Positions 1 through 64,000 of a stretch of 64,000 bases of DNA are shown piece by piece. Position 1 is the stretch's first letter. Every line of letters starts with the position of its first letter. This stretch comes from Amphiscolops sp. MND2022 (lineage: Eukaryota): the NCBI GenBank assembly GCA_964187785.1, contig OZ076416.1, forward strand, positions 25,792,001 to 25,856,000, written 5' to 3'. A program made the position numbers and the translations under genes. The notes under the pieces were generated by a model. That model was not told where the DNA came from and did not search any database. It saw only the letters and a list, made by a program, of their open reading frames with translations.

Positions 1-401
1 AATGTGAACTTTTCACTATAGATTTTAATTAGCGTTAGCGACTATCAATTAGCGAAGTTAGCGATATGTTATTAGCGTTAGTTAACGATTAGCGAAAAAA
101 ATTGCGAGTCAAATCTCTGGCTATAAGTTGATGCTTTGGAATTTTATCGAATTCACTGAATCATTCCTGAATTATATATATTCAGCTTTCAATTATTCCT
201 AAACAAGATTGGAAAAACATGAACAAAACATTGCACTTCATGATTACGGCCGATTAAATCATTTAAATTCCAGCTTCGTTTAACGTGCTGCTGTAATTAA
301 ATTGAGGCGTCAAAATCCTAAATGAACTTCATTCAAAAGTTAAAACAAAATCAACAAAGACATGACCGACTGAATTGAATTTAAAAAGAACTATTTTGAA
401 C

Positions 402-810
402 CTTGACACTCAGACACGTCAATCAATCCATCGAGCCCCGTGCAAGTTTCATTGGATTTGAGCTGTTTGAAGTTAGGGCAGAAACATCTGTTGTCGCTGT
501 AGCTGACATTGAAAGCTTCGGCAGGTACTGAGAACTTGAGCGTCTTGATGTTGTTGAAAGCCTCAACTTTATTCGATGGGGTCAAATAGAAACTGCGACA
601 TGCTTGCGTGTTGAAAATGTAAAGTCCACGAGGTCTGCCCATGAAAGTGGAAAAGAGAGATCCGTCGGTTCCGTTGATTGCATTGCACTGCTCGCTGCCC
701 CAGTAGTGCAGGCTCTTGTTGTGGTTCCAAGAGACGTATCGCCCCCTGTTTCGGTTCTCGTGACCGTACCCAGTGAAAACTTCATGGATGCCGTTGTAAG
801 ATTCATTGGC
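402..810 (-). CDS. CD36/SCARB-family exon 5 (gene continues beyond the left edge)
   Basis: Acceptor tttttgtcag|GCC. Translates to ANESYNGIHEVFTG...WGSEQCNAINGTDGSLF...YIFNTQACRS...CFC...C..LDGLIDVSECQ with the conserved INGTDG and cysteine pattern. Donor CAAG|GTTCAA. Confidence 0.93.
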
Positions 811-1254
811 CTGACAAAAAGAGGAAAAGGGGATTACATATATTCCGGGTATTCAGTAGGGGGGGGGGGGGAGGGGTCCATTAAATTTTGGCATTAAATT
901 GGAAAACTAATTGGATTATTCTGAAGACAACTTGAAAAATGAAAACTTGCTATATTCATCCTTCCGACTTACAACTTAACAGAAACGAATTTTATTTTTA
1001 AATGACAAGAAAGTGGGGCAAGCATACTTCTCACTGTTAACTTGACTTCCAAAAAAAGACAATAAAAGAGTAAATTGTGAATTTACCACAATGTAATTAA
1101 ACCGTGGCATTGCATTCAATATTGGACATCCTTGGTAAACAAGGAAGTCCTCGACGTTCAATGGTGAGAAAAATTCACCATATTTTAATTTCACCACCTC
1201 AAAAGCGGATTGCGAATCAAGTTACAATGCTTCAGCAAAAAAAAACCAACCAAC

Positions 1255-1467
1255 CTGCAAGGGGAATCTGGTAGGTACAGAACTTTTCTCTTGGTGCACA
1301 AGAGCCAAGAACGGGTTGTCATGTTTAGCCCAGATGAAATCTGCCACTGTAGTTTTGTAGAAGGGAGCCACGGCATTCTTCTGGGTATCATTGCCCTCAG
1401 AGGCGAAGGTGTTCACAAGACTGTCAATGACCTCATCAAAGGGTGGTTCCACCGAATTCAAAACAGT
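1255..1467 (-). CDS. CD36/SCARB-family exon 4
   Basis: Acceptor cgttttag|ACT and donor CAG|GTTGGT, 71 codons. Includes FYKTTVADFIWAKHDNPFL, like the CD36 F...TV.E.LWGY.DP motif. Confidence 0.85.
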
Positions 1468-1487
1468 CTAAAACGAAAACAATGGCG

Positions 1488-3279
1488 AACAAGACGGGAA
1501 CGTCTAAAGTCGGCGCTATACCTAAGGCTCAAAAAGCGCAAAGCTTTAAAAATATGTCCAGGACTTTTTATGCAAAACTCCGAAACACACAAATGGTGCC
1601 TTTCGTGCTCGGAAAAAACTTCAGAAGTTCAGATATAGCGTGCCGGGGCGAATGGGAGTGCTTGTTTTCGAACCTCCGCCTGCTCCTTAGTAAAACGCAC
1701 TATAGTTCGGATATAACGACAAATATTCGGATATAGCGCAATACTTTCAAACATCTACCTCCAAAGTTCGGATAGTATTGAACAAAATTATTGGTGTATA
1801 TAATATGTAATGAGAAAACCTAATATCAGACGAAAAATGAGAATTTTGAAGTCTCATAGCGCCGAAAAATGAAGAAGGAGGTCCCTTCAAGATTTTTTAA
1901 AATCCATTAAAAATCAGAAAAATTGAACGGGAGACCCTTTGGAGACATTAAAAATTTGTCTCACAAAGCCGAAAAATAGTAAGAGGGGACCTTTTAGTCT
2001 CGTCCGGTTTTGTATGTTACGTTAAAGATGGAACAAATGATAGGGGGGACCCTTTGCACTAACTTAGGTGCGTTTTCACTGGCCGGTCCAGTAGTTTAGT
2101 AGTTTCTGTAAAAAGTGTCCACTACGCATGCTTTCTGTTATCTGACAAAAAAACTAGTCACTAATAGTCGGGCTTTTTTTCCTTAAGGGAAAATGCGCCG
2201 ACTAAAAACAAAAGGCCGAGAACAGCTATAAATCGCAGCAGGGACATGGACACTAGCGAGATTAGAAACCAGTCATCCTGCTTTGGACGCTGCCTTTTCC
2301 GTTTCATACAATTCACGTGTCTTGAATGAAAACAAGCTGGAACGGCCGAAGTTGGCGGCCCTCTCAGAGTTCAGAAAGCAAAGTTTTTAAATACACAAGG
2401 GACACTATCGTGAAATAGTCTATCAAATTTACAGTGCCGATGGATATGCATACTTTTATAATTTCGACTTTTTTCGGGTCATTTTGAAAAATTTTCTGAC
2501 ATAAGCATGCGGATCTCTCCGATAAGTTAACTTGAGAACCATTTCGATAATTTCCGAACGTTTTCAACATTCTTACTACGAAACGTTTCAAAAAGTTCGA
2601 TCAAAAAACAACTCTACCAGAAACGAAACGATTCAAAATTTACATTAATCAAGCAGGGAACGACCCAAGTCGGCGCCATATCCAAGGCTCAAAATGGCAA
2701 AATGACTTCACAGTGTCAAGTATTCTCGTTTACAGAACCCAAAAAACCTAAAAGTTGGACCGAATTGGCGCGCTAAAAGGGGGGACCTTTCGGGAATTTT
2801 CAACAATTGTCGCAAAACATTGACAAAATTGAAGGGGGACCATTGAAGTCATTAAAATATTTTCGAAAAAGTCTCACAATGCCGAAAAAAACTGAAAGGG
2901 GGAACTTTTTCAACAATTCCGTCGCAAAACGTCAAGAAAATTGAAGGACCCTTTGTGAAACTTCGTCTCGCACGGGATTCTATGTTACGCGAAACAAGCC
3001 GGGACCGGCCCAAGTCGGCGCCATATCCAAGGCTCAAAAATAGCAAAAAGACTTCCAAGTGTCAAGTACTCTTTTACAGTACTCGAAAATCGAAATTTTT
3101 TGAAAAAAATTTTTTGAAAAAATTACGTACTAAAAAAATTGGACCGAGTGGCGCGCCGGGGCTCGCTAGCGCGAGCCCCTGGCGCGCTAACGTCTCACAA
3201 TGCCGAAAAACTGAAAGGGGGACCCTTTGAGGTTTTTCAACATCCATTCTGTCGCAAAGCATGAAAAAATTGAAGTAAA
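1488..3279. repeat. Composite non-autonomous interspersed repeat (GGGGGACCC / GTCGGCGCCATATCCAAGGCTCAAAA family)
   Basis: Motif AAGTCGGCGCCATAT(C)CAAGGCTCAAAA at ~1507, ~2667 and ~3013, inverted at 17012-17059 and ~17440-17484. Many GAAGGGGGACCCTTT sub-repeats. Confidence 0.65.
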
Positions 3280-3586
3280 TTTTTTGTAAAGCTTCTGCAT
3301 GATTTCTCCATTTGACAAGATCCGTCGATTTTCGTAGGTCTTTGGAGCGCTTGGTATCCGTGTACCATGAAACATCAAAGTCGATCTGAGTCTGAGTACT
3401 CATCGTCCTGACGTCCTCGTAACACGAAGTCCAATGAGTGTGGAAGATATGTGGCAGACGCAAACGTCCAAACTACCACGATGATGAAGATATGTGGCAG
3501 ACGCAAACGTCCAAACTACCACAATATCGGTTCAAAGTTGTAACTCGTCTTCAACTTCCAGACAGTGTCCGGGTCGGCGGACCAAA

Positions 3587-5003
3587 TGTAACGGCTGATT
3601 CAAATCTTAACAACGGATTCAAGCTTGTGCCGGTCCTTGGTCCGTCCTGCTTTCCACTAGTAAAGCAGGATTCTAGAATTTGAAAGGACTGTATATTCCA
3701 ATTGGTCTGAAATAGCTCCACTAGCTAGCTATTCCTAACTTTGAGAATTTCAATCTCCAAATCCTCTTCGAACAAGACAATCTTGGTGAAAATAGTCCCA
3801 GCTATGACTAGATTCTGTCTTCAGCGCTCGACTGTGAAGAATTGAACGATTAAAATCTCAAGTTATTAATCAACTGTTCACTAGCGTAATTCAGAATTCG
3901 TCTAACTAACTATTAGAACACATTGTTTGCATAACAAACAATAACATCATTCGCATTTCTAAAGTTATAAAGCGTGAATAAAAGGTGCGATTAGGGCGTT
4001 TATGACCACCAGTCACATGGGGGAACTATGTTTGAGGACTGTGAGGTTCAATTTATGATTATTGAACTTTTCAACAGATGAATGGAAAATCATCAAAATT
4101 GAACATAGTTTCAAGATATAAATCATTAAGTATTTATCAAAAATATTATTAAGATGCTTCAGAGGGATATATGGCACCAAATTTGGGAAAACTTAAACTG
4201 AAGCACGCGCAATATGTGGGTGGAGTCGATCTTGACATTTATAAGGCACCGGAAGTCAAATCAGGCGATGTAATACATCAAATTTGACTACAAAACACAT
4301 GAAATCTTTACATTTTTGCCAAGCTCAGATATAAACCAAAGTGAAACTATCAGGTGAATGAACCATGAATAACCTTTACAGTCTACTGAACTGAATTTAT
4401 CAATAAAGTAAGAAGGAGGATGAAAAAACAGCACTTGATATAGAAAATATTGTTAAAATATGAGAATTATGCTATTTTTGTGGCGAAATAACGATTATTT
4501 CGCAACATACAAATATCGTGTTGTGAATCAAAACATTCCAAAACACACGTTAGGAGATATACAGCATGTATAAAGCACTTTAGTAATAACATCGATTATA
4601 GGTATCTCAAAAATCACCAAAAAGTTACAATTATCTGTGTGTTAGAGTTTAAGCTGAGGAGCGGTGCCGTAGGGCCACAAAAAATGATTTTTTGTCTGGG
4701 ATTTGGCTGAAACTTGGTGGGTTGATGGTCCAGCCAAAATGATTCGGCGACACTGCAAAACTAGATCGCTGATCTCTACGTGACCTTGAGATTTACTGTT
4801 TCAAGGCTTACATAGGTCTAAGTGTCACATGGGTAATTTAACAGGTAAAATTACAAGTCTTTAACACATACCCATGGATCTTATTAGCAGCACTGATAGG
4901 GGTCTCTTAGGGCTCAATAATAGCAGTAATGACCAATTTTTTGAATAACTAAAAAGGTGAAAATTTTTCAAGTTTAGTGATTTTTCAGTGTTTGGCGCCA
5001 ACA
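3587..5003 (-). repeat. 3' LTR (1,417 bp)
   Basis: Starts TGTTGGCGCC right after the pol 3' purine-rich tract. About 10 differences from the 5' LTR by eye. Confidence 0.92.
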
Positions 5004-8000
5004 TCGCCGGCCCTGTTTTCATCTCGAAAACACTCATAGAAGACTGGCGCCAACTTCACTGCGGGTCTTCGAAGGACTCCATCGCTCGTCCTGATCAATG
5101 CTGATCGAATGACGCCATCAGCTCCAGGGAACACCTCAGTCACTCGAGCCATCTTGTTCTCATGTCGTCGAACTGAGTCGTCAATCAGCCATACCAGATC
5201 TCCAACTTTCAGCACACGTTCGTCGTCAGTAGCCCATTTAGATCGCACATTCCACTTCGGAAGGTACTCTTTCGTCCATCTGTTCCAGATCATCTGATTG
5301 TATGCCTGAGCCACTTTGTACATTTTTCGACAGTCCACGTATCTGACCGAGTCTGGCATCAGCGGTTCTGCCAGCACAGTTCGTCCCAACAGAAAGTGAT
5401 TCGGCGTCAGTGCTTCCAAATCTTCCGGATCGTCACTCACAGGCGTCAATGGTCTGGCATTCAATGTTTGCTCAACCAAACACATTGTAGTTGTCAACAC
5501 GGGCAAATTCAGTCGTCGATTTCCAAGAATCGCGAACATAGCTTTCTTGCAGCTACGTACTAATCTCTCCCAAATTCCACCAAATTGCGGAGCTCCAGGT
5601 GGATTGAACTTCCAAATAACTCGTGAATTGGCCAGTCGCTTACACAGGGCATCACGATCCCATTCATTGAGGCACTCTCTAAATTCCCGAGCAGCTCCAA
5701 CAAAGTTAGTTCCATTATCACTGATGATTGTTTGGGGTTTGCCACGTCTAGCCATGAATCTAGTGATCGCCATCATGCATGCATCAGTGTCCAGGCCATT
5801 GACCACTTCTATGTGAACCGCTCTAGTGACCAAACATGTAAATAAACAACACCAGTGTTTCACTGGTCTACGCAGAACGGTAACTTCAAATGGGCCAAAG
5901 TAATCTACCCCAGTGTTCTTGAAAGGATATACATTACGCTCCACTCGTTCCTTTGGTAAATCAGCCATGTGAGGGTGAATCGGTCGCACTGCCTGCTTTC
6001 TGCATTTGACACACTTAGATTTGATGCTGCGCAAAGCATTTCGTAGTCCAATAACCCAAAGTCGTTGTTGAACCAGGCTTCTCACATACTCTGTTCCCTC
6101 ATGGTGGTTGTCTTCATGTATTTGTATCAACATTAGAACCACTGCGGGATGCTTGGCTGAAAGTAGAATTGGATGTTTCAAATCATCACTAATTGTTGCT
6201 TTGCTCAATCGACCCTTCAACCGTAATGTGTTGTCACTGTCAAAAAATGGGGAAAGTTTTGCCAAGTCATGCTTCACTCTCTCTCCACTGTTGTCTTCAA
6301 GTTTACTGAATAATTCAGCAAAACTTTCGCGTTGAGCCATTTGCAAGATCAATAACTCAACCTTCTGTCTCTCCAATGCTGTCACAACGCCACGTTGTTT
6401 TGATCTAAGTCTAAGACAGTAAACAACCGCGTTAATCATTCTCTTGTATTTACTGAACCTTGACCAATCTATGACGCTCTCCGTTGGATTAGTCACCAAA
6501 ACAATGTCGTTTTCATCCACCAGCTTCGCTTGCTCTGGCCAGCTTCCTGGGTTCTGTCTAAGCCAGGCCGGCCCATTTAGCCATTCGCTTTCAAGCAACT
6601 GTGACACCGTGACCCCTCTTGTGCCAATGTCTGCGGTGTTCAATGTGCCCTTCACATGCCTCCATTCGTCCACAGTAGACTGATCCAATATTTCTTCGAC
6701 TCGGTTGGCCACGAACACTTGCTGTCTTTTATGTGCAGAGTGTAGCCATTGGAGAACCGTCATAGAGTCTGTCCAGTGTGTAACTGTCTGGATCTGGATG
6801 TCGTGGTCTGCTGAGATCAACTGCCTCAGTCTCACAGAGTAGAGCGCTGCCTGCAACTCCAACTTCGGGATCGTCTGCTGCTTCATTGGGGCTATTCTGC
6901 ACTTCCCAATGACGAATGACAATTCCACTCCATCATCATCTTCTGCTCGCATGTAAGCCACTATACACATTGATTCCAGTGAAGCATCTGAGAAAATATG
7001 CAAATCCATTTTCTTGTAACGTTTGTCAAAATATCGTCTTTCCAAAGGAGTGTTTTTCAACTCTGCTAGTTCTTTCACCCAATCCAGGAACTGCTGTGCG
7101 TCTTCTTCCTCAATTTTGTGATCCCACTGTTGTCCACTCTTAGCCCAAATCGTTTTCAGTAGGATGCGCATTCTCATTGTGAATGGTGCAAAGAGTCCCA
7201 ACGGGTCAAACACTGATGCCACGAAGGAAAGCACTACCCGCTGTGTTATCTTGTTGGGTACTTCCTTGTCAGCACCACGACACACTTCCAGAGTGTCATT
7301 GTCCACATTCCATTGCATGCCCAGAAGCGATGAAGTGTGAGGCTCTGCTTCAAACGTTTTGCTTTTTGCCTCCGATCTATCCTGCTCAGGAATACTTCTC
7401 GTGACCACATCGTTGTTGCAAATCCACTTCAGCAAATTAAACCCTCCCTTTCGAAGAGTTGTCCTCACATCTTGATAGACATGCACAGCTTCTTCCACTG
7501 TGGCCACAGATTTGGGAAAGTCATCCCAATAGAAGTTTCTTTTGATGGCCTTTGCGGCTATCGGGTGACTCTCTCTGTTGTCCACGCCCGCTTGGAGAAG
7601 AGCAAAATTAGCACACGTCGGACTACTTTTGGCACCAAAGACGTGCCTTGTATACTCGTAGACGCCGATCTTGTCTTCAGGGTTGCTTCTCCACAAGAAT
7701 AGTAGCACTCGGCACTCTTGTGGTGGCACTTTCACTTGCAGAAACATTGCTTCTATGTCCGCTGTCAAGGCAATTTGATGTTCTCTGAATCTGAAAATGA
7801 TTCCCACTAGACTTTGTAGCAAGTCAGGACCTGCCAGGAGCTTGTCATTCAGCGACTCTCCCTTGTATTTAGCTGCTGCGTTGCATACGCGTCTGACCTT
7901 TTCGGGTTTGTGGGGGTTTATAACTGGATGATGCGGCACATACCACTGTCTTTCGTCTTTGGTTTCATCCAGCTCCTTTTCGTCTAGCTTACGAACATAG

Positions 8001-8500
8001 CCATTCTGCAAGTCCACATTAATAGTCTCTTCATAACGTTGCTTGAGAGGCTCCTCTTTCTCGAGTCTTCTTTCCAATGAACAGAACTGCGAATGTGCCA
8101 AGAAGTAGTTGTTTTCAATAGTCGCCTTGTCTTCTGCCCACGGTAGTCCAACTTCGTAGCGACCATCAACAAGTCTTGTTGTCTTCTCTAGTTGCTCAAG
8201 AGCTCTTTTGTCTTCTCTTGAACGTCCACTGACATTCATTCGTGTAGCGTATGACTCCATGCTGAACCAGGACTTCAATTGCTTTCCCAGCTCGTCTTCA
8301 CATACAACATAGCTCGTCGCTGATATCTGCGCCACTTCATGTTTTGGTAGTGGACCACTTAACGTCCATCCAAGTTTTGTTTTGACAGCCCAGGGTTCAT
8401 TCCGTTTGCCTTTCCTATACTCAACAGGGAAAAGCAAATGATAATTGTCTTGCCCCAGGACCACTTTGACTTTCTTCAGATCCATACTGTTATCGGGCAA
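4985..8500 (-). pseudogene. BEL/Pao pol: RT, RNase H, integrase
   Basis: RT: PHHPV..P.KP.K.R.V..A, ADIEAMFLQV, FGAKSSP, YWDD. RNase H: IFSDAS, TIPKLEL. Integrase: HHEG/CVKC zinc finger, RAVHIE, SDNGTNF, GGIWERLV. Confidence 0.93.
5004..5020 (-). promoter_or_regulatory. Polypurine-tract-like sequence before the 3' LTR
   Basis: GAAAACAGGGCCGGCGA directly abuts the TGT of the 3' LTR. Confidence 0.6.
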
Positions 8501-8540
8501 AACATCTTAATGGCTGTACTTTCTTTTCAAGTTGTCATAG

Positions 8541-10424
8541 TCAACACTTGTTCCCAAGGTTCATTGAGGGATGAACGTGGAACATCACCAACTCCGACAC
8601 ATTCGGAGTTGTGACCTTGATTCTCACTTTCTCGCTGGCCATCTCTTTTGTTCCGTTAATGCCAGCAATGTTCAGTGTCAGGGCCTCTCCTTGGACATCC
8701 AACTGGTCTCTGATGTCCTTGTCTACAAAAGAGAGCGTCGACCCAGTGTCACAAATGGCCATCGTTTCAATTGATGTGTTCCCATTCGAGAGCGTGATTG
8801 GAACAACTTGCAAACTCCCAGTACACGCGTTTGCTGTCATCACTGCATCGGCATTGGTTGTCTCATTGCTCCTACTGTTTTCCTTTTGAGACTTAGGTTT
8901 GTTGTCGTCACCGTGCAAGAGTCTGTTATGCCGCTTGCTACATCCATCTTTGCCACACGTTCGATTGGCTTTACACTGACCAATCCTGTGACCAGAGCCC
9001 AGACAAGAAAAGCACAAATTGCATTTCTTGACGGCATCGTGTCTTTCGGACAACTTCATCTTCTTGAATGCATCACACTGTCAAATTTTGTGTTCTCCGT
9101 CTTTCAGAGGGCACTGCGTCTTCGTTGGTGAGCCAGAATCACTTGTTGCTGCGAAGCTCGTGTTCTTCGTCTTGTCTTTTGTGAAGTTTGACTTCGCTTT
9201 GTCAGCACTAGAGCCAAATTGCAAGCGTATGTTCTCTTGTACTTGCGCAATGTTCTTGAGCCATGCACTGAAGACTCGCATATTCTTGTAGCTCCTGTCG
9301 CACCGTTGCAAGTACGTCATCCACTTGTTTTCGAGCTCATTTGGCAACTTTCTGACGGCGCTGTTTAGCACTGATTCCGAGGAAATGTCGCTTTCATATC
9401 CAAATTGGGTGAGCACATTGACACATCCAGACACCACTTGAGAATACTTCACAATTTCTAAAGAATCATGCGGTTTGATGAATGGATAAGCATGAATCTT
9501 TCTCAGTTGCGCATTTACAACCAACTCAGGTCGCCCAAAATCATGTGTCAGAGTCTGCCAAGCAACATGGTACATTTGTCCAGAGTAGCCCATGCCTTCA
9601 ATAGCTGCTTTAGCTTTCCCAGTTACCAATGTTTTGAGATAGTTCATCTTTACACTGTCGGCCACTCCAGCTTGATCAACAGTGGCCAAGAACTGACCGG
9701 ACCATTCTGGCCATTCCAATGGGTCTCCAGAGAACTTGTCCAGAACCATTTTTGGCAACTTCATCGGCACTGACACTGACGGCGAAGCGGTCGGCGTTGG
9801 GGTTGGCTGCATCGTTGATCCAAGCACATGGTTTGGCGCTGCGGCTTTGGCGACACCAACAGATATATTACTAGGCACAAACACAGTTGAATCGAACTTC
9901 AGCTCCCTCTTTGGCTTGACATTGGTAGTTGTCGAGGGTGCATTTTGCATCAATGACTGTTGCAGTTTAGCATCAGTCTGCCTCGATGAGCATGGCCTTT
10001 CACTGTTGCAGGCCGCCTGAGGTTCATCCTCGACTTTTGTCTCCGCCTGAGGGCCAAATTTATTCTTTGGAGAATTGATCCATGTACTCGTTTTGACATT
10101 CTGAGAGCGAAACGATCCACTGATGGTAGACCCGCTACCCCTTAAAGATGCTTGATCCATAATTTCTATTTTCTTCAGCTTCAGGGACAATTTCTCTTCT
10201 CGTTTCAGCTCTGCAAGCTCCATAGCCTCTTTTTGGGCTTCAAGTTCCATTTCCATTACCATTTTTCTCTGCTTGCGTCGCAGTTCCAACTCTTGCTCCT
10301 TTCTTTCAATCTTAGCTCGAGATTCATCTTCGGCGATTTCAGCTTCCAACTGCAAATGTCGTCTAGAAGACCGTGACGATGCGGTCGAACCTTGGGCGAC
10401 ATTTAAGGCAACCTTGGGCGACAT
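8541..10424 (-). pseudogene. BEL/Pao gag (DUF1759-like core, three Cys/His knuckles) and aspartic protease, with an internal TGA at 9081
   Basis: KFSGDPLEWPEW; CPLKDGEHKI*QC; CFSCLGSGHRIGQC; CGKDGCSKRHNRLLH; AICDTGSTLSFV. The 447-aa and 172-aa ORFs are in the same frame across one TGA. Confidence 0.9.
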
Positions 10425-11410
10425 TCAAGAACATCCGCGGGGACTTCTCCTCTAAAAGGGTGTTTCTGAGGTGAGACCACGCTTACGCCAGTAGCATTCG
10501 AATTTCCATCTGGAGGTATTTGAGGCGCTTTCACCTCTTCCTGAGTGCTAGCAGAAGCAACATTACCTTCCACGTTGTTCTGGTTCTCTACTTGCTTCCC
10601 ATCTTCAGTCTCACTTGTCTCATTATTTGTCATCATTAGTGATGTTTCAGTAGTTTCGACGGGGTCTTGAACATTGTTTGAAAGGGCACCTCCCTTTTCT
10701 ATACCCTCCAAATATTTCAGCCATTTCTGGGTTGCTGACAGCCAACTGACTTCATATCCCTCGTATAGGTTTTGGCGTTGTATTGCTCCCGATTCATTTA
10801 AAAGGCTCTTTTGGTATCGACAAACATCCTTGGCTTCTTCCATGGTGTTGAGAAACCCAAGTGTTGACGTCCGTATTTTTGCAGACCGATCTCCATTTTC
10901 AATTTGGTCTTCTATTTGCGAAGTTGTCTTCTTCAGTTCAACGATGAGTTGATTAAATTTTTCTTCATGTTTACAATAGGTTACGCAAGAAGACTTCTGC
11001 TTTAGGTGCGTATAAACTGAGCCAAGCCAAAACAACCCAGTGTTCGTTGTGGTCCATTTTTTCGAGGCGTCGTCTAGTAGCACATACACGGCTGACTGCA
11101 AACTTTGTTGTTCATCTACGGCTTTGGACTTCAGCATCTCGTTGCCAACTTGGTGCAAATCCGTCAATCTAGCCCTCAGATCGTGATACTCATGGTACAA
11201 TTTTCCCAATTCACTGAGTTTTCCTTCTTCCAGCCATTTTGTTCCCTTTTCGAATTGTTTCACAACAACATTCAAATCCAAAATTGTTTTTTGTAAAGCT
11301 TCTGCATGATTTCTCCATTTGACAAGATCCGTCGATTTTCGTAGGTCTTTGGAGCGCTTGGTATCCGTGTACCATGAAACATCAAAGTCGATCTGAGTCT
11401 GAGTACTCAT
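10403..11410 (-). CDS. Uncharacterised helical ORF (335 aa from ATG 11410) between the PBS and gag; separate ORF or frameshifted gag N-terminus
   Basis: Open for over 1 kb and overlaps the gag ORF by 22 nt in another frame. No motif recognised. Confidence 0.6.
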   Translation of the reverse strand: MSTQTQIDFDVSWYTDTKRSKDLRKSTDLVKWRNHAEALQKTILDLNVVVKQFEKGTKWLEEGKLSELGKLYHEYHDLRARLTDLHQVGNEMLKSKAVDEQQSLQSAVYVLLDDASKKWTTTNTGLFWLGSVYTHLKQKSSCVTYCKHEEKFNQLIVELKKTTSQIEDQIENGDRSAKIRTSTLGFLNTMEEAKDVCRYQKSLLNESGAIQRQNLYEGYEVSWLSATQKWLKYLEGIEKGGALSNNVQDPVETTETSLMMTNNETSETEDGKQVENQNNVEGNVASASTQEEVKAPQIPPDGNSNATGVSVVSPQKHPFRGEVPADVLECRPRLP

Positions 11411-11574
11411 CGTCCTGACGTCCTCGTAACACGAAGTCCAATGAGTGTGGAAGATATGTGGCAGACGCAAACGTCCAAACTACCACGATGATGAAGATAT
11501 GTGGCAGACGCAAACGTCCAAACTACCACAATATCGGTTCAAAGTTGTAACTCGTCTTCAACTTCCAGACAGTG

Positions 11575-11591
11575 TCCGGGTCGGCGGACCA
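11575..11591 (-). promoter_or_regulatory. Primer binding site (TGGTCCGCCGACCCGGA); duplicated at 3568-3584
   Basis: TGG-starting GC-rich motif 2 nt downstream of the LTR end (ACA-TT-TGG). The priming tRNA was not identified. Confidence 0.75.
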
Positions 11592-11593
11592 AA

Positions 11594-13010
11594 TGTAACG
11601 GCTGATTCAAATCTTAACAACGGATTCAAGCTTGTGCCGGTCCTTGGTCCGTCCTGCTTTTCACTAGTAAAGCAGGATTCTAGAATTTGAAAGGACTGTA
11701 TATTCCAATTGGTCTGAAATAGCTCCACTAGCTAGCTATTCCTAACTTTGAGAATTTCAATCTCCAAATCCTCTTCGAACAAGACAATCTTGGTGAAAAT
11801 AGTCCCAGCTATGACTAGATTCTGTCTTCAGCGCTCGACTGTGAAGAATTGAACGATTAAAATCTCAAGTTATTAATCAACTGTTCACTAGCGTAATTCA
11901 GAATTCGTCTAACTAACTATTAGAACACATTGTTTGCATAACAAACAATAACATCATTCGCATTTCTAAAGTTATAAAGCGTGAATAAAAGGTGCGATTA
12001 GGGCGTTTATGACCACCAGTCACATGGGGGAACTATGTTTGAGGACTGTGAGGTTCAATTTATGATTATTGAACTTTTCAACAGATGAATGGAAAATCAT
12101 CAAAATTGAACATAGTTTCAAGATATAAATCATTAAGTATTTATCAAAAATATTATTAAGATGCTTCAGAGGGATATATGGCACCAAATTTGGGAAAACT
12201 TAAACTGAAGCACGCGCAATATGTGGGTGGAGTCGATCTTGACATTTATAAGGCACCGGAAGTCAAATCAGGCGATGTAATACATCAAATTTGACTACAA
12301 AACACATGAAATCTTTACATTTTTGCCAAGCTCAGATATAAACCAAAGTGAAACTATCAGGTGAATGAACCATGAATAACCTTTACAGTCTACTGAACTG
12401 AATTTATCTATAAAGTAAGAAGGAGGATGAAAAAACAGCACTTGATATAGAAAATATTGTTAAAATATGAGAATTATGCTATTTTTGTGGCGAAATAACG
12501 ATTATTTCGCAACATACAAATATCGTGTTGTGAATCAAAACATTCCAAAACACACGTTAGGAGATATACAGCATGTATAAAGCACTTTAGTAATAACATC
12601 GATTATAGGTATCTCAAAAATCACCAAAAAGTTACAATTATCTGTGTGTTAGAGTTTAAGCTGAGGAGCGGTGCCGTTGGGCCACAAAAAAATAATTTTT
12701 GTCTGGGATTTGGCTGAAACTTGGTGGGTTGATAGTCCAGCCAAAATGATTCGGCGACACTGCAAAACTAGATCGCTGATCTCTACGTGACCTTGAGATT
12801 TACTGTTTCAAGGCTTACATAGGTCTAAGTGCCACATGGGTAATTTAACAGGTAAAATTACAAGTCTTCAACACATACCCATGGATCTTATTAGCAGCAC
12901 TGATAGGGGTCTCTTAGGGCTCAATAATAGCAGTAATGACCAATTTTTTGAATAACTAAGAAGGTGAAAATTTTTCAAGTTTAGTGATTTTTCAGTGTTT
13001 GGCGCCAACA
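11594..13010 (-). repeat. 5' LTR (1,417 bp)
   Basis: Minus strand starts TGTTGGCGCC and ends CGTTACA. Direct repeat of 3587-5003 at offset 8007. Confidence 0.92.
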
Positions 13011-13330
13011 GGTCTCTCCCGGTATGGTATGTTACGCGGAAAAACAGGTAAAACCATTTTGGTCCAGTTCGCTAGGCCAAATGGTGCAATTTGACACCAT
13101 AATATTTTGTAGAACTTTTAAGAACTATTTTGGTCAGTTCGTGTGGATAGAAAAAAAAAGTCACTATAATAGTCGCGTTTCACTTCATGAAGCGCCGACT
13201 AAAAAAAGGAAAAAGTTCAATTCGCTAGACCAAATGGTTTTGGTCAGTTCGTGTGGATTGAGAAAAAGCCACTAGTATAGTCGCGTTTCACTTCATGAAG
13301 CGCCGACTAAAAGACGAAGTTCTTCGGTTT
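13011..13330. repeat. Same repeat family on the right flank of the LTR element, with a ~70-bp internal direct repeat
   Basis: GGTCAGTTCGTGTGGAT...TAGTCGCGTTTCACTTCATGAAGCGCCGACTAAAA at ~13132 and ~13243. Related to ~2150-2205, ~16705-16750 (inverted) and ~22285. Confidence 0.6.
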
Positions 13331-14536
13331 TTCCTCATATTTGGAGTCACTCTGAAGTGTTTTTGAAGGTGTACTGCATAGCTTGTTCTTTCGTCTTTGA
13401 ACGTTTTAAACCCTCTCACCCATAAAAACTCGAAAATTGTACCCTAATTGGATGAAAAAGGACAAAACTGGAACAATTCGAATTTTCTGTAAATTTAGGG
13501 GTGAATTTGAGGCATCTTTCGATCAAGCAAATGCACTTATCTTTATAAATCTGGAATGTACCTTGCCTCAAGTGATGCGAACGCATTCCAATTGCTCAAA
13601 ACTTGGAACACAAAGCTGTATGAAACCAAAGAGGCCCTTTTAGATTTGAGACACTAAGAGACTTTCGAGTTTTTCTCACCTCACCAAAAGGTCCCCACTT
13701 TGGTTTTTCAAGAAAAAGCCCCTCTAAGCCTAGAAGACCCACCTCTAGGTATTTTTCGGCCCTGGAAGATTTTCCAGAATTTTTATAATCATCATCATCA
13801 TCATTACTAAGGCACTACGTAAGTTAAAAGACTTAACTAAGTTGTCCTCATTTGAAAGTAGGCGTGCACGACGATTCGTCTTCGAAGGATTTGAAACAGC
13901 TACGCAAGAACTACTTCGCAAAGCTCAACTCGACTTACCTATGGACACAGTGCTGAGATGTATGCGACTGAATTTTTATGAAAACACCCTTCTAGCAAGA
14001 CAGCGCGTTTTAAGCCTTTAACCCTAACTTGACCACTGTGACGAATTCGGCACATTTAGTTTCTACAAATTCTAAACGCACCAGCTGATTGTATGGTGAA
14101 GAAAACTCTTGAAAAAGATTTTCAGACGATATTGCATAGCATTCGGCGCCTTTTCACGGAATATTGAAGTGATGTCTCCGAAATCCAGAAATTGGGACAA
14201 AAAAATCGAAAAAAAATGAGTGCAGATTTTCCCTTTTTCCAGTTTTCGTTTGTGGCCCTTTTATATCACAGGTATCAACATTGGGTCAAAGCGGCCCCAG
14301 CGTGTTTTGAAACATGCTGAAAAGCAATCAGAGACACGACGCGTGCAAATTTTTGGCGCAAACTGCGGAGCCAGTTTCCGCCTTGTTACCTTTTGTTATA
14401 TCAGATGTCATTCAGGGTTCTCGTATGTCTGATGGTATATATCTCGAAATGCATTATTGTCAATCTTTTCAACGCCAAACAACCATATGAATATTTCATC
14501 AAGCATACTGTAACTTTGTTTGCTTATTCCACTAAC

Positions 14537-14681
14537 CCATAGAACGAAGTTGGGCAGAATAACTGAATCATTTTCTTTCATAGTGGATCGTGACTCATCA
14601 AAGACGTATGTATGTTTTATTTTGTACTCCACCTTTTCAGATCCATTGTGAAACGTAACATTCTCCTTAACCAGAACCTCT
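14537..14681 (-). CDS. CD36/SCARB-family exon 3
   Basis: Acceptor gttttag|A and donor TGG|GTTAGT. EVLVKENVTFHNGSEKVEYKIKHTYVFDESRSTMKENDSVILPNFVLW is a typical CD36 segment, and phases fit both neighbours. Confidence 0.9.
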
Positions 14682-15084
14682 CTAAAACATGAACATTAAC
14701 GAATGAAAAAACGTTGGAAAATAATTTATAACCAGAAAATCAGTGACGTTGGAAACCTTTATGAACTTACATACTATTGAAATACATCGAAAATCAGCTA
14801 TTTCATCAATTATTTTGTTTCCATTTGGTGAAAAATCTAAAAGTCAACGCTGCTTCATTTTCTAGCTTAAACTGTAGCGGAAAATGAACGAAACCAAGAA
14901 ATAAGAGGTATTCTTCAACCGCGTATTAATAAAATGCCGACCCCAATTATCACAGTGAAAAAAAAACAGTGAAGATGGCGTATATGGCGGCAAAAATAAA
15001 CACACAACCCATGTTGGAAAAAGCCAAACAAGGAATTTTGATGTTTATTATAAACAATGCAAAGCGTCGACGGCGAATACTTAC

Positions 15085-15251
15085 TTGTAAGTTACGATTC
15101 CAGCTTCCGAAACATTGGGTGTGGAGCCTTTGAGGAGGATTTCATGGACGTTAGTGTAGTTGAAAATGTGAAACTTGAGGAAAACAGGAACATCGTCGCC
15201 AGGGTTGACCCACTCTTTGAACACTTCAGAGCCGTTTGTGAGACTCACTCT
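15085..15251 (-). CDS. CD36/SCARB-family exon 2
   Basis: Acceptor taatgcag| and donor AA|GTAAGT (phase 2). RVSLTNGSEVFKEWVNPGDDVPVFLKFHIFNYTNVHEILLKGSTPNVSEAGIVTY matches the CD36 motif W..P....Y.KF..FN.TN..E...G..P...E.G..TY. Confidence 0.92.
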
Positions 15252-15617
15252 CTGCATTAAAGACATAAGACTGTTGTTAACTTTAAGAATGTTTCACAAA
15301 GATTCTTGAAGAAAGGTTTTCATTAGTTGGAAATCTTTTTTCGATCGAGTCTTTTCGAACTGATTGCATTACTTTTTTCGATCGAGTCTTTTCGAACTGA
15401 TTGCTTTACATCATAATTCAATTTCATGCAATCCACTAGGTATGCTCGGCAATGTAAAAAGGTCAAAACTCCCAGGTTCAAAAGTTGGCTACACTCGGAA
15501 TTTTTTTCAACTATACCGCGAGAAGTAGTCTTCGACGACAGAAGTTGCGCGAAATGCTGTTATAAACTCATCAACCTTGTTTTGGTTTTGAAAAAGGTAT
15601 AAAACGTTGTAGCTCAC

Positions 15618-15731
15618 CTCGTTGAACTGCCGTTTGAAGACTTTCGGAAACCCAAATAAGACTGCTATTCCGACACAGATGAAGATTATTGCAAAACAGA
15701 GACAGCATATGGTAACTGGCCGTGAAGACAT
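15618..15731 (-). CDS. CD36/SCARB-family scavenger receptor, coding exon 1 (N-terminal TM anchor)
   Basis: ATG at 15731. MSSRPVTICCLCFAIIFICVGIAVLFGFPKVFKRQFNE is followed by donor GAG|GTGAG (phase 0). An acceptor tttttttcag lies at 15751, just upstream. Confidence 0.85.
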
Positions 15732-16699
15732 AATAATTGCATAAAAATATCTGAAAAAAAATATTTGCGTAACTGGCTTGAAATGAAACTGCACTTCCTG
15801 AGCAGGTAAACATCTCACGTAATACAATTTTTAGCACAGTGGGAAGACATGCTGAAAGCGGAACAAGGGGCCAAATTGACATTGAGCGCTAACTCACCAG
15901 TCCGAAAAAAGTATTTCGGAAAAAATTGAACAATCAATGACTATTTAAAACCACCCTATTTAATATATGAAAGGAAACCCAATGATTCAATACAGCCATT
16001 TTTGAGTTGGGCTTTGTGAGAGCAAATTACAGTAATGGCTTTTTAGTCGCAGCAATCAAATGGAATCGACTTTTATAGTGGCTTTTTGTTCCAATTCGCC
16101 CCTAAGAGATCGAAAATGTTGTACGAAACGTCTACAGATTTCGTACACGGCCCAGTGGCTAAATTGTGTAATTTCTGGCAGCACGTTACGGATTCGATTC
16201 CAAACGGATAGCATTTTCATTAGATTTCCTATTCTAAAGCACGCTCCAATAATAGAATTATCTTTTGGTGAAATTATTGAAGAGGGAAGGTTGTCCTAAT
16301 CATGAGCAATATAGGGTCAAATTCTCATTAAGCATCCACGATTGTTGCAAAGCGAACCAATCACTGGGAAAGTAAAATATAAACGGAAAATGTTCAAAAA
16401 AGTAGCATTTACAGGCGGAAAACACTCAATATAGGCGGACCAAAAAATGGAACTGCTTAAACTGAAGCAAATTTTCGAAAGCGTTTGATGTTATAATGTA
16501 CAAACAGTTTGAGCACCGTCTCTTCAGCTGATTTTGGTCCTGCAAAAAAGAGTATAGTGTCGAGAAAAATGACAAATAAGTAGATCGTGAAATATCCCCT
16601 CTCCAATAGTCATTTGTGCCGCAGCTGATAGACCGGAACTTTTTGCGTTCATTTTATCAAGGAGTAATCCTGCTAACTTGTTTCCAGTTTCTTTCAGAT

Positions 16700-17490
16700 C
16701 GCCATTTTTAGTCGGCGCCTTTTCCCTTAAGGAAAAAAGCCCGACTCTTACAGTGAGTAGTTTTTTTTGTTTTTTTTTCAGTTGACAATCTCACTCTGAG
16801 TGGTCCACTTTTCTTACAATTTGTTCATCTTTCATATTTGTTCATCTTCGACCAAGCCGGAGAGCGTGGATTCGATTCTCGCACTAAACCATAAATTTTT
16901 TAATGCTTCCAAAAGTACAGGTGAGACCAAAGTGCCCCCCCCTTAAATTTCAAAAATAATTTTTTTGAAAATTTTTTTTTCCAAATTTTTACAATAGTTG
17001 TTCCTTGAATATTTTTGAGCCTAAGATATGGCGCCGACTTGGGACGTTCCCGTCTTGTTCTTTTTTCCTTTTTCAGCTGACAATCTCACTCTGAATGGTC
17101 CTTTTTTTACAATCTTTTGTTCATTTGTTCAACTAATGTTCTGAGAAGCAGGAGATCGTGGGTTAGATTCTCGCACTAAACCACAAATTTTTTTATGCTT
17201 CCAAAAGTAGAGGGTAGTCCAAAGGGTCCCCCCCCCCTTTGGGTTTTTTTCGGCACTATGCGACTTTTTTTCGAAAATTTTTTCCCTTGCATTTTTTTGA
17301 AGTTTTCGGTTTGTAGAAAACGTTGAATGAGCCTAAATGACCTTTTTTAGGTTTTTCGGCATTGTGCGACTTTTTTACCAAATACTTTTTTTGGAAAAAA
17401 ATTTTCCAAATATTTCCAATAGTTGTTCCTTGAATATCTTTGAGCCTAAGATATGGCGCCGACTTGGGACGTTCCCGTCTTGTTTTTCTA
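16700..17490. repeat. Tandem ~300-bp units of the same family in inverted orientation
   Basis: TTTCAG(T/C)TGACAATCTCACTCTGA..GGTCC...GATTCTCGCACTAAACCA...TGCTTCCAAAAGTA occurs at ~16775 and ~17070. Confidence 0.65.
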
Positions 17491-17839
17491 AAATTTTACC
17501 CAGTTGTAAATTCACTTCAGCGGCACGGAAATCGCTGGCTTCTGATTCTTTGAGATATTCGATGAGGAATTCGAAAACTGAGATGAACCAATGCTTTTGA
17601 TAGTTTCCGGTTTCTGCGACCTTAGTTGCTGATGTTGTGTTATGGGGTCGATTCCCATCATGGAGTCTTCCGAGGAATTCCAGTCCCAATTAACGTAAGC
17701 AATTGAATCTTACATGCCCCATCTGATTAGACAAGGAATCGAAAAAGACATTTGGGTCCAAAAAGACAAAGCGGTCCATTTGTCTGGAACTTTTTTCACT
17801 CTCAAGTACGACGAAGGTACTTTCCGAAAACTTTTCTTC

Positions 17840-18136
17840 GGTACTCCTGATCAAAAGTGGTCCCGAGCGATTTCTCCTGACTAAGTGTGGTACCTGCATA
17901 TTTTGTCGGAATTATTGTAACGTCGTCAGCTATGTTCACACCTAGTGGCCTAAATGCAGGAGCGAAGCGAAGGGAGCGACGTGCCATATGGCAATGCCTC
18001 AATGTTGTTACTTGGCGAAGGGAGCGAAGCGACCGAGCCGTACAACAAATATGCTAACCTCTTCTAGGGACCACACTTAGGAGTTTTCAGGCCGGCTGCA
18101 TAAATTTTGTAGGGACCACACTTAGTCAGGAGTACC
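17840..18136. mobile_element. Merlin-like MITE (GGTAC termini)
   Basis: TIR GGTACTCCTGA...TCAGGAGTACC. AACTTTTC flanks both sides, offset by 3 nt (TTC) on the left. Confidence 0.7.
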
Positions 18137-18415
18137 AACTTTTCAAATGTTTCTGACCAGTGAGTTGACATTATCCCCGGGCTCTAAGTTTTGATGTAAG
18201 TCGAAGTTTGTTTCACATCAATGCTAGCAGCAATATTGTAAGACGTGAGTAACAGGCGAAGCTTTTTGAAATTGCTGACTAGTCCAGAAGTTAGCAAAAA
18301 TTGATGTACAAGCACTTGACTTGCGATGCCTGTAAGATAACAATATCCAAAAAGTAAGGTTGGTTCACTTGCAATTCAATCCATCCAAAACTCCTCCAAT
18401 AAGCATTGTATTGTA

Positions 18416-19391
18416 GGTACTCCTGACTGAGTGTGGTCACAAGCGATTTCTCCTTACTAAGTGTGGTCCCTATATACAAGTGTGGTCCTTGCATATTTTG
18501 TCGGAATTATTATTACAACGTCGTCAGCTATATTCACATACCCCTAGTGCCCTAAATGCAGGAGGGAAGCGGAGAGACGTGCCATATGGCCATGCCTCAA
18601 TGCTGCTACTTGGGCGAAGGGAGCGAAGCAACCGATCCATACAACAAATATGATAACCTCTTCAAATCAAGTCCCATACATATTGGCTGTAACAGCACTA
18701 AAATTTGAATTCTGCTGTTTGTGACCTACTTTGTAAATTTTTTGGACCATGTCATCTATTCCCCCCCCCCCGGTACACCTTGTTGGGAATATTCCCCCAA
18801 CACGAAAGCACTTTTTGTTCTTGAAAAAAATATTTCGCCAATAAGAGAATATTATATGAATGTAAATACTTAGAGGATTGTCTCCACAACTGTTTGGACA
18901 CTTCAGGCAAAAAAATTACCATAATTTTTGATATTATTGTCTAAAATAGAAATTCAGGTTGGGAACAAGCTAAAATCTTATAAAAAGGCCCCCTGTTTAA
19001 CGCAAATTTTGTCCGCTATAAAATCTAATGAGCAATTTTTAACTGACAGTCAATGTAATGGATAGGATTATGTCGACATCAATTGTTTTATTGGACCAAA
19101 ATTTCAACGCAAACGATGTCGACATAATGGTATTTGAACCTTTTCTCTTACTTCTCCCTGCCGCAGTTTGGGGAGGAAATAGATGACATGGTCCAATTTT
19201 TTTGTAAAGTGATACAGATGAATACATAGTCACCATCTTTTGGACTACATAAAATGTTTGCTTTAATTTTGAACTGCATGTAATGTTTGCTTTACGGTTG
19301 CACTTCGAAATTTGCTAGGGACCACACTCAGTCAGGAGTTTTCAGGCCGGCTGCATAAATTTTGTAGGGACCACACTTAGCCAGGAGTACC
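18416..19391. mobile_element. Merlin-like MITE, longer chimeric copy
   Basis: GGTACTCCTGACTGAGTGTGGTC ... GACCACACTTAGCCAGGAGTACC. No TSD seen. Confidence 0.65.
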
Positions 19392-19470
19392 CAATTTGAG
19401 TTGCCCAGAAATCGCTGAGATAGGTAGACCAGGTCCAACCCATACCTTTGTAAAAACACGATTTTGTCGG

Positions 19471-19937
19471 CAGAGGTGTAAAAATTTATATTGTATTGCA
19501 ATATATTGCAATTAAATACAATTAATATATTTATTTAGTTGGAGCAAAAATACAATATATTTATTGAAATAAGGCAAATATTGTCAGAGCTCTACAATAT
19601 ATTGCGCAAAAAAATTATTGCAAAATAGAAATAAAATTTCATTTAATATGCATTTTAAGCGGACTAGAAGTGAAAGACTATTAAGGGAGAAATTCACTAA
19701 GCTGTTCAATATGCATAATTAATTTCGAGAGTGTAGTCTTCCTTTATACAAATAACAACATTGGAATGTTTGCCTTGTAAATGAATGTTTCTCTGCCCAA
19801 TAAAATATTTCACAATCTATTGTTTTTCTAAAATATTGCAGTACAATGAATACAATATATTTATTGCTGAAATTGAATCAATCAATATATTTATTTTTTT
19901 GAAAAAATATATTTAAATACAATATTTCACACCCCTG
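19471..19937. mobile_element. hAT-like MITE (467 bp)
   Basis: Termini CAGAGGTGT.../...ACACCCCTG. 8-bp TSD TTTGTCGG / TTTGCCGG (7 of 8). Subterminal AATACAATATATTTATT repeats. Confidence 0.8.
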
Positions 19938-20087
19938 TTTGCCGGTACAGTGATATCGGCTTGTGGGCGCTGTAAACCAACAGATTCGGCGTGTTTTTTA
20001 CTCTGGATATGCTGTGAAATGTAACTTTAAAGCTAAAGCTGGCACAAACATTACAATGGGGAATTCCCACACAGCAGAAGTCTCAAA

Positions 20088-20464
20088 CAGCAGAAAATGA
20101 AAATTCGGTCCCATTCAGCAGAATTTTCTTTATGCTGCAATCTGATTGGCTGAAATTTCAAATCGAATTGAATTCACTATGATGAAAACGCGTGTCAGAT
20201 TTTGTCGGAATTATTATTATAACGTAGTCAGATATGTTCACATACCCCTAGTGCCCTAAATGCAGGAGCGAAGCGAAGCGGAGCGACGTGCCATATGGCC
20301 ATGCCTCAATGTTGCTACTTGGCGAAGGGAGCGAAGCGACCGAGCCATACAACAAATATGCAAACCTTTCCAAATAAATCAAGTTTCTACATACTAGCTG
20401 TAACAACACTAAAAGCTAGTAATTTGAATTCTGCTGTATGGGACCGAATTTTCATTTTCTGCTG
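20088..20464. mobile_element. MITE with 38-bp inverted arms around the shared GCGAAGCG core
   Basis: CAGCAGAAAATGAAAATTCGGTCCCATTCAGCAGAATT (20088-20125) matches its reverse complement at 20427-20464 with 1 mismatch. Confidence 0.75.
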
Positions 20465-21089
20465 TATGAATAGGCCTTGATTACAATAAACCTTGAACCC
20501 ATCCTTTATGGAGCCAAAACTTTCAGACAAGACTTAGTTTTAGTTGCAACCCGTAATGTAACTTCAGATGAAACGTGAATCATTAGTCAAAATTAGGACT
20601 TTTCTGAGAAATGTTTAAATAACAGTAAACCATTTATGTATGGTGTTGTATATTTCTGAGAAATGTTAGAATACGTACAATGCTTCTTAGTTTAATTTCA
20701 CTTAGCAATACGAGGTTTTGATATGCTTTTCTCTCAAATACGTTTGGAACGAAGCGAAAAATGATTGAACTATGCCGAAATAGCCGACACTTAAATTTTA
20801 CTTTCCCACTAATCGTCTGGATATCCCGTACCGAACATTCAAGTGAAGTGAAAATTTCAAATTGAGAATGATTACCATTTAAAAAAAATAGGCCCCTCCG
20901 GGGCTCAGTACTATTTCTGCTTTAATCTTTATTTTTTTAAAACAAAAAATCATTAATAAAAGAATCATATCTGGAATACCAATACACTCCTGTTTAATCA
21001 TTACTTAGAGCACAATTAATCACTGTACAAGTTTACACCGCCTTTAATTCTTCTCGGACTAAAGAAAATATAACTAAGCGTAGACGAAG

Positions 21090-21280
21090 TTTCGCATTCG
21101 CATTTGAATGCAGGCGAAGCTCTCAACGAACGAATAATTAACACTCATTCGCTTCATCTCAATGACGTCAGCATACGAATGGATAATTACCACTCGCTCG
21201 TTCTATCGCACTAGAATTGAATTGTTGTCGGCAGCTTTCCCACGCTTACACTCACTGCCGAACAAAATATCTGAATTATT
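21090..21280. repeat. Dispersed repeat; related copies at ~42430-42635 and ~48450-48655
   Basis: Shared CATCTCAATGA...ACCACTCG.TCGTT..ATCGCAC...GAATTGTTGT.GGCAGCTT...CACGCTTA.ACTCACTGCCGAACAAAATATCTGAATT. Confidence 0.7.
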
Positions 21281-21693
21281 CAGTAGGACGAAATTTGACG
21301 ACTGAAAAAAAAAAAGGACCAACTTTGAGGTTACAATAACATTCCTGCTAAAGCAGAAATATTAATAGCAAAGGTAATTAGAACGGTTTCGCTCGGTATC
21401 AAGATAAACACATCTCAGAATAAATAGCTGATATATTTGCACGACTACAGAATCGAGAATATTGTGTCATCAAACATGATTCATCAATATTTTGCGATGA
21501 AACAAAGATGAACCGGTGAGAAACGATGGTGACATCTCCGATACAAATTGTCCTCTTTATCTAGTGGACCAAAAAGAAACTATGCATCTCGATGAATGAA
21601 TCTTGTACAATCCATGTTGATTCAGTCATCTTTCAATAAACATGTTTTCGAACATTCTCGTATATTTATTTCCCATCATCGAAGTCAGAAACT

Positions 21694-22013
21694 GGTACTT
21701 TTGACTAAGTGTGGTCCCAAGCGATTTCTCCTTACTAAGTGTGGTCCCCATTTTATAAGTGTGGTCCCTGTATAGTTTGTCGGAATTTTTATTATTACTT
21801 AGTCAGCTATATTCACATTCCCCTAGTGTCCTCATTGCAAGAGCGAAGCCAAACGACGTGCCATATGGCCATGCCTCAATGTTGCTACTTGGCGAAGGGA
21901 GCGGAGCGACCGAGCCATACAACAAACATGCTAACATCTTCTAGGGACCACACTTAGGAGTTTTCTGGCCGGCTGTATAAGTTTTGTAGGGACCACACTT
22001 AGTCAAGAGCACC
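21694..22013. mobile_element. Merlin-like MITE with a perfect 8-bp TSD
   Basis: GGTACTTTTGACTAAGTGTGGTCCC ... GGGACCACACTTAGTCAAGAGCACC. CAGAAACT at 21686-21693 and 22014-22021. Confidence 0.8.
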
Positions 22014-22970
22014 CAGAAACTCGGAATTAGATCAGCTTTACTAGCATTCGCCGGATACATTTTCGAGAATCTATCACACTGAATCTTTCAAACTTGAATT
22101 CAACGCTGCTTATGTATAAAACTGTTGGTTTTGCCGACGAATAGTTTGAAATTCGAATAAGCATGTTAAAAATTGAAAGGGAGGACCCAAATTGAACCGG
22201 CGGACTCTAAAATACTTAGGCATTCGGCACGAAACGGTCACTTCAATCCGATTAAAAAAAGAGAGAAAAACACGATGAAAAGCCACTATAATAGTCACAT
22301 TTTCTGTCACAAAGCGCCAACTAAAATACTCAAGTTTAACACTAGTAGCAAAGCAATAACAAGAAATAAACCTAACACTGCTTTTAATGGTTCATTATTT
22401 CCAAAACAACCGATTCACAACTAAACCAACAGAAGCTAAAGTATGCTTACCACAATTTGGAGGTTGTTGAGTTAGCGATAAGGTACTTTTCTTTGAAAGT
22501 AAATTGACAAGACAGAAGTTTAAGATCAAGAAACATTAAATAACAAAATGACTGAATCTTGGCGAACGGTGACTATCCAAGTTTTATCAGCAATGACATC
22601 ATAAATCATCAGCGTCAACCAACATCAAATAATAAAAACACCACGACTGTCAAACATTCATGAACACCATTGACCCCTAATAAATAAATGAATGTCCTTT
22701 ATTCATGATACATGCGAGGGCAACTCCAGGGAAAAAATTTTCGGAAGTCTAAACAGAGTCACAAATTTTTGACAGTCTTCATACTACGACGCCTAAAAAG
22801 AAATCGCCGAGCAATTGTTTTCAAATATCAACATAAATGTTTCAGTTTCAGAAGCTCGCAAATTTGTCATCATTTCTCGGGTTGCTGGAATCAACAGTCC
22901 ACTCTCATTTCGCGCGAGTTCGATAAAAACTACAGGTGCTATAAATAAAAGGGTAAAACTAGCAAGTCAT

Positions 22971-25454
22971 CTACGGGTTGGATGCATCATCTGCTCCATT
23001 GCCACCAGATCCGTGGGTATTGCTTGTCGGGTTTCTTCGCAGTCGAGGCCTGCTTGGTCTAGTACTTTTTCTCGCCACGTTTTCAATCGACCTCAGTTGC
23101 GGAGTTTCGCTCGTTTCCGGCTCAACAACAGTTCCAGATGACGTAACAGCAGCGTCATTGCTATCACCAGGTGTCACACTTCGCAGAGCTAGGGTATCGC
23201 TAGCGGGACTTGGGGGCTCACTAGTATCTACTTCCAAGTTGCCTACATTTTGGACCCGGTCCGGAGATTTTGTCCACACTAAGTTGTCGTTATTGGCATG
23301 CATGCCAGATGCAGGTTGACCACTGGAGGACTCCATGGCTTCTATGTTGTAAGTCTCACTTTGAGCTACTACAAATGGTTGTTCAGTTGAAACTATGAAA
23401 CCACCTTCGCTGCTATGCTCAGCTGGAAAGTCGGATCCTATCACTTCTACATGTCCACCTATGGTGCTAGAACTCTGCATGGGTTCCTCAACATAGGCAT
23501 TAAACTCGTCTTGTTCTAACTCGTTAATTTCTTGCTGATTGTCTTCGTTTTGTAACAAAGAGTCATGAGGTTCTAAACTTGCAAATTGAGGTTCAGCGTC
23601 GTTTTCTCCTCCACTCAAACAAATGACGTCATCTTCATCGTTATCCTCGTCGTCACTTTCTCCGTCCTCGTCCTGCTCATTTGTGTCATCCATGTATCCC
23701 ATTTCTTCTCCTTCGTATTCTTCACGTGCAGAAATTTCTCCCACTTCGCATTCATCGTCATCATTTGTGTCGTCAGTCGTCCCGATTGTTTCTTCTATTT
23801 CCTCGTATTGCCCACTCTCGATTACTGACGGCTCTATTGAAGTACATGTATTGCTATCAGCCGCAACCCCAATCGTTTGAATATTTTGTGACCCACCTTC
23901 ATAGTCTTCAGCGGAGCTACCTCTGAAATCGACCTGGAATGCATCAGCTTCATTATCATTCTGAGAAACAGATCGCGTATGTTGACTGAGCACTTCGGCG
24001 GAAGTAACAGAGGACAGATCCGAAGCTGAACTTGAAATGGCTGCGATTGCATCATAAACTGCAATTGGTATTTCAGGTAGTACCATATTTGCTGCGCTGG
24101 AGCTTGCCACGGAGTCGTTGTAAGCACCAGAAGGAATGATAACAGGGTCGACTTCGTTGCTCTCCTCCGTTGCCAGTCGATGTTGAGAAGTACTAGACGT
24201 CATTGGTCGAGACACATTGTCGTCAGCCGAACTAGTGGGTAGAACTCGAGCTCGCTTTCCTCCAGAATGTTCCTCATCGCTTGAAGTTAGCGAGTCCCGA
24301 TTTCGTTTTGCAGTTGATGCAAAACTGCTATCAGCAGGACCACTTTCGCCTCTGTTGACGCCGAAGGAAGTGGCAGGTCTTCCAGAAGTCGAATAAGGAC
24401 CTATCAATGGCGCGCTGATCTGACTTTGCTGCGCACTTGAAGATGAAATTTCTTGTTGCTGCTGATCGGGCGAAACTTGGGCGATAGGGGTCGTTACATT
24501 CAGGTAAGGAGCGGTACTACCTAAATTGCCACCGTATGACGGGTGTAAGTTATATGGTTGTATTGCTGCTGTAGTATCCCCGCCTCGCTCTGAGTTGGAT
24601 ATGGGAAGGTTTATGGGAGTGCGCGAAGTCAATGGCAACACCAGAGCAGAGGTGGTGCTTGCAGTTGCGCCATCGGTGTTTTGGACCATACCGGAATTAT
24701 CAGCAGTTGTTGTGATAATGTCAATGGTTGTGCTGCTAGCCGCACTTGTATGTATCGCAAACTCTTGTGCATGCGGGGGCGTCTGTACGGAACTTATTTC
24801 ACCCACGGTTCGAACTTGCGGTGCAACGCGAGCACTGTTTTGAGGGTTGGCAATTCCAAAAACACTTCCAGTTGGCACAGACGTGGATGGCTGAGGAATC
24901 TGATCAATAGCAGATGACGTATCATTTCCGGAAGACTGGACGCTCTGCATGGGCTGTACGTGAACAACAGTAGTTTGAGGAGCAACGGGTTGAGGAGTTG
25001 GTCGAATGGTGGCCTGTGGAGTTCGTTGAGGCTGTGGTTTTATGTTAGCACTTGGTCGGTCACCAGAACCTTTCGAAGAAGAGTCTGTCCTTTGTTGGCC
25101 AGAAACAGCGAGCTTGGGCTGAGAGGTTGATGGTTGATCATCGTTGAGCAAGCGAACTTCTCGTGGTTTGGTTTTTGCCGCCATTTCTAGAGCCTCAACT
25201 TTAGACTCCAGACTCTCAATTTTGTTCTCGTACTGCAAACACAACTCGCGGAACTTGTCTCGATCTTCCAAATTCTTCTTTGACTCTTCTTTGTTCTTAT
25301 TGACCTCGGTACCCAGATCCGTCTTTTCTTTCTCCAGTCTCGAAATGTCTTCTTTATTATCTGTACATCGCTTCTTCAATGCATTAATAATTTCCAAGTA
25401 CTTCTTTTTCATTGTGGCCATTTTCTCAATGTCCTCTTCAAAGGCTTTGTTTTT
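22971..25454 (-). CDS. TPR: TPR exon 4 (end of coiled coil plus acidic, disordered C-terminus)
   Basis: Acceptor tgtttcag|AAA, open to TAG at 22971. S/T/Q/P-rich then D/E-rich tail, as expected for TPR. Confidence 0.88.
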   Translation of the reverse strand, partial: KNKAFEEDIEKMATMKKKYLEIINALKKRCTDNKEDISRLEKEKTDLGTEVNKNKEESKKNLEDRDKFRELCLQYENKIESLESKVEALEMAAKTKPREVRLLNDDQPSTSQPKLAVSGQQRTDSSSKGSGDRPSANIKPQPQRTPQATIRPTPQPVAPQTTVVHVQPMQSVQSSGNDTSSAIDQIPQPSTSVPTGSVFGIANPQNSARVAPQVRTVGEISSVQTPPHAQEFAIHTSAASSTTIDIITTTADNSGMVQNTDGATASTTSALVLPLTSRTPINLPISNSERGGDTTAAIQPYNLHPSYGGNLGSTAPYLNVTTPIAQVSPDQQQQEISSSSAQQSQISAPLIGPYSTSGRPATSFGVNRGESGPADSSFASTAKRNRDSLTSSDEEHSGGKRARVLPTSSADDNVSRPMTSSTSQHRLATEESNEVDPVIIPSGAYNDSVASSSAANMVLPEIPIAVYDAIAAISSSASDLSSVTSAEVLSQHTRSVSQNDNEADAFQVDFRGSSAEDYEGGSQNIQTIGVAADSNTCTSIEPSVIESGQYEEIEETIGTTDDTNDDDECEVGEISAREEYEGEEMGYMDDTNEQDEDGESDDEDNDEDDVICLSGGENDAEPQFASLEPHDSLLQNEDNQQEINELEQDEFNAYVEEPMQSSSTIGGHVEVIGSDFPAEHSSEGGFIVSTEQPFVVAQSETYNIEAMESSSGQPASGMHANNDNLVWTKSPDRVQNVGNLEVDTSEPPSPASDTLALRSVTPGDSNDAAVTSSGTVVEPETSETPQLRSIENVARKSTRPSRPRLRRNPTSNTHGSGGNGADDASNP

Positions 25455-25976
25455 CTGAAACAACGAAAACTTTAAACAGACACGTATTTTACAAGACTAT
25501 CACTGAGCAGCGGGATATTTTCGGCCCCAAAATAAATTAGCCGCGACATTTTCCGAAGGCTCGAGTGTGAAAACATCTAAAACTTTCAATTCATTTGACG
25601 CCTTGCTTACAAAAAGACAGAAAACAGCCCGAGAGAAATGAGGATTACTTGAAAAATGAAATGACTCAGTAAAACACGATGGCATTTTTGGAGATCTACA
25701 GATTTTTCTTGCATAAGTTCAAATAAAACCGGTTCTAGGGCATTACGCCCAGTGGTTTGAAAGTTTGATCTACAGTAGTAATTTGCCTCTGTAAGGGTAG
25801 GACACTTTATCTTAGAAACTTGCTAAAAACACTCAAAATGAACGGTCTATTGCCAAACTTGATCTTTTTGTATATTTTTGTTAAAAAGGCTATCAAGATG
25901 CAGTCTAATATAAACAGTAGGTTCTAAGCTGATGAACAATAGTGAACTCATCTATATTTCAAAAATTATTTCCTAC

Positions 25977-26345
25977 CTTTTGCAAATTATCTATCTGTAA
26001 CTGCAAACTTTTGGTCCTCACATCGTTTCCACTAGATGCCAAATCAAGACCTCTGTTGGACAAAGTGGTTTCCAATAGCGACGATCGCTTCTGTGTCTCA
26101 TCCAGCGACAACTTGAGTTTTTTCAGCTCCGACTCCAAGGTTTCACATCTGCTTCTCAGTTCGAGATTCTCGCTCTGCAAAAGCACGTCTTTGTTGTCTA
26201 CATTAGCAACTGCAGAGGAACTTTCTCCACTGCTCGCCTGTTTGACTCTCTGCTCCAACGCTAGTTTCGCTTGGGAAAGATCGGCCACCTCTTTGGTGCG
26301 AGCTGTCATCTGAGTTTTCAGAGTCTCGTTTTCTTCCGTCAATTT
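25977..26345 (-). CDS. TPR: TPR exon 3
   Basis: Acceptor ttttgtcag|AAA and donor AAG|GTAGGA, 123 coiled-coil codons, phase 0 at both ends. Confidence 0.85.
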
Positions 26346-26613
26346 CTGACAAAACAAACACTTCTTAACTACATATATTTGAACATATGTGTACACGAAA
26401 GACTTACACGGAACAAATAAAACTATTATATGATGGCCAAGTATGTGCTACTGACTTTTTTCTCGAAATTTTTTCAATTTTTGCTGTTTTATTTTGAAAA
26501 ACTTTATCCAAAAAAGTAATTTACTAAGTTTCTAGAATTTCTCAAATTACAATGACGAAAATCTCAACAAAAGACTCACTCGAACGAGATTCACCTCCAT
26601 CAAACCAACTCAC

Positions 26614-28681
26614 CTTGACACTTTCCAATTGAGTCTTGGCGTACACCTGCAAGTTTTTGTACCTCGTTTGGAGTGACGTAACTTTTTCGGCCGACACCTT
26701 CAGAATTTTATTCTCTTTTTCCATCTCTTCCATTTTGGCTTTTAAGGTCTCATTTTGCTTAGCTAAGGAGGCCTTCTCGGTTTCCAAAGCATTCTTGGCA
26801 GTTCTTAATAAGTTGGATTCGGTGGAAGAAGCTCTGTATTTTTCAGCATAGTCGTTTTTCTCCTTATTGATGTTGAACATTTTGCTTTCGGTCGTTTTAA
26901 GCTCGGCACTCAACCCGACATTCTTAGCCTCCAATTCCTTGACTCGAACCAAAACCTTCTTATGCTCCTCGGCATCAATTTTCGTTATTCGTTCGAGGAG
27001 TTCATTGTTGCGGGCCTTCCACTTTGCAATTTCATCAGTCATTATCTGCACTTCACTGGAGTGAGCTTCGGCATTCAATTGCAGTGTTGCAATTTCATCC
27101 TGCAGAGGTTTCAATGCTGCTTCTTCAGCGCGTTTTTGCCTATGCTTTTCGGCTTTGAGGTCGGAGAGAAGTTGCGCGTTTTCCTTTCGCAGGTACGCGT
27201 TGCTATCTTGCAAAACTAAAATTTGGTCCATTTTCTTTTGCAGTTCTTCCTGTTGCGACAACGCTTGGTAAGTCTTCTGATGTCGCTCTTCTTCCTCTTT
27301 CAACATTGCTTCTAGTTCAGTGACCCGCTTTTGGGTGAATTCTAGCTTCTGGCGAGCTCGTTCACATTCGCCTTGATTCACTTCGTACTTAGCCAGGCAA
27401 ATATCCTTTTCGCGTCTCAAATGACGAATGACCTCAATCAAATTTTCAGTTCCCGGGGGAGGATTCTCAAGTGACCCTTGCACAAGACTGTCATTCAAAC
27501 TCTGGTTCAAACACGATTCCTTTGCTTTATTCAACAAAGCACCCAACTTATCAATCTCTTCCAGTAGAATCTTATTCTGGCTATCTACGTCATCGAGTCG
27601 TTTGCGCCAATCGTCTTCTTTCGTTTTGTAGCTATCCAGATTATTCTGAATCAGGGCTTTCAAGTTGTCAATTTCCTGGTTCAAAGAATTCACTTGAATC
27701 GTCATTTTATCAACTTCCTTGTTTTTCTCCAAAAGCTGAGACTCGGCAGCTGCGACTTGCGAAGACCCATCCGACAACTTCTGCGATGACGTTTCTAGTT
27801 TTTCAGACAGAAGGGCGAGACTTTGAGTCTTATCAGACAGTTGAGATTTCAAGTTGTCAATTTCGCATTTCAGAGCCTTATTGGTTCCCAGAGATTGACT
27901 TAACTGGTTCTCTAGATCGTCACATTTTTTGACAATCTTCGAATGCGATGAATCAGAATTGTCAATCATAGTCTTCAGATCATCCCGCAGCCGGTTGTTA
28001 TCATTTTCCAACTTCGCCATGGTCTGGAACTGGTTCTTCTGGGCATTGCTTTGATCTCTCAGCTGCTTTTCTAAACTATGGATCTTTTCGTTCAAGTGAA
28101 CAGTATCACTGTTATACTTCTGTTCTGACACTTTGCACATTTCTTTGTAGTTCTCAATGTGTTTTTCTAGTGCTGCTTTCTGATTGGTCAAAATCGAGAC
28201 TTCATTATTGGCTCGCTCCAATTTTAGCAAAACATCTCGTAAGTCTTCAACGTCAGTCGAATCCATTGTGAGATCTTTTTTACTGGGAGACTTCGTGGCT
28301 GGAGATATAGGACTTTGTGAAGCTCCACTTGCCCATTTAAAGGCAGAACCATCTGATGTACTTTGTTGAAGCTGTGCCTGCAACGTTGCATTGTCGTTTT
28401 TCAGCTGAACCATTTCAGTGTTGAGGACCAAATACCGATTAGTTTCATTGCTAAGTTTCTCATTTAGCTCCTTCAACTTATCTTCGTACGTTTTCACAGT
28501 TGTTCGACGTTCTGTTTCCATTTCGCGGATTCGCTTCTGTGCCACGTCTAAATTCGACTGCAAAGTACAGATCGTTTTCTGATATCTCAGTTTCTGCTCA
28601 TTCGAATTAAGCTCCAGAGAATTTTTAAGCGAGTCGATGTTGGCCATTAGGGTGCTCTGGACTTTTTTGTCTTCCAACAAC
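26614..28681 (-). CDS. TPR: TPR exon 2
   Basis: Acceptor tttttccag|G and donor AAG|GTGAGT. VIRHLRREKDICLAKYEV and QILVLQDSNAYLRKEN match TPR/Mlp1. Confidence 0.92.
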
Positions 28682-29241
28682 CTGGAAAAATGAACACGCC
28701 TGATTGAAAGCAATATGACTGAATTTGAACTCATAGGGCGAAAAAGACATTTTAGATGGCTTTTTCGACTATTCATTTCTGTTTGAGCTTCCGAACCAAC
28801 CCGGAGAAATCCCTCTGAAAAAACGTCAAGTCAGTGCCCCACTAAAGGTTTCAAAAGTTTTTCAATGAGAAACAGGCTGTTTTCATTGAAATTCTGAAAA
28901 ATCTTGTAGAGTCAAAAAACCCCAACGGGGAACCATTAGTGCTTAAATGAACTTTTTCTTGACTGAAAGTTGATATATCCAAAGGAGCCCTTTGCTATCT
29001 CATAGTTTCGCAGGTCACATAGACACCCACGGAATTTAGGTCGAATTCGGTCGAAAGAGAAAACGTCAAAGTGTTTTCTGCATCCTCCTAATGTAAAACT
29101 CCCACTCAATTTCAATCGCTCGTTCTAACATGAGACCCACAAAAAAGACACCCCGGTTTATAGGACGTTATTCGGCACATTGCGCGATATATAAAGCATA
29201 CCTTATAATGGAAACGTTTCAATAGAACTTGAATGTTTTAC

Positions 29242-31718
29242 CTGTCTCGTTCTCGCACCAAATGTTTCTCCGTATTCTTCAACAACTCTTTCTCACTTTG
29301 CAGAGACTGCAACCGTGCATAAGCGCTGCTGTACTTCTCTTGTGCCGACCTCACTTCAGTGCTGAGAATGTCAATGTTAGACTGCATCTTGGCTTGCGTG
29401 GCAGACATAGCATTCACTTGTTTACGATACTGCTCCAACTCTTTTTGCAATACAGACTCATTCAATTCTTGAAGCTTCACCTTCTCACTCAAGTTCTGGG
29501 CCTCCGAAAGCGCCTTGCTGTTTTGCAGCCTCAAATCCGAATTCTCTTTACTGTATTCACAGCATCTCTCGTTTGCCTTGATTTCGGCGTTTTTGGCCTC
29601 CTCTTTCCATTCTTTGACCTCTTCCTTCAACTGCTGTATAGCATCTTGTAACATTCTACGTTCTTCGTCATGCATGCCTGACTGGGCAAAAGCAGCGCCT
29701 GAAAAACTGACGTTCGAAGACTTGGTCGGACTTTTGGATGAAACTTCAGCGGAGGTTGCTATCGTGTTATTTTGACTTGCAGTTTCTGTACCACTTGAAG
29801 AATCATTCACAGTCGAGGTCTTATCACCGGAACGGGTGCCATCCATCGCTTCCTCCTGCTCGAACAAAACTTTGTACATTTCTTTCTGTTTTTCAGTTCT
29901 GGTCATCAACTCTTTCATAGTGCTCATTTCGTCTTTGTACCTTTCGTTGTCTTCAAGAGCCGCTTTCAGCTTCATTTCCAAATTCTCCAACTTTGTTCGA
30001 TACTTGTCTTGATGTTCGGCTTCTTTTTCATCCGTAATGCAGCGCAAAGCAGCGAGCAGTTGAGTATTTTTCACTTGCAAGTCAATTATATCTGAATACT
30101 TGACTAAGTTCATAGATATTACTTTGTCGCTATCGTTTGCGAAAGTTTCATCATCAATTGCACTTGGGTCCGGAACGGTGTTGCGATCATCAACAAAATT
30201 GGCACCTTTCAGAAGTGCGATTTCTTGCATCAAATGTTGCAGCTGTTTACAAAGGTCTTGCTTAGTTTGCTCTAAAGCAGCGTTTTGCCTCTTCATGAAG
30301 TCATTTGCCCTTTGCAAAGATTCAATTGTGAACTTGGCTTTCTGACTTTGAACCAAAGCAAGATCCAGTTTTTGGGTGAGTTCCGATATTGACACCAAAC
30401 TATTTTCGTAATCTTCTTTTTGCTGCCTCAAAACTGGCGCTTTCTCCTCAATTTCTCCAACGATCTGTTCAATTGCTTTTTGCAGACGCATATTTTCTGC
30501 TTTCTGGATGTCGAACTGCTGAGTTGCATCTACATACTTCGAATACATATCTGTAAACGTGAGCCCCGCTTTCATTTGTTTGCTGATAGCTTCCGCACTG
30601 GGCGACATCTCAATCAATTCTTTACTTTTCTTCGACATATTTATCAGCTCATTGGCTCTTTCTAGCTCCACGGTCAACCGCTCAACTTCTTTCTCAAAAT
30701 CTTCCTTCAAGCTCTCAAATTCGGAGTTTATCTTTTCACGCGACTCTTCAGCTTTATCACGTGCTTCGTTTGCTTCGAAAACCATTCTTTGCAACTCAGC
30801 AACAGCGTTTAACAAGTTTTTGTTCTTAGATTCCGCTTCTTCGTTCGCCTTGCCGTACAATTCCGCTAGTTTCGTCTGATTTTCGATTTCCTTCTGGAAG
30901 TGACTTTCCAGTCCTGCGTTAAACTCGTCCGCATCTCTGAGCTTGTCAATATACCTAGCAACCTGGCCCTCGTATTGTTTGTTCAACTTCGTGGAATCAT
31001 CTAGCTTACTTTTCAAAACGGAGTGCTCTTCTGTTAATTTGTCGAGTTTCTTCTGTACGTCGGACGCAGCAAAGATTTTCTCCCTTCTTAATCTTTGTAT
31101 CTCTTCATGTTTAGACATAATATCGTCGGACTGCTTCTCAATTTGCATATTCAACAGCTCAATTTGATGCTTCAACTGCCCAACTTCAAACCCGTGATTC
31201 TCCTGAGTTGAAACGAACTTTTCGTAATTAGCTTCAGCTTCAATTCGAGCAGTTTCAGCTTTCATCAAATTACTTCTAAGCTTCTTAGTTTCTTCAGACA
31301 AGTATTCGATTTCTTGGCTTCTCGATTCCAAGATCTGATTCAAATCTTGCTTTTCACTTGCCAAGCAGCTTAACTTGCTCTGCAATGTTTCAACAGCTGC
31401 ATTTGCTTCTTTATGATCTTGCCGTAGTTTCAGAACCTCCTTTTTAGTGACCAGACCCTCATCATTGTGGGTTTTAATCTCTTTCGCAAGTTCCTCGCTC
31501 TTTTTTGTTTCCAACTGCAAGTCTTCTTTGGCTTTCAACATTTCCTTTTCAAGTTCATAGTACCTCTGTTCAAACTGCAATTCGCTGTCTTCTAATTTGG
31601 TTGTGGCTGAAGCTAGATCACCTTCCAGCTTTTGCTTCTCGGCAAACAAGTCATCCACACCTTGCTTCACTTCAGGCAGAAGACTGGCCAAAATATCTTC
31701 TGAGAAGTACTTGTCCAT
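29242..31718 (-). CDS. TPR: Nucleoprotein TPR / Megator, exon 1
   Basis: Long coiled coil with TPR hallmarks EQRYYELEK, QKEIENQTKLAELY and LTFTDMYSKY...EQIVGEIEEKAPVLRQQKEDYE. Donor AG|GTAAAA (phase 2). Confidence 0.92.
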
Positions 31719-32167
31719 TGTAGGAAGTTACACCAGCATCAACAATCGATCTCTGGAAGAAAAACAAAAACTATTGGAATGAGCAAATTGAAGTTTGTTC
31801 CTGTAGAATTCATTAAGGACAGAACTTTAGTCGGTGAGTTTATTTTTCGGTACTGATTTTATTGTGCGGAAAGTTGAAAGATGTTGAACTTTGAAATTGG
31901 AACAAATTCAGGAATCGAAGCTACCTAGAAACTATGATTCGAGCTTCGATACATATAAGTGACAAAATTTCGAAACCTTAAAATTGAAAAAAGTCCTCAC
32001 AGTACCGGGGCTGTTGAGCAAGATAAACATGAACTTTTTTTCATTATTTTTCTTGCCAGTAATTTTTTTGTACAATAATTTTCATTGAAATTTTTAGAAG
32101 CTCCATCCCATAACAAAATTAAATGGAAAAATATTCACATCATGCAATGAAGTGCAAAAATTATATA

Positions 32168-32791
32168 TCAAAATTTCTGGATTCTACACAGAGGGTTATC
32201 ATAGACCATTTGCAAGTCCACTTTGTGACCACATAAATCGCGTATATTGTCGAGCTTGTAGTTTATCATTGTGGGTCTTTCCAGAGAGAGTCCAAACCCA
32301 ATTACATTAACACCCTCTGGTATACCCATAGGTAGCAACATCTCAGGTCTGAAGATTCCAGAGTTTCCGATTTCAATCCACTTGTTCAGACCCTCGTGCC
32401 AACTGAATACTTCCATGCTAGGCTCAGTGTACGGGTTGTAGGCTGGTTTGAAGCGAAGTTTTTGCATACCCATCTTACTGAAGAATTCGTACAACATTCC
32501 GATCAGATTGCCCAACGTGATTCCGTAATCTCCGACAACACCCTCTATTTGATGGAACTCTGCTAAATGGGTGGCGTCCAGGGTTTCATTGCGAAAGACA
32601 CGATCGATAGAAAACAACTTGGTGGGCTTGAAAGTCCCACTTTCCTTCGCCTCTTGTGCTAGTTTATACAGCATTCTAGAAGAAACGGCCGTAGTGTGAG
32701 TTCGTAAAACATTCTTCATAGAATCCTCTTCACTCCAGTCGTATTGATACCCAATCGATCCAAATCCACCGACAGCGTGAACAGTTTTCAC
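32168..32791 (-). CDS. FARSA: Phenylalanyl-tRNA synthetase alpha subunit, terminal exon
   Basis: [70 protein letters not shown]. Acceptor cattag|GTG. Confidence 0.97.
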
Positions 32792-32876
32792 CTAATGCAT
32801 AAAAACATATATTATAATTTGTACAACAGAAGCCATTACTTAGACTTAAAAATGTTTCGAGTGGTTGAATCTAGGA

Positions 32877-33049
32877 ACACTCAACTCCGCTTAAAACGAT
32901 TGGCTGGGACCGGTGTTTTTTTCAATAGTTATATCCGAATATCGTTATAAGCGAAAATCGTTATATACTAGCATCGTGACCGGGACCGTGAAACTCGCTA
33001 TAACCGGAATATCGTTATAAACGTAATCGTAATAAACGGAAATGAGTGC
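32877..33049. mobile_element. Decayed pogo/Tigger-like MITE
   Basis: Imperfect inverted ends CACTCAACTCCGCTTAAAACGAT / ATCGTAATAAACGGAAATGAGTG, with internal ATCGTTATA repeats. Confidence 0.55.
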
Positions 33050-33829
33050 AGTTACATGAATTGAAAAAATTGAGATTAGAATATTTAGCTAGCTTCGTAT
33101 CGATATATATCCAGAGAGAAGCCTTAAAATAGAAAAACCGGTAGTGCCAAAAACTAAGGGGGAAATCACCACAAAGATATCATCTAGTATCACGCGCACA
33201 TGCTTAGCCAGACGAAAATGAAACTCTCTATCACAAACTCAGTTCATTGACTCATTATGAACCTGGCAGAAAGTATGGAATACAAAACAGGATGAAAAAT
33301 ACTTCTTTCTACATAACATCCGAATTAAACAATGTTTTTGTTTTTGCACAGAAATCAAGGACACGTTTCTGACAATTCATTTCGCACTAGAAAAGTCACT
33401 GTCAGCCGAAGATTTTTCGGGAGTTTCCAGAAATATAAGCAATTGAAGAAAGCCGTTCGTTTCTTCTGTTTTTTTTTCATCTTAAAAATGATAAAAGAAC
33501 CGCGTGTGCCGAACTCGGTGTTTGCTGTGGAAAGACATTTTGTGCTCTTATTACAAGGAGGGCGTGTCAGAAAAGAGTTTGGGTCTCAGTACGCTGCAAA
33601 GCCTCATTGCAGTTTCAATAACGGTCACATAAAATTTGGAAATTATTGGTAAGTGGATTGTAATTTATGAATGAGGACAATGTATCACAAACTATATTGA
33701 TGGTCGGAAATTACTTGGTTCCACGGAAAGACCCGAGGGATTGTCAGATTTATGACAACCCTCTCTCGTGAACTATAACACTGATAGATGACTCTACAAT
33801 TACTTGTTGACGGCGTTTCGACTTGCAGT

Positions 33830-35300
33830 CTGAGACAGAGATCGGAACTACGTAGAAAAACAAATTATCTTGATCCTAATTGAGATTATCGCGTCCAAGA
33901 AACATTCTGAATCTTTTCCGTTGATTTTTTCAGCTAGTCGGGTGACTACTTTCGTGGCTGATGGTCCAGCGCCACCTGTACGCGCAAAGACTAGGGGGTT
34001 AAGGTTACTTTTCTCAAGCTTTATTATTCTGGTTTTTGAGAGATTCATGAAACATATGCCTCGTTGAAATCTTTGGGATATGTTCTGGCGAGTGGGTTGA
34101 CAATTTGACGTCAAAAAAGTTCTACAGAAACGAGAGTACCAAAGCACGTTTGTACGCTAGTGTCGCATCTGGGTATACCCTCCTTTGTTGTATTGGAGGG
34201 AACGTGAGAGCCTGAAAACATCACGGGGACACATTACCGGTGTTTTCAGTGGTTCCCACTCATAGCGCAGAGGTAAACCGTAGCGGAATTCTTTTCTCGA
34301 TAGATCAAAATAATATCGTTTGAGCAGCAGAGCGTTGAGCCAGCTTGATAGATCCAGTGGGCATCGTTGCTTTTCATCGAGTTCAGTTCTGCCGTCCGCC
34401 ATAAGCAAGAAAAAAGGTTCATCAGTGATGTCACGTCGGCCCTTTATTGCTGTGATCAAGTGCTCCTTGACTTTCCTTTCCGTTCCTCCGAAATTATCTT
34501 TGAAATTAGGGGTCGTACGCCCTACAATCTGATTGTATTCACTTTGTTTCTGAATTTGTTGCGAACAGATTCTGATACTATTACCGAGGGTCTAACTTCA
34601 ATTACTGAGTTCATCAATTTTAACCTCTGCTCTGTCGAATAGATTTTGAGCTTGTTTTATGTGTTCGGTTTTTGCAATGTTGCTATACCTTGCTAGTATG
34701 TAGCCGAAAGCCGGTCCGTGCTATTTCAATGCTATGAACTCCAAGGATCTCGAACTGTTTCCTGAAACTGTGTATAGCATGTTCGATTTCGCATTTCTGA
34801 CCGAGATAAGTTGTTGATTTTTGTTCAAGAGCTTCACAGCGCAGTATGCATTTTCCTATGATCCGCCTGGGAACTTCTCCAACCGCAAATAGCCGCAACC
34901 CTGGGATCTTGTCAAGGGGTATCAAACGACAGGTATTGTACAGCCTCAGTATTTCACTATCAATTTCTTCAAGAGCGATCCTCACAAATACGAAAAATGT
35001 AATTGCTTTGATTCCGGTAAAAGATACAGTTCTTAGTAAAGAAAAAACATAGAAAGCGATCCGACAAATACCCTCTCGATGACGTTCCTAGGATACTTCG
35101 AGAACCTATTACTAGAATAGTCCGGGCTTCAACAACTAAGTTAGGAACCAACACTATAAGCATTCTCTGTCTTCTTCTCTTTCATTATCCAATTTCAATT
35201 AGCCTAATTGTTGTGATAAACTTATTAAATAGGCTTCTCCCTTTCTTTTTCACAAACTTGATCTGTTTCATATCCTTATGCGCGCTGGGCCTGAACAAAC
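33830..35300 (-). mobile_element. Old, internally deleted CRE-like non-LTR retrotransposon (antisense to the young copy)
   Basis: Frameshifted fragments: VPNLVVEART; LIPLDKIPGLRLFAVGEVPRRIIGK; GQKCEIEHAIH; SSWLNAL..KR..F.LSRKEFRYGLPLRY.WEP; KGGYTQMRH; NPLVFARTGGAG. Confidence 0.8.
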
Positions 35301-38300
35301 TTTGGTTACTGTCGAAAAGTCTCACCATCCCAGCCGTAGGTGAGCAGAACCTGGACAGCTCTTGAGCTTTTATCCCAAATTAAAGGTGCGGCGAGGCACA
35401 AGAAGGAGAGGAACCTGCAACCAACCGCCCCAAGCATCATCGCCAGGTTGTACCTCTCCTGTTTCTATCATTTTCAACTTGATTGAACTTGAATTTTTAC
35501 CTAAGTCCTTTTTGTTTTAGATTTTTGATTTTTTTTAAATTTTTTATAAAAGAATTTAAATTTTTTTTAATTGTGGAAAAAAAATTTTCATGAATTTTTA
35601 ACCTTGAAGTTCTTTCAAATGCGCTTCGGATACTGCTTCAATCTTGTTTTAGCATCATGTGCCGATTTGAACCAAGAAGACTAAACCCAAGAACGACAAA
35701 TTTGGTTATCGGAACCTCTCGAACTAAATACATCAAAGCCAACGAAGTTGGTGCTGCAATACACTCCTACAGAGGCGCGAACCTGAGTGAATTGAGCCAT
35801 GTTATCGAAAGTTACCCGCATCAGCAATTGAGTACTGTTATTGTTGTAGCTGGCTTCAACGACCATCGAAAATCCCCGGCCACTTTTGTAGAAAATTGGA
35901 AATACATTATTCAGCTGATCTACTGGAAATTCAACCCCTCAACGGTCATAATCCAAAAGACTATTGCAACTGCTAACGATTCAATCACCAACCGACGTAT
36001 CTATTGGCTGAACTTCGCTCTACATAAGCTCCTAGGCTCACTGAATCTACCCATTGTGTCACCAAATTTTAATCGTGATTTTGACACCAAGATATTCTGC
36101 CGTGACGGAGTTCACTTTTCCTTCTTCCTCAGCATTATCTTCGATGAAGTTGCCGAAAAATCGCGAAACTCGAATGTAGCACTTTACTTCGCGATGGTAA
36201 TGCCCCATCTAGTTCTGGCCCGTACGAAAGAGAAACGTGAAACATCCATCGGAAAAACCATTCAAAGACGAATGGAAGCATGGCTTAGCTGCGAATTCGA
36301 GGCGCTCTTCAACGAAGCAAAGGCACTGCAGCTACGTATACCAAAAGTGCGGAAAACCCAGAACCGCGATGAAATGAAAAGTTTTGACATCCAAATGTCA
36401 TCAGGGAAAATCTCAAATGCATTGCGGTGTCTGGATGAGTCTCAGAAAGGCAACGTCCTCTCGCTGCAAGAAAGAGTGGGAAACAAAACCGTAATGCAAA
36501 TCCTTCAGGAGAAACACCCGAAACCGATGACATCAAAAGACAGCTACGTCACTAACGAAAATGACCACACCATCGAACACCATCACAGTATTTTCGACAA
36601 AATCAACGCCTCGACAGTCCGAAAAACAGCCATGGTAACGCAAGGTAGCCACGGACCATCCGGCGTCGACGCCAACGACTGGCGCAGGTAGCTTTCACAG
36701 TTCGGTCAAGCATCCACGAACCTCTGCAAGGCTCTTGCGGCATTTGCCCGGAGGCTCGCAACAAAACAAATGCATGATCTAACTCCCTACAACGCATGCC
36801 GTCTCATACCGGTTGACAAAAACCCAGGTGTCAGACCAATCGGAGTGGGCGAAGTCATCAGACGCATAATTGGGAGGAACATTCTTCGATGCATCGGGAA
36901 CGATCTCAAGATCTTGGGCCAGAATAGGCAACTCTGCCTTGGTCAAAAATGTGGCATCGAACACGCCATTCACAGTCTACGTGAGACGTTCGAGCTGCCA
37001 GAGACAGAAGGGCTTCTCCTGATTGACGCCAAAAACGCGCTCAATAGTCTAAATAGGGATCTGGCCCTGAAAAACATTCAGAAAACCTGTCCATCCATCA
37101 TAACAGCCCTCCGAAACTCATATGGTACACCTTCAAACCTTTACGTGAATGGGAAAACTCTCTTGTCGCAAGAAGGAACTACTCAAGGCGACCCTTTGGC
37201 TATGTCCATGTATGGCATTGCGCTTCTACCGTTAATGGACCTCGTGAACGAAGAAGGAGTGCTACAAAAATGGTATGCTGACGATGGCAATGTAGCCGGT
37301 AGCATCGAATCGCTTCGAAATCTCTTCGAAAAACTGAAGCTCCACGGTCCCGCATTTGGATACAACATCACTAAATGCCATCTCATCACGAAAAATTCCT
37401 CCCTTGACAAAGCAAAAGACCTCTTTAAAGACGAGGATGTTGAACTAGTGGTAGGACACCGTGTTCTGGGTTCCGTTATTGGATCGCCCGAAGCCTGTCA
37501 CGCTTTCCAGTCCTCCAAACTCACTGAGTACACGAACATTGTAAACAAACTTGCGTCACATGCGAAAAAGTCACCACAGAATGTCTATCATGCATTTACA
37601 AAAGGTGTTCAACACAAACTCACCTTCCTGTCAAGAACAACACCTGACATGGAAAACACACTGCAAAACACCGAATCTCTTAACGACGAAACTGATCCCT
37701 AACATCACCGGCCGTGGTGAGTTATCTATAGCAGAACGTTCTCTTTTCTCCCTACCGCTCAGCAAAGGTGGGCTGAATATCCTTTCACCCGAAGACAGAA
37801 GAAACGATCTGCAGTGGTCAAAGGATGTTACTTCTCATCTAGATGAAGAGGATCTAACCACCGCTGAAGCGAAGCAACACTCAACAGTAAACATGATAAA
37901 GAAACAGAAGCAAGAAATTCAAAAAACTAAGCTTGAAGAAGTCAAATGCAACTTGAATGACGAACAACGACACGCAGTTACACTTGTTTCGGAAAAACGA
38001 GCATCGAGCTGGCTAGCCGCCCTCCCACTGAAACGCCATGGTTTCACTCTTACGAAGTCTGAATTTCGGGACGGTCTCGCGCTGCGCTACGGTTGGGAGC
38101 CAAAGAATTTACCTGCCAAATGCCCATGTGGTGAACCCTTCACTGTTGCCCATTCCCTACACTGCGGAAAAGGAGGCTACACTCACTTGAGACATGACGA
38201 AATACGCGATACGTTCGCAAAGATAATGAAAGACGTTTGCTTCGACGTTGAGGTGGAGCCGAAACTTCAGAGGTTAGAAGGGGAATCCTTCGAATATAAA

Positions 38301-41300
38301 TCAACTTGCACTGAAGATGAAGCTCGTCTCGATATCAGAGCAAATGGACTATTTCAATGCTATGAACTCCAAGGATCTCGAACTGTTTCCTGAAACTGTG
38401 TATAGCATGTTCGATTTCGCATTTCTGACCGAGATAAGTTGTTGATTTTTGTTCAAGAGCTTCACAGCGCAGTATGCATTTTCCTATGATCCGCCTGGGA
38501 ACTTCTCCAACCGCAAATAGCCGCAACCCTGGGATCTTGTCAAGGGGTATCAAACGACAGGTATTGTACAGCCTCAGTATTTCACTATCAATTTCTTCAA
38601 GAGCGATCCTCACAAATACGAAAAATGTAATTGCTTTGATTCCGGTAAAAGATACAGTTCTTAGTAAAGAAAAAACATAGAAAGCGATCCGACAAATACC
38701 CTCTCGATGACGTTCCTAGGATACTTCGAGAACCTATTACTAGAATAGTCCGGGCTTCAACAACTAAGTTAGGAACCAACACTATAAGCATTCTCTGTCT
38801 TCTTCTCTTTCATTATCCAATTTCAATTAGCCTAATTGTTGTGATAAACTTATTAAATAGGCTTCTCCCTTTCTTTTTCACAAACTTGATCTGTTTCATA
38901 TCCTTATGCGCGCTGGGCCTGAACAAACTTTGGTTACTGTCGAAAAGTCTCACCATCCCAGCCGTAGGTGAGCAGAACCTGGACAGCTCTTGAGCTTTTA
39001 TCCCAAATTAAAGGTACGGCGAGGCACAAGAAGGAGAGGAACCTGCAACCAACCGCCCCAAGCATCATCGCCAGGTTGTACCTCTCCTGTTTCTATCATT
39101 TTCAACTTGATTGAACTTGAATTTTCGACCATCGAAAATCCCCGGCCACTTTTGTAGAAAATTGGAAATACATTATTCAGCTGATCTACTGGAAATTCAA
39201 CCCCTCAACGGTCATAATCCCAAAGACTATTGCAACTGCTAACGATTCAATCACCAACCGACGTATCTATTGGCTGAACTTCGCTCTACATAAGCTCCTA
39301 GGCTCACTGAATCTACCCATTGTGTCACCAAATTTTAATCGTGATTTTGACACCAAGATATTCTGCCGTGACGGAGTTCACTTTTCCTTCTTCCTCAGCA
39401 TTATCTTCGATGAAGTTGCCGAAAAATCGCGAAACTCGAATGTAGCACTTTACTTCGCGATGGTAATGCCCCATCTAGTTCTGGCCCGTACGAAAGAGAA
39501 ACGTGAAACATCCATCGGAAAAACCATTCAAAGACGAATGGAAGCATGGCTTAGCTGCGAATTCGAGGCGCTCTTCAACGAAGCAAAGGCACTGCAGCTA
39601 CGTATACCAAAAGTGCGGAAAACCCAGAACCGCGATGAAATGAAAAGTTTTGACATCCAAATGTCATCAGGGAAAATCTCAAATGCATTGCGGTGTCTGG
39701 ATGAGTCTCAGAAAGGCAACGTCCTCTCGCTGCAAGAAAGAGTGGGAAACAAAACCGTAATGCAAATCCTTCAGGAGAAACACCCGAAACCGATGACATC
39801 AAAAGACAGCTACGTCACTAACGAAAATGACCACACCCTCGAACACCATCACAGTATTTTCGACAAAATCAACGCCTCGACAGTCCGAAAAACAGCCATG
39901 GTAACGCAAGGTAGCCACGGACCATCCGGCGTCGACGCCAACGACTGGCGCAGGTAGCTTTCACATTTCGGTCAAGCATCCACGAACCTCTGCAAGGCTC
40001 TTGCGGCATTTGCCCGGAGGCTCGCAACAAAACAAATGCATGATCTAACTCCCTACAACGCATGCCGTCTCATACCGGTTGACAAAAACCCAGGTGTCAG
40101 ACCAATCGGAGTGGGCGAAGTCATCAGACGCATAATTGGGAGGAACATTCTTCGATGCATCGGGAACGATCTCAAGATCTTGGGCCAGAATAGGCAACTC
40201 TGCCTTGGTCAAAAATGTGGCATCGAACACGCCATTCACAGTCTACGTGAGACGTTCGAGCTGCCAGAGACAGAAGGGCTTCTCCTGATTGACGCCAAAA
40301 ACGCGTTCAATAGTCTAAATAGGGATCTGGCCCTGAAAAACATTCAGAAAACCTGTCCATCCATCATAACAGCCCTCCGAAACTCATATGGTACACCTTC
40401 AAACCTTTACGTGAATGGGAAAACTCTCTTGTCGCAAGAAGGAACTACTCAAGGCGACCCTTTGGCTATGTCCATGTATGGCATTGCGCTTCTACCGTTA
40501 ATGGACCTCGTGAACGAAGGAGTGCTACAAAAATGGTATGCTGACGATGGCAATGTAGCCGGTAGCATCGAATCGCTTCGAAATCTCTTCGAAAAACTGA
40601 AGCTCCACGGTCCCGCATTTGGATACAACATCACTAAATGTCATCTCATCACGAAAAATTCCTCCCTTGACAAAGCAAAAGACCTCTTTAAAGACGAGGA
40701 TGTTGAACTAGTGGTAGGACACCGTGTTCTGGGTTCCGTTATTGGATCGCCCGAAGCCTGTCGCGCTTTCCAGTCCTCCAAACTCACTGAGTACACGAAC
40801 ATTGTAAACAAACTTGCGTCACATGCGAAAAAGTCACCACAGAATGTCTATCATGCATTTACAAAAGGTGTTCAACACAAACTCACCTTCCTGTCAAGAA
40901 CAACACCTGACATGGAAAACACGCTGCAAAACACCGAATCTCTTAACGACGAAACTGATCCCTAACATCACCGGCCGTGGTGAGTTATCTATAGCAGAAC
41001 GTTCTCTTTTCTCCCTACCGCTCAGCAAAGGTGGGCCGAATATCCTTTCACCCGAAGACAGAAGAAACGATCTGCAGTGGTCAAAGGATGTTACTTCTCA
41101 TCTAGATGAAGAGGATCTAACCACTGCTGAAGCGAAGCAACACTCAACAGTAAACATGATAAAGAAACAGAAGCAAGAAATTCAAAAAACTAAGCTTGAA
41201 GAAGTCAAATGCAACTTGAATGACGAACAACGACACGCAGTTACACGTGTTTCGGAAAAACGAGCATCCAGCTGGCTAGCCGCCCTCCCACTGAAACGCC

Positions 41301-41611
41301 ATGGTTTCACTCTTACGAAGTCTGAACTTCGGGACGGTCTCGCGCTGCGCTACGGTTGGGAGCCAAAGAATTTACCTGCCAAATGCCCATGTGGTGAACC
41401 CTTCACTGTTGCCCATTCCCTACACTGCGGAAAAGGAGGCTACACTCACTTGAGACATGACGAAATACGCGATACGTTCGCAAAGATAATGAAAGACGTT
41501 TGCTTCGACGTTGAGGTGGAGCCGAAACTTCAGAGGTTAGAAGGGGAATCCTTCGAATATAAATCAACTTGCACTGAAGATGAAGCTCGTCTCGATATCA
41601 GAGCAAATGGA
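34721..41611. repeat. Tandem duplication: 3,628-bp unit (34721-38348) plus 3,263-bp unit (38349-41611)
   Basis: Junction GGACT|ATTTC with CT microhomology. The length difference equals a 362-bp plus a 3-bp deletion in unit 2. Confidence 0.92.
35657..38348 (+). mobile_element. CRE-like non-LTR retrotransposon copy 1 with N-terminal SGNH esterase; inactivated and 3'-truncated by the duplication junction
   Basis: Esterase blocks VIGTS, SYRGA, AGFND, DGVH. RT motifs RPIGVGEVIRRII, GTTQGDPLAM, WYADD. CPCG...H...C knuckle and RHDEIRD. In-frame TAG at 36689 and frameshift at ~37683. Confidence 0.9.
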
Positions 41612-42023
41612 CTCTGGGATTCACGATTCTCGAGAACGTTTTTTGACGTCAAAATTTTTAACCCGCTGGCCAAGTCCTGTCCGAAAGAAGTAAAGGAAGC
41701 GTATAAATATCATGAAACTTTGAAAAAACTGAAGTACGAACAGAGAATCCTTGATTTTGGAAAACAGCTCATTCAATCCTCTTGTCTTCGCGTGTTCAGG
41801 AGGCGCAGGTCCTTCAGCCTCGAAAGTTATGTCCCGATTTGCTCTGAAGATCAGCGAAAAAGGACAAGACAGCTACTCGGACGCCATAGGATACATCAGG
41901 ACGCAAATTAGCTTCGCTTTGTTACGCAGTTCCGTGCTATGCCTCAGAGGATCTCGATCTATTCGCCGTCAAACTGAGGAATCATCTATCTCTGCAATGG
42001 TTGAAGAGGGAAGGTTGTCGTGA
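39126..42023 (+). mobile_element. CRE-like element copy 2 with complete 3' end (REL endonuclease)
   Basis: Same lesions as copy 1 plus a frameshift at ~41757. REL motifs RLDI...FDVKIFNP and KKLKY. ORF ends EEGRLS*. Esterase blocks I-III removed by a 362-bp deletion. Confidence 0.9.
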
Positions 42024-42735
42024 CTTACCTCGACGATCCTAATTTGGTGATTCCTGCGATATATTTACCGCCGATGTTTTTTAAAATTATGATACGATGC
42101 CCTAATTTATAAATCTCTCCTCCACTTGATGTTCTTGGTGCTTGTTTCATTCAGGGGACCGTTTTTGACACTGTATGGAGGCTCTGCAGCTTGCAGCGAT
42201 CTGGCACCTTGCCTATCTTTTTCTGACTGCCCATGCTTCAACTCGGGCTAATTCTATTTCGTAAAGACCCTTTTAAAATGGTTCCAGTTATAAGCATTCT
42301 CTGTTGGAAAAACTACAAAACTGGCATGGAGCAATTCAACGTGGCACAAAAAGTGAAAAGTTTTCGTCATTTTCGAGATAAACGAAACTGAGACAAAAGT
42401 AAAAACTACTTCAATGCAAGCAGGAGAGCAGCATTAAAAGTACGATTAATCTCAATAACTCGGCGTACGAAAGCATAATTACGAACATTCTCTCGCCCCA
42501 TCTCAATGAATTCGGCGAACGAATGCATAATACCACTCGTTCGTTTCATCGCACGAGAAACGAATTGTTGTAGGCAGCTTAAGAAATTTAAATCTCACGC
42601 TTATACTCACTGCCGAACAAAATATCTGAATTTTTCAGTTGGTACTCGGATCGCTAACAAAAGTCGGGCTAAAAAAAGTTGCATAATTCAGATTTCTATA
42701 TATTCCGGCTATCGCAGAAATAATTTAAAAAAATA

Positions 42736-42907
42736 CAGTCAACTCCGGCTAATTCGTATCCGGATAATTCGGATCTTCGTTTAATTCGTACGTGTCTGAG
42801 ACCCATTTCGCGAAGACCAAAGAAATATCATCCGGATAATTCGTATTTCTCCTTATCCGTGCTATTTTATTCGGTCCCCAGCGATACGAATTAGGCGGAT
42901 TCAACTG
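42736..42907. mobile_element. pogo/Tigger-like MITE (172 bp, TA TSD); duplicate at 48755-48926
   Basis: TA|CAGTCAACTCCGGCTAATTCGTAT ... ATACGAATTAGGCGGATTCAACTG|TA, 20 of 24 TIR match. Confidence 0.82.
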
Positions 42908-43257
42908 TAGTAATATTTCTGCTTTAGGCTACAAAAACCATCAATCTCAAAGTTCAATGATATAAACATATCTGAAACAACTATACGCTGCTGATAATTC
43001 ATTAATTAATCACTACCCGGTTATACTTGTTTTGATGCTTCTTGGACTATAATCGTTAAGACTCGTTCGCATCATCTCAGTAAAATGGCTACCTCACTGC
43101 TACCAGAATTGGCGACGTAAAAGGGACAATCGAAGTCTGGTATGTTTCTTGAATTGCGTGAAAATCTCACAGCACCAAAAAATATTGAAAAAGGGAACTT
43201 TTTCCAAATAAGAATTTTTTAAAAACCAAAGGGATATACATCAAATTTGGTACTTAC

Positions 43258-44121
43258 TGCTTCGAGATAATCGGCAGGGATTTTCGATTTATCACAAACT
43301 GCAGGCTGGCTGACAAAAAATGTATCTTGTGCATCCCTAGCAGGATGTTGTTGTGGCTGGAAAAGGGCGTCAAAGTTCCAGAAAGAACTTTCAACGAAGT
43401 TGTTGGTAGGCATTTCCGTGAACCCCATCTCAAGAAATATATTTCTGAATTCACTGCGAACTTTCATTAGTGGATGGAGATGACCAGAATCAGGTATTAC
43501 TCCTTTAGCTGCAAAATTGTACTTCTTGAAAGTTTCATCTTTCCATGTTCCACTTGCAAGCATGTCAGACGTTAGGTCAGTGGCCAATTTTTTCGTTTCA
43601 AGAGAAAAATTTTCACCTTTCTCCACACGATAAAACTTCTCAAGTCGTTTCTCTACAAGCTTTCTTTTCTTGTAATCGTCGAGGGTTTTCGGAGGTACAA
43701 GGTCACCAATACTTAGTTTTTCAAGATTCAGTCGGACATCGTCTATAATCGAATCTGTGATTTTCAAAACTTTACCACTTGATTTGTCTAATTTCAGCCA
43801 CTTTTTTGAAGAAGCTTTTCCGAAAGCGACTGCAAAATCTGGGAATGATGACTTAACTTCCTCCAAAGTAGCACCATCTGCTGGTAAATGCGCAAATAGC
43901 TGGGCTTCTAGACTACCGTTTTGTAAGCATTTGTTACCTTCTGCAGTTAGTATCCACTTTTCCTCACTTTTTTCAGAGCACACTATCAAGTCACCAGCAG
44001 ACTGTAAACTTTTCAAAGAACCGACAACCTCTTGATGATCAACTAGAAAGGACTTAGCCAACTGTCTAGAGTCATCGATCACATGATCTTTCTCCAATTT
44101 TTCCAAGATTGCTTTATCCAT
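43258..44121 (-). CDS. FARSA: FARSA 5' exon, proximal duplicate
   Basis: GHLHPLMKVRSEFRNIFLEMGFTEM, WNFDALFQPQQHPARDAQDTFF. Donor GCA|GTAAGT (phase 0) fits the terminal exon. A 2-bp deletion lies just upstream of this ATG. Confidence 0.9.
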
Positions 44122-45228
44122 AACAAACTGAAACCAATTTCATGAGTGAATATCATTGTCTCATTTTATCATACAGATGCATTGAAACATTTTAAAACCT
44201 CTCTCAGATGACATAGATCGTCGTTAATAATGTGGTGCCATGTAAGTCATCATGTAGGGGAGGATGGCACACACATCGTGGTCTGCAAACAAAAGGGAAC
44301 GAAATAAACAACAAAGCGCTACTACCACTAGATCATAACCAAGTCGACGAAGATTCACAACCCACGTTGAATAGTCGAGTTGCAAAGATGAGAGTCAGTC
44401 CCAATGAACAGTACTATATTATAAACTTCAATCGCATCTCTAGCTCTCACTGTTTCTAGGATACCCCGAAAATGACCTTGTGTCAAAATGCCGGTTTTTG
44501 GCATTTTGACTTTCAAACGCGATATCTTGCATATGCAGTGTATATACACTCGCCCTCTCCGCAACAATCGTTTCGAGATCTCCGATGCCGCTAGGTCTTT
44601 GCTCCTGTTCGACTAACAACGTGAATAACGTCTAAAAGTCCACCGGGAAAGACGTCTCAAGCAATAAACTAAAAAGATTACCGTCTGAAAATTCGTATAA
44701 AAAATGGAACAAAAGAAGGAACGTCTTAAAAGTGAAACATCTAAAATCGAGAAAAGGTCCAAAATCAACAAAAACGTCCAAATATCAGAAAATCATAAAA
44801 TTAGGACTTCGAAACGAGAACTACGTCCAAAACTGGGGAAAAACTGCAGCCAATTAGAATCACAAACAAAAAGTTGGGAACAAAAAGATCAGGAACAAAA
44901 AGTTATTTAAAGGGTTACAAGTCAGTTGGCCTTAAGTGCAATTGGCTTGATTTTTTTCCTCGAGTCATTTGGATTGAAATTTTTCAGCCAAAGAACCACA
45001 AAGTGGAGCCAAGTCCATTCTAACTCAAGCAATGACTAAATACAACTAAGTCCTAATTGTTGTGATGAACTTATCAAATAGTTTGTGTTGACTCTCGTCC
45101 CGGAGCAACCCGTTTACTTCGATTGGCCTAGATGTAGGTATTAGGTTTTCAGGGTAAGTTTCGTTCGCCTCCAGAGTTATAGTGTTAGACGTTTGACCAG
45201 ACAGAGAGTCTATTTTTGGGGTGGGCGG

Positions 45229-45556
45229 AAATAGGTCGAAGGAACGGGATCGAAAATCAGAGTTAGTCCTCAGGTCGACATACCAATTTTTGAATGGGAT
45301 CGAAACAACTCGGGTCGAAATTTTTATAACGTAGTCAGATATGTTCACATACCCCTAGTGCCCTGAATGCAGGAGCAAAGCGAAGCGGAGCAACTTGCCA
45401 TATGGCCATGCCTCAATGTTGCTACTTGGCGAAGGGAGCGAAGCGACCGAGCCATACAACAAATACGATAAAATTCGACCGCATTCCATTCGATCCCTGC
45501 AATTCGATCAAAAGGTTCGACCTCTGTCCTTTCGACCAGGAAAATTCGACCTATTT
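45229..45556. mobile_element. MITE with GGTCGA/TCGACC-rich inverted arms around the shared core; duplicate at ~51250-51577
   Basis: AAATAGGTCGAA / TTCGACCTATTT perfect 12-bp inverted repeat, with several internal (G)GTCGA/GATCGA motifs mirrored on the right. Confidence 0.65.
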
Positions 45557-46824
45557 ACAGCCATCCATATTTTTGAAAACAGATTTTCGATCATTTTAAG
45601 GATTTCTCTGTCCCATTTAAGTGTCTTTCATCCTTCTATAAACAGATTTCTCGATTTTCTCAGATAGTTCGGAGAGCTACGTGGAATCAGGTTTAATTAG
45701 ATAGATCTAAGAGAGGGGGCTAAACTGGGATCTAAATAAATTGATATAATTAGTCAGGTCTAAAAATTGCTTCTAATTTGATCTGATTTGAGAAAAAATC
45801 AGTCAATTAGGATCTGAAACTAAAAAGTGATACAAAGTATAAAACGTGCCCCGGATATGTCCCCATTTCCTCTAGTGCCCCGCGGCCCCTTGGGGCCGCT
45901 TATATTCCCATCTTGCTAAGCGAGGTCGAACAGGAGCAAAGACCTAGCGGAAACGGAGATCGCGAAGTGATCGTAGTGGGAGCTGGTCTTTGCGACGGTG
46001 AGGACGAGCGTGCATACATCGCATATGCCCCACCTTATATTTTCGCTTTCAGAACACATAATAGATCATGAAGGGGTTAGACCTAAGTATTTTAGATCAA
46101 ATTAGATCTGAACGTTAGACCTAACAGTTAGATCTAATTCCATTAGACCCGCGGCAATTAGATCAAAGGCCTGCACTCCAGTTCGGAGAAATCTTTATCA
46201 GAGATACTAGGAACATTCTCCGTTCTCATACTTGGGGCTTCAGGTTCGTCTATGGAACTAGTGGGTGAATCCCGCCTTGCTCTCATTTTAGACGATCTTT
46301 CAGGCATTTTGAGTTCGGAATTTCAGAATAGTAAAGAAGAACAGCGCAAAGGACCTGCTAACTAGCACAGAAATTGGAGTTTTCAAAGTTTAATCATTAG
46401 AACGAAAGACAAAAGATTCGCAAAAAAATAATTATCAACTGAAAATCACTTCCAATTTCCATCATCTTTTGACTTTTCCGCTCGCAAAAGCGTGAGAAAA
46501 TATGTGCACTTTTCACGCCTTGTTCAGCCCGGCGTTCATCCGAGGCAGGGAAACTGGAAGCTTAGTTAGGCTTTGCCGAAATCAGACATTCAGCTTGTTC
46601 ATGCTTCTCGAAGGAAACACGCATCCACTTCCCGTCTGTGTTGCGACTCCGCTTCCCTTCACTCCCAATTCCCGCTATTTCAAGACGCCGCAGCTGAACT
46701 TGGCAATGAAATTGAGGATGATTCATCAATTTACTGCTGAATGAAAAATTCAAATCGGAAAATGACACGCAATATTTGCAAAATGTTTCTCGAATTAATT
46801 AAACAACATTAAAGATGCTTCACG

Positions 46825-48042
46825 AAACAAACTTGCGTCACATGCGAAAAAGTCACCACAGAATGTCTATCATGCATTTACAAAAGGTGTTCAACACAAA
46901 CTCACCTTCCTGTCAAGAACAACACCTGACATGGAAAACACGCTGCAAAACACCGAATCTCTTAACGACGAAACTGATCCCTAACATCACCGGCCGTGGT
47001 GAGTTATCTATAGCAGAACGTTCTCTTTTCTCCCTACCGCTCAGCAAAGGTGGGCCGAATATCCTTTCACCCGAAGACAGAAGAAACGATCTGCAGTGGT
47101 CAAAGGATGTTACTTCTCATCTAGATGAAGAGGATCTAACCACTGCTGAAGCGAAGCAACACTCAACAGTAAACATGATAAAGAAACAGAAGCAAGAAAT
47201 TCAAAAAACTAAGCTTGAAGAAGTCAAATGCAACTTGAATGACGAACAACGACACGCAGTTACACGTGTTTCGGAAAAACGAGCATCCAGCTGGCTAGCC
47301 GCCCTCCCACTGAAACGCCATGGTTTCACTCTTACGAAGTCTGAACTTCGGGACGGTCTCGCGCTGCGCTACGGTTGGGAGCCAAAGAATTTACCTGCCA
47401 AATGCCCATGTGGTGAACCCTTCACTGTTGCCCATTCCCTACACTGCGGAAAAGGAGGCTACACTCACTTGAGACATGACGAAATACGCGATACGTTCGC
47501 AAAGATAATGAAAGACGTTTGCTTCGACGTTGAGGTGGAGCCGAAACTTCAGAGGTTAGAAGGGGAATCCTTCGAATATAAATCAACTTGCACTGAAGAT
47601 GAAGCTCGTCTCGATATCAGAGCAAATGGACTCTGGGATTCACGATTCTCGAGAACGTTTTTTGACGTCAAAATTTTTAACCCGCTGGCCAAGTCCTGTC
47701 CGAAAGAAGTAAAGGAAGCGTATAAATATCATGAAACTTTGAAAAAACTGAAGTACGAACAGAGAATCCTTGATTTTGGAAAACAGCTCATTCAATCCTC
47801 TTGTCTTCGCGTGTTCAGGAGGCGCAGGTCCTTCAGCCTCGAAAGTTATGTCCCGATTTGCTCTGAAGATCAGCGAAAAAGGACACGACAGCTACTCGGA
47901 CGCCATAGGATACATCAGGACGCAAATTAGCTTCGCTTTGTTACGCAGTTCCGTGCTATGCCTCAGAGGATCTCGATCTATTCGCCGTCAAACTGAGGAA
48001 TCATCTATCTCTGCAATGGTTGAAGAGGGAAGGTTGTCGTGA
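46825..48042 (+). mobile_element. CRE-like element copy 3 (3' part only, created by the 6-kb duplication)
   Basis: Near-identical to 40806-42023, with one substitution seen (~47889). Confidence 0.9.
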
Positions 48043-49276
48043 CTTACCTCGACGATCCTAATTTGGTGATTCCTGCGATATATTTACCGCCGATGTTTTT
48101 TAAAATTATGATACGATGCCCTAATTTATAAATCTCTCCTCCACTTGATGTTCTTGGTGCTTGTTTCATTCAGGGGACCGTTTTTGACACTGTATGGAGG
48201 CTCTGCAGCTTGCAGCGATCTGGCACCTTGCCTATCTTTTTCTGACTGCCCATGCTTCAACTCGGGCTAATTCTATTTCGTAAAGACCCTTTTAAAATGG
48301 TTCCAGTTATAAGCATTCTCTGTTGGAAAAACTACAAAACTGGCATGGAGCAATTCAACGTGGCACAAAAAGTGAAAAGTTTTCGTCATTTTCGAGATAA
48401 ACGAAACTGAGACAAAAGTAAAAACTACTTCAATGCAAGCAGGAGAGCAGCATTAAAAGTACGATTAATCTCAATAACTCGGCGTACGAAAGCATAATTA
48501 CGAACATTCTCTCGCCCCATCTCAATGAATTCGGCGAACGAATGCATAATACCACTCGTTCGTTTCATCGCACGAGAAACGAATTGTTGTAGGCAGCTCA
48601 AGAAATTTAAATCTCACGCTTATACTCACTGCCGAACAAAATATCTGAATTTTTCAGTTGGTACTCGGATCGCTAACAAAAGTCGGGCTAAAAAAAGTTG
48701 CATAATTCAGATTTCTATATATTCCGGCTATCGCAGAAATAATTTAAAAAAATACAGTCAACTCCGGCTAATTCGTATCCGGATAATTCGGATCTTCGTT
48801 TAATTCGTACGTGTCTGAGACCCATTTCGCGAAGACCAAAGAAATATCATCCGGATAATTCGTATTTCTCCTTATCCGTGCTATTTTATTCGGTCCCCAG
48901 CGATACGAATTAGGCGGATTCAACTGTAGTAATATTTCTGCTTTAGGCTACAAAAACCATCAATCTCAAAGTTCAATGATATAAACATATCTGAAACAAC
49001 TATACGCTGCTGATAATTCATTAATTAATCACTACCCGGTTATACTTGTTTTGATGCTTCTTGGACTATAATCGTTAAGACTCGTTCGCATCATCTCAGT
49101 AAAATGGCTACCTCACTGCTACCAGAATTGGCGACGTAAAAGGGACAATCGAAGTCTGGTATGTTTCTTGAATTGCGTGAAAATCTCACAGCACCAAAAA
49201 ATATTGAAAAAGGGAACTTTTTCCAAATAAGAATTTTTTAAAAACCAAAGGGATATACATCAAATTTGGTACTTAC

Positions 49277-50164
49277 TGCTTCGAGATAATCGGCAGGGAT
49301 TTTCGATTTATCACAAACTGCAGGCTGGCTGACAAAAAATGTATCTTGTGCATCCCTAGCAGGATGTTGTTGTGGCTGGAAAAGGGCGTCAAAGTTCCAG
49401 AAAGAACTTTCAACGAAGTTGTTGGTAGGCATTTCCGTGAACCCCATCTCAAGAAATATATTTCTGAATTCACTGCGAACTTTCATTAGTGGATGGAGAT
49501 GACCAGAATCAGGTATTACTCCTTTAGCTGCAAAATTGTACTTCTTGAAAGTTTCATCTTTCCATGTTCCACTTGCAAGCATGTCAGACGTTAGGTCAGT
49601 GGCCAATTTTTTCGTTTCAAGAGAAAAATTTTCACCTTTCTCCACACGATAAAACTTCTCAAGTCGTTTCTCTACAAGCTTTCTTTTCTTGTAATCGTCG
49701 AGGGTTTTCGGAGGTACAAGGTCACCAATACTTAGTTTTTCAAGATTCAGTCGGACATCGTCTATAATCGAATCTGTGATTTTCAAAACTTTACCACTTG
49801 ATTTGTCTAATTTCAGCCACTTTTTTGAAGAAGCTTTTCCGAAAGCGACTGCAAAATCTGGGAATGATGACTTAACTTCCTCCAAAGTAGCACCATCTGC
49901 TGGTAAATGCGCAAATAGCTGGGCTTCTAGACTACCGTTTTGTAAGCATTTGTTACCTTCTGCAGTTAGTATCCACTTTTCCTCACTTTTTTCAGAGCAC
50001 ACTATCAAGTCACCAGCAGACTGTAAACTTTTCAAAGAACCGACAACCTCTTGATGATCAACTAGAAAGGACTTAGCCAACTGTCTAGAGTCATCGATCA
50101 CATGATCTTTCTCCAATTTTTCCAAGATTGCTTTATCCATAACAGAAACTGAAACCAATTTCAT
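49277..50164 (-). CDS. FARSA: FARSA 5' exon, distal duplicate
   Basis: Coding sequence appears identical to 43258-44121 by eye. Open from ATG 50164 (MKLVSVSV-MDK, second ATG at 50140). Confidence 0.9.
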
Positions 50165-53100
50165 GAGTGAATATCATTGTCTCATTTTATCATACAGATG
50201 CATTGAAACATTTTAAAACCTCTCTCAGATGACATAGATCGTCGTTAATAATGTGGTGCCATGTAAGTCATCATGTAGGGGAGGATGGCACACACATCGT
50301 GGTCTGCAAACAAAAGGGAACGAAATAAACAACAAAGCGCTACTACCACTAGATCATAACCAAGTCGACGAAGATTCACAACCCACGTTGAATAGTCGAG
50401 TTGCAAAGATGAGAGTCAGTCCCAATGAACAGTACTATATTATAAACTTCAATCGCATCTCTAGCTCTCACTGTTTCTAGGATACCCCGAAAATGACCTT
50501 GTGTCAAAATGCCGGTTTTTGGCATTTTGACTTTCAAACGCGATATCTTGCATATGCAGTGTATATACACTCGCCCTCTCCGCAACAATCGTTTCGAGAT
50601 CTCCGATGCCGCTAGGTCTTTGCTCCTGTTCGACTAACAACGTGAATAACGTCTAAAAGTCCACCGGGAAAGACGTCTCAAGCAATAAACTAAAAAGATT
50701 ACCGTCTGAAAATTCGTATAAAAAATGGAACAAAAGAAGGAACGTCTTAAAAGTGAAACATCTAAAATCGAGAAAAGGTCCAAAATCAACAAAAACGTCC
50801 AAATATCAGAAAATCATAAAATTAGGACTTCGAAACGAGAACTACGTCCAAAACTGGGGAAAAACTGCAGCCAATTAGAATCACAAACAAAAAGTTGGGA
50901 ACAAAAAGATCAGGAACAAAAAGTTATTTAAAGGGTTACAAGTCAGTTGGCCTTAAGTGCAATTGGCTTGATTTTTTTCCTCGAGTCATTTGGATTGAAA
51001 TTTTTCAGCCAAAGAACCACAAAGTGGAGCCAAGTCCATTCTAACTCAAGCAATGACTAAATACAACTAAGTCCTAATTGTTGTGATGAACTTATCAAAT
51101 AGTTTGTGTTGACTCTCGTCCCGGAGCAACCCGTTTACTTCGATTGGCCTAGATGTAGGTATTAGGTTTTCAGGGTAAGTTTCGTTCGCCTCCAGAGTTA
51201 TAGTGTTAGACGTTTGACCAGACAGAGAGTCTATTTTTGGGGTGGGCGGAAATAGGTCGAAGGAACGGGATCGAAAATCAGAGTTAGTCCTCAGGTCGAC
51301 ATACCAATTTTTGAATGGGATCGAAACAACTCGGGTCGAAATTTTTATAACGTAGTCAGATATGTTCACATACCCCTAGTGCCCTGAATGCAGGAGCAAA
51401 GCGAAGCGGAGCAACTTGCCATATGGCCATGCCTCAATGTTGCTACTTGGCGAAGGGAGCGAAGCGACCGAGCCATACAACAAATACGATAAAATTCGAC
51501 CGCATTCCATTCGATCCCTGCAATTCGATCAAAAGGTTCGACCTCTGTCCTTTCGACCAGGAAAATTCGACCTATTTACAGCCATCCATATTTTTGAAAA
51601 CAGATTTTCGATCATTTTAAGGATTTCTCTGTCCCATTTAAGTGTCTTTCATCCTTCTATAAACAGATTTCTCGATTTTCTCAGATAGTTCGGAGAGCTA
51701 CGTGGAATCAGGTTTAATTAGATAGATCTAAGAGAGGGGGCTAAACTGGGATCTAAATAAATTGATATAATTAGTCAGGTCTAAAAATTGCTTCTAATTT
51801 GATCTGATTTGAGAAAAAATCAGTCAATTAGGATCTGAAACTAAAAAGTGATACAAAGTATAAAACGTGCCCCGGATATGTCCCCATTTCCTCTAGTGCC
51901 CCGCGGCCCCTTGGGGCCGCTTATATTCCCATCTTGCTAAGCGAGGTCGAACAGGAGCAAAGACCTAGCGGAAACGGAGATCGCGAAGTGATCGTAGTGG
52001 GAGCTGGTCTTTGCGACGGTGAGGACGAGCGTGCATACATCGCATATGCCCCACCTTATATTTTCGCTTTCAGAACACATAATAGATCATGAAGGGGTTA
52101 GACCTAAGTATTTTAGATCAAATTAGATCTGAACGTTAGACCTAACAGTTAGATCTAATTCCATTAGACCCGCGGCAATTAGATCAAAGGCCTGCACTCC
52201 AGTTCGGAGAAATCTTTATCAGAGATACTAGGAACATTCTCCGTTCTCATACTTGGGGCTTCAGGTTCGTCTATGGAACTAGTGGGTGAATCCCGCCTTG
52301 CTCTCATTTTAGACGATCTTTCAGGCATTTTGAGTTCGGAATTTCAGAATAGTAAAGAAGAACAGCGCAAAGGACCTGCTAACTAGCACAGAAATTGGAG
52401 TTTTCAAAGTTTAATCATTAGAACGAAAGACAAAAGATTCGCAAAAAAATAATTATCAACTGAAAATCACTTCCAATTTCCATCATCTTTTGACTTTTCC
52501 GCTCGCAAAAGCGTGAGAAAATATGTGCACTTTTCACGCCTTGTTCAGCCCGGCGTTCATCCGAGGCAGGGAAACTGGAAGCTTAGTTAGGCTTTGCCGA
52601 AATCAGACATTCAGCTTGTTCATGCTTCTCGAAGGAAACACGCATCCACTTCCCGTCTGTGTTGCGACTCCGCTTCCCTTCACTCCCAATTCCCGCTATT
52701 TCAAGACGCCGCAGCTGAACTTGGCAATGAAATTGAGGATGATTCATCAATTTACTGCTGAATGAAAAATTCAAATCGGAAAATGACACGCAATATTTGC
52801 AAAATGTTTCTCGAATTAATTAAACAACATTAAAGATGCTTCACGAAACAACGATTATATCAACAAAATGGCAAATTAGCTTGCAATTCCACTTACAAAA
52901 CATCTACAGCAGTGAATGAGTGAAAACTGAAAAAATCTTGGTCCCAGACCGCAGACCGGGACGTTTGGGAAAGTGAACAGAATTTCACAGGGAAAGAAAC
53001 AATAGTATGAGACAAAATCACGTTAAAAGTACTGCTCAGGTTGATATCTAGTACAATCAAATGGCAATTGGTTCGGGAGAAAAGTTTCACGTGACATTAG

Positions 53101-53929
53101 TATGTATTAGGCCGTTTGGAAGTAAACCTTAGGCTCAGGCCGTGGTCCAGGCTCATTTGACAATTAATCGTAGTTTACATGCAAATATCATTGTACATTA
53201 CATCCAATCAACAAGCATCGTTCATAATCACGAGTAATGAGCTTCAGATTCATTTAAGAATTGAAAACTAATGACAACACTATCGTTTTCCAATCATACA
53301 ATGGATTATAACACATTTTCATTTCAGGCCGCATCCCAGGCGGCGGTATATAGCATTCAAGAAATTGGCACAAATAAATGATTATCCGAACAAATACATG
53401 TGTAGCATCATTCTAATTGTTATTAAAAGCATTAACACATTTACATGTACTCAAAAATAACATTTCTTCCATTGCATAACGCCGTGTAGCTTATTTCAAT
53501 CTCAGGCCGCTTGCCAGGCCGACATTTCGCAGCTCGAATTCGAGGCCGGCCGCGAGGCCGCAGTTCCGCCATTAAATTTCTCGGCCGCTCGTTAGGTGGT
53601 ATGATTCGATTATTATTACTTGTATATCACTGTAAGAATACTATTAACTGCACAATAGCTTCATATTATTTAGTATACGGTAATTAGGTATGTAAATGCT
53701 TTTATGTAATCGTGTAAATATTAATATACAGTTCCTTTTATTTTTAATTATTTTTTCAGCGCCATTGTTTTAGATTGTTCTATTGTATGAGGATTAAAAC
53801 ATTTGTTTGTCAGTCATTTTGGTTGTTGTTTTCTTCTTTTCTTCATTTCCCAGTTTATTCTCGGAAGACTGGGTTATTGTTGTGGCAGATTTAACAGCTC
53901 AGTTGGGGCTGTGACAGTTTCATATTTGC

Positions 53930-56900
53930 TATGATGACTGACAAAACTGGCAAGTTGAGGACAAATTCTGCATCAGGGGTGGATTGTAAGAACTACTATC
54001 CACAAGTGGATGAGATTTTTCATGCCATCAAGATTTCAAAGCTTTGACAAGAAAATTGAGCAAGGACTAGTCTACTGAAAGACATTATAAATCATCTCAA
54101 AGGAGCTAACTCCTCCATTACAATGCTTGAATCAATAAACACAAAATTGATGAAGGTAAAATTGTTTTAATAAACAAATTCGACAATACACCTCCCCATT
54201 CCGAAGCAACGTGCAAAAATGATAACAAGATAATTTTCGAGTCTATGCTGAGAAAGTCACTGGAAAAACGTGATCATGACGCTATTGCTTCAAAAAATGT
54301 TGTTTTCTAAAATGTCGCGGGAAGCAATAAAGCGGTTTTTGATTTGATGACAACTTTCAAGATACCGCAGAGCTATGTTAAACGTTCAACTCGACTCGGA
54401 AAGAAAAGTGCTGCTAATCCTCCTCCTCGTACACGTCCAATTGAAGTCCTATTTGATTGTGAACATGACAAGAGACTCATTATGGCAAATGCATATTTAT
54501 TAAAAAACAGTCATATTTTTGTGAAATCCAAAATATAGTGGTCGGACCGGCAGAAAGAAAAGTTACTGAAGTTACGCTATGACCTTATCCAACATGGCTT
54601 TGATAAGAAACTACTCAGAGTTAGAGATTTGAAACAGTTTTATTATGGAGTTGAAATCAAACATTGAGATGCCTTTGAGACCACCGCTGCCAATCTACAA
54701 AAATATCAATTACCTTTGAAGAAAAACAATCAGATTGATTCATCAGTTCCAAATATCTTTTATTCAACATTCGTGGTCTTGATTTTAATCAACATTCGCA
54801 AAGCAAAGCAAAGCAAAGCAAAGCAAACTATTGGCTCTTGTTAATGTCTCTTATTTGGATATCTTACTATAAACCGAAACATGGTGGACTGAGATAATGA
54901 GCTGTTCTCTTTTTGACATTATCAAAACTATTGCAAATGTGATAGACAAAACAGTCATCGTGGAGATGATGCTTTTCTCAGCAGGCTAACGTGTAAAATT
55001 CTTGCAGAAAAAATTAATTCAGATGATTTTGATTTTGCAGCTGCTGCTGTTATTCAACTCTCTGGTGCTCCAGCTCTTTTTTTTCATTTCGGTTTATCTA
55101 CCGTATCCTAGTCCCTAGGAAGTTTTTTTTGATGACATGGAACGTTTAATCGGCTCAATCTCGAGTTCTTTTCAGAAAAATTTCCTTCAGCTGAATACTC
55201 TCACTCTTTTTGGGTGTAAGGCGATTTCAATTTTCCGTGAACTGATTGGAACCTAATGCACAGCCACAGTAACCGAGAACAACAGTTTCCTAATATTTTT
55301 TTCTCTGAGTACGGATTGTCGCCGCTAATACTGACCGAAAGCACACATTGTGATGGTAACAGCCTTGATAATATCCTATCTGACCTACACACTGTCCCTC
55401 TATCCTTCGAGATCATGGGTACAATAGATATTATTGCTCACTATCCAATAATTCTGAACTAAGAGAATGCTGTCCAACCCAATTCTTCTGGTATGGTTAT
55501 CTCCTTCACGAGTCGTGAGGAGATAAAAATTTCGAAAAATCGTGGATTCACTTCACATACGAGACCTATCCAAGTAGAGCAATATTGAAACTTCATTCCG
55601 TAAAAAAAAAGAAAAAAACGCTTAGCCAACACGTCTTACTACATTTCCACAACGATGCATACGCTCAACAAGTTGAACACAGCAAAAAGGAAATCTCTGA
55701 GAAATCCTAGTAAAACTAACATTGGATCTGTCAAAAAACTCCAAGTGAAGTTTAGTATATCAGCGGAATTGGACCGAATGTTATTCGTTGCTGGAGCTTC
55801 TACGACTACTCTGTCTGACTGTTTCAGTCTCTTAAACAGCCTCAAGATAAATACATACCCTATGTCGATGAGATATAATGAGGACTGCTTGAAGACCGTA
55901 CCTCGAACAGCAAACGCCTTTACTATTTTTTTCTCCAGCAATTTCAATCAAGCAGAAATTCCAGCTATAATTTATGAATCAGATGGCTCAGTCAAATTTG
56001 ATGATATTCTTCTATCCTTAAATTTCTCATTTTTTTGTGAGATGATACTCGATATGAAAGACTCCTCGACAAATACAATCGATTTTCTAACCCTAAGTTA
56101 TTGAAACGTTGTCCTAATGTTTTTGCAACCTTTCTTCATCCTGTTTTTTGCTCGATAATTCTTACGAGATCTTACCCTGATATTTGGAAAAGTGATTTGA
56201 CACGGCCAAATTTCAAGAATTGGGCTAAAAACTTCATCGTTAATTACCGTCCTGTTAGTCTCCTACCCAAATGCTCGCTATTGTTTGAAAAGCTCGTGAA
56301 CAGGCACATTTATAGCCACGTTTGGATGAAAATACACCCTAAACAATTCCACTTTCACTCAAGAAAAATCTTACAGTTAATAGACTACCTAGAATATGCA
56401 AATAGAATGAAGACCTTGGTTACCTTTACTGTGTATCTGAATTATGAAAAAGCATTTGATAAGGATTCCAAACAATTCTTTTGAGTAAGGTTCGTAAGTT
56501 TGATCTGGAAGAAAGTTTCATTAAACTACTATCAATCTACCTCAAAGATCGGACTCAGAATGCTAAAATTGATAACCATGTCTCTGATTCAGTCAACATT
56601 GCGAGTGGAAATCCTCAAGGCTCCGCCCTGGGCCCTCTTTTCTTCATTTTGTTCATAAATGATTTGCCTTCTGTTTTCTTAGACTACATACCATGACTAT
56701 TTGATGATGACTTGAAGCTTCTTTTCAACTCTCAATTTTAATAATGATTTGGCAAGGTTATCAAATTGGAATCTCTCGAATGGTTTGACAGCTAATTCTA
56801 GCAAAACTTAGTGTTTAGCTTTTGCTGGCAAACCAGTTATCCTTCTAAACGCATCTGAGTCGTTGGAAAATGTGAAACTTCACAAAGATCTCGGTATTTT

Positions 56901-57460
56901 TATAGCAAGCAATTTAAAATGGCCTAGTCATTTACAACTTCAGCTCAATAAAGCTCGAAGCTCCTTTTTTCTCTTAGGTATCGGATCCCTTTTAAAACTC
57001 CCTCCAAGACGAAGATGAATTTATACCCTTCTATGGTGTTATGATGTGCCTCCGTCGAATCTTTGGTTCTATATTACAATACAAACAGCAGTTGAAACCT
57101 ACGAAATTCTGCCCATGTGATATCAAAATGAACTTCTTACGTTCACAATGGCATACAAAATGTTTAGCGGGTATCTGTATGACTTTGCTACCCATTTTGA
57201 TTTTCGTGTTTATGATCAAACCTTGATAACTCAAGCCATGAGTTTACATATTTGTAACTACCACTCACTGGCTCATCAAAAATCTTGATTCGCCAGAGCT
57301 GCTGAAATGACCAAATTTCTTCACAGACATAAAATCATTACTGGGCTGGATACTAAGAATATTCAAGCTGTTAGAAAACATTTGATGCTGAAAAACGTCT
57401 GTTCTGATCTTATTTGCTCTCATTACATATGTTGTACTTGCAACTCTTGTATGTTTAGTA
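53930..57460 (+). mobile_element. Decayed CR1/L2-like LINE (ORF1 remnant, APE endonuclease, RT)
   Basis: ORF1-like RPIEVLFDCEHDKRLIMANAYLLKNSHIFV. APE remnants (TETW). RT NYRPVSLLPKCSLLFEKLV, YLNYEKAFD, GNPQGSALGPLFFILFINDLP, LFDDDLKL. Many stops and frameshifts. Confidence 0.85.
54798..54827 (+). repeat. (GCAAA)6 microsatellite inside the LINE
   Basis: gcaaagcaaagcaaagcaaagcaaagcaaa. Confidence 0.9.
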
Positions 57461-58070
57461 GGAGTGTCATTTGAAGTTTTGTTTTCTCGGAAAGAGAATT
57501 AAGTCTTTCTCTCTCTCTCTTATTAAAGACCAAAACCGAATTAACGAAAAATGTTACGAAATTTTGAGCATATTTGTTGTATAGATCGGTCGCTTCGCTT
57601 CCTCCGCAAAATAGCAAAAAAGAGGCATGGCCCAATGGCACGTCGCCTCGCTTCGCTCCTGCATTTAGGGCAGTAGAGGGTAGGTGAACAAAGCTAAACA
57701 ACGTTGTAAAGATGATTTTGACAACATCTGGCACACGCTTTAAACTCAGTGTTTTTCAGCGTATTGGTTTTAAGCTAAGACGTTTGGCCTTAAAAAAATT
57801 AGGCTGAGTGACCAAATGCATTAAGCTAATTGTTTTTAACCCAAGTGACCACATTCAACGTTTAGAGTATAAAACGTGCCGTGGGTACAAACTGCGATTT
57901 AAGGAATAAGATCGAAACGCACTTATGTAACTAATATCTGAAGAACTAAGAACAAAATGTCATTTTTGTAAATTAGATCCAGAGAATGCCAGCCCCCGAA
58001 TACTATCTAAAGTCTAAAATTTAAACGTTTTTCACAATTTACAAACGATTTGTTGTATAAATTGTACATA

Positions 58071-59115
58071 GGATATGTCTCCATTTCCTCTAGTGCCCCG
58101 CAGCCGCTTGGGGCCGCTTAAAATTCCATCTTGCAGAGTCAGGTCGAACATGAGCAAAGACCTAGCGGGAACCGAGGTTGCGAAGCAATCGTAGTGGGAG
58201 CTGGTCTTCGTGAGGGTGACGGCTAGTGTGCATACAACGAATATGCTCCGCAGCAGGTTGGAGAAGTACTTGAAACCTTCTAAGAATTCACGGAACCAGG
58301 CGTAGCGGCATTGGGCAATATGTATTGCAACCAATTAGATCTTATACTTTATATTTTTTCCGTCGTTCATCTAACAAAACCAGAGAAATAGAGCTGTAGG
58401 AAGATTTTTCCAGCATTAGGAATAATATTCTAACATCGGGAATAACATCTAAACAATTTAGGTTTTAGTACCCTTGCGACGACCTTCTATTTTTCAAAGT
58501 CTGTCATTTTCTCTAAATTGGAATTAATCCCCAGTTTTTTCCAGCAATGTCCAAAGTTCTTCACAACGTTTCAAATTAAGAATAAAGATGTATTTCAATT
58601 CTGAATCTCGTTATGAACTTCCATATTACTCTGTGAACACGTGGCGCGACTTTCGTATAAACTGAATTTTTGTTAGGCGATTGGGTTCCTGCTATTAGTG
58701 TCGGTCCTGATACTGTGCAGTTCCCTTATTTAATAATTAGTTGGTTCATGTTTTTTTTCAAAAAAAATTTTACACTTCGTTAGTATCCTGGGTTTTTTAA
58801 GTAGTTCTGATAGTTTTGAATATAGTGTTTTGTTTTCTCATTCTTCTTCAAAAAATCAGTCTTTTTGTCCGAAAAGAGATTAAATACTATTTTCTCGTAA
58901 AAAAGAAACTCTTTTTAATACAAGCATTTTGTCAATAAAGTGAAAGAGGTGCGAAGCTTGAGACGGTATTAAAAAAATCATTTACGACGTTACTCCCGTT
59001 TTGCAGTTAGACAATTTTCCTTAGTCGTTATACCCTCGTTCGACCTCGTTTAACAGAAAACGAACATAAGCGGCCCATGAGGCCGCATTGTACTAGAGAA
59101 AAATGGGACATATCC
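58071..59115. mobile_element. Non-autonomous element with ~47-bp imperfect inverted ends; left-end module also at ~45853-46030 and ~51874-52050
   Basis: GGATATGTCTCCATTTCCTCTAGTG...GGGGCCGC against GCGGCCCATGAGGCCGC...CTAGAGAAAAATGGGACATATCC. Confidence 0.65.
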
Positions 59116-59419
59116 GCGACAGGTTTTTCACTAAAATCTTTTACAAGCGAGTCAAATAGCCAAAAAAACATGTTGAACATTTTGAACACAAGTTTTGACA
59201 ATTTGAGATTTTGCCCTTTTGACTCGTTCCCTCATTTTCAATCATTCGTTGCGTCTCAATTTTTCTGTTCTTCTGCATCAGTGATGGTCCGACGTTGGTT
59301 CCAGGGTTGCCCAAGAAGCCTTGAATTAGGCGACAGTGAGCAAAAAATTGACAACTGTGACATCCAATACCAACTGATTACCAACTGTCCGATGAACCAG
59401 AACCATTTTAACACCGTCT

Positions 59420-60750
59420 AGGCGCTTGCTGTCAGTTCCACACAGTCAACGGGGTTCCAGCAATGAAGGCAAGTGGGGAGATCCCAACATCTGCTAAGTG
59501 AGCGAATTAAGATAAGCAAGAGGTCGAAAGGAGTCGCTCTTCTGTTGCAGGGTAGACAGTGTAAGCTGTTCACTTCAACTTTTTTTAAAACAGTGGTATG
59601 TTAACACAGATGTTTGCTCCAGAGCGGAGACCAATAGAAATCCTTAGCTGCTGATCATCAAGTTTCAGACTCAGGTTTTTGCAGTGAAGGTCTTTCAACC
59701 ACCGGGACTCGTAGTTAATCTACTGAACGTTGAAGCCCTTCGATCACTTTTCGTCCTTTCTAACTACAATAGCCCAAAATTTTAAAAGTAGGCTGGAACA
59801 CAGGCTTAGTCCATTTTCTCTGGGTGCTGTCGATTGGACTATCTTGGTTATTGGTAATAACCAACTTTGTTTTTCACGACATCTTGTGAACGGAAAAAAA
59901 GTCTTCGGGAAATCACACGCACTGAAAGCCAAAAAAGCAGGAAGAACTAACAATGATCGAGCTGACAACTGTAGACCATATATTTCAACCGACAGGGCCA
60001 GTAGAGTTTTCGACATAACGTCAAAGCTTACGTTTTGCACTATGGAAAGCCCGTCTCCTACAATTTTGTCAGTTTCCCCCTATAGCGTGTCATGCGTGCT
60101 GGTTCGTAAGAAAGTACATATCCTTTAGTAAACTAAAAAGTTTGAAAATGTAAAATCTGTGCAGAGCATTCAAATTCTTATCAAATTTAATCTTTTTTCA
60201 ATGCAATAATTTTCCGAATGGTCTTCCTGTGATTTCACGCCTAGCGGTGATTAACCTATCTTGGTTGGTCTCTCGTCGGAGTTTTGATGCCTCTCCAAGC
60301 TTCTTGATACAGCAGATAAGGTCGTTGATCGTCGCATTTTGCCAACATCGCCCACGAAAAACGTTTGCCTTAGGATGGTTTGAATTTGAGCCCAAGCGTA
60401 TTGTCTCGTCGTCAGTTTCTTGAGATCTTTTAACACAACTTTTTAACCGTCCAATACTTTTCCATGATGGTAATGTAAGTTTAATTCCCACTCCTTTATC
60501 TATTTTTAATAAAATCATCTTTTTTTGATATATTGGGTATTAACTCTTGAATGGCGCCAGAAAATGAAGCTAGCAATCCAGGGTTCTTGGAGGGTCCTTC
60601 ACAAAATTTGATAACCGAATCGCTGTGAAAAAGCAAACTTGGCAGACTATATGCTGAGTTTGAAAAGTTGTATGTTTCGGGATGAAGTTCAAATGTTGGT
60701 AGAGTTGAATGCGTTTTCAAAATTTATCTCGAAGATGATGTTTTCTTTAG
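59420..60750 (-). mobile_element. Probable decayed Penelope-like retroelement RT
   Basis: Ordered remnants: KKDDFI/LKIDKG (the I..ADKG motif), SFDVMSKTL (SFDV.SLFT), ENGLSLCSSLL (MGSPLS), RSVD* (RYVDD). Heavily disrupted. Confidence 0.5.
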
Positions 60751-60831
60751 GTTGGGCACTTTCAACTAAAGCACGAAAAACTTTCAACTCAATTCGACGC
60801 TTCTCTTAGTAGCAATAGCTACTTGACAATT

Positions 60832-60886
60832 GCGAACCTCGCCTGTAGCGAACATCGCCTGTCGCGAACCTCGCCTATCGCGAACC
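60832..60886 (+). repeat. 16-bp tandem repeat, about 3.4 units
   Basis: GCGAACCTCGCCTGTA / GCGAACATCGCCTGTC / GCGAACCTCGCCTATC / GCGAACC. Confidence 0.85.
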
Positions 60887-61728
60887 AACATGATAACCAT
60901 CCGAAATCTAACGTACCGTGTCCACACACTGGCAAGCTCGAAGTTTTCAGACAAAGCGTTCAGGCTAACTGTTTTATGTAAGGATCCCGGAGTTCAGCCA
61001 GAAGATGTTGGTGAAATTATCCGGCAGAAACTTGACTGGGTTGTTACCAAACGAATAGCCGACAAGTGAGTCTCAGACAAATGAATCCCGGCGAACACGT
61101 AATACATGCTTGTCAGATCAGAAAGTTGACAGAGCGGCAGAAAAGTTTTATTCAGCTTAGCAATTCTTCTAGGAGCTGAGGGGTTCTCTCCTATAGAGAT
61201 TCTCCCAAAAGAGAGAGTCGATGTTTTGAATAATCAATTAGAGTGTTTCAGGTAGTAGAATGTATTTACAAAATATGAGAAGAAGTTTAGCATTATTGAA
61301 GATAATCAAAATAGCAAAAAGAGATGTCAGAGGTTTGATTGAACGTGTTTGCGGTTCACTAGTTCTCTCAGTTGTGTTTTGGGTCCACTTCCAGTGCTAC
61401 AGAGGCTCTCTCATCGTAGGCGTGTTGATCTGTGATTGGCTACCACTTCTGATTAGTCCACGTCGGTCCTGTGAATACTTGACGAAATTTTCAGTGATTG
61501 ACCTTCTAGTTCAGTTCGTAGTTCAGAAACACACTTGCGAAAAGCTTCGAGAGGAAAAGATGTGGTTTGGTGAAAACCGACGAGTAATAAGCGACATCCC
61601 GATCCTGATCAAGCAAAGAAATTTTCAAAAGCCCAACCCCCCGCTTTAGAGGCATTTTTCAAAAAACAAATCATTAAAATAGCGTTTTTACCAATCTCTA
61701 ACCTCTATGGTGTAATGAATAATGTGTA

Positions 61729-61788
61729 CAGCCAGCGTTGCAACCAGCATTGCAACCAGCATTGCAAGCAGCATTGTAGCCAGCGTTG
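61729..61788 (+). repeat. 12-bp tandem repeat, 5 units
   Basis: CAGCCAGCGTTG, CAACCAGCATTG twice, CAAGCAGCATTG, TAGCCAGCGTTG. Confidence 0.85.
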
Positions 61789-62230
61789 CTATACCGGAGG
61801 CAATGCAAAATTGAAAATGAATAGACAAGTACCGGCGTGTACGTTATTAACACACAAAGCACGCGCAAAGCACACGAAACACCTTCTATATTTATACAAC
61901 TGAAACTAACATTGATTTGTCTCCCATGGTTTAGTGGTTATAGCATTGACTAAAGTTAAGGCTTCGGCCGGAGTGTTTGCGGTTCACTTCTAACCATTGT
62001 CCCCCAGTCTTTGTAATAACTTACATGCTATGGGAGAATAATCACCAATGGCACAGTTCTTAAAAGGGATAATCCCTGCTGTGGAAACTCTTAGTGGAAC
62101 GGATTCCCGATGGGCTTTGAGTTTACCATAGGTATGCCAATGAGCATGCCTATGGGTTTTGCATTTTTCATACATGGGAAATAATTTTAGAAATGAGTAT
62201 TCTCACACAACAATGAAAAATAACCAAAAA

Positions 62231-62656
62231 ATGAATTATTTGTCATGTCAATATCTCTCATTCAAAGAATTTGTTGAAAAATACAGACTAAAGAAACGAA
62301 GCAACTTCTAATATAAAAATAAAAAAATCCTAACACTCATGAACATAACCGAGTGTGGAATATACATGAGAGATGATAAGTTTACCACTCCTTCAAGAAT
62401 AGTTAATTTATATCCCTCAGTGGGAACACACTGGGAAATGTATACAAATAAATATTATTTCGATTCATATGGATGCCCACCTCCACTAAACATAATGAGT
62501 TTCATTAACTTTGGTTTTTATTCAGAATATCAACTTCAGAGTAATGATAGTTATTGTGCAACGTATTGTTTGTATGTGTTTCATCTAACAAATATAATTG
62601 GCTTCAAAAATGCAGTTCTAAATTTATACTACCAGGTATTCATGAATAATAAATGA
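62231..62656 (+). pseudogene. Polinton/adintovirus-like adenain-type cysteine protease, with a frameshift near 62295
   Basis: GTHW, YFDSYG.PPP, QLQ..DSYCATYCLY give the His/Asp/Gln/Cys pattern of adenain-like proteases. N-terminal LSFKEFVEKY lies in another frame from ATG 62231. Confidence 0.75.
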
Positions 62657-62892
62657 AGAAAATTAATACTTTTCAGCTCAATATAAAATTATCCAACCAC
62701 GTAAAATTAATCCAAAGCCACCAAATCCACAGAGTTTCGCACGCAGCTTCACACCAAAGTCGAATAGTATTCCGAATAAGTAAAAATTATCCAGAGATAG
62801 GCAAGAATTTATAAATAACAATTCCGCTAGTGGATCTAAACAATTTTTTTCTTAATGCGAAGCTGAGAAAAAAGGACTTTTTTTCTTAATAA

Positions 62893-63954
62893 TTGGATCT
62901 ATCAAACGTTGTAACTTATGATAAAAAAGAATCTCTTCTTTTAAATATTGCAAAATCGAATCAAGAAATTGTTGAAAATACTCATACTACACCACAAGAA
63001 ACTCTAGAAAGTAAAATGACTAAACAAAAAGAATCTTTCTCATTTGTTGTTCCTCTCAATCTAGAAGAAAAGTGGATGACGGGAGTCACAAGTTTAGAAG
63101 TATACAACACTGTATATAACATTACTGAAAAGAATAACAGACTACAATTCTTTTCAATTATAAACAACTCGATGCACTTGAACTTGACACTGGAGTAGTG
63201 CCAAAAATAAAGGATTTGTATGAAACTTATGATTTAGAAAATGATAAACTTTACTACGAATTTATAGAAAAAGCTAATATATTTTTATCTACTAGTTATA
63301 AAAAATGAAGAGACTTTTCAAAAAAAGATTTTGACTATTTAAAGCAATTAAACAGCAACATTCCCATAGCTATTCCCAACTTTGAATTTGAGAATGGGTT
63401 TATTGAAATACAGTTAGTACCAGTTGTATACGAACTGATTGAAATAAATAATGCCATTAAGCAAATAATTACTGATTCGGATTATGATTTAGTTGACAAA
63501 TCAAAACTCAAAAAAGGTCTTACAGTTTTTAGTATTGAATTCAACATAGTACCCGACACAATATCGATGAAATCAGTTTTAACAACCTCAAACCCTATTC
63601 AATTCAAGTCTGAACAAAACAAAGTCCTGGGTTTTACACTTACAGATTAACCATCCGGAACTCACACTTCTGAAAACCAGTCATTATCACAACCACGGAC
63701 AAACTTCATCTGAAGTGCGACTGTGTAGTTGGTTCAATTGTTAATGGTATACGGGAACAATTTTTATTTTCATTTAAATTAAGCGCACCTCCCGGATATA
63801 AAATTATAAAAGAACCAACCACTGTTCTGTATAAAAAATAAACAAAACACGACTGGACACCATCCAATTCTTCCTTGAAGACTCCAACCATGATAGAGTT
63901 GATTTCAACGGGGAGACATTAACATTTACGATTCAAATTATCAAGATTCAATAA
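62893..63954 (+). pseudogene. Polinton/adintovirus-like penton (minor capsid) gene, frameshifted
   Basis: W..GVTSLEVYNTVYNITEKNN at the N-terminus. HLKCDCVVGSIVNG, PPGYKI and VDFNGETLTFTIQIIKIQ* at the C-terminus. Several stops and frameshifts. Confidence 0.7.
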
Positions 63955-64000
63955 TAATAAATGAGCTTCAATAATTCAAAATAATTCATATTGTGTTGGT

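What the first reader, a model, noticed from the sequence alone, without database searches (positions are those of the whole stretch)
35657..36691. SGNH/GDSL esterase fused in frame to a CRE-type (REL-endonuclease) retrotransposon ORF
Seen: one open frame carries all four SGNH blocks with an intact Ser-Asp-His triad (VIGTS ~35711, SYRGA, AGFND ~35852, DGVH ~36104). It then runs into the CRE pre-RT region (FAMVMPHLVLART...RRMEAWL). Established: SGNH esterases occur in ORF1 of some APE-type non-LTR clades (CR1, L2, RTEX), whereas REL-type CRE elements typically have a single ORF with N-terminal zinc fingers. Inference: this is either an unusual esterase-RT-REL architecture or a chimera. The junction (HFSF|FLSIIFDE, ~36125) seems to lack part of the usual CRE N-terminus, so a 5'-truncated insertion or deletion landing in frame by chance (1 in 3) remains the null.
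Basis: partly seen in the sequence, partly recalled or inferred. Interest (0 to 1): 0.75.

Follow-up and report, generated by a model that had tools for sequence, protein, structure and literature searches.

The report
Deleted copy of esterase-carrying RLE LINE
The "esterase fused to a reverse-transcriptase ORF" is a dead, internally deleted copy of a jumping gene; intact relatives keep the esterase as a separate first gene, which is itself unusual for this old restriction-like-endonuclease class of elements.

Summary
Window 35657-36691 is one 344-codon frame with all four SGNH blocks that runs into the pre-RT region.

The fusion is private to this locus. The junction 27-mer occurs twice in the 1.07-Gb genome, both times in this window, in two halves of a local duplication. 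At 30 or more other loci the two halves lie about 530 bp apart. A 531-bp (177-codon) deletion removed the end of ORF1, three in-frame stops and the PHD-finger start of ORF2. The copy also carries a TAG at 36689 before the RT domain, a later frameshift and a 3' truncation, so it is dead.

The ~4.35-kb element is flanked by 11-16 bp target-site duplications (TSDs). It encodes:
- a separate 180-aa SGNH esterase ORF1 (pLDDT 92.6; Z 18.9 to PAF-AH);
- an ORF2 with a PHD finger, RT, and a CCHC plus PD-(D/E)xK endonuclease whose model matches only R2 proteins strongly.

Three diverged families keep the same layout. The nearest esterase outside them (39% identity) is the ORF1 of an APE-type LINE in the same genome.

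CRE-clade membership could not be tested. The scan has already noted this family on other DNA of this genome.

The parts
35155..35170 (+). Upstream copy of the 16-bp target-site duplication (TATAAGCATTCTCTGT). It is followed by 30 untemplated or extra nt before the element's 5' end. It is repeated at 38783-38798 in the duplicated flank.
   Evidence: a 16-nt exact match between the 5' and 3' flanks. In 300 shuffles the longest match was at most 10, mostly 5-7.
35201..38350 (+). Copy A of the element. It has the full 5' end, carries the 531-bp internal deletion, and is cut off at 38350 just after the ARLDIRA motif of the endonuclease.
   Evidence: (alignment to full copies L031-L034).
35201..35656 (+). 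5' UTR of about 456 nt. It starts with the family's conserved terminus AGCCTAATTGTTG.
   Evidence: the same 5' terminus sits next to unrelated flanks in L031-L034 and in the window.
35657..36126 (+). ORF1 remnant: SGNH esterase residues 1-156 with blocks I, II, III and V intact. The C-terminal helix and the stop codon are lost.
36126..36127 (+). Deletion junction. 531 bp (177 codons) are missing relative to family copies: the ORF1 C-terminus, three in-frame stops, the ORF2 ATG, the PHD finger and the linker.
   Evidence: L034 2133 to 2665, L032 2129 to 2661; 38 other hits break at this point; the 27-mer occurs only twice in the genome; contigs from other runs run on into the undeleted sequence on both sides.
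36127..36688 (+). ORF2 pre-RT region, read in frame with the ORF1 remnant.
36689..36691 (+). TAG nonsense codon where family copies have Trp (WRRW). It ends the fused frame before the RT domain. Copy B has the same codon at 39955-39957.
36770..37702 (+). RT domain (TQGDPLAM 37181-37204, YADD 37274-37285). A frameshift follows near 37680-37700.
   Evidence: (RVT_1, E 1.5e-7).
37551..38350 (+). Linker, CCHC (38121-38165), RHD (38190-38210), EVEP and ARLD of the restriction-like endonuclease. It is truncated before the DVK motif.
   Evidence: One search gives the fold of the homologous region.
38349..38828 (+). Second copy of the upstream flank 34721-35200. It marks a 3628-bp local tandem duplication made after the insertion.
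   Evidence: 100% identity.
38829..42288 (+). Copy B of the element. It has the same 531-bp deletion (junction 39392|39393), the same TAG and the same frameshift. It has lost a further 362 bp (equivalent to 35498-35859, i.e. the ORF1 start). It retains the full 3' end: CCHC 41384-41428, FFDVKIF 41639-41659 and the C-terminal LLRSS..RGSR motif 41919-41957.
42289..42304 (+). Downstream copy of the 16-bp target-site duplication.
33753..34985 (-). Older fragment of a related RLE LINE on the minus strand (RT to C-terminus, 37-76% identity to P0065). It lies just upstream of the insertion. Part of it is duplicated at 38377-38613.
46825..48307 (+). Third copy of the element's 3' part, carried along by the 6019-bp tandem duplication 40806-46830 / 46825-52851.

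Best explanation
The 344-codon frame is a dead, locus-specific deletion product. It is not an architecture. The parent family is a young, abundant LINE of about 4.35 kb. Its layout is:
- a 5' UTR of about 460 nt;
- ORF1, a bare 180-aa SGNH esterase;
- three stops within 17 codons;
- ORF2 of about 1030 aa in the same frame, holding a PHD finger, a pre-RT region, RT, a linker, a CCHC motif, a PD-(D/E)xK restriction-like endonuclease and a conserved C-terminal helical module.

Shown steps:
1. One copy inserted at window ~35170, leaving a 16-bp target-site duplication.
2. It lost 531 bp (exactly 177 codons) between the DGVHFSFF motif of ORF1 and the LSIIFDE motif of ORF2. Because ORF1 and ORF2 share a frame, the remnants fused.
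3. It also acquired a TGG-to-TAG change at 36689 and a frameshift.
4. A 3.6-kb local tandem duplication then produced copies A and B, and copy B lost a further 362 bp.

Inferred mechanism for the intact family:
- Both ORFs are translated from one bicistronic RNA, with ORF2 read by reinitiation after the short spacer.
- ORF1p acts as a lipid- or membrane-directed esterase, as shown for the ZfL2-1 ORF1p.
- ORF2p nicks the target with its RLE and primes reverse transcription there. A staggered second-strand cut gives the 11-16 bp duplications.
- The PHD finger may steer the protein to particular chromatin.
For: Junction is private to this locus:
- An exact 27-mer search with up to 2 mismatches finds 2 places in 1.07 Gb, both in this window.
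- The 140-bp junction probe has 38 other scored hits, and all of them break at position 70/71.
- The 1203-bp probe splits at 629/630 at 30 or more loci on 13 chromosome-scale contigs plus unplaced contigs, with about 500-540 bp between the halves.
- Contigs from four other sequencing runs continue on both sides of the junction into the undeleted family sequence.

Family structure:
- Searches show it. At least 12 copies share the spacer M*IIELYI*LT*QPSLNSMADQTHC.

It is a retrotransposon:
- The 5' terminus is identical next to unrelated flanks.
- TSDs of 11, 12 and 16 bp flank the unit.
- 5' truncations fall at varied points.

Domain identities:
- Esterase.
- PHD: C4HC3 pattern invariant; profile hits KDM5B, PHF23 and PHF13 PHD fingers at E 2.5e-4 to 5e-4.
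- RT: RVT_1; the ORF2 profile hits R2 proteins at 5.5e-7 and no L1.
- RLE: CCHC, RH(N/D), E-P, (R)LD and D-V-(K/R) columns invariant in 25 homologues; the model (pLDDT 84) has R2 proteins as its only strong matches (E 1e-7 to 7e-6, TM 0.50-0.55), then Prp8 and PA endonuclease.

The copy is dead:
- Both window copies share the TAG at 36689 and the frameshift.
Against: - The junction was not seen in independent read data. Only Logan contigs were available, and those drop rare variants. The deletion and the tandem duplication therefore rest on this one assembly.
- None of the four full-length copies I examined has an uninterrupted ORF2. The two-ORF structure in this family is pieced together from copies, although sister family L035 has both ORFs intact.
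- The window ORF itself gets no Pfam hit. Family members reach Lipase_GDSL_2 only below the curated cut-off.
- No expression data exist.
Confidence: 0.9

Rival explanations
1. A genuine single-ORF esterase-RT-RLE architecture: the fusion seen here is how the family is built.
For: The frame is open across the junction, and the catalytic Ser, Asp and His are all present.
Against: The junction is unique in the genome. Every other copy has stops between the esterase and ORF2. The fused frame ends at a TAG before RT. Copy B has already lost the esterase start.
Confidence: 0.02
2. A chimera of two unrelated elements: the esterase belongs to a CR1/L2/RTEX-type APE LINE that happens to abut a 5'-truncated RLE element.
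For: An APE-type LINE with a coiled-coil plus esterase ORF1 does live in this genome (P0048: 100% identical at 8 or more places; context in L038).
Against: That esterase is only 39% identical to the one here. The esterase here is 92-100% identical to the ORF1 found upstream of the RLE ORF2 at 30 or more loci. TSDs enclose the 5' UTR, ORF1 and ORF2 as a single unit. Sister families L035, L040 and L041 keep the same order. No APE-type sequence follows the element's 3' end.
Confidence: 0.03
3. An assembly artefact: the 531-bp deletion and/or the tandem copies come from collapsed or mis-joined repeats rather than from real DNA.
For: The region is highly repetitive, with nested 3.6-kb and 6-kb tandem duplications at 99.4-99.9% identity. 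No independent contig bridges the junction.
Against: Copies A and B both carry the junction yet differ at about 15 positions and by a 362-bp indel, as expected of real diverged duplicates. Breakpoints are clean, and one TSD pair frames the whole structure.
Confidence: 0.05

Closest known systems
Esterase-type ORF1p LINEs of the CR1, L2 and RTEX clades (e.g. zebrafish ZfL2-1; Kapitonov & Jurka 2003; Schneider et al. 2013, PMC3905857)
   Same: An SGNH esterase is encoded as a gag-position ORF1 upstream of the RT ORF, with catalytic S, G, N, D and H conserved. CR1-like elements also have a PHD finger. The nearest non-RLE relative of this esterase (39% identity) is the ORF1 of an APE-type LINE in the same genome.
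   Different: ORF2 here has no APE nuclease and carries a C-terminal CCHC plus PD-(D/E)xK nuclease instead. ORF1 is the bare esterase domain, with no N-terminal coiled coil or arginine-rich linker. The PHD finger sits at the start of ORF2. The family profile does not retrieve the ZfL2-1 esterase chain (4c1b) from the PDB at E <= 10.
R2 elements (R2Bm, R2Tg; PDB 8gh6, 9dou, 9nl2/3)
   Same: The order RT, linker, CCHC, RLE is the same, and R2 proteins are the only strong fold matches and the best profile matches. Insertion leaves TPRT hallmarks.
   Different: There are no N-terminal C2H2 or Myb domains. The element is not rDNA-specific, since flanks are unrelated. It has two ORFs. It has an extra conserved C-terminal module of about 110 aa (FxPLVF..GG.G...LLRS..C.RG.R). 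RT similarity to R2 is weak (E about 1e-6 with a profile).
CRE clade (CRE1/2, SLACS, CZAR; MoTeR)
   Same: It is an RLE-type LINE that makes target-site duplications, as reported for all known CRE elements (PMC3636483). From my memory, not checked here, SLACS and CZAR also have two ORFs.
   Different: There is no spliced-leader or telomere target specificity. The N-terminus is a PHD (C4HC3) finger rather than C2H2 fingers. ORF1 is an esterase. RT-tree placement was not tested.
GDSL/SGNH ORFs of Penelope-like Athena elements and Vesta LTR retrotransposons of bdelloid rotifers (PMC5408684)
   Same: They are further cases of an SGNH esterase recruited as an accessory ORF by a retroelement.
   Different: They belong to different retroelement classes, and the esterase there is an ORF3 or an internal domain. 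That paper found those esterases do not cluster with LINE esterases.
PAF acetylhydrolase Ib catalytic subunits (PDB 1wab, 1vyh)
   Same: They are the best structural matches to ORF1p: Z 18.9, rmsd 2.4-2.8 A over 172-178 residues.
   Different: Sequence identity is 13-15%. They are cellular enzymes with no link to mobile elements.

Membership tests
SGNH/GDSL hydrolase superfamily (ORF1) | Four conserved blocks with catalytic Ser (I), Gly (II), Asn (III) and Asp-x-x-His (V) | tested here: met
   GTS, YRGA, GFND and DGVH are present in the window. S21, G40 and D150 are invariant, and N68 and H153 are at least 90% conserved, in 33 homologues.
SGNH/GDSL hydrolase superfamily (ORF1) | Three-layer alpha/beta/alpha SGNH fold | tested here: met
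   pLDDT 92.6. 114 Foldseek hits at E <= 0.001; all 43 listed rows are SGNH/GDSL-type proteins apart from one designed scaffold. VIA Z 18.9 to PAF-AH.
SGNH/GDSL hydrolase superfamily (ORF1) | Pfam Lipase_GDSL/Lipase_GDSL_2 hit above the curated cut-off | tested here: not met
   The window ORF has 0 families at E <= 1. 8 of 33 family members hit Lipase_GDSL_2; the best is 27.2 bits against a cut-off of 32.9.
SGNH/GDSL hydrolase superfamily (ORF1) | Hydrolytic activity | not testable with these tools
   This needs an enzyme assay.
Restriction-like-endonuclease (R2-group) LINEs | RT domain of LINE or group-II type | tested here: met
   RVT_1 at E 1.4e-9 to 1.5e-7. The profile hits R2 RTs at 5.5e-7 to 1e-5.
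Restriction-like-endonuclease (R2-group) LINEs | CCHC motif followed by a PD-(D/E)xK nuclease C-terminal to RT | tested here: met
   C165, C167, H175, C179, R188-H189, E210-P211, D235 and D252-V253 are invariant or nearly so. The top 7 fold matches are all R2 proteins, followed by Prp8 and PA endonuclease.
Restriction-like-endonuclease (R2-group) LINEs | No APE endonuclease | tested here: met
   The ORF2 N-terminus is a PHD finger, a linker of about 80 aa and the pre-RT region, with no Exo_endo_phos hit. As a positive control, the APE-type neighbour L038 scores 0.96 to Exo_endo_phos clusters.
Restriction-like-endonuclease (R2-group) LINEs | Single ORF (as stated in PMC3636483) | tested here: not met
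   There are two ORFs separated by stops. Both are intact in L035.
Restriction-like-endonuclease (R2-group) LINEs | TPRT hallmarks: variable TSD or target alteration, and 5' truncation | tested here: met
   TSDs of 11, 12 and 16 bp. 5'-truncated copies start at ORF1 nt 40, 171, 228, 267, 276, 389 and 408.
CRE clade | RT groups with CRE1/CRE2/SLACS/CZAR in an RT phylogeny | not testable with these tools
   No CRE, NeSL, R4 or Hero reference sequences could be fetched. Only R2 chains were reachable, through PDB searches.
CRE clade | Insertion makes target-site duplications | tested here: met
   PMC3636483 states this for all known CRE elements.
CRE clade | Target specificity (spliced-leader genes or telomere repeats) of the founding members | tested here: not met
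   The five insertion sites compared have unrelated flanks.
CR1/L2/RTEX esterase-type ORF1p | Coiled coil N-terminal to the esterase | tested here: not met
   ORF1p is 180 aa. The first strand starts at residue 15 and no helix precedes it. The APE-linked relative P0048 does have the N-terminal extension of about 40 aa.
CR1/L2/RTEX esterase-type ORF1p | Partner ORF2 with an N-terminal APE nuclease | tested here: not met
PHD finger (ORF2 N-terminus; deleted in the window copy) | C4HC3 zinc-ligand pattern and similarity to PHD fingers | tested here: met
   Seven of the eight ligand columns are invariant and the eighth is kept in 8 of 9 sequences. The top PDB profile hits are PHD fingers: KDM5B 2.5e-4, PHF23 3.2e-4, PHF13 4.8e-4. 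Pfam PHD reaches only E 0.023, below the cut-off.

The most novel reading that the evidence does not exclude
A whole lineage of restriction-like-endonuclease LINEs has stably carried an SGNH esterase ORF1 and a PHD finger. It comprises at least four families, 46-56% identical in ORF1 and 53-65% in ORF2, present in several assemblies. The papers I could reach describe these modules only for APE-type LINEs (CR1, L2, RTEX), Penelope-like elements and some LTR elements. ORF1 and ORF2 diverge in parallel, and the nearest outside esterase is an APE-LINE ORF1. Together these point to one ancient swap of an ORF1 module between the two great LINE divisions.
Probability: 0.55. Interest if true: 0.6.

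Novelty: new variant of a known kind. Interest (0 to 1): 0.42.

Why it matters
For this locus the result is housekeeping. The striking fused frame is a decayed copy and should not be annotated as a gene or cited as a new architecture.

At family level it would extend esterase-type ORF1 proteins to the early-branching RLE LINEs. Reviews describe that group as single-ORF elements (PMC3636483) and list esterases only for CR1, L2, RTEX, Penelope-like and Vesta elements (PMC3905857, PMC5408684). This would show that ORF1 modules move between LINEs with unrelated integration machinery. It would also provide a minimal esterase ORF1p, 180 aa with no coiled coil, for testing what lipid hydrolysis or membrane binding contributes to retrotransposition.

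Tried and rejected
- Pfam on the window ORF gave nothing. The SGNH call rests on the family alignment and the fold.
- phmmer of ORF2 against the PDB found only a group-II intron RT at E 0.08. A profile was needed to reach R2.
- Sequence searches did not confirm the APE domain of the neighbouring LINE L038. Only the protein-language-model look-up did, with a score of 0.96.
- No RNA run holds the sequence. Laying contigs from four DNA runs showed the undeleted family sequence at both sides of the junction but no bridging contig, which neither confirms nor refutes the deletion.
- Two of the four paper searches, looking for an esterase described in CRE or RLE LINEs, found none. Repbase Reports are not in that library, so this is weak evidence of novelty.
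- I could not build an RT tree with clade references.
- I did not map the transposon-specific His/Ser pair of ZfL2-1 (H191, S228) onto this esterase, for lack of the 4c1b sequence. By spacing alone the position four residues before the block III Asn is Val, not His.
- P0072 (PHD-bearing ORF2, 51% identity) and the sponge homologue P0094 have no esterase upstream. The esterase is therefore not universal in the wider ORF2 family.
- I did not use the large representative-protein search, because identity was not in doubt.
Full report
**1. Observation**

One search lists an ORF at 35657..36691 (+, 344 aa). The motifs lie at VIGTS 35705-35719, SYRGA 35765-35779, AGFND 35849-35863 and DGVH 36104-36115.

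It ends at a TAG (36689-36691). That stop lies before the RT domain, which sits in the next ORF (36770-37702; Pfam RVT_1, E 1.5e-7) in the same frame.

**2. Local structure**

Self-comparison shows that the window holds local duplicates, not independent insertions.
- 34721-38349 is repeated at 38349 onward, with 99.4-100% identity.
- The second copy lacks 35498-35859.
- A separate 6019-bp tandem duplication (40806-46830 and 46825-52851, 99.9%) repeats the element's 3' part.
- Both element copies share the junction, the TAG and a later frameshift. All three lesions therefore predate the duplication.
- One 16-bp target-site duplication (35155-35170 and 42289-42304) frames the whole structure. 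In 300 shuffles the longest flank match never exceeded 10.

**3. The junction is private to this locus**

- A 1203-bp probe across the junction matched 74 places in the 1.07-Gb genome. Only the two window copies matched end to end. Everywhere else the match split exactly at probe position 629/630, which is window 36126|36127. The two halves lay about 500-540 bp apart at 30 or more loci, on 13 chromosome-scale contigs plus unplaced contigs.
- A 140-bp junction probe gave 38 further scored hits, all breaking at the junction.
- An exact 27-mer with up to two mismatches occurs twice in the genome, both times in this window, and zero times for the reversed control.
- Contigs from four other sequencing runs of the same organism run on from 36126 and into 36127 with the undeleted family sequence. 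None bridges the junction. Contigs drop rare variants, so this is only consistent with the reading and does not decide it.

**4. What was deleted**

Four full-length copies (L031-L034) align to the window from 35201 to 42289 and carry 531 extra bp at the junction. In L031 and L033 the figure is 520 and 530 bp, because of their own indels.

Translation gives the family plan:
- ORF1 of about 180 codons, ending ...FSFFGNHIFTRILSFYISHYSCNFIHM.
- Three stops within 17 codons.
- ORF2 in the same frame, starting MADQTHCSKCNG...

The deleted 177 codons hold the C-terminal helix of ORF1, the stops, the ORF2 start codon, a C4HC3 finger and a Pro/Thr-rich linker. ORF1 and ORF2 share a frame and the loss is a multiple of three, so the remnants fused.

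**5. ORF1 is a real SGNH esterase and a real part of the element**

- The word search found 64 homologues, mostly 175-180 aa.
- In 33 of them (38-94% identity), S21, G40 and D150 are invariant and N68, D69 and H153 are at least 90% conserved.
- With that alignment AlphaFold gives pLDDT 92.6.
- Foldseek returns SGNH/GDSL hydrolases almost without exception; the best is 2hsj at E 7e-7.
- VIA-align gives Z 18.9, rmsd 2.4 A over 172 residues, to PAF-AH Ib.
- Pfam support is weak: 8 of 33 members hit Lipase_GDSL_2, all below the curated cut-off.
- The model has no coiled coil. The first strand starts at residue 15.

The esterase lies inside the transposed unit.
- All full copies begin at the same terminus (AGCCTAATTGTTG...) next to unrelated flanks.
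- TSDs of 11, 12 and 16 bp enclose the 5' UTR, ORF1 and ORF2 together.
- Many copies are 5'-truncated at different points inside ORF1, as expected of target-primed reverse transcription.

**6. ORF2 is an RLE-type LINE protein**

- An alignment of 25 homologues (36-62% identity) shows invariant CCHC, RH(N/D), E-P, (R)LD and D-V-(K/R) columns C-terminal to RT. A conserved module of about 110 aa follows.
- The profile's best PDB hits are R2 proteins: 9nl3 at 5.5e-7, 9dou, 9nl2, and 8gh6 over the CCHC/RLE stretch. No L1 ORF2p appears.
- A model of the thumb-linker-RLE part of the intact sister protein P0065 has pLDDT 84. The window's own sequence was a row in its alignment.
- That model's only strong matches are the seven R2 entries (E 1e-7 to 7e-6, TM 0.50-0.55). 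Prp8 and the PA and MGME1 nucleases follow. This is the pattern the literature describes for RLE LINEs (PMC5678591).
- The N-terminal finger is PHD-like. Seven of its eight zinc-ligand columns are invariant and the eighth is kept in 8 of 9 sequences. Its profile hits the KDM5B, PHF23 and PHF13 PHD fingers at 2.5e-4 to 5e-4. Pfam stays below threshold.

**7. The layout is older than this family**

- L035 carries intact ORFs of 179 and 1017 codons, 25 nt apart. It comes from assembly ERZ25074608, which holds P0048; P0048 occurs at 100% identity in this genome.
- L040 and L041, from other assemblies, also have esterase ORF1 followed by PHD-RT-RLE.
- Pairwise identities run in parallel. Window against L035 is 56% in ORF1 and 65% in ORF2. 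The other pairs are 46-49% and 53-60%. This fits co-inheritance rather than repeated capture, but with only four families the support is limited.
- More distant ORF2 relatives differ. P0072 and a sponge protein have no esterase upstream. Those below 45% identity replace the PHD finger with another Cys-rich module.

**8. Where the esterase is related**

The only hit not linked to an RLE ORF2 is P0048.
- It has a coiled-coil-like N-terminal extension plus an esterase, and is 39% identical to the window family's ORF1 (BLASTP E 2e-38).
- It is the ORF1 of a conventional LINE (L038). That element's RT hits L1 and R2 at 1e-14 to 1e-18.
- Its ORF2 N-terminus scores 0.96 to Exo_endo_phos clusters. HMM searches gave nothing for that region.
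- P0048 is present at 100% identity at 8 or more places in this genome.

The RLE-linked esterases are therefore closest to an APE-LINE ORF1, and far closer to it than to any cellular SGNH protein. Neither the direction nor the date of the exchange is shown. The family profile does not retrieve the ZfL2-1 esterase from the PDB.

**9. Comparison with the literature**

- PMC3905857 reports transposon esterases in CR1, RTEX and Penelope-like elements, generally preceded by coiled coils.
- PMC5408684 adds Vesta LTR elements and Athena.
- PMC3636483 describes the R2 group (CRE, NeSL, R2, Hero, R4) as single-ORF elements, and states that CRE and R4 make TSDs.
- Two searches for an esterase in an RLE LINE found no report. 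Repbase Reports are not in the library.
- The CRE label itself remains untested here.

**10. Earlier notes of this scan**

Several notes on other DNA of this genome (s1-178863, s1-180143, s1-189761, s1-152427, s1-152461) describe the same family as an RLE LINE with an esterase ORF1 and a PHD finger. My tests agree on architecture. I add that this window's fused frame is a private deletion.

**11. Verdict**

- The finding's headline, an esterase fused in frame to the RT ORF, describes a dead copy and is not a real architecture.
- The underlying family is a new variant of a known kind.
- I built no family consensus and single out no copy as intact or restorable.

Noticed in passing
window 40806-46830 and 46825-52851: A 6019-bp tandem duplication at 99.9% identity. 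It repeats the 3' part of the element plus downstream host sequence.
   Followed up: partly
window 33753-34985 (-), with a partial duplicate at 38377-38613: An older, internally deleted fragment of a related RLE LINE on the opposite strand (37-76% identity to P0065), directly upstream of the insertion site.
   Followed up: partly
G000:C4:65551119-65551916 and 7 or more other places (L042-L047): An APE-type LINE whose ORF1 is a coiled-coil plus esterase protein (P0048) occurs with 100% identical ORF1 copies at 8 or more loci. It is therefore very young in this genome.
   Followed up: partly
L039:2239-8305 (ENA ERZ25071366): Three esterase ORF1 copies, each followed by only the PHD/N-terminal stub of ORF2, arranged head to tail with a 2762-bp period. 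This may be a tandemly amplified, internally deleted derivative.
   Followed up: partly
window 45314-45471, with copies near 17905, 18509, 20213, 21779 and 57560: A dispersed repeat of about 150 bp at 79-97% identity. It may be a SINE or MITE and was not characterised.
   Followed up: no
alignment A3, N-termini of P0079-P0174: ORF2 homologues below about 45% identity carry a different Cys-rich N-terminal module (CC.CN..G.C..C.C.K....C..C.P.R.G.C.N) in place of the PHD finger. The N-terminal module of this LINE group is therefore interchangeable.
   Followed up: no
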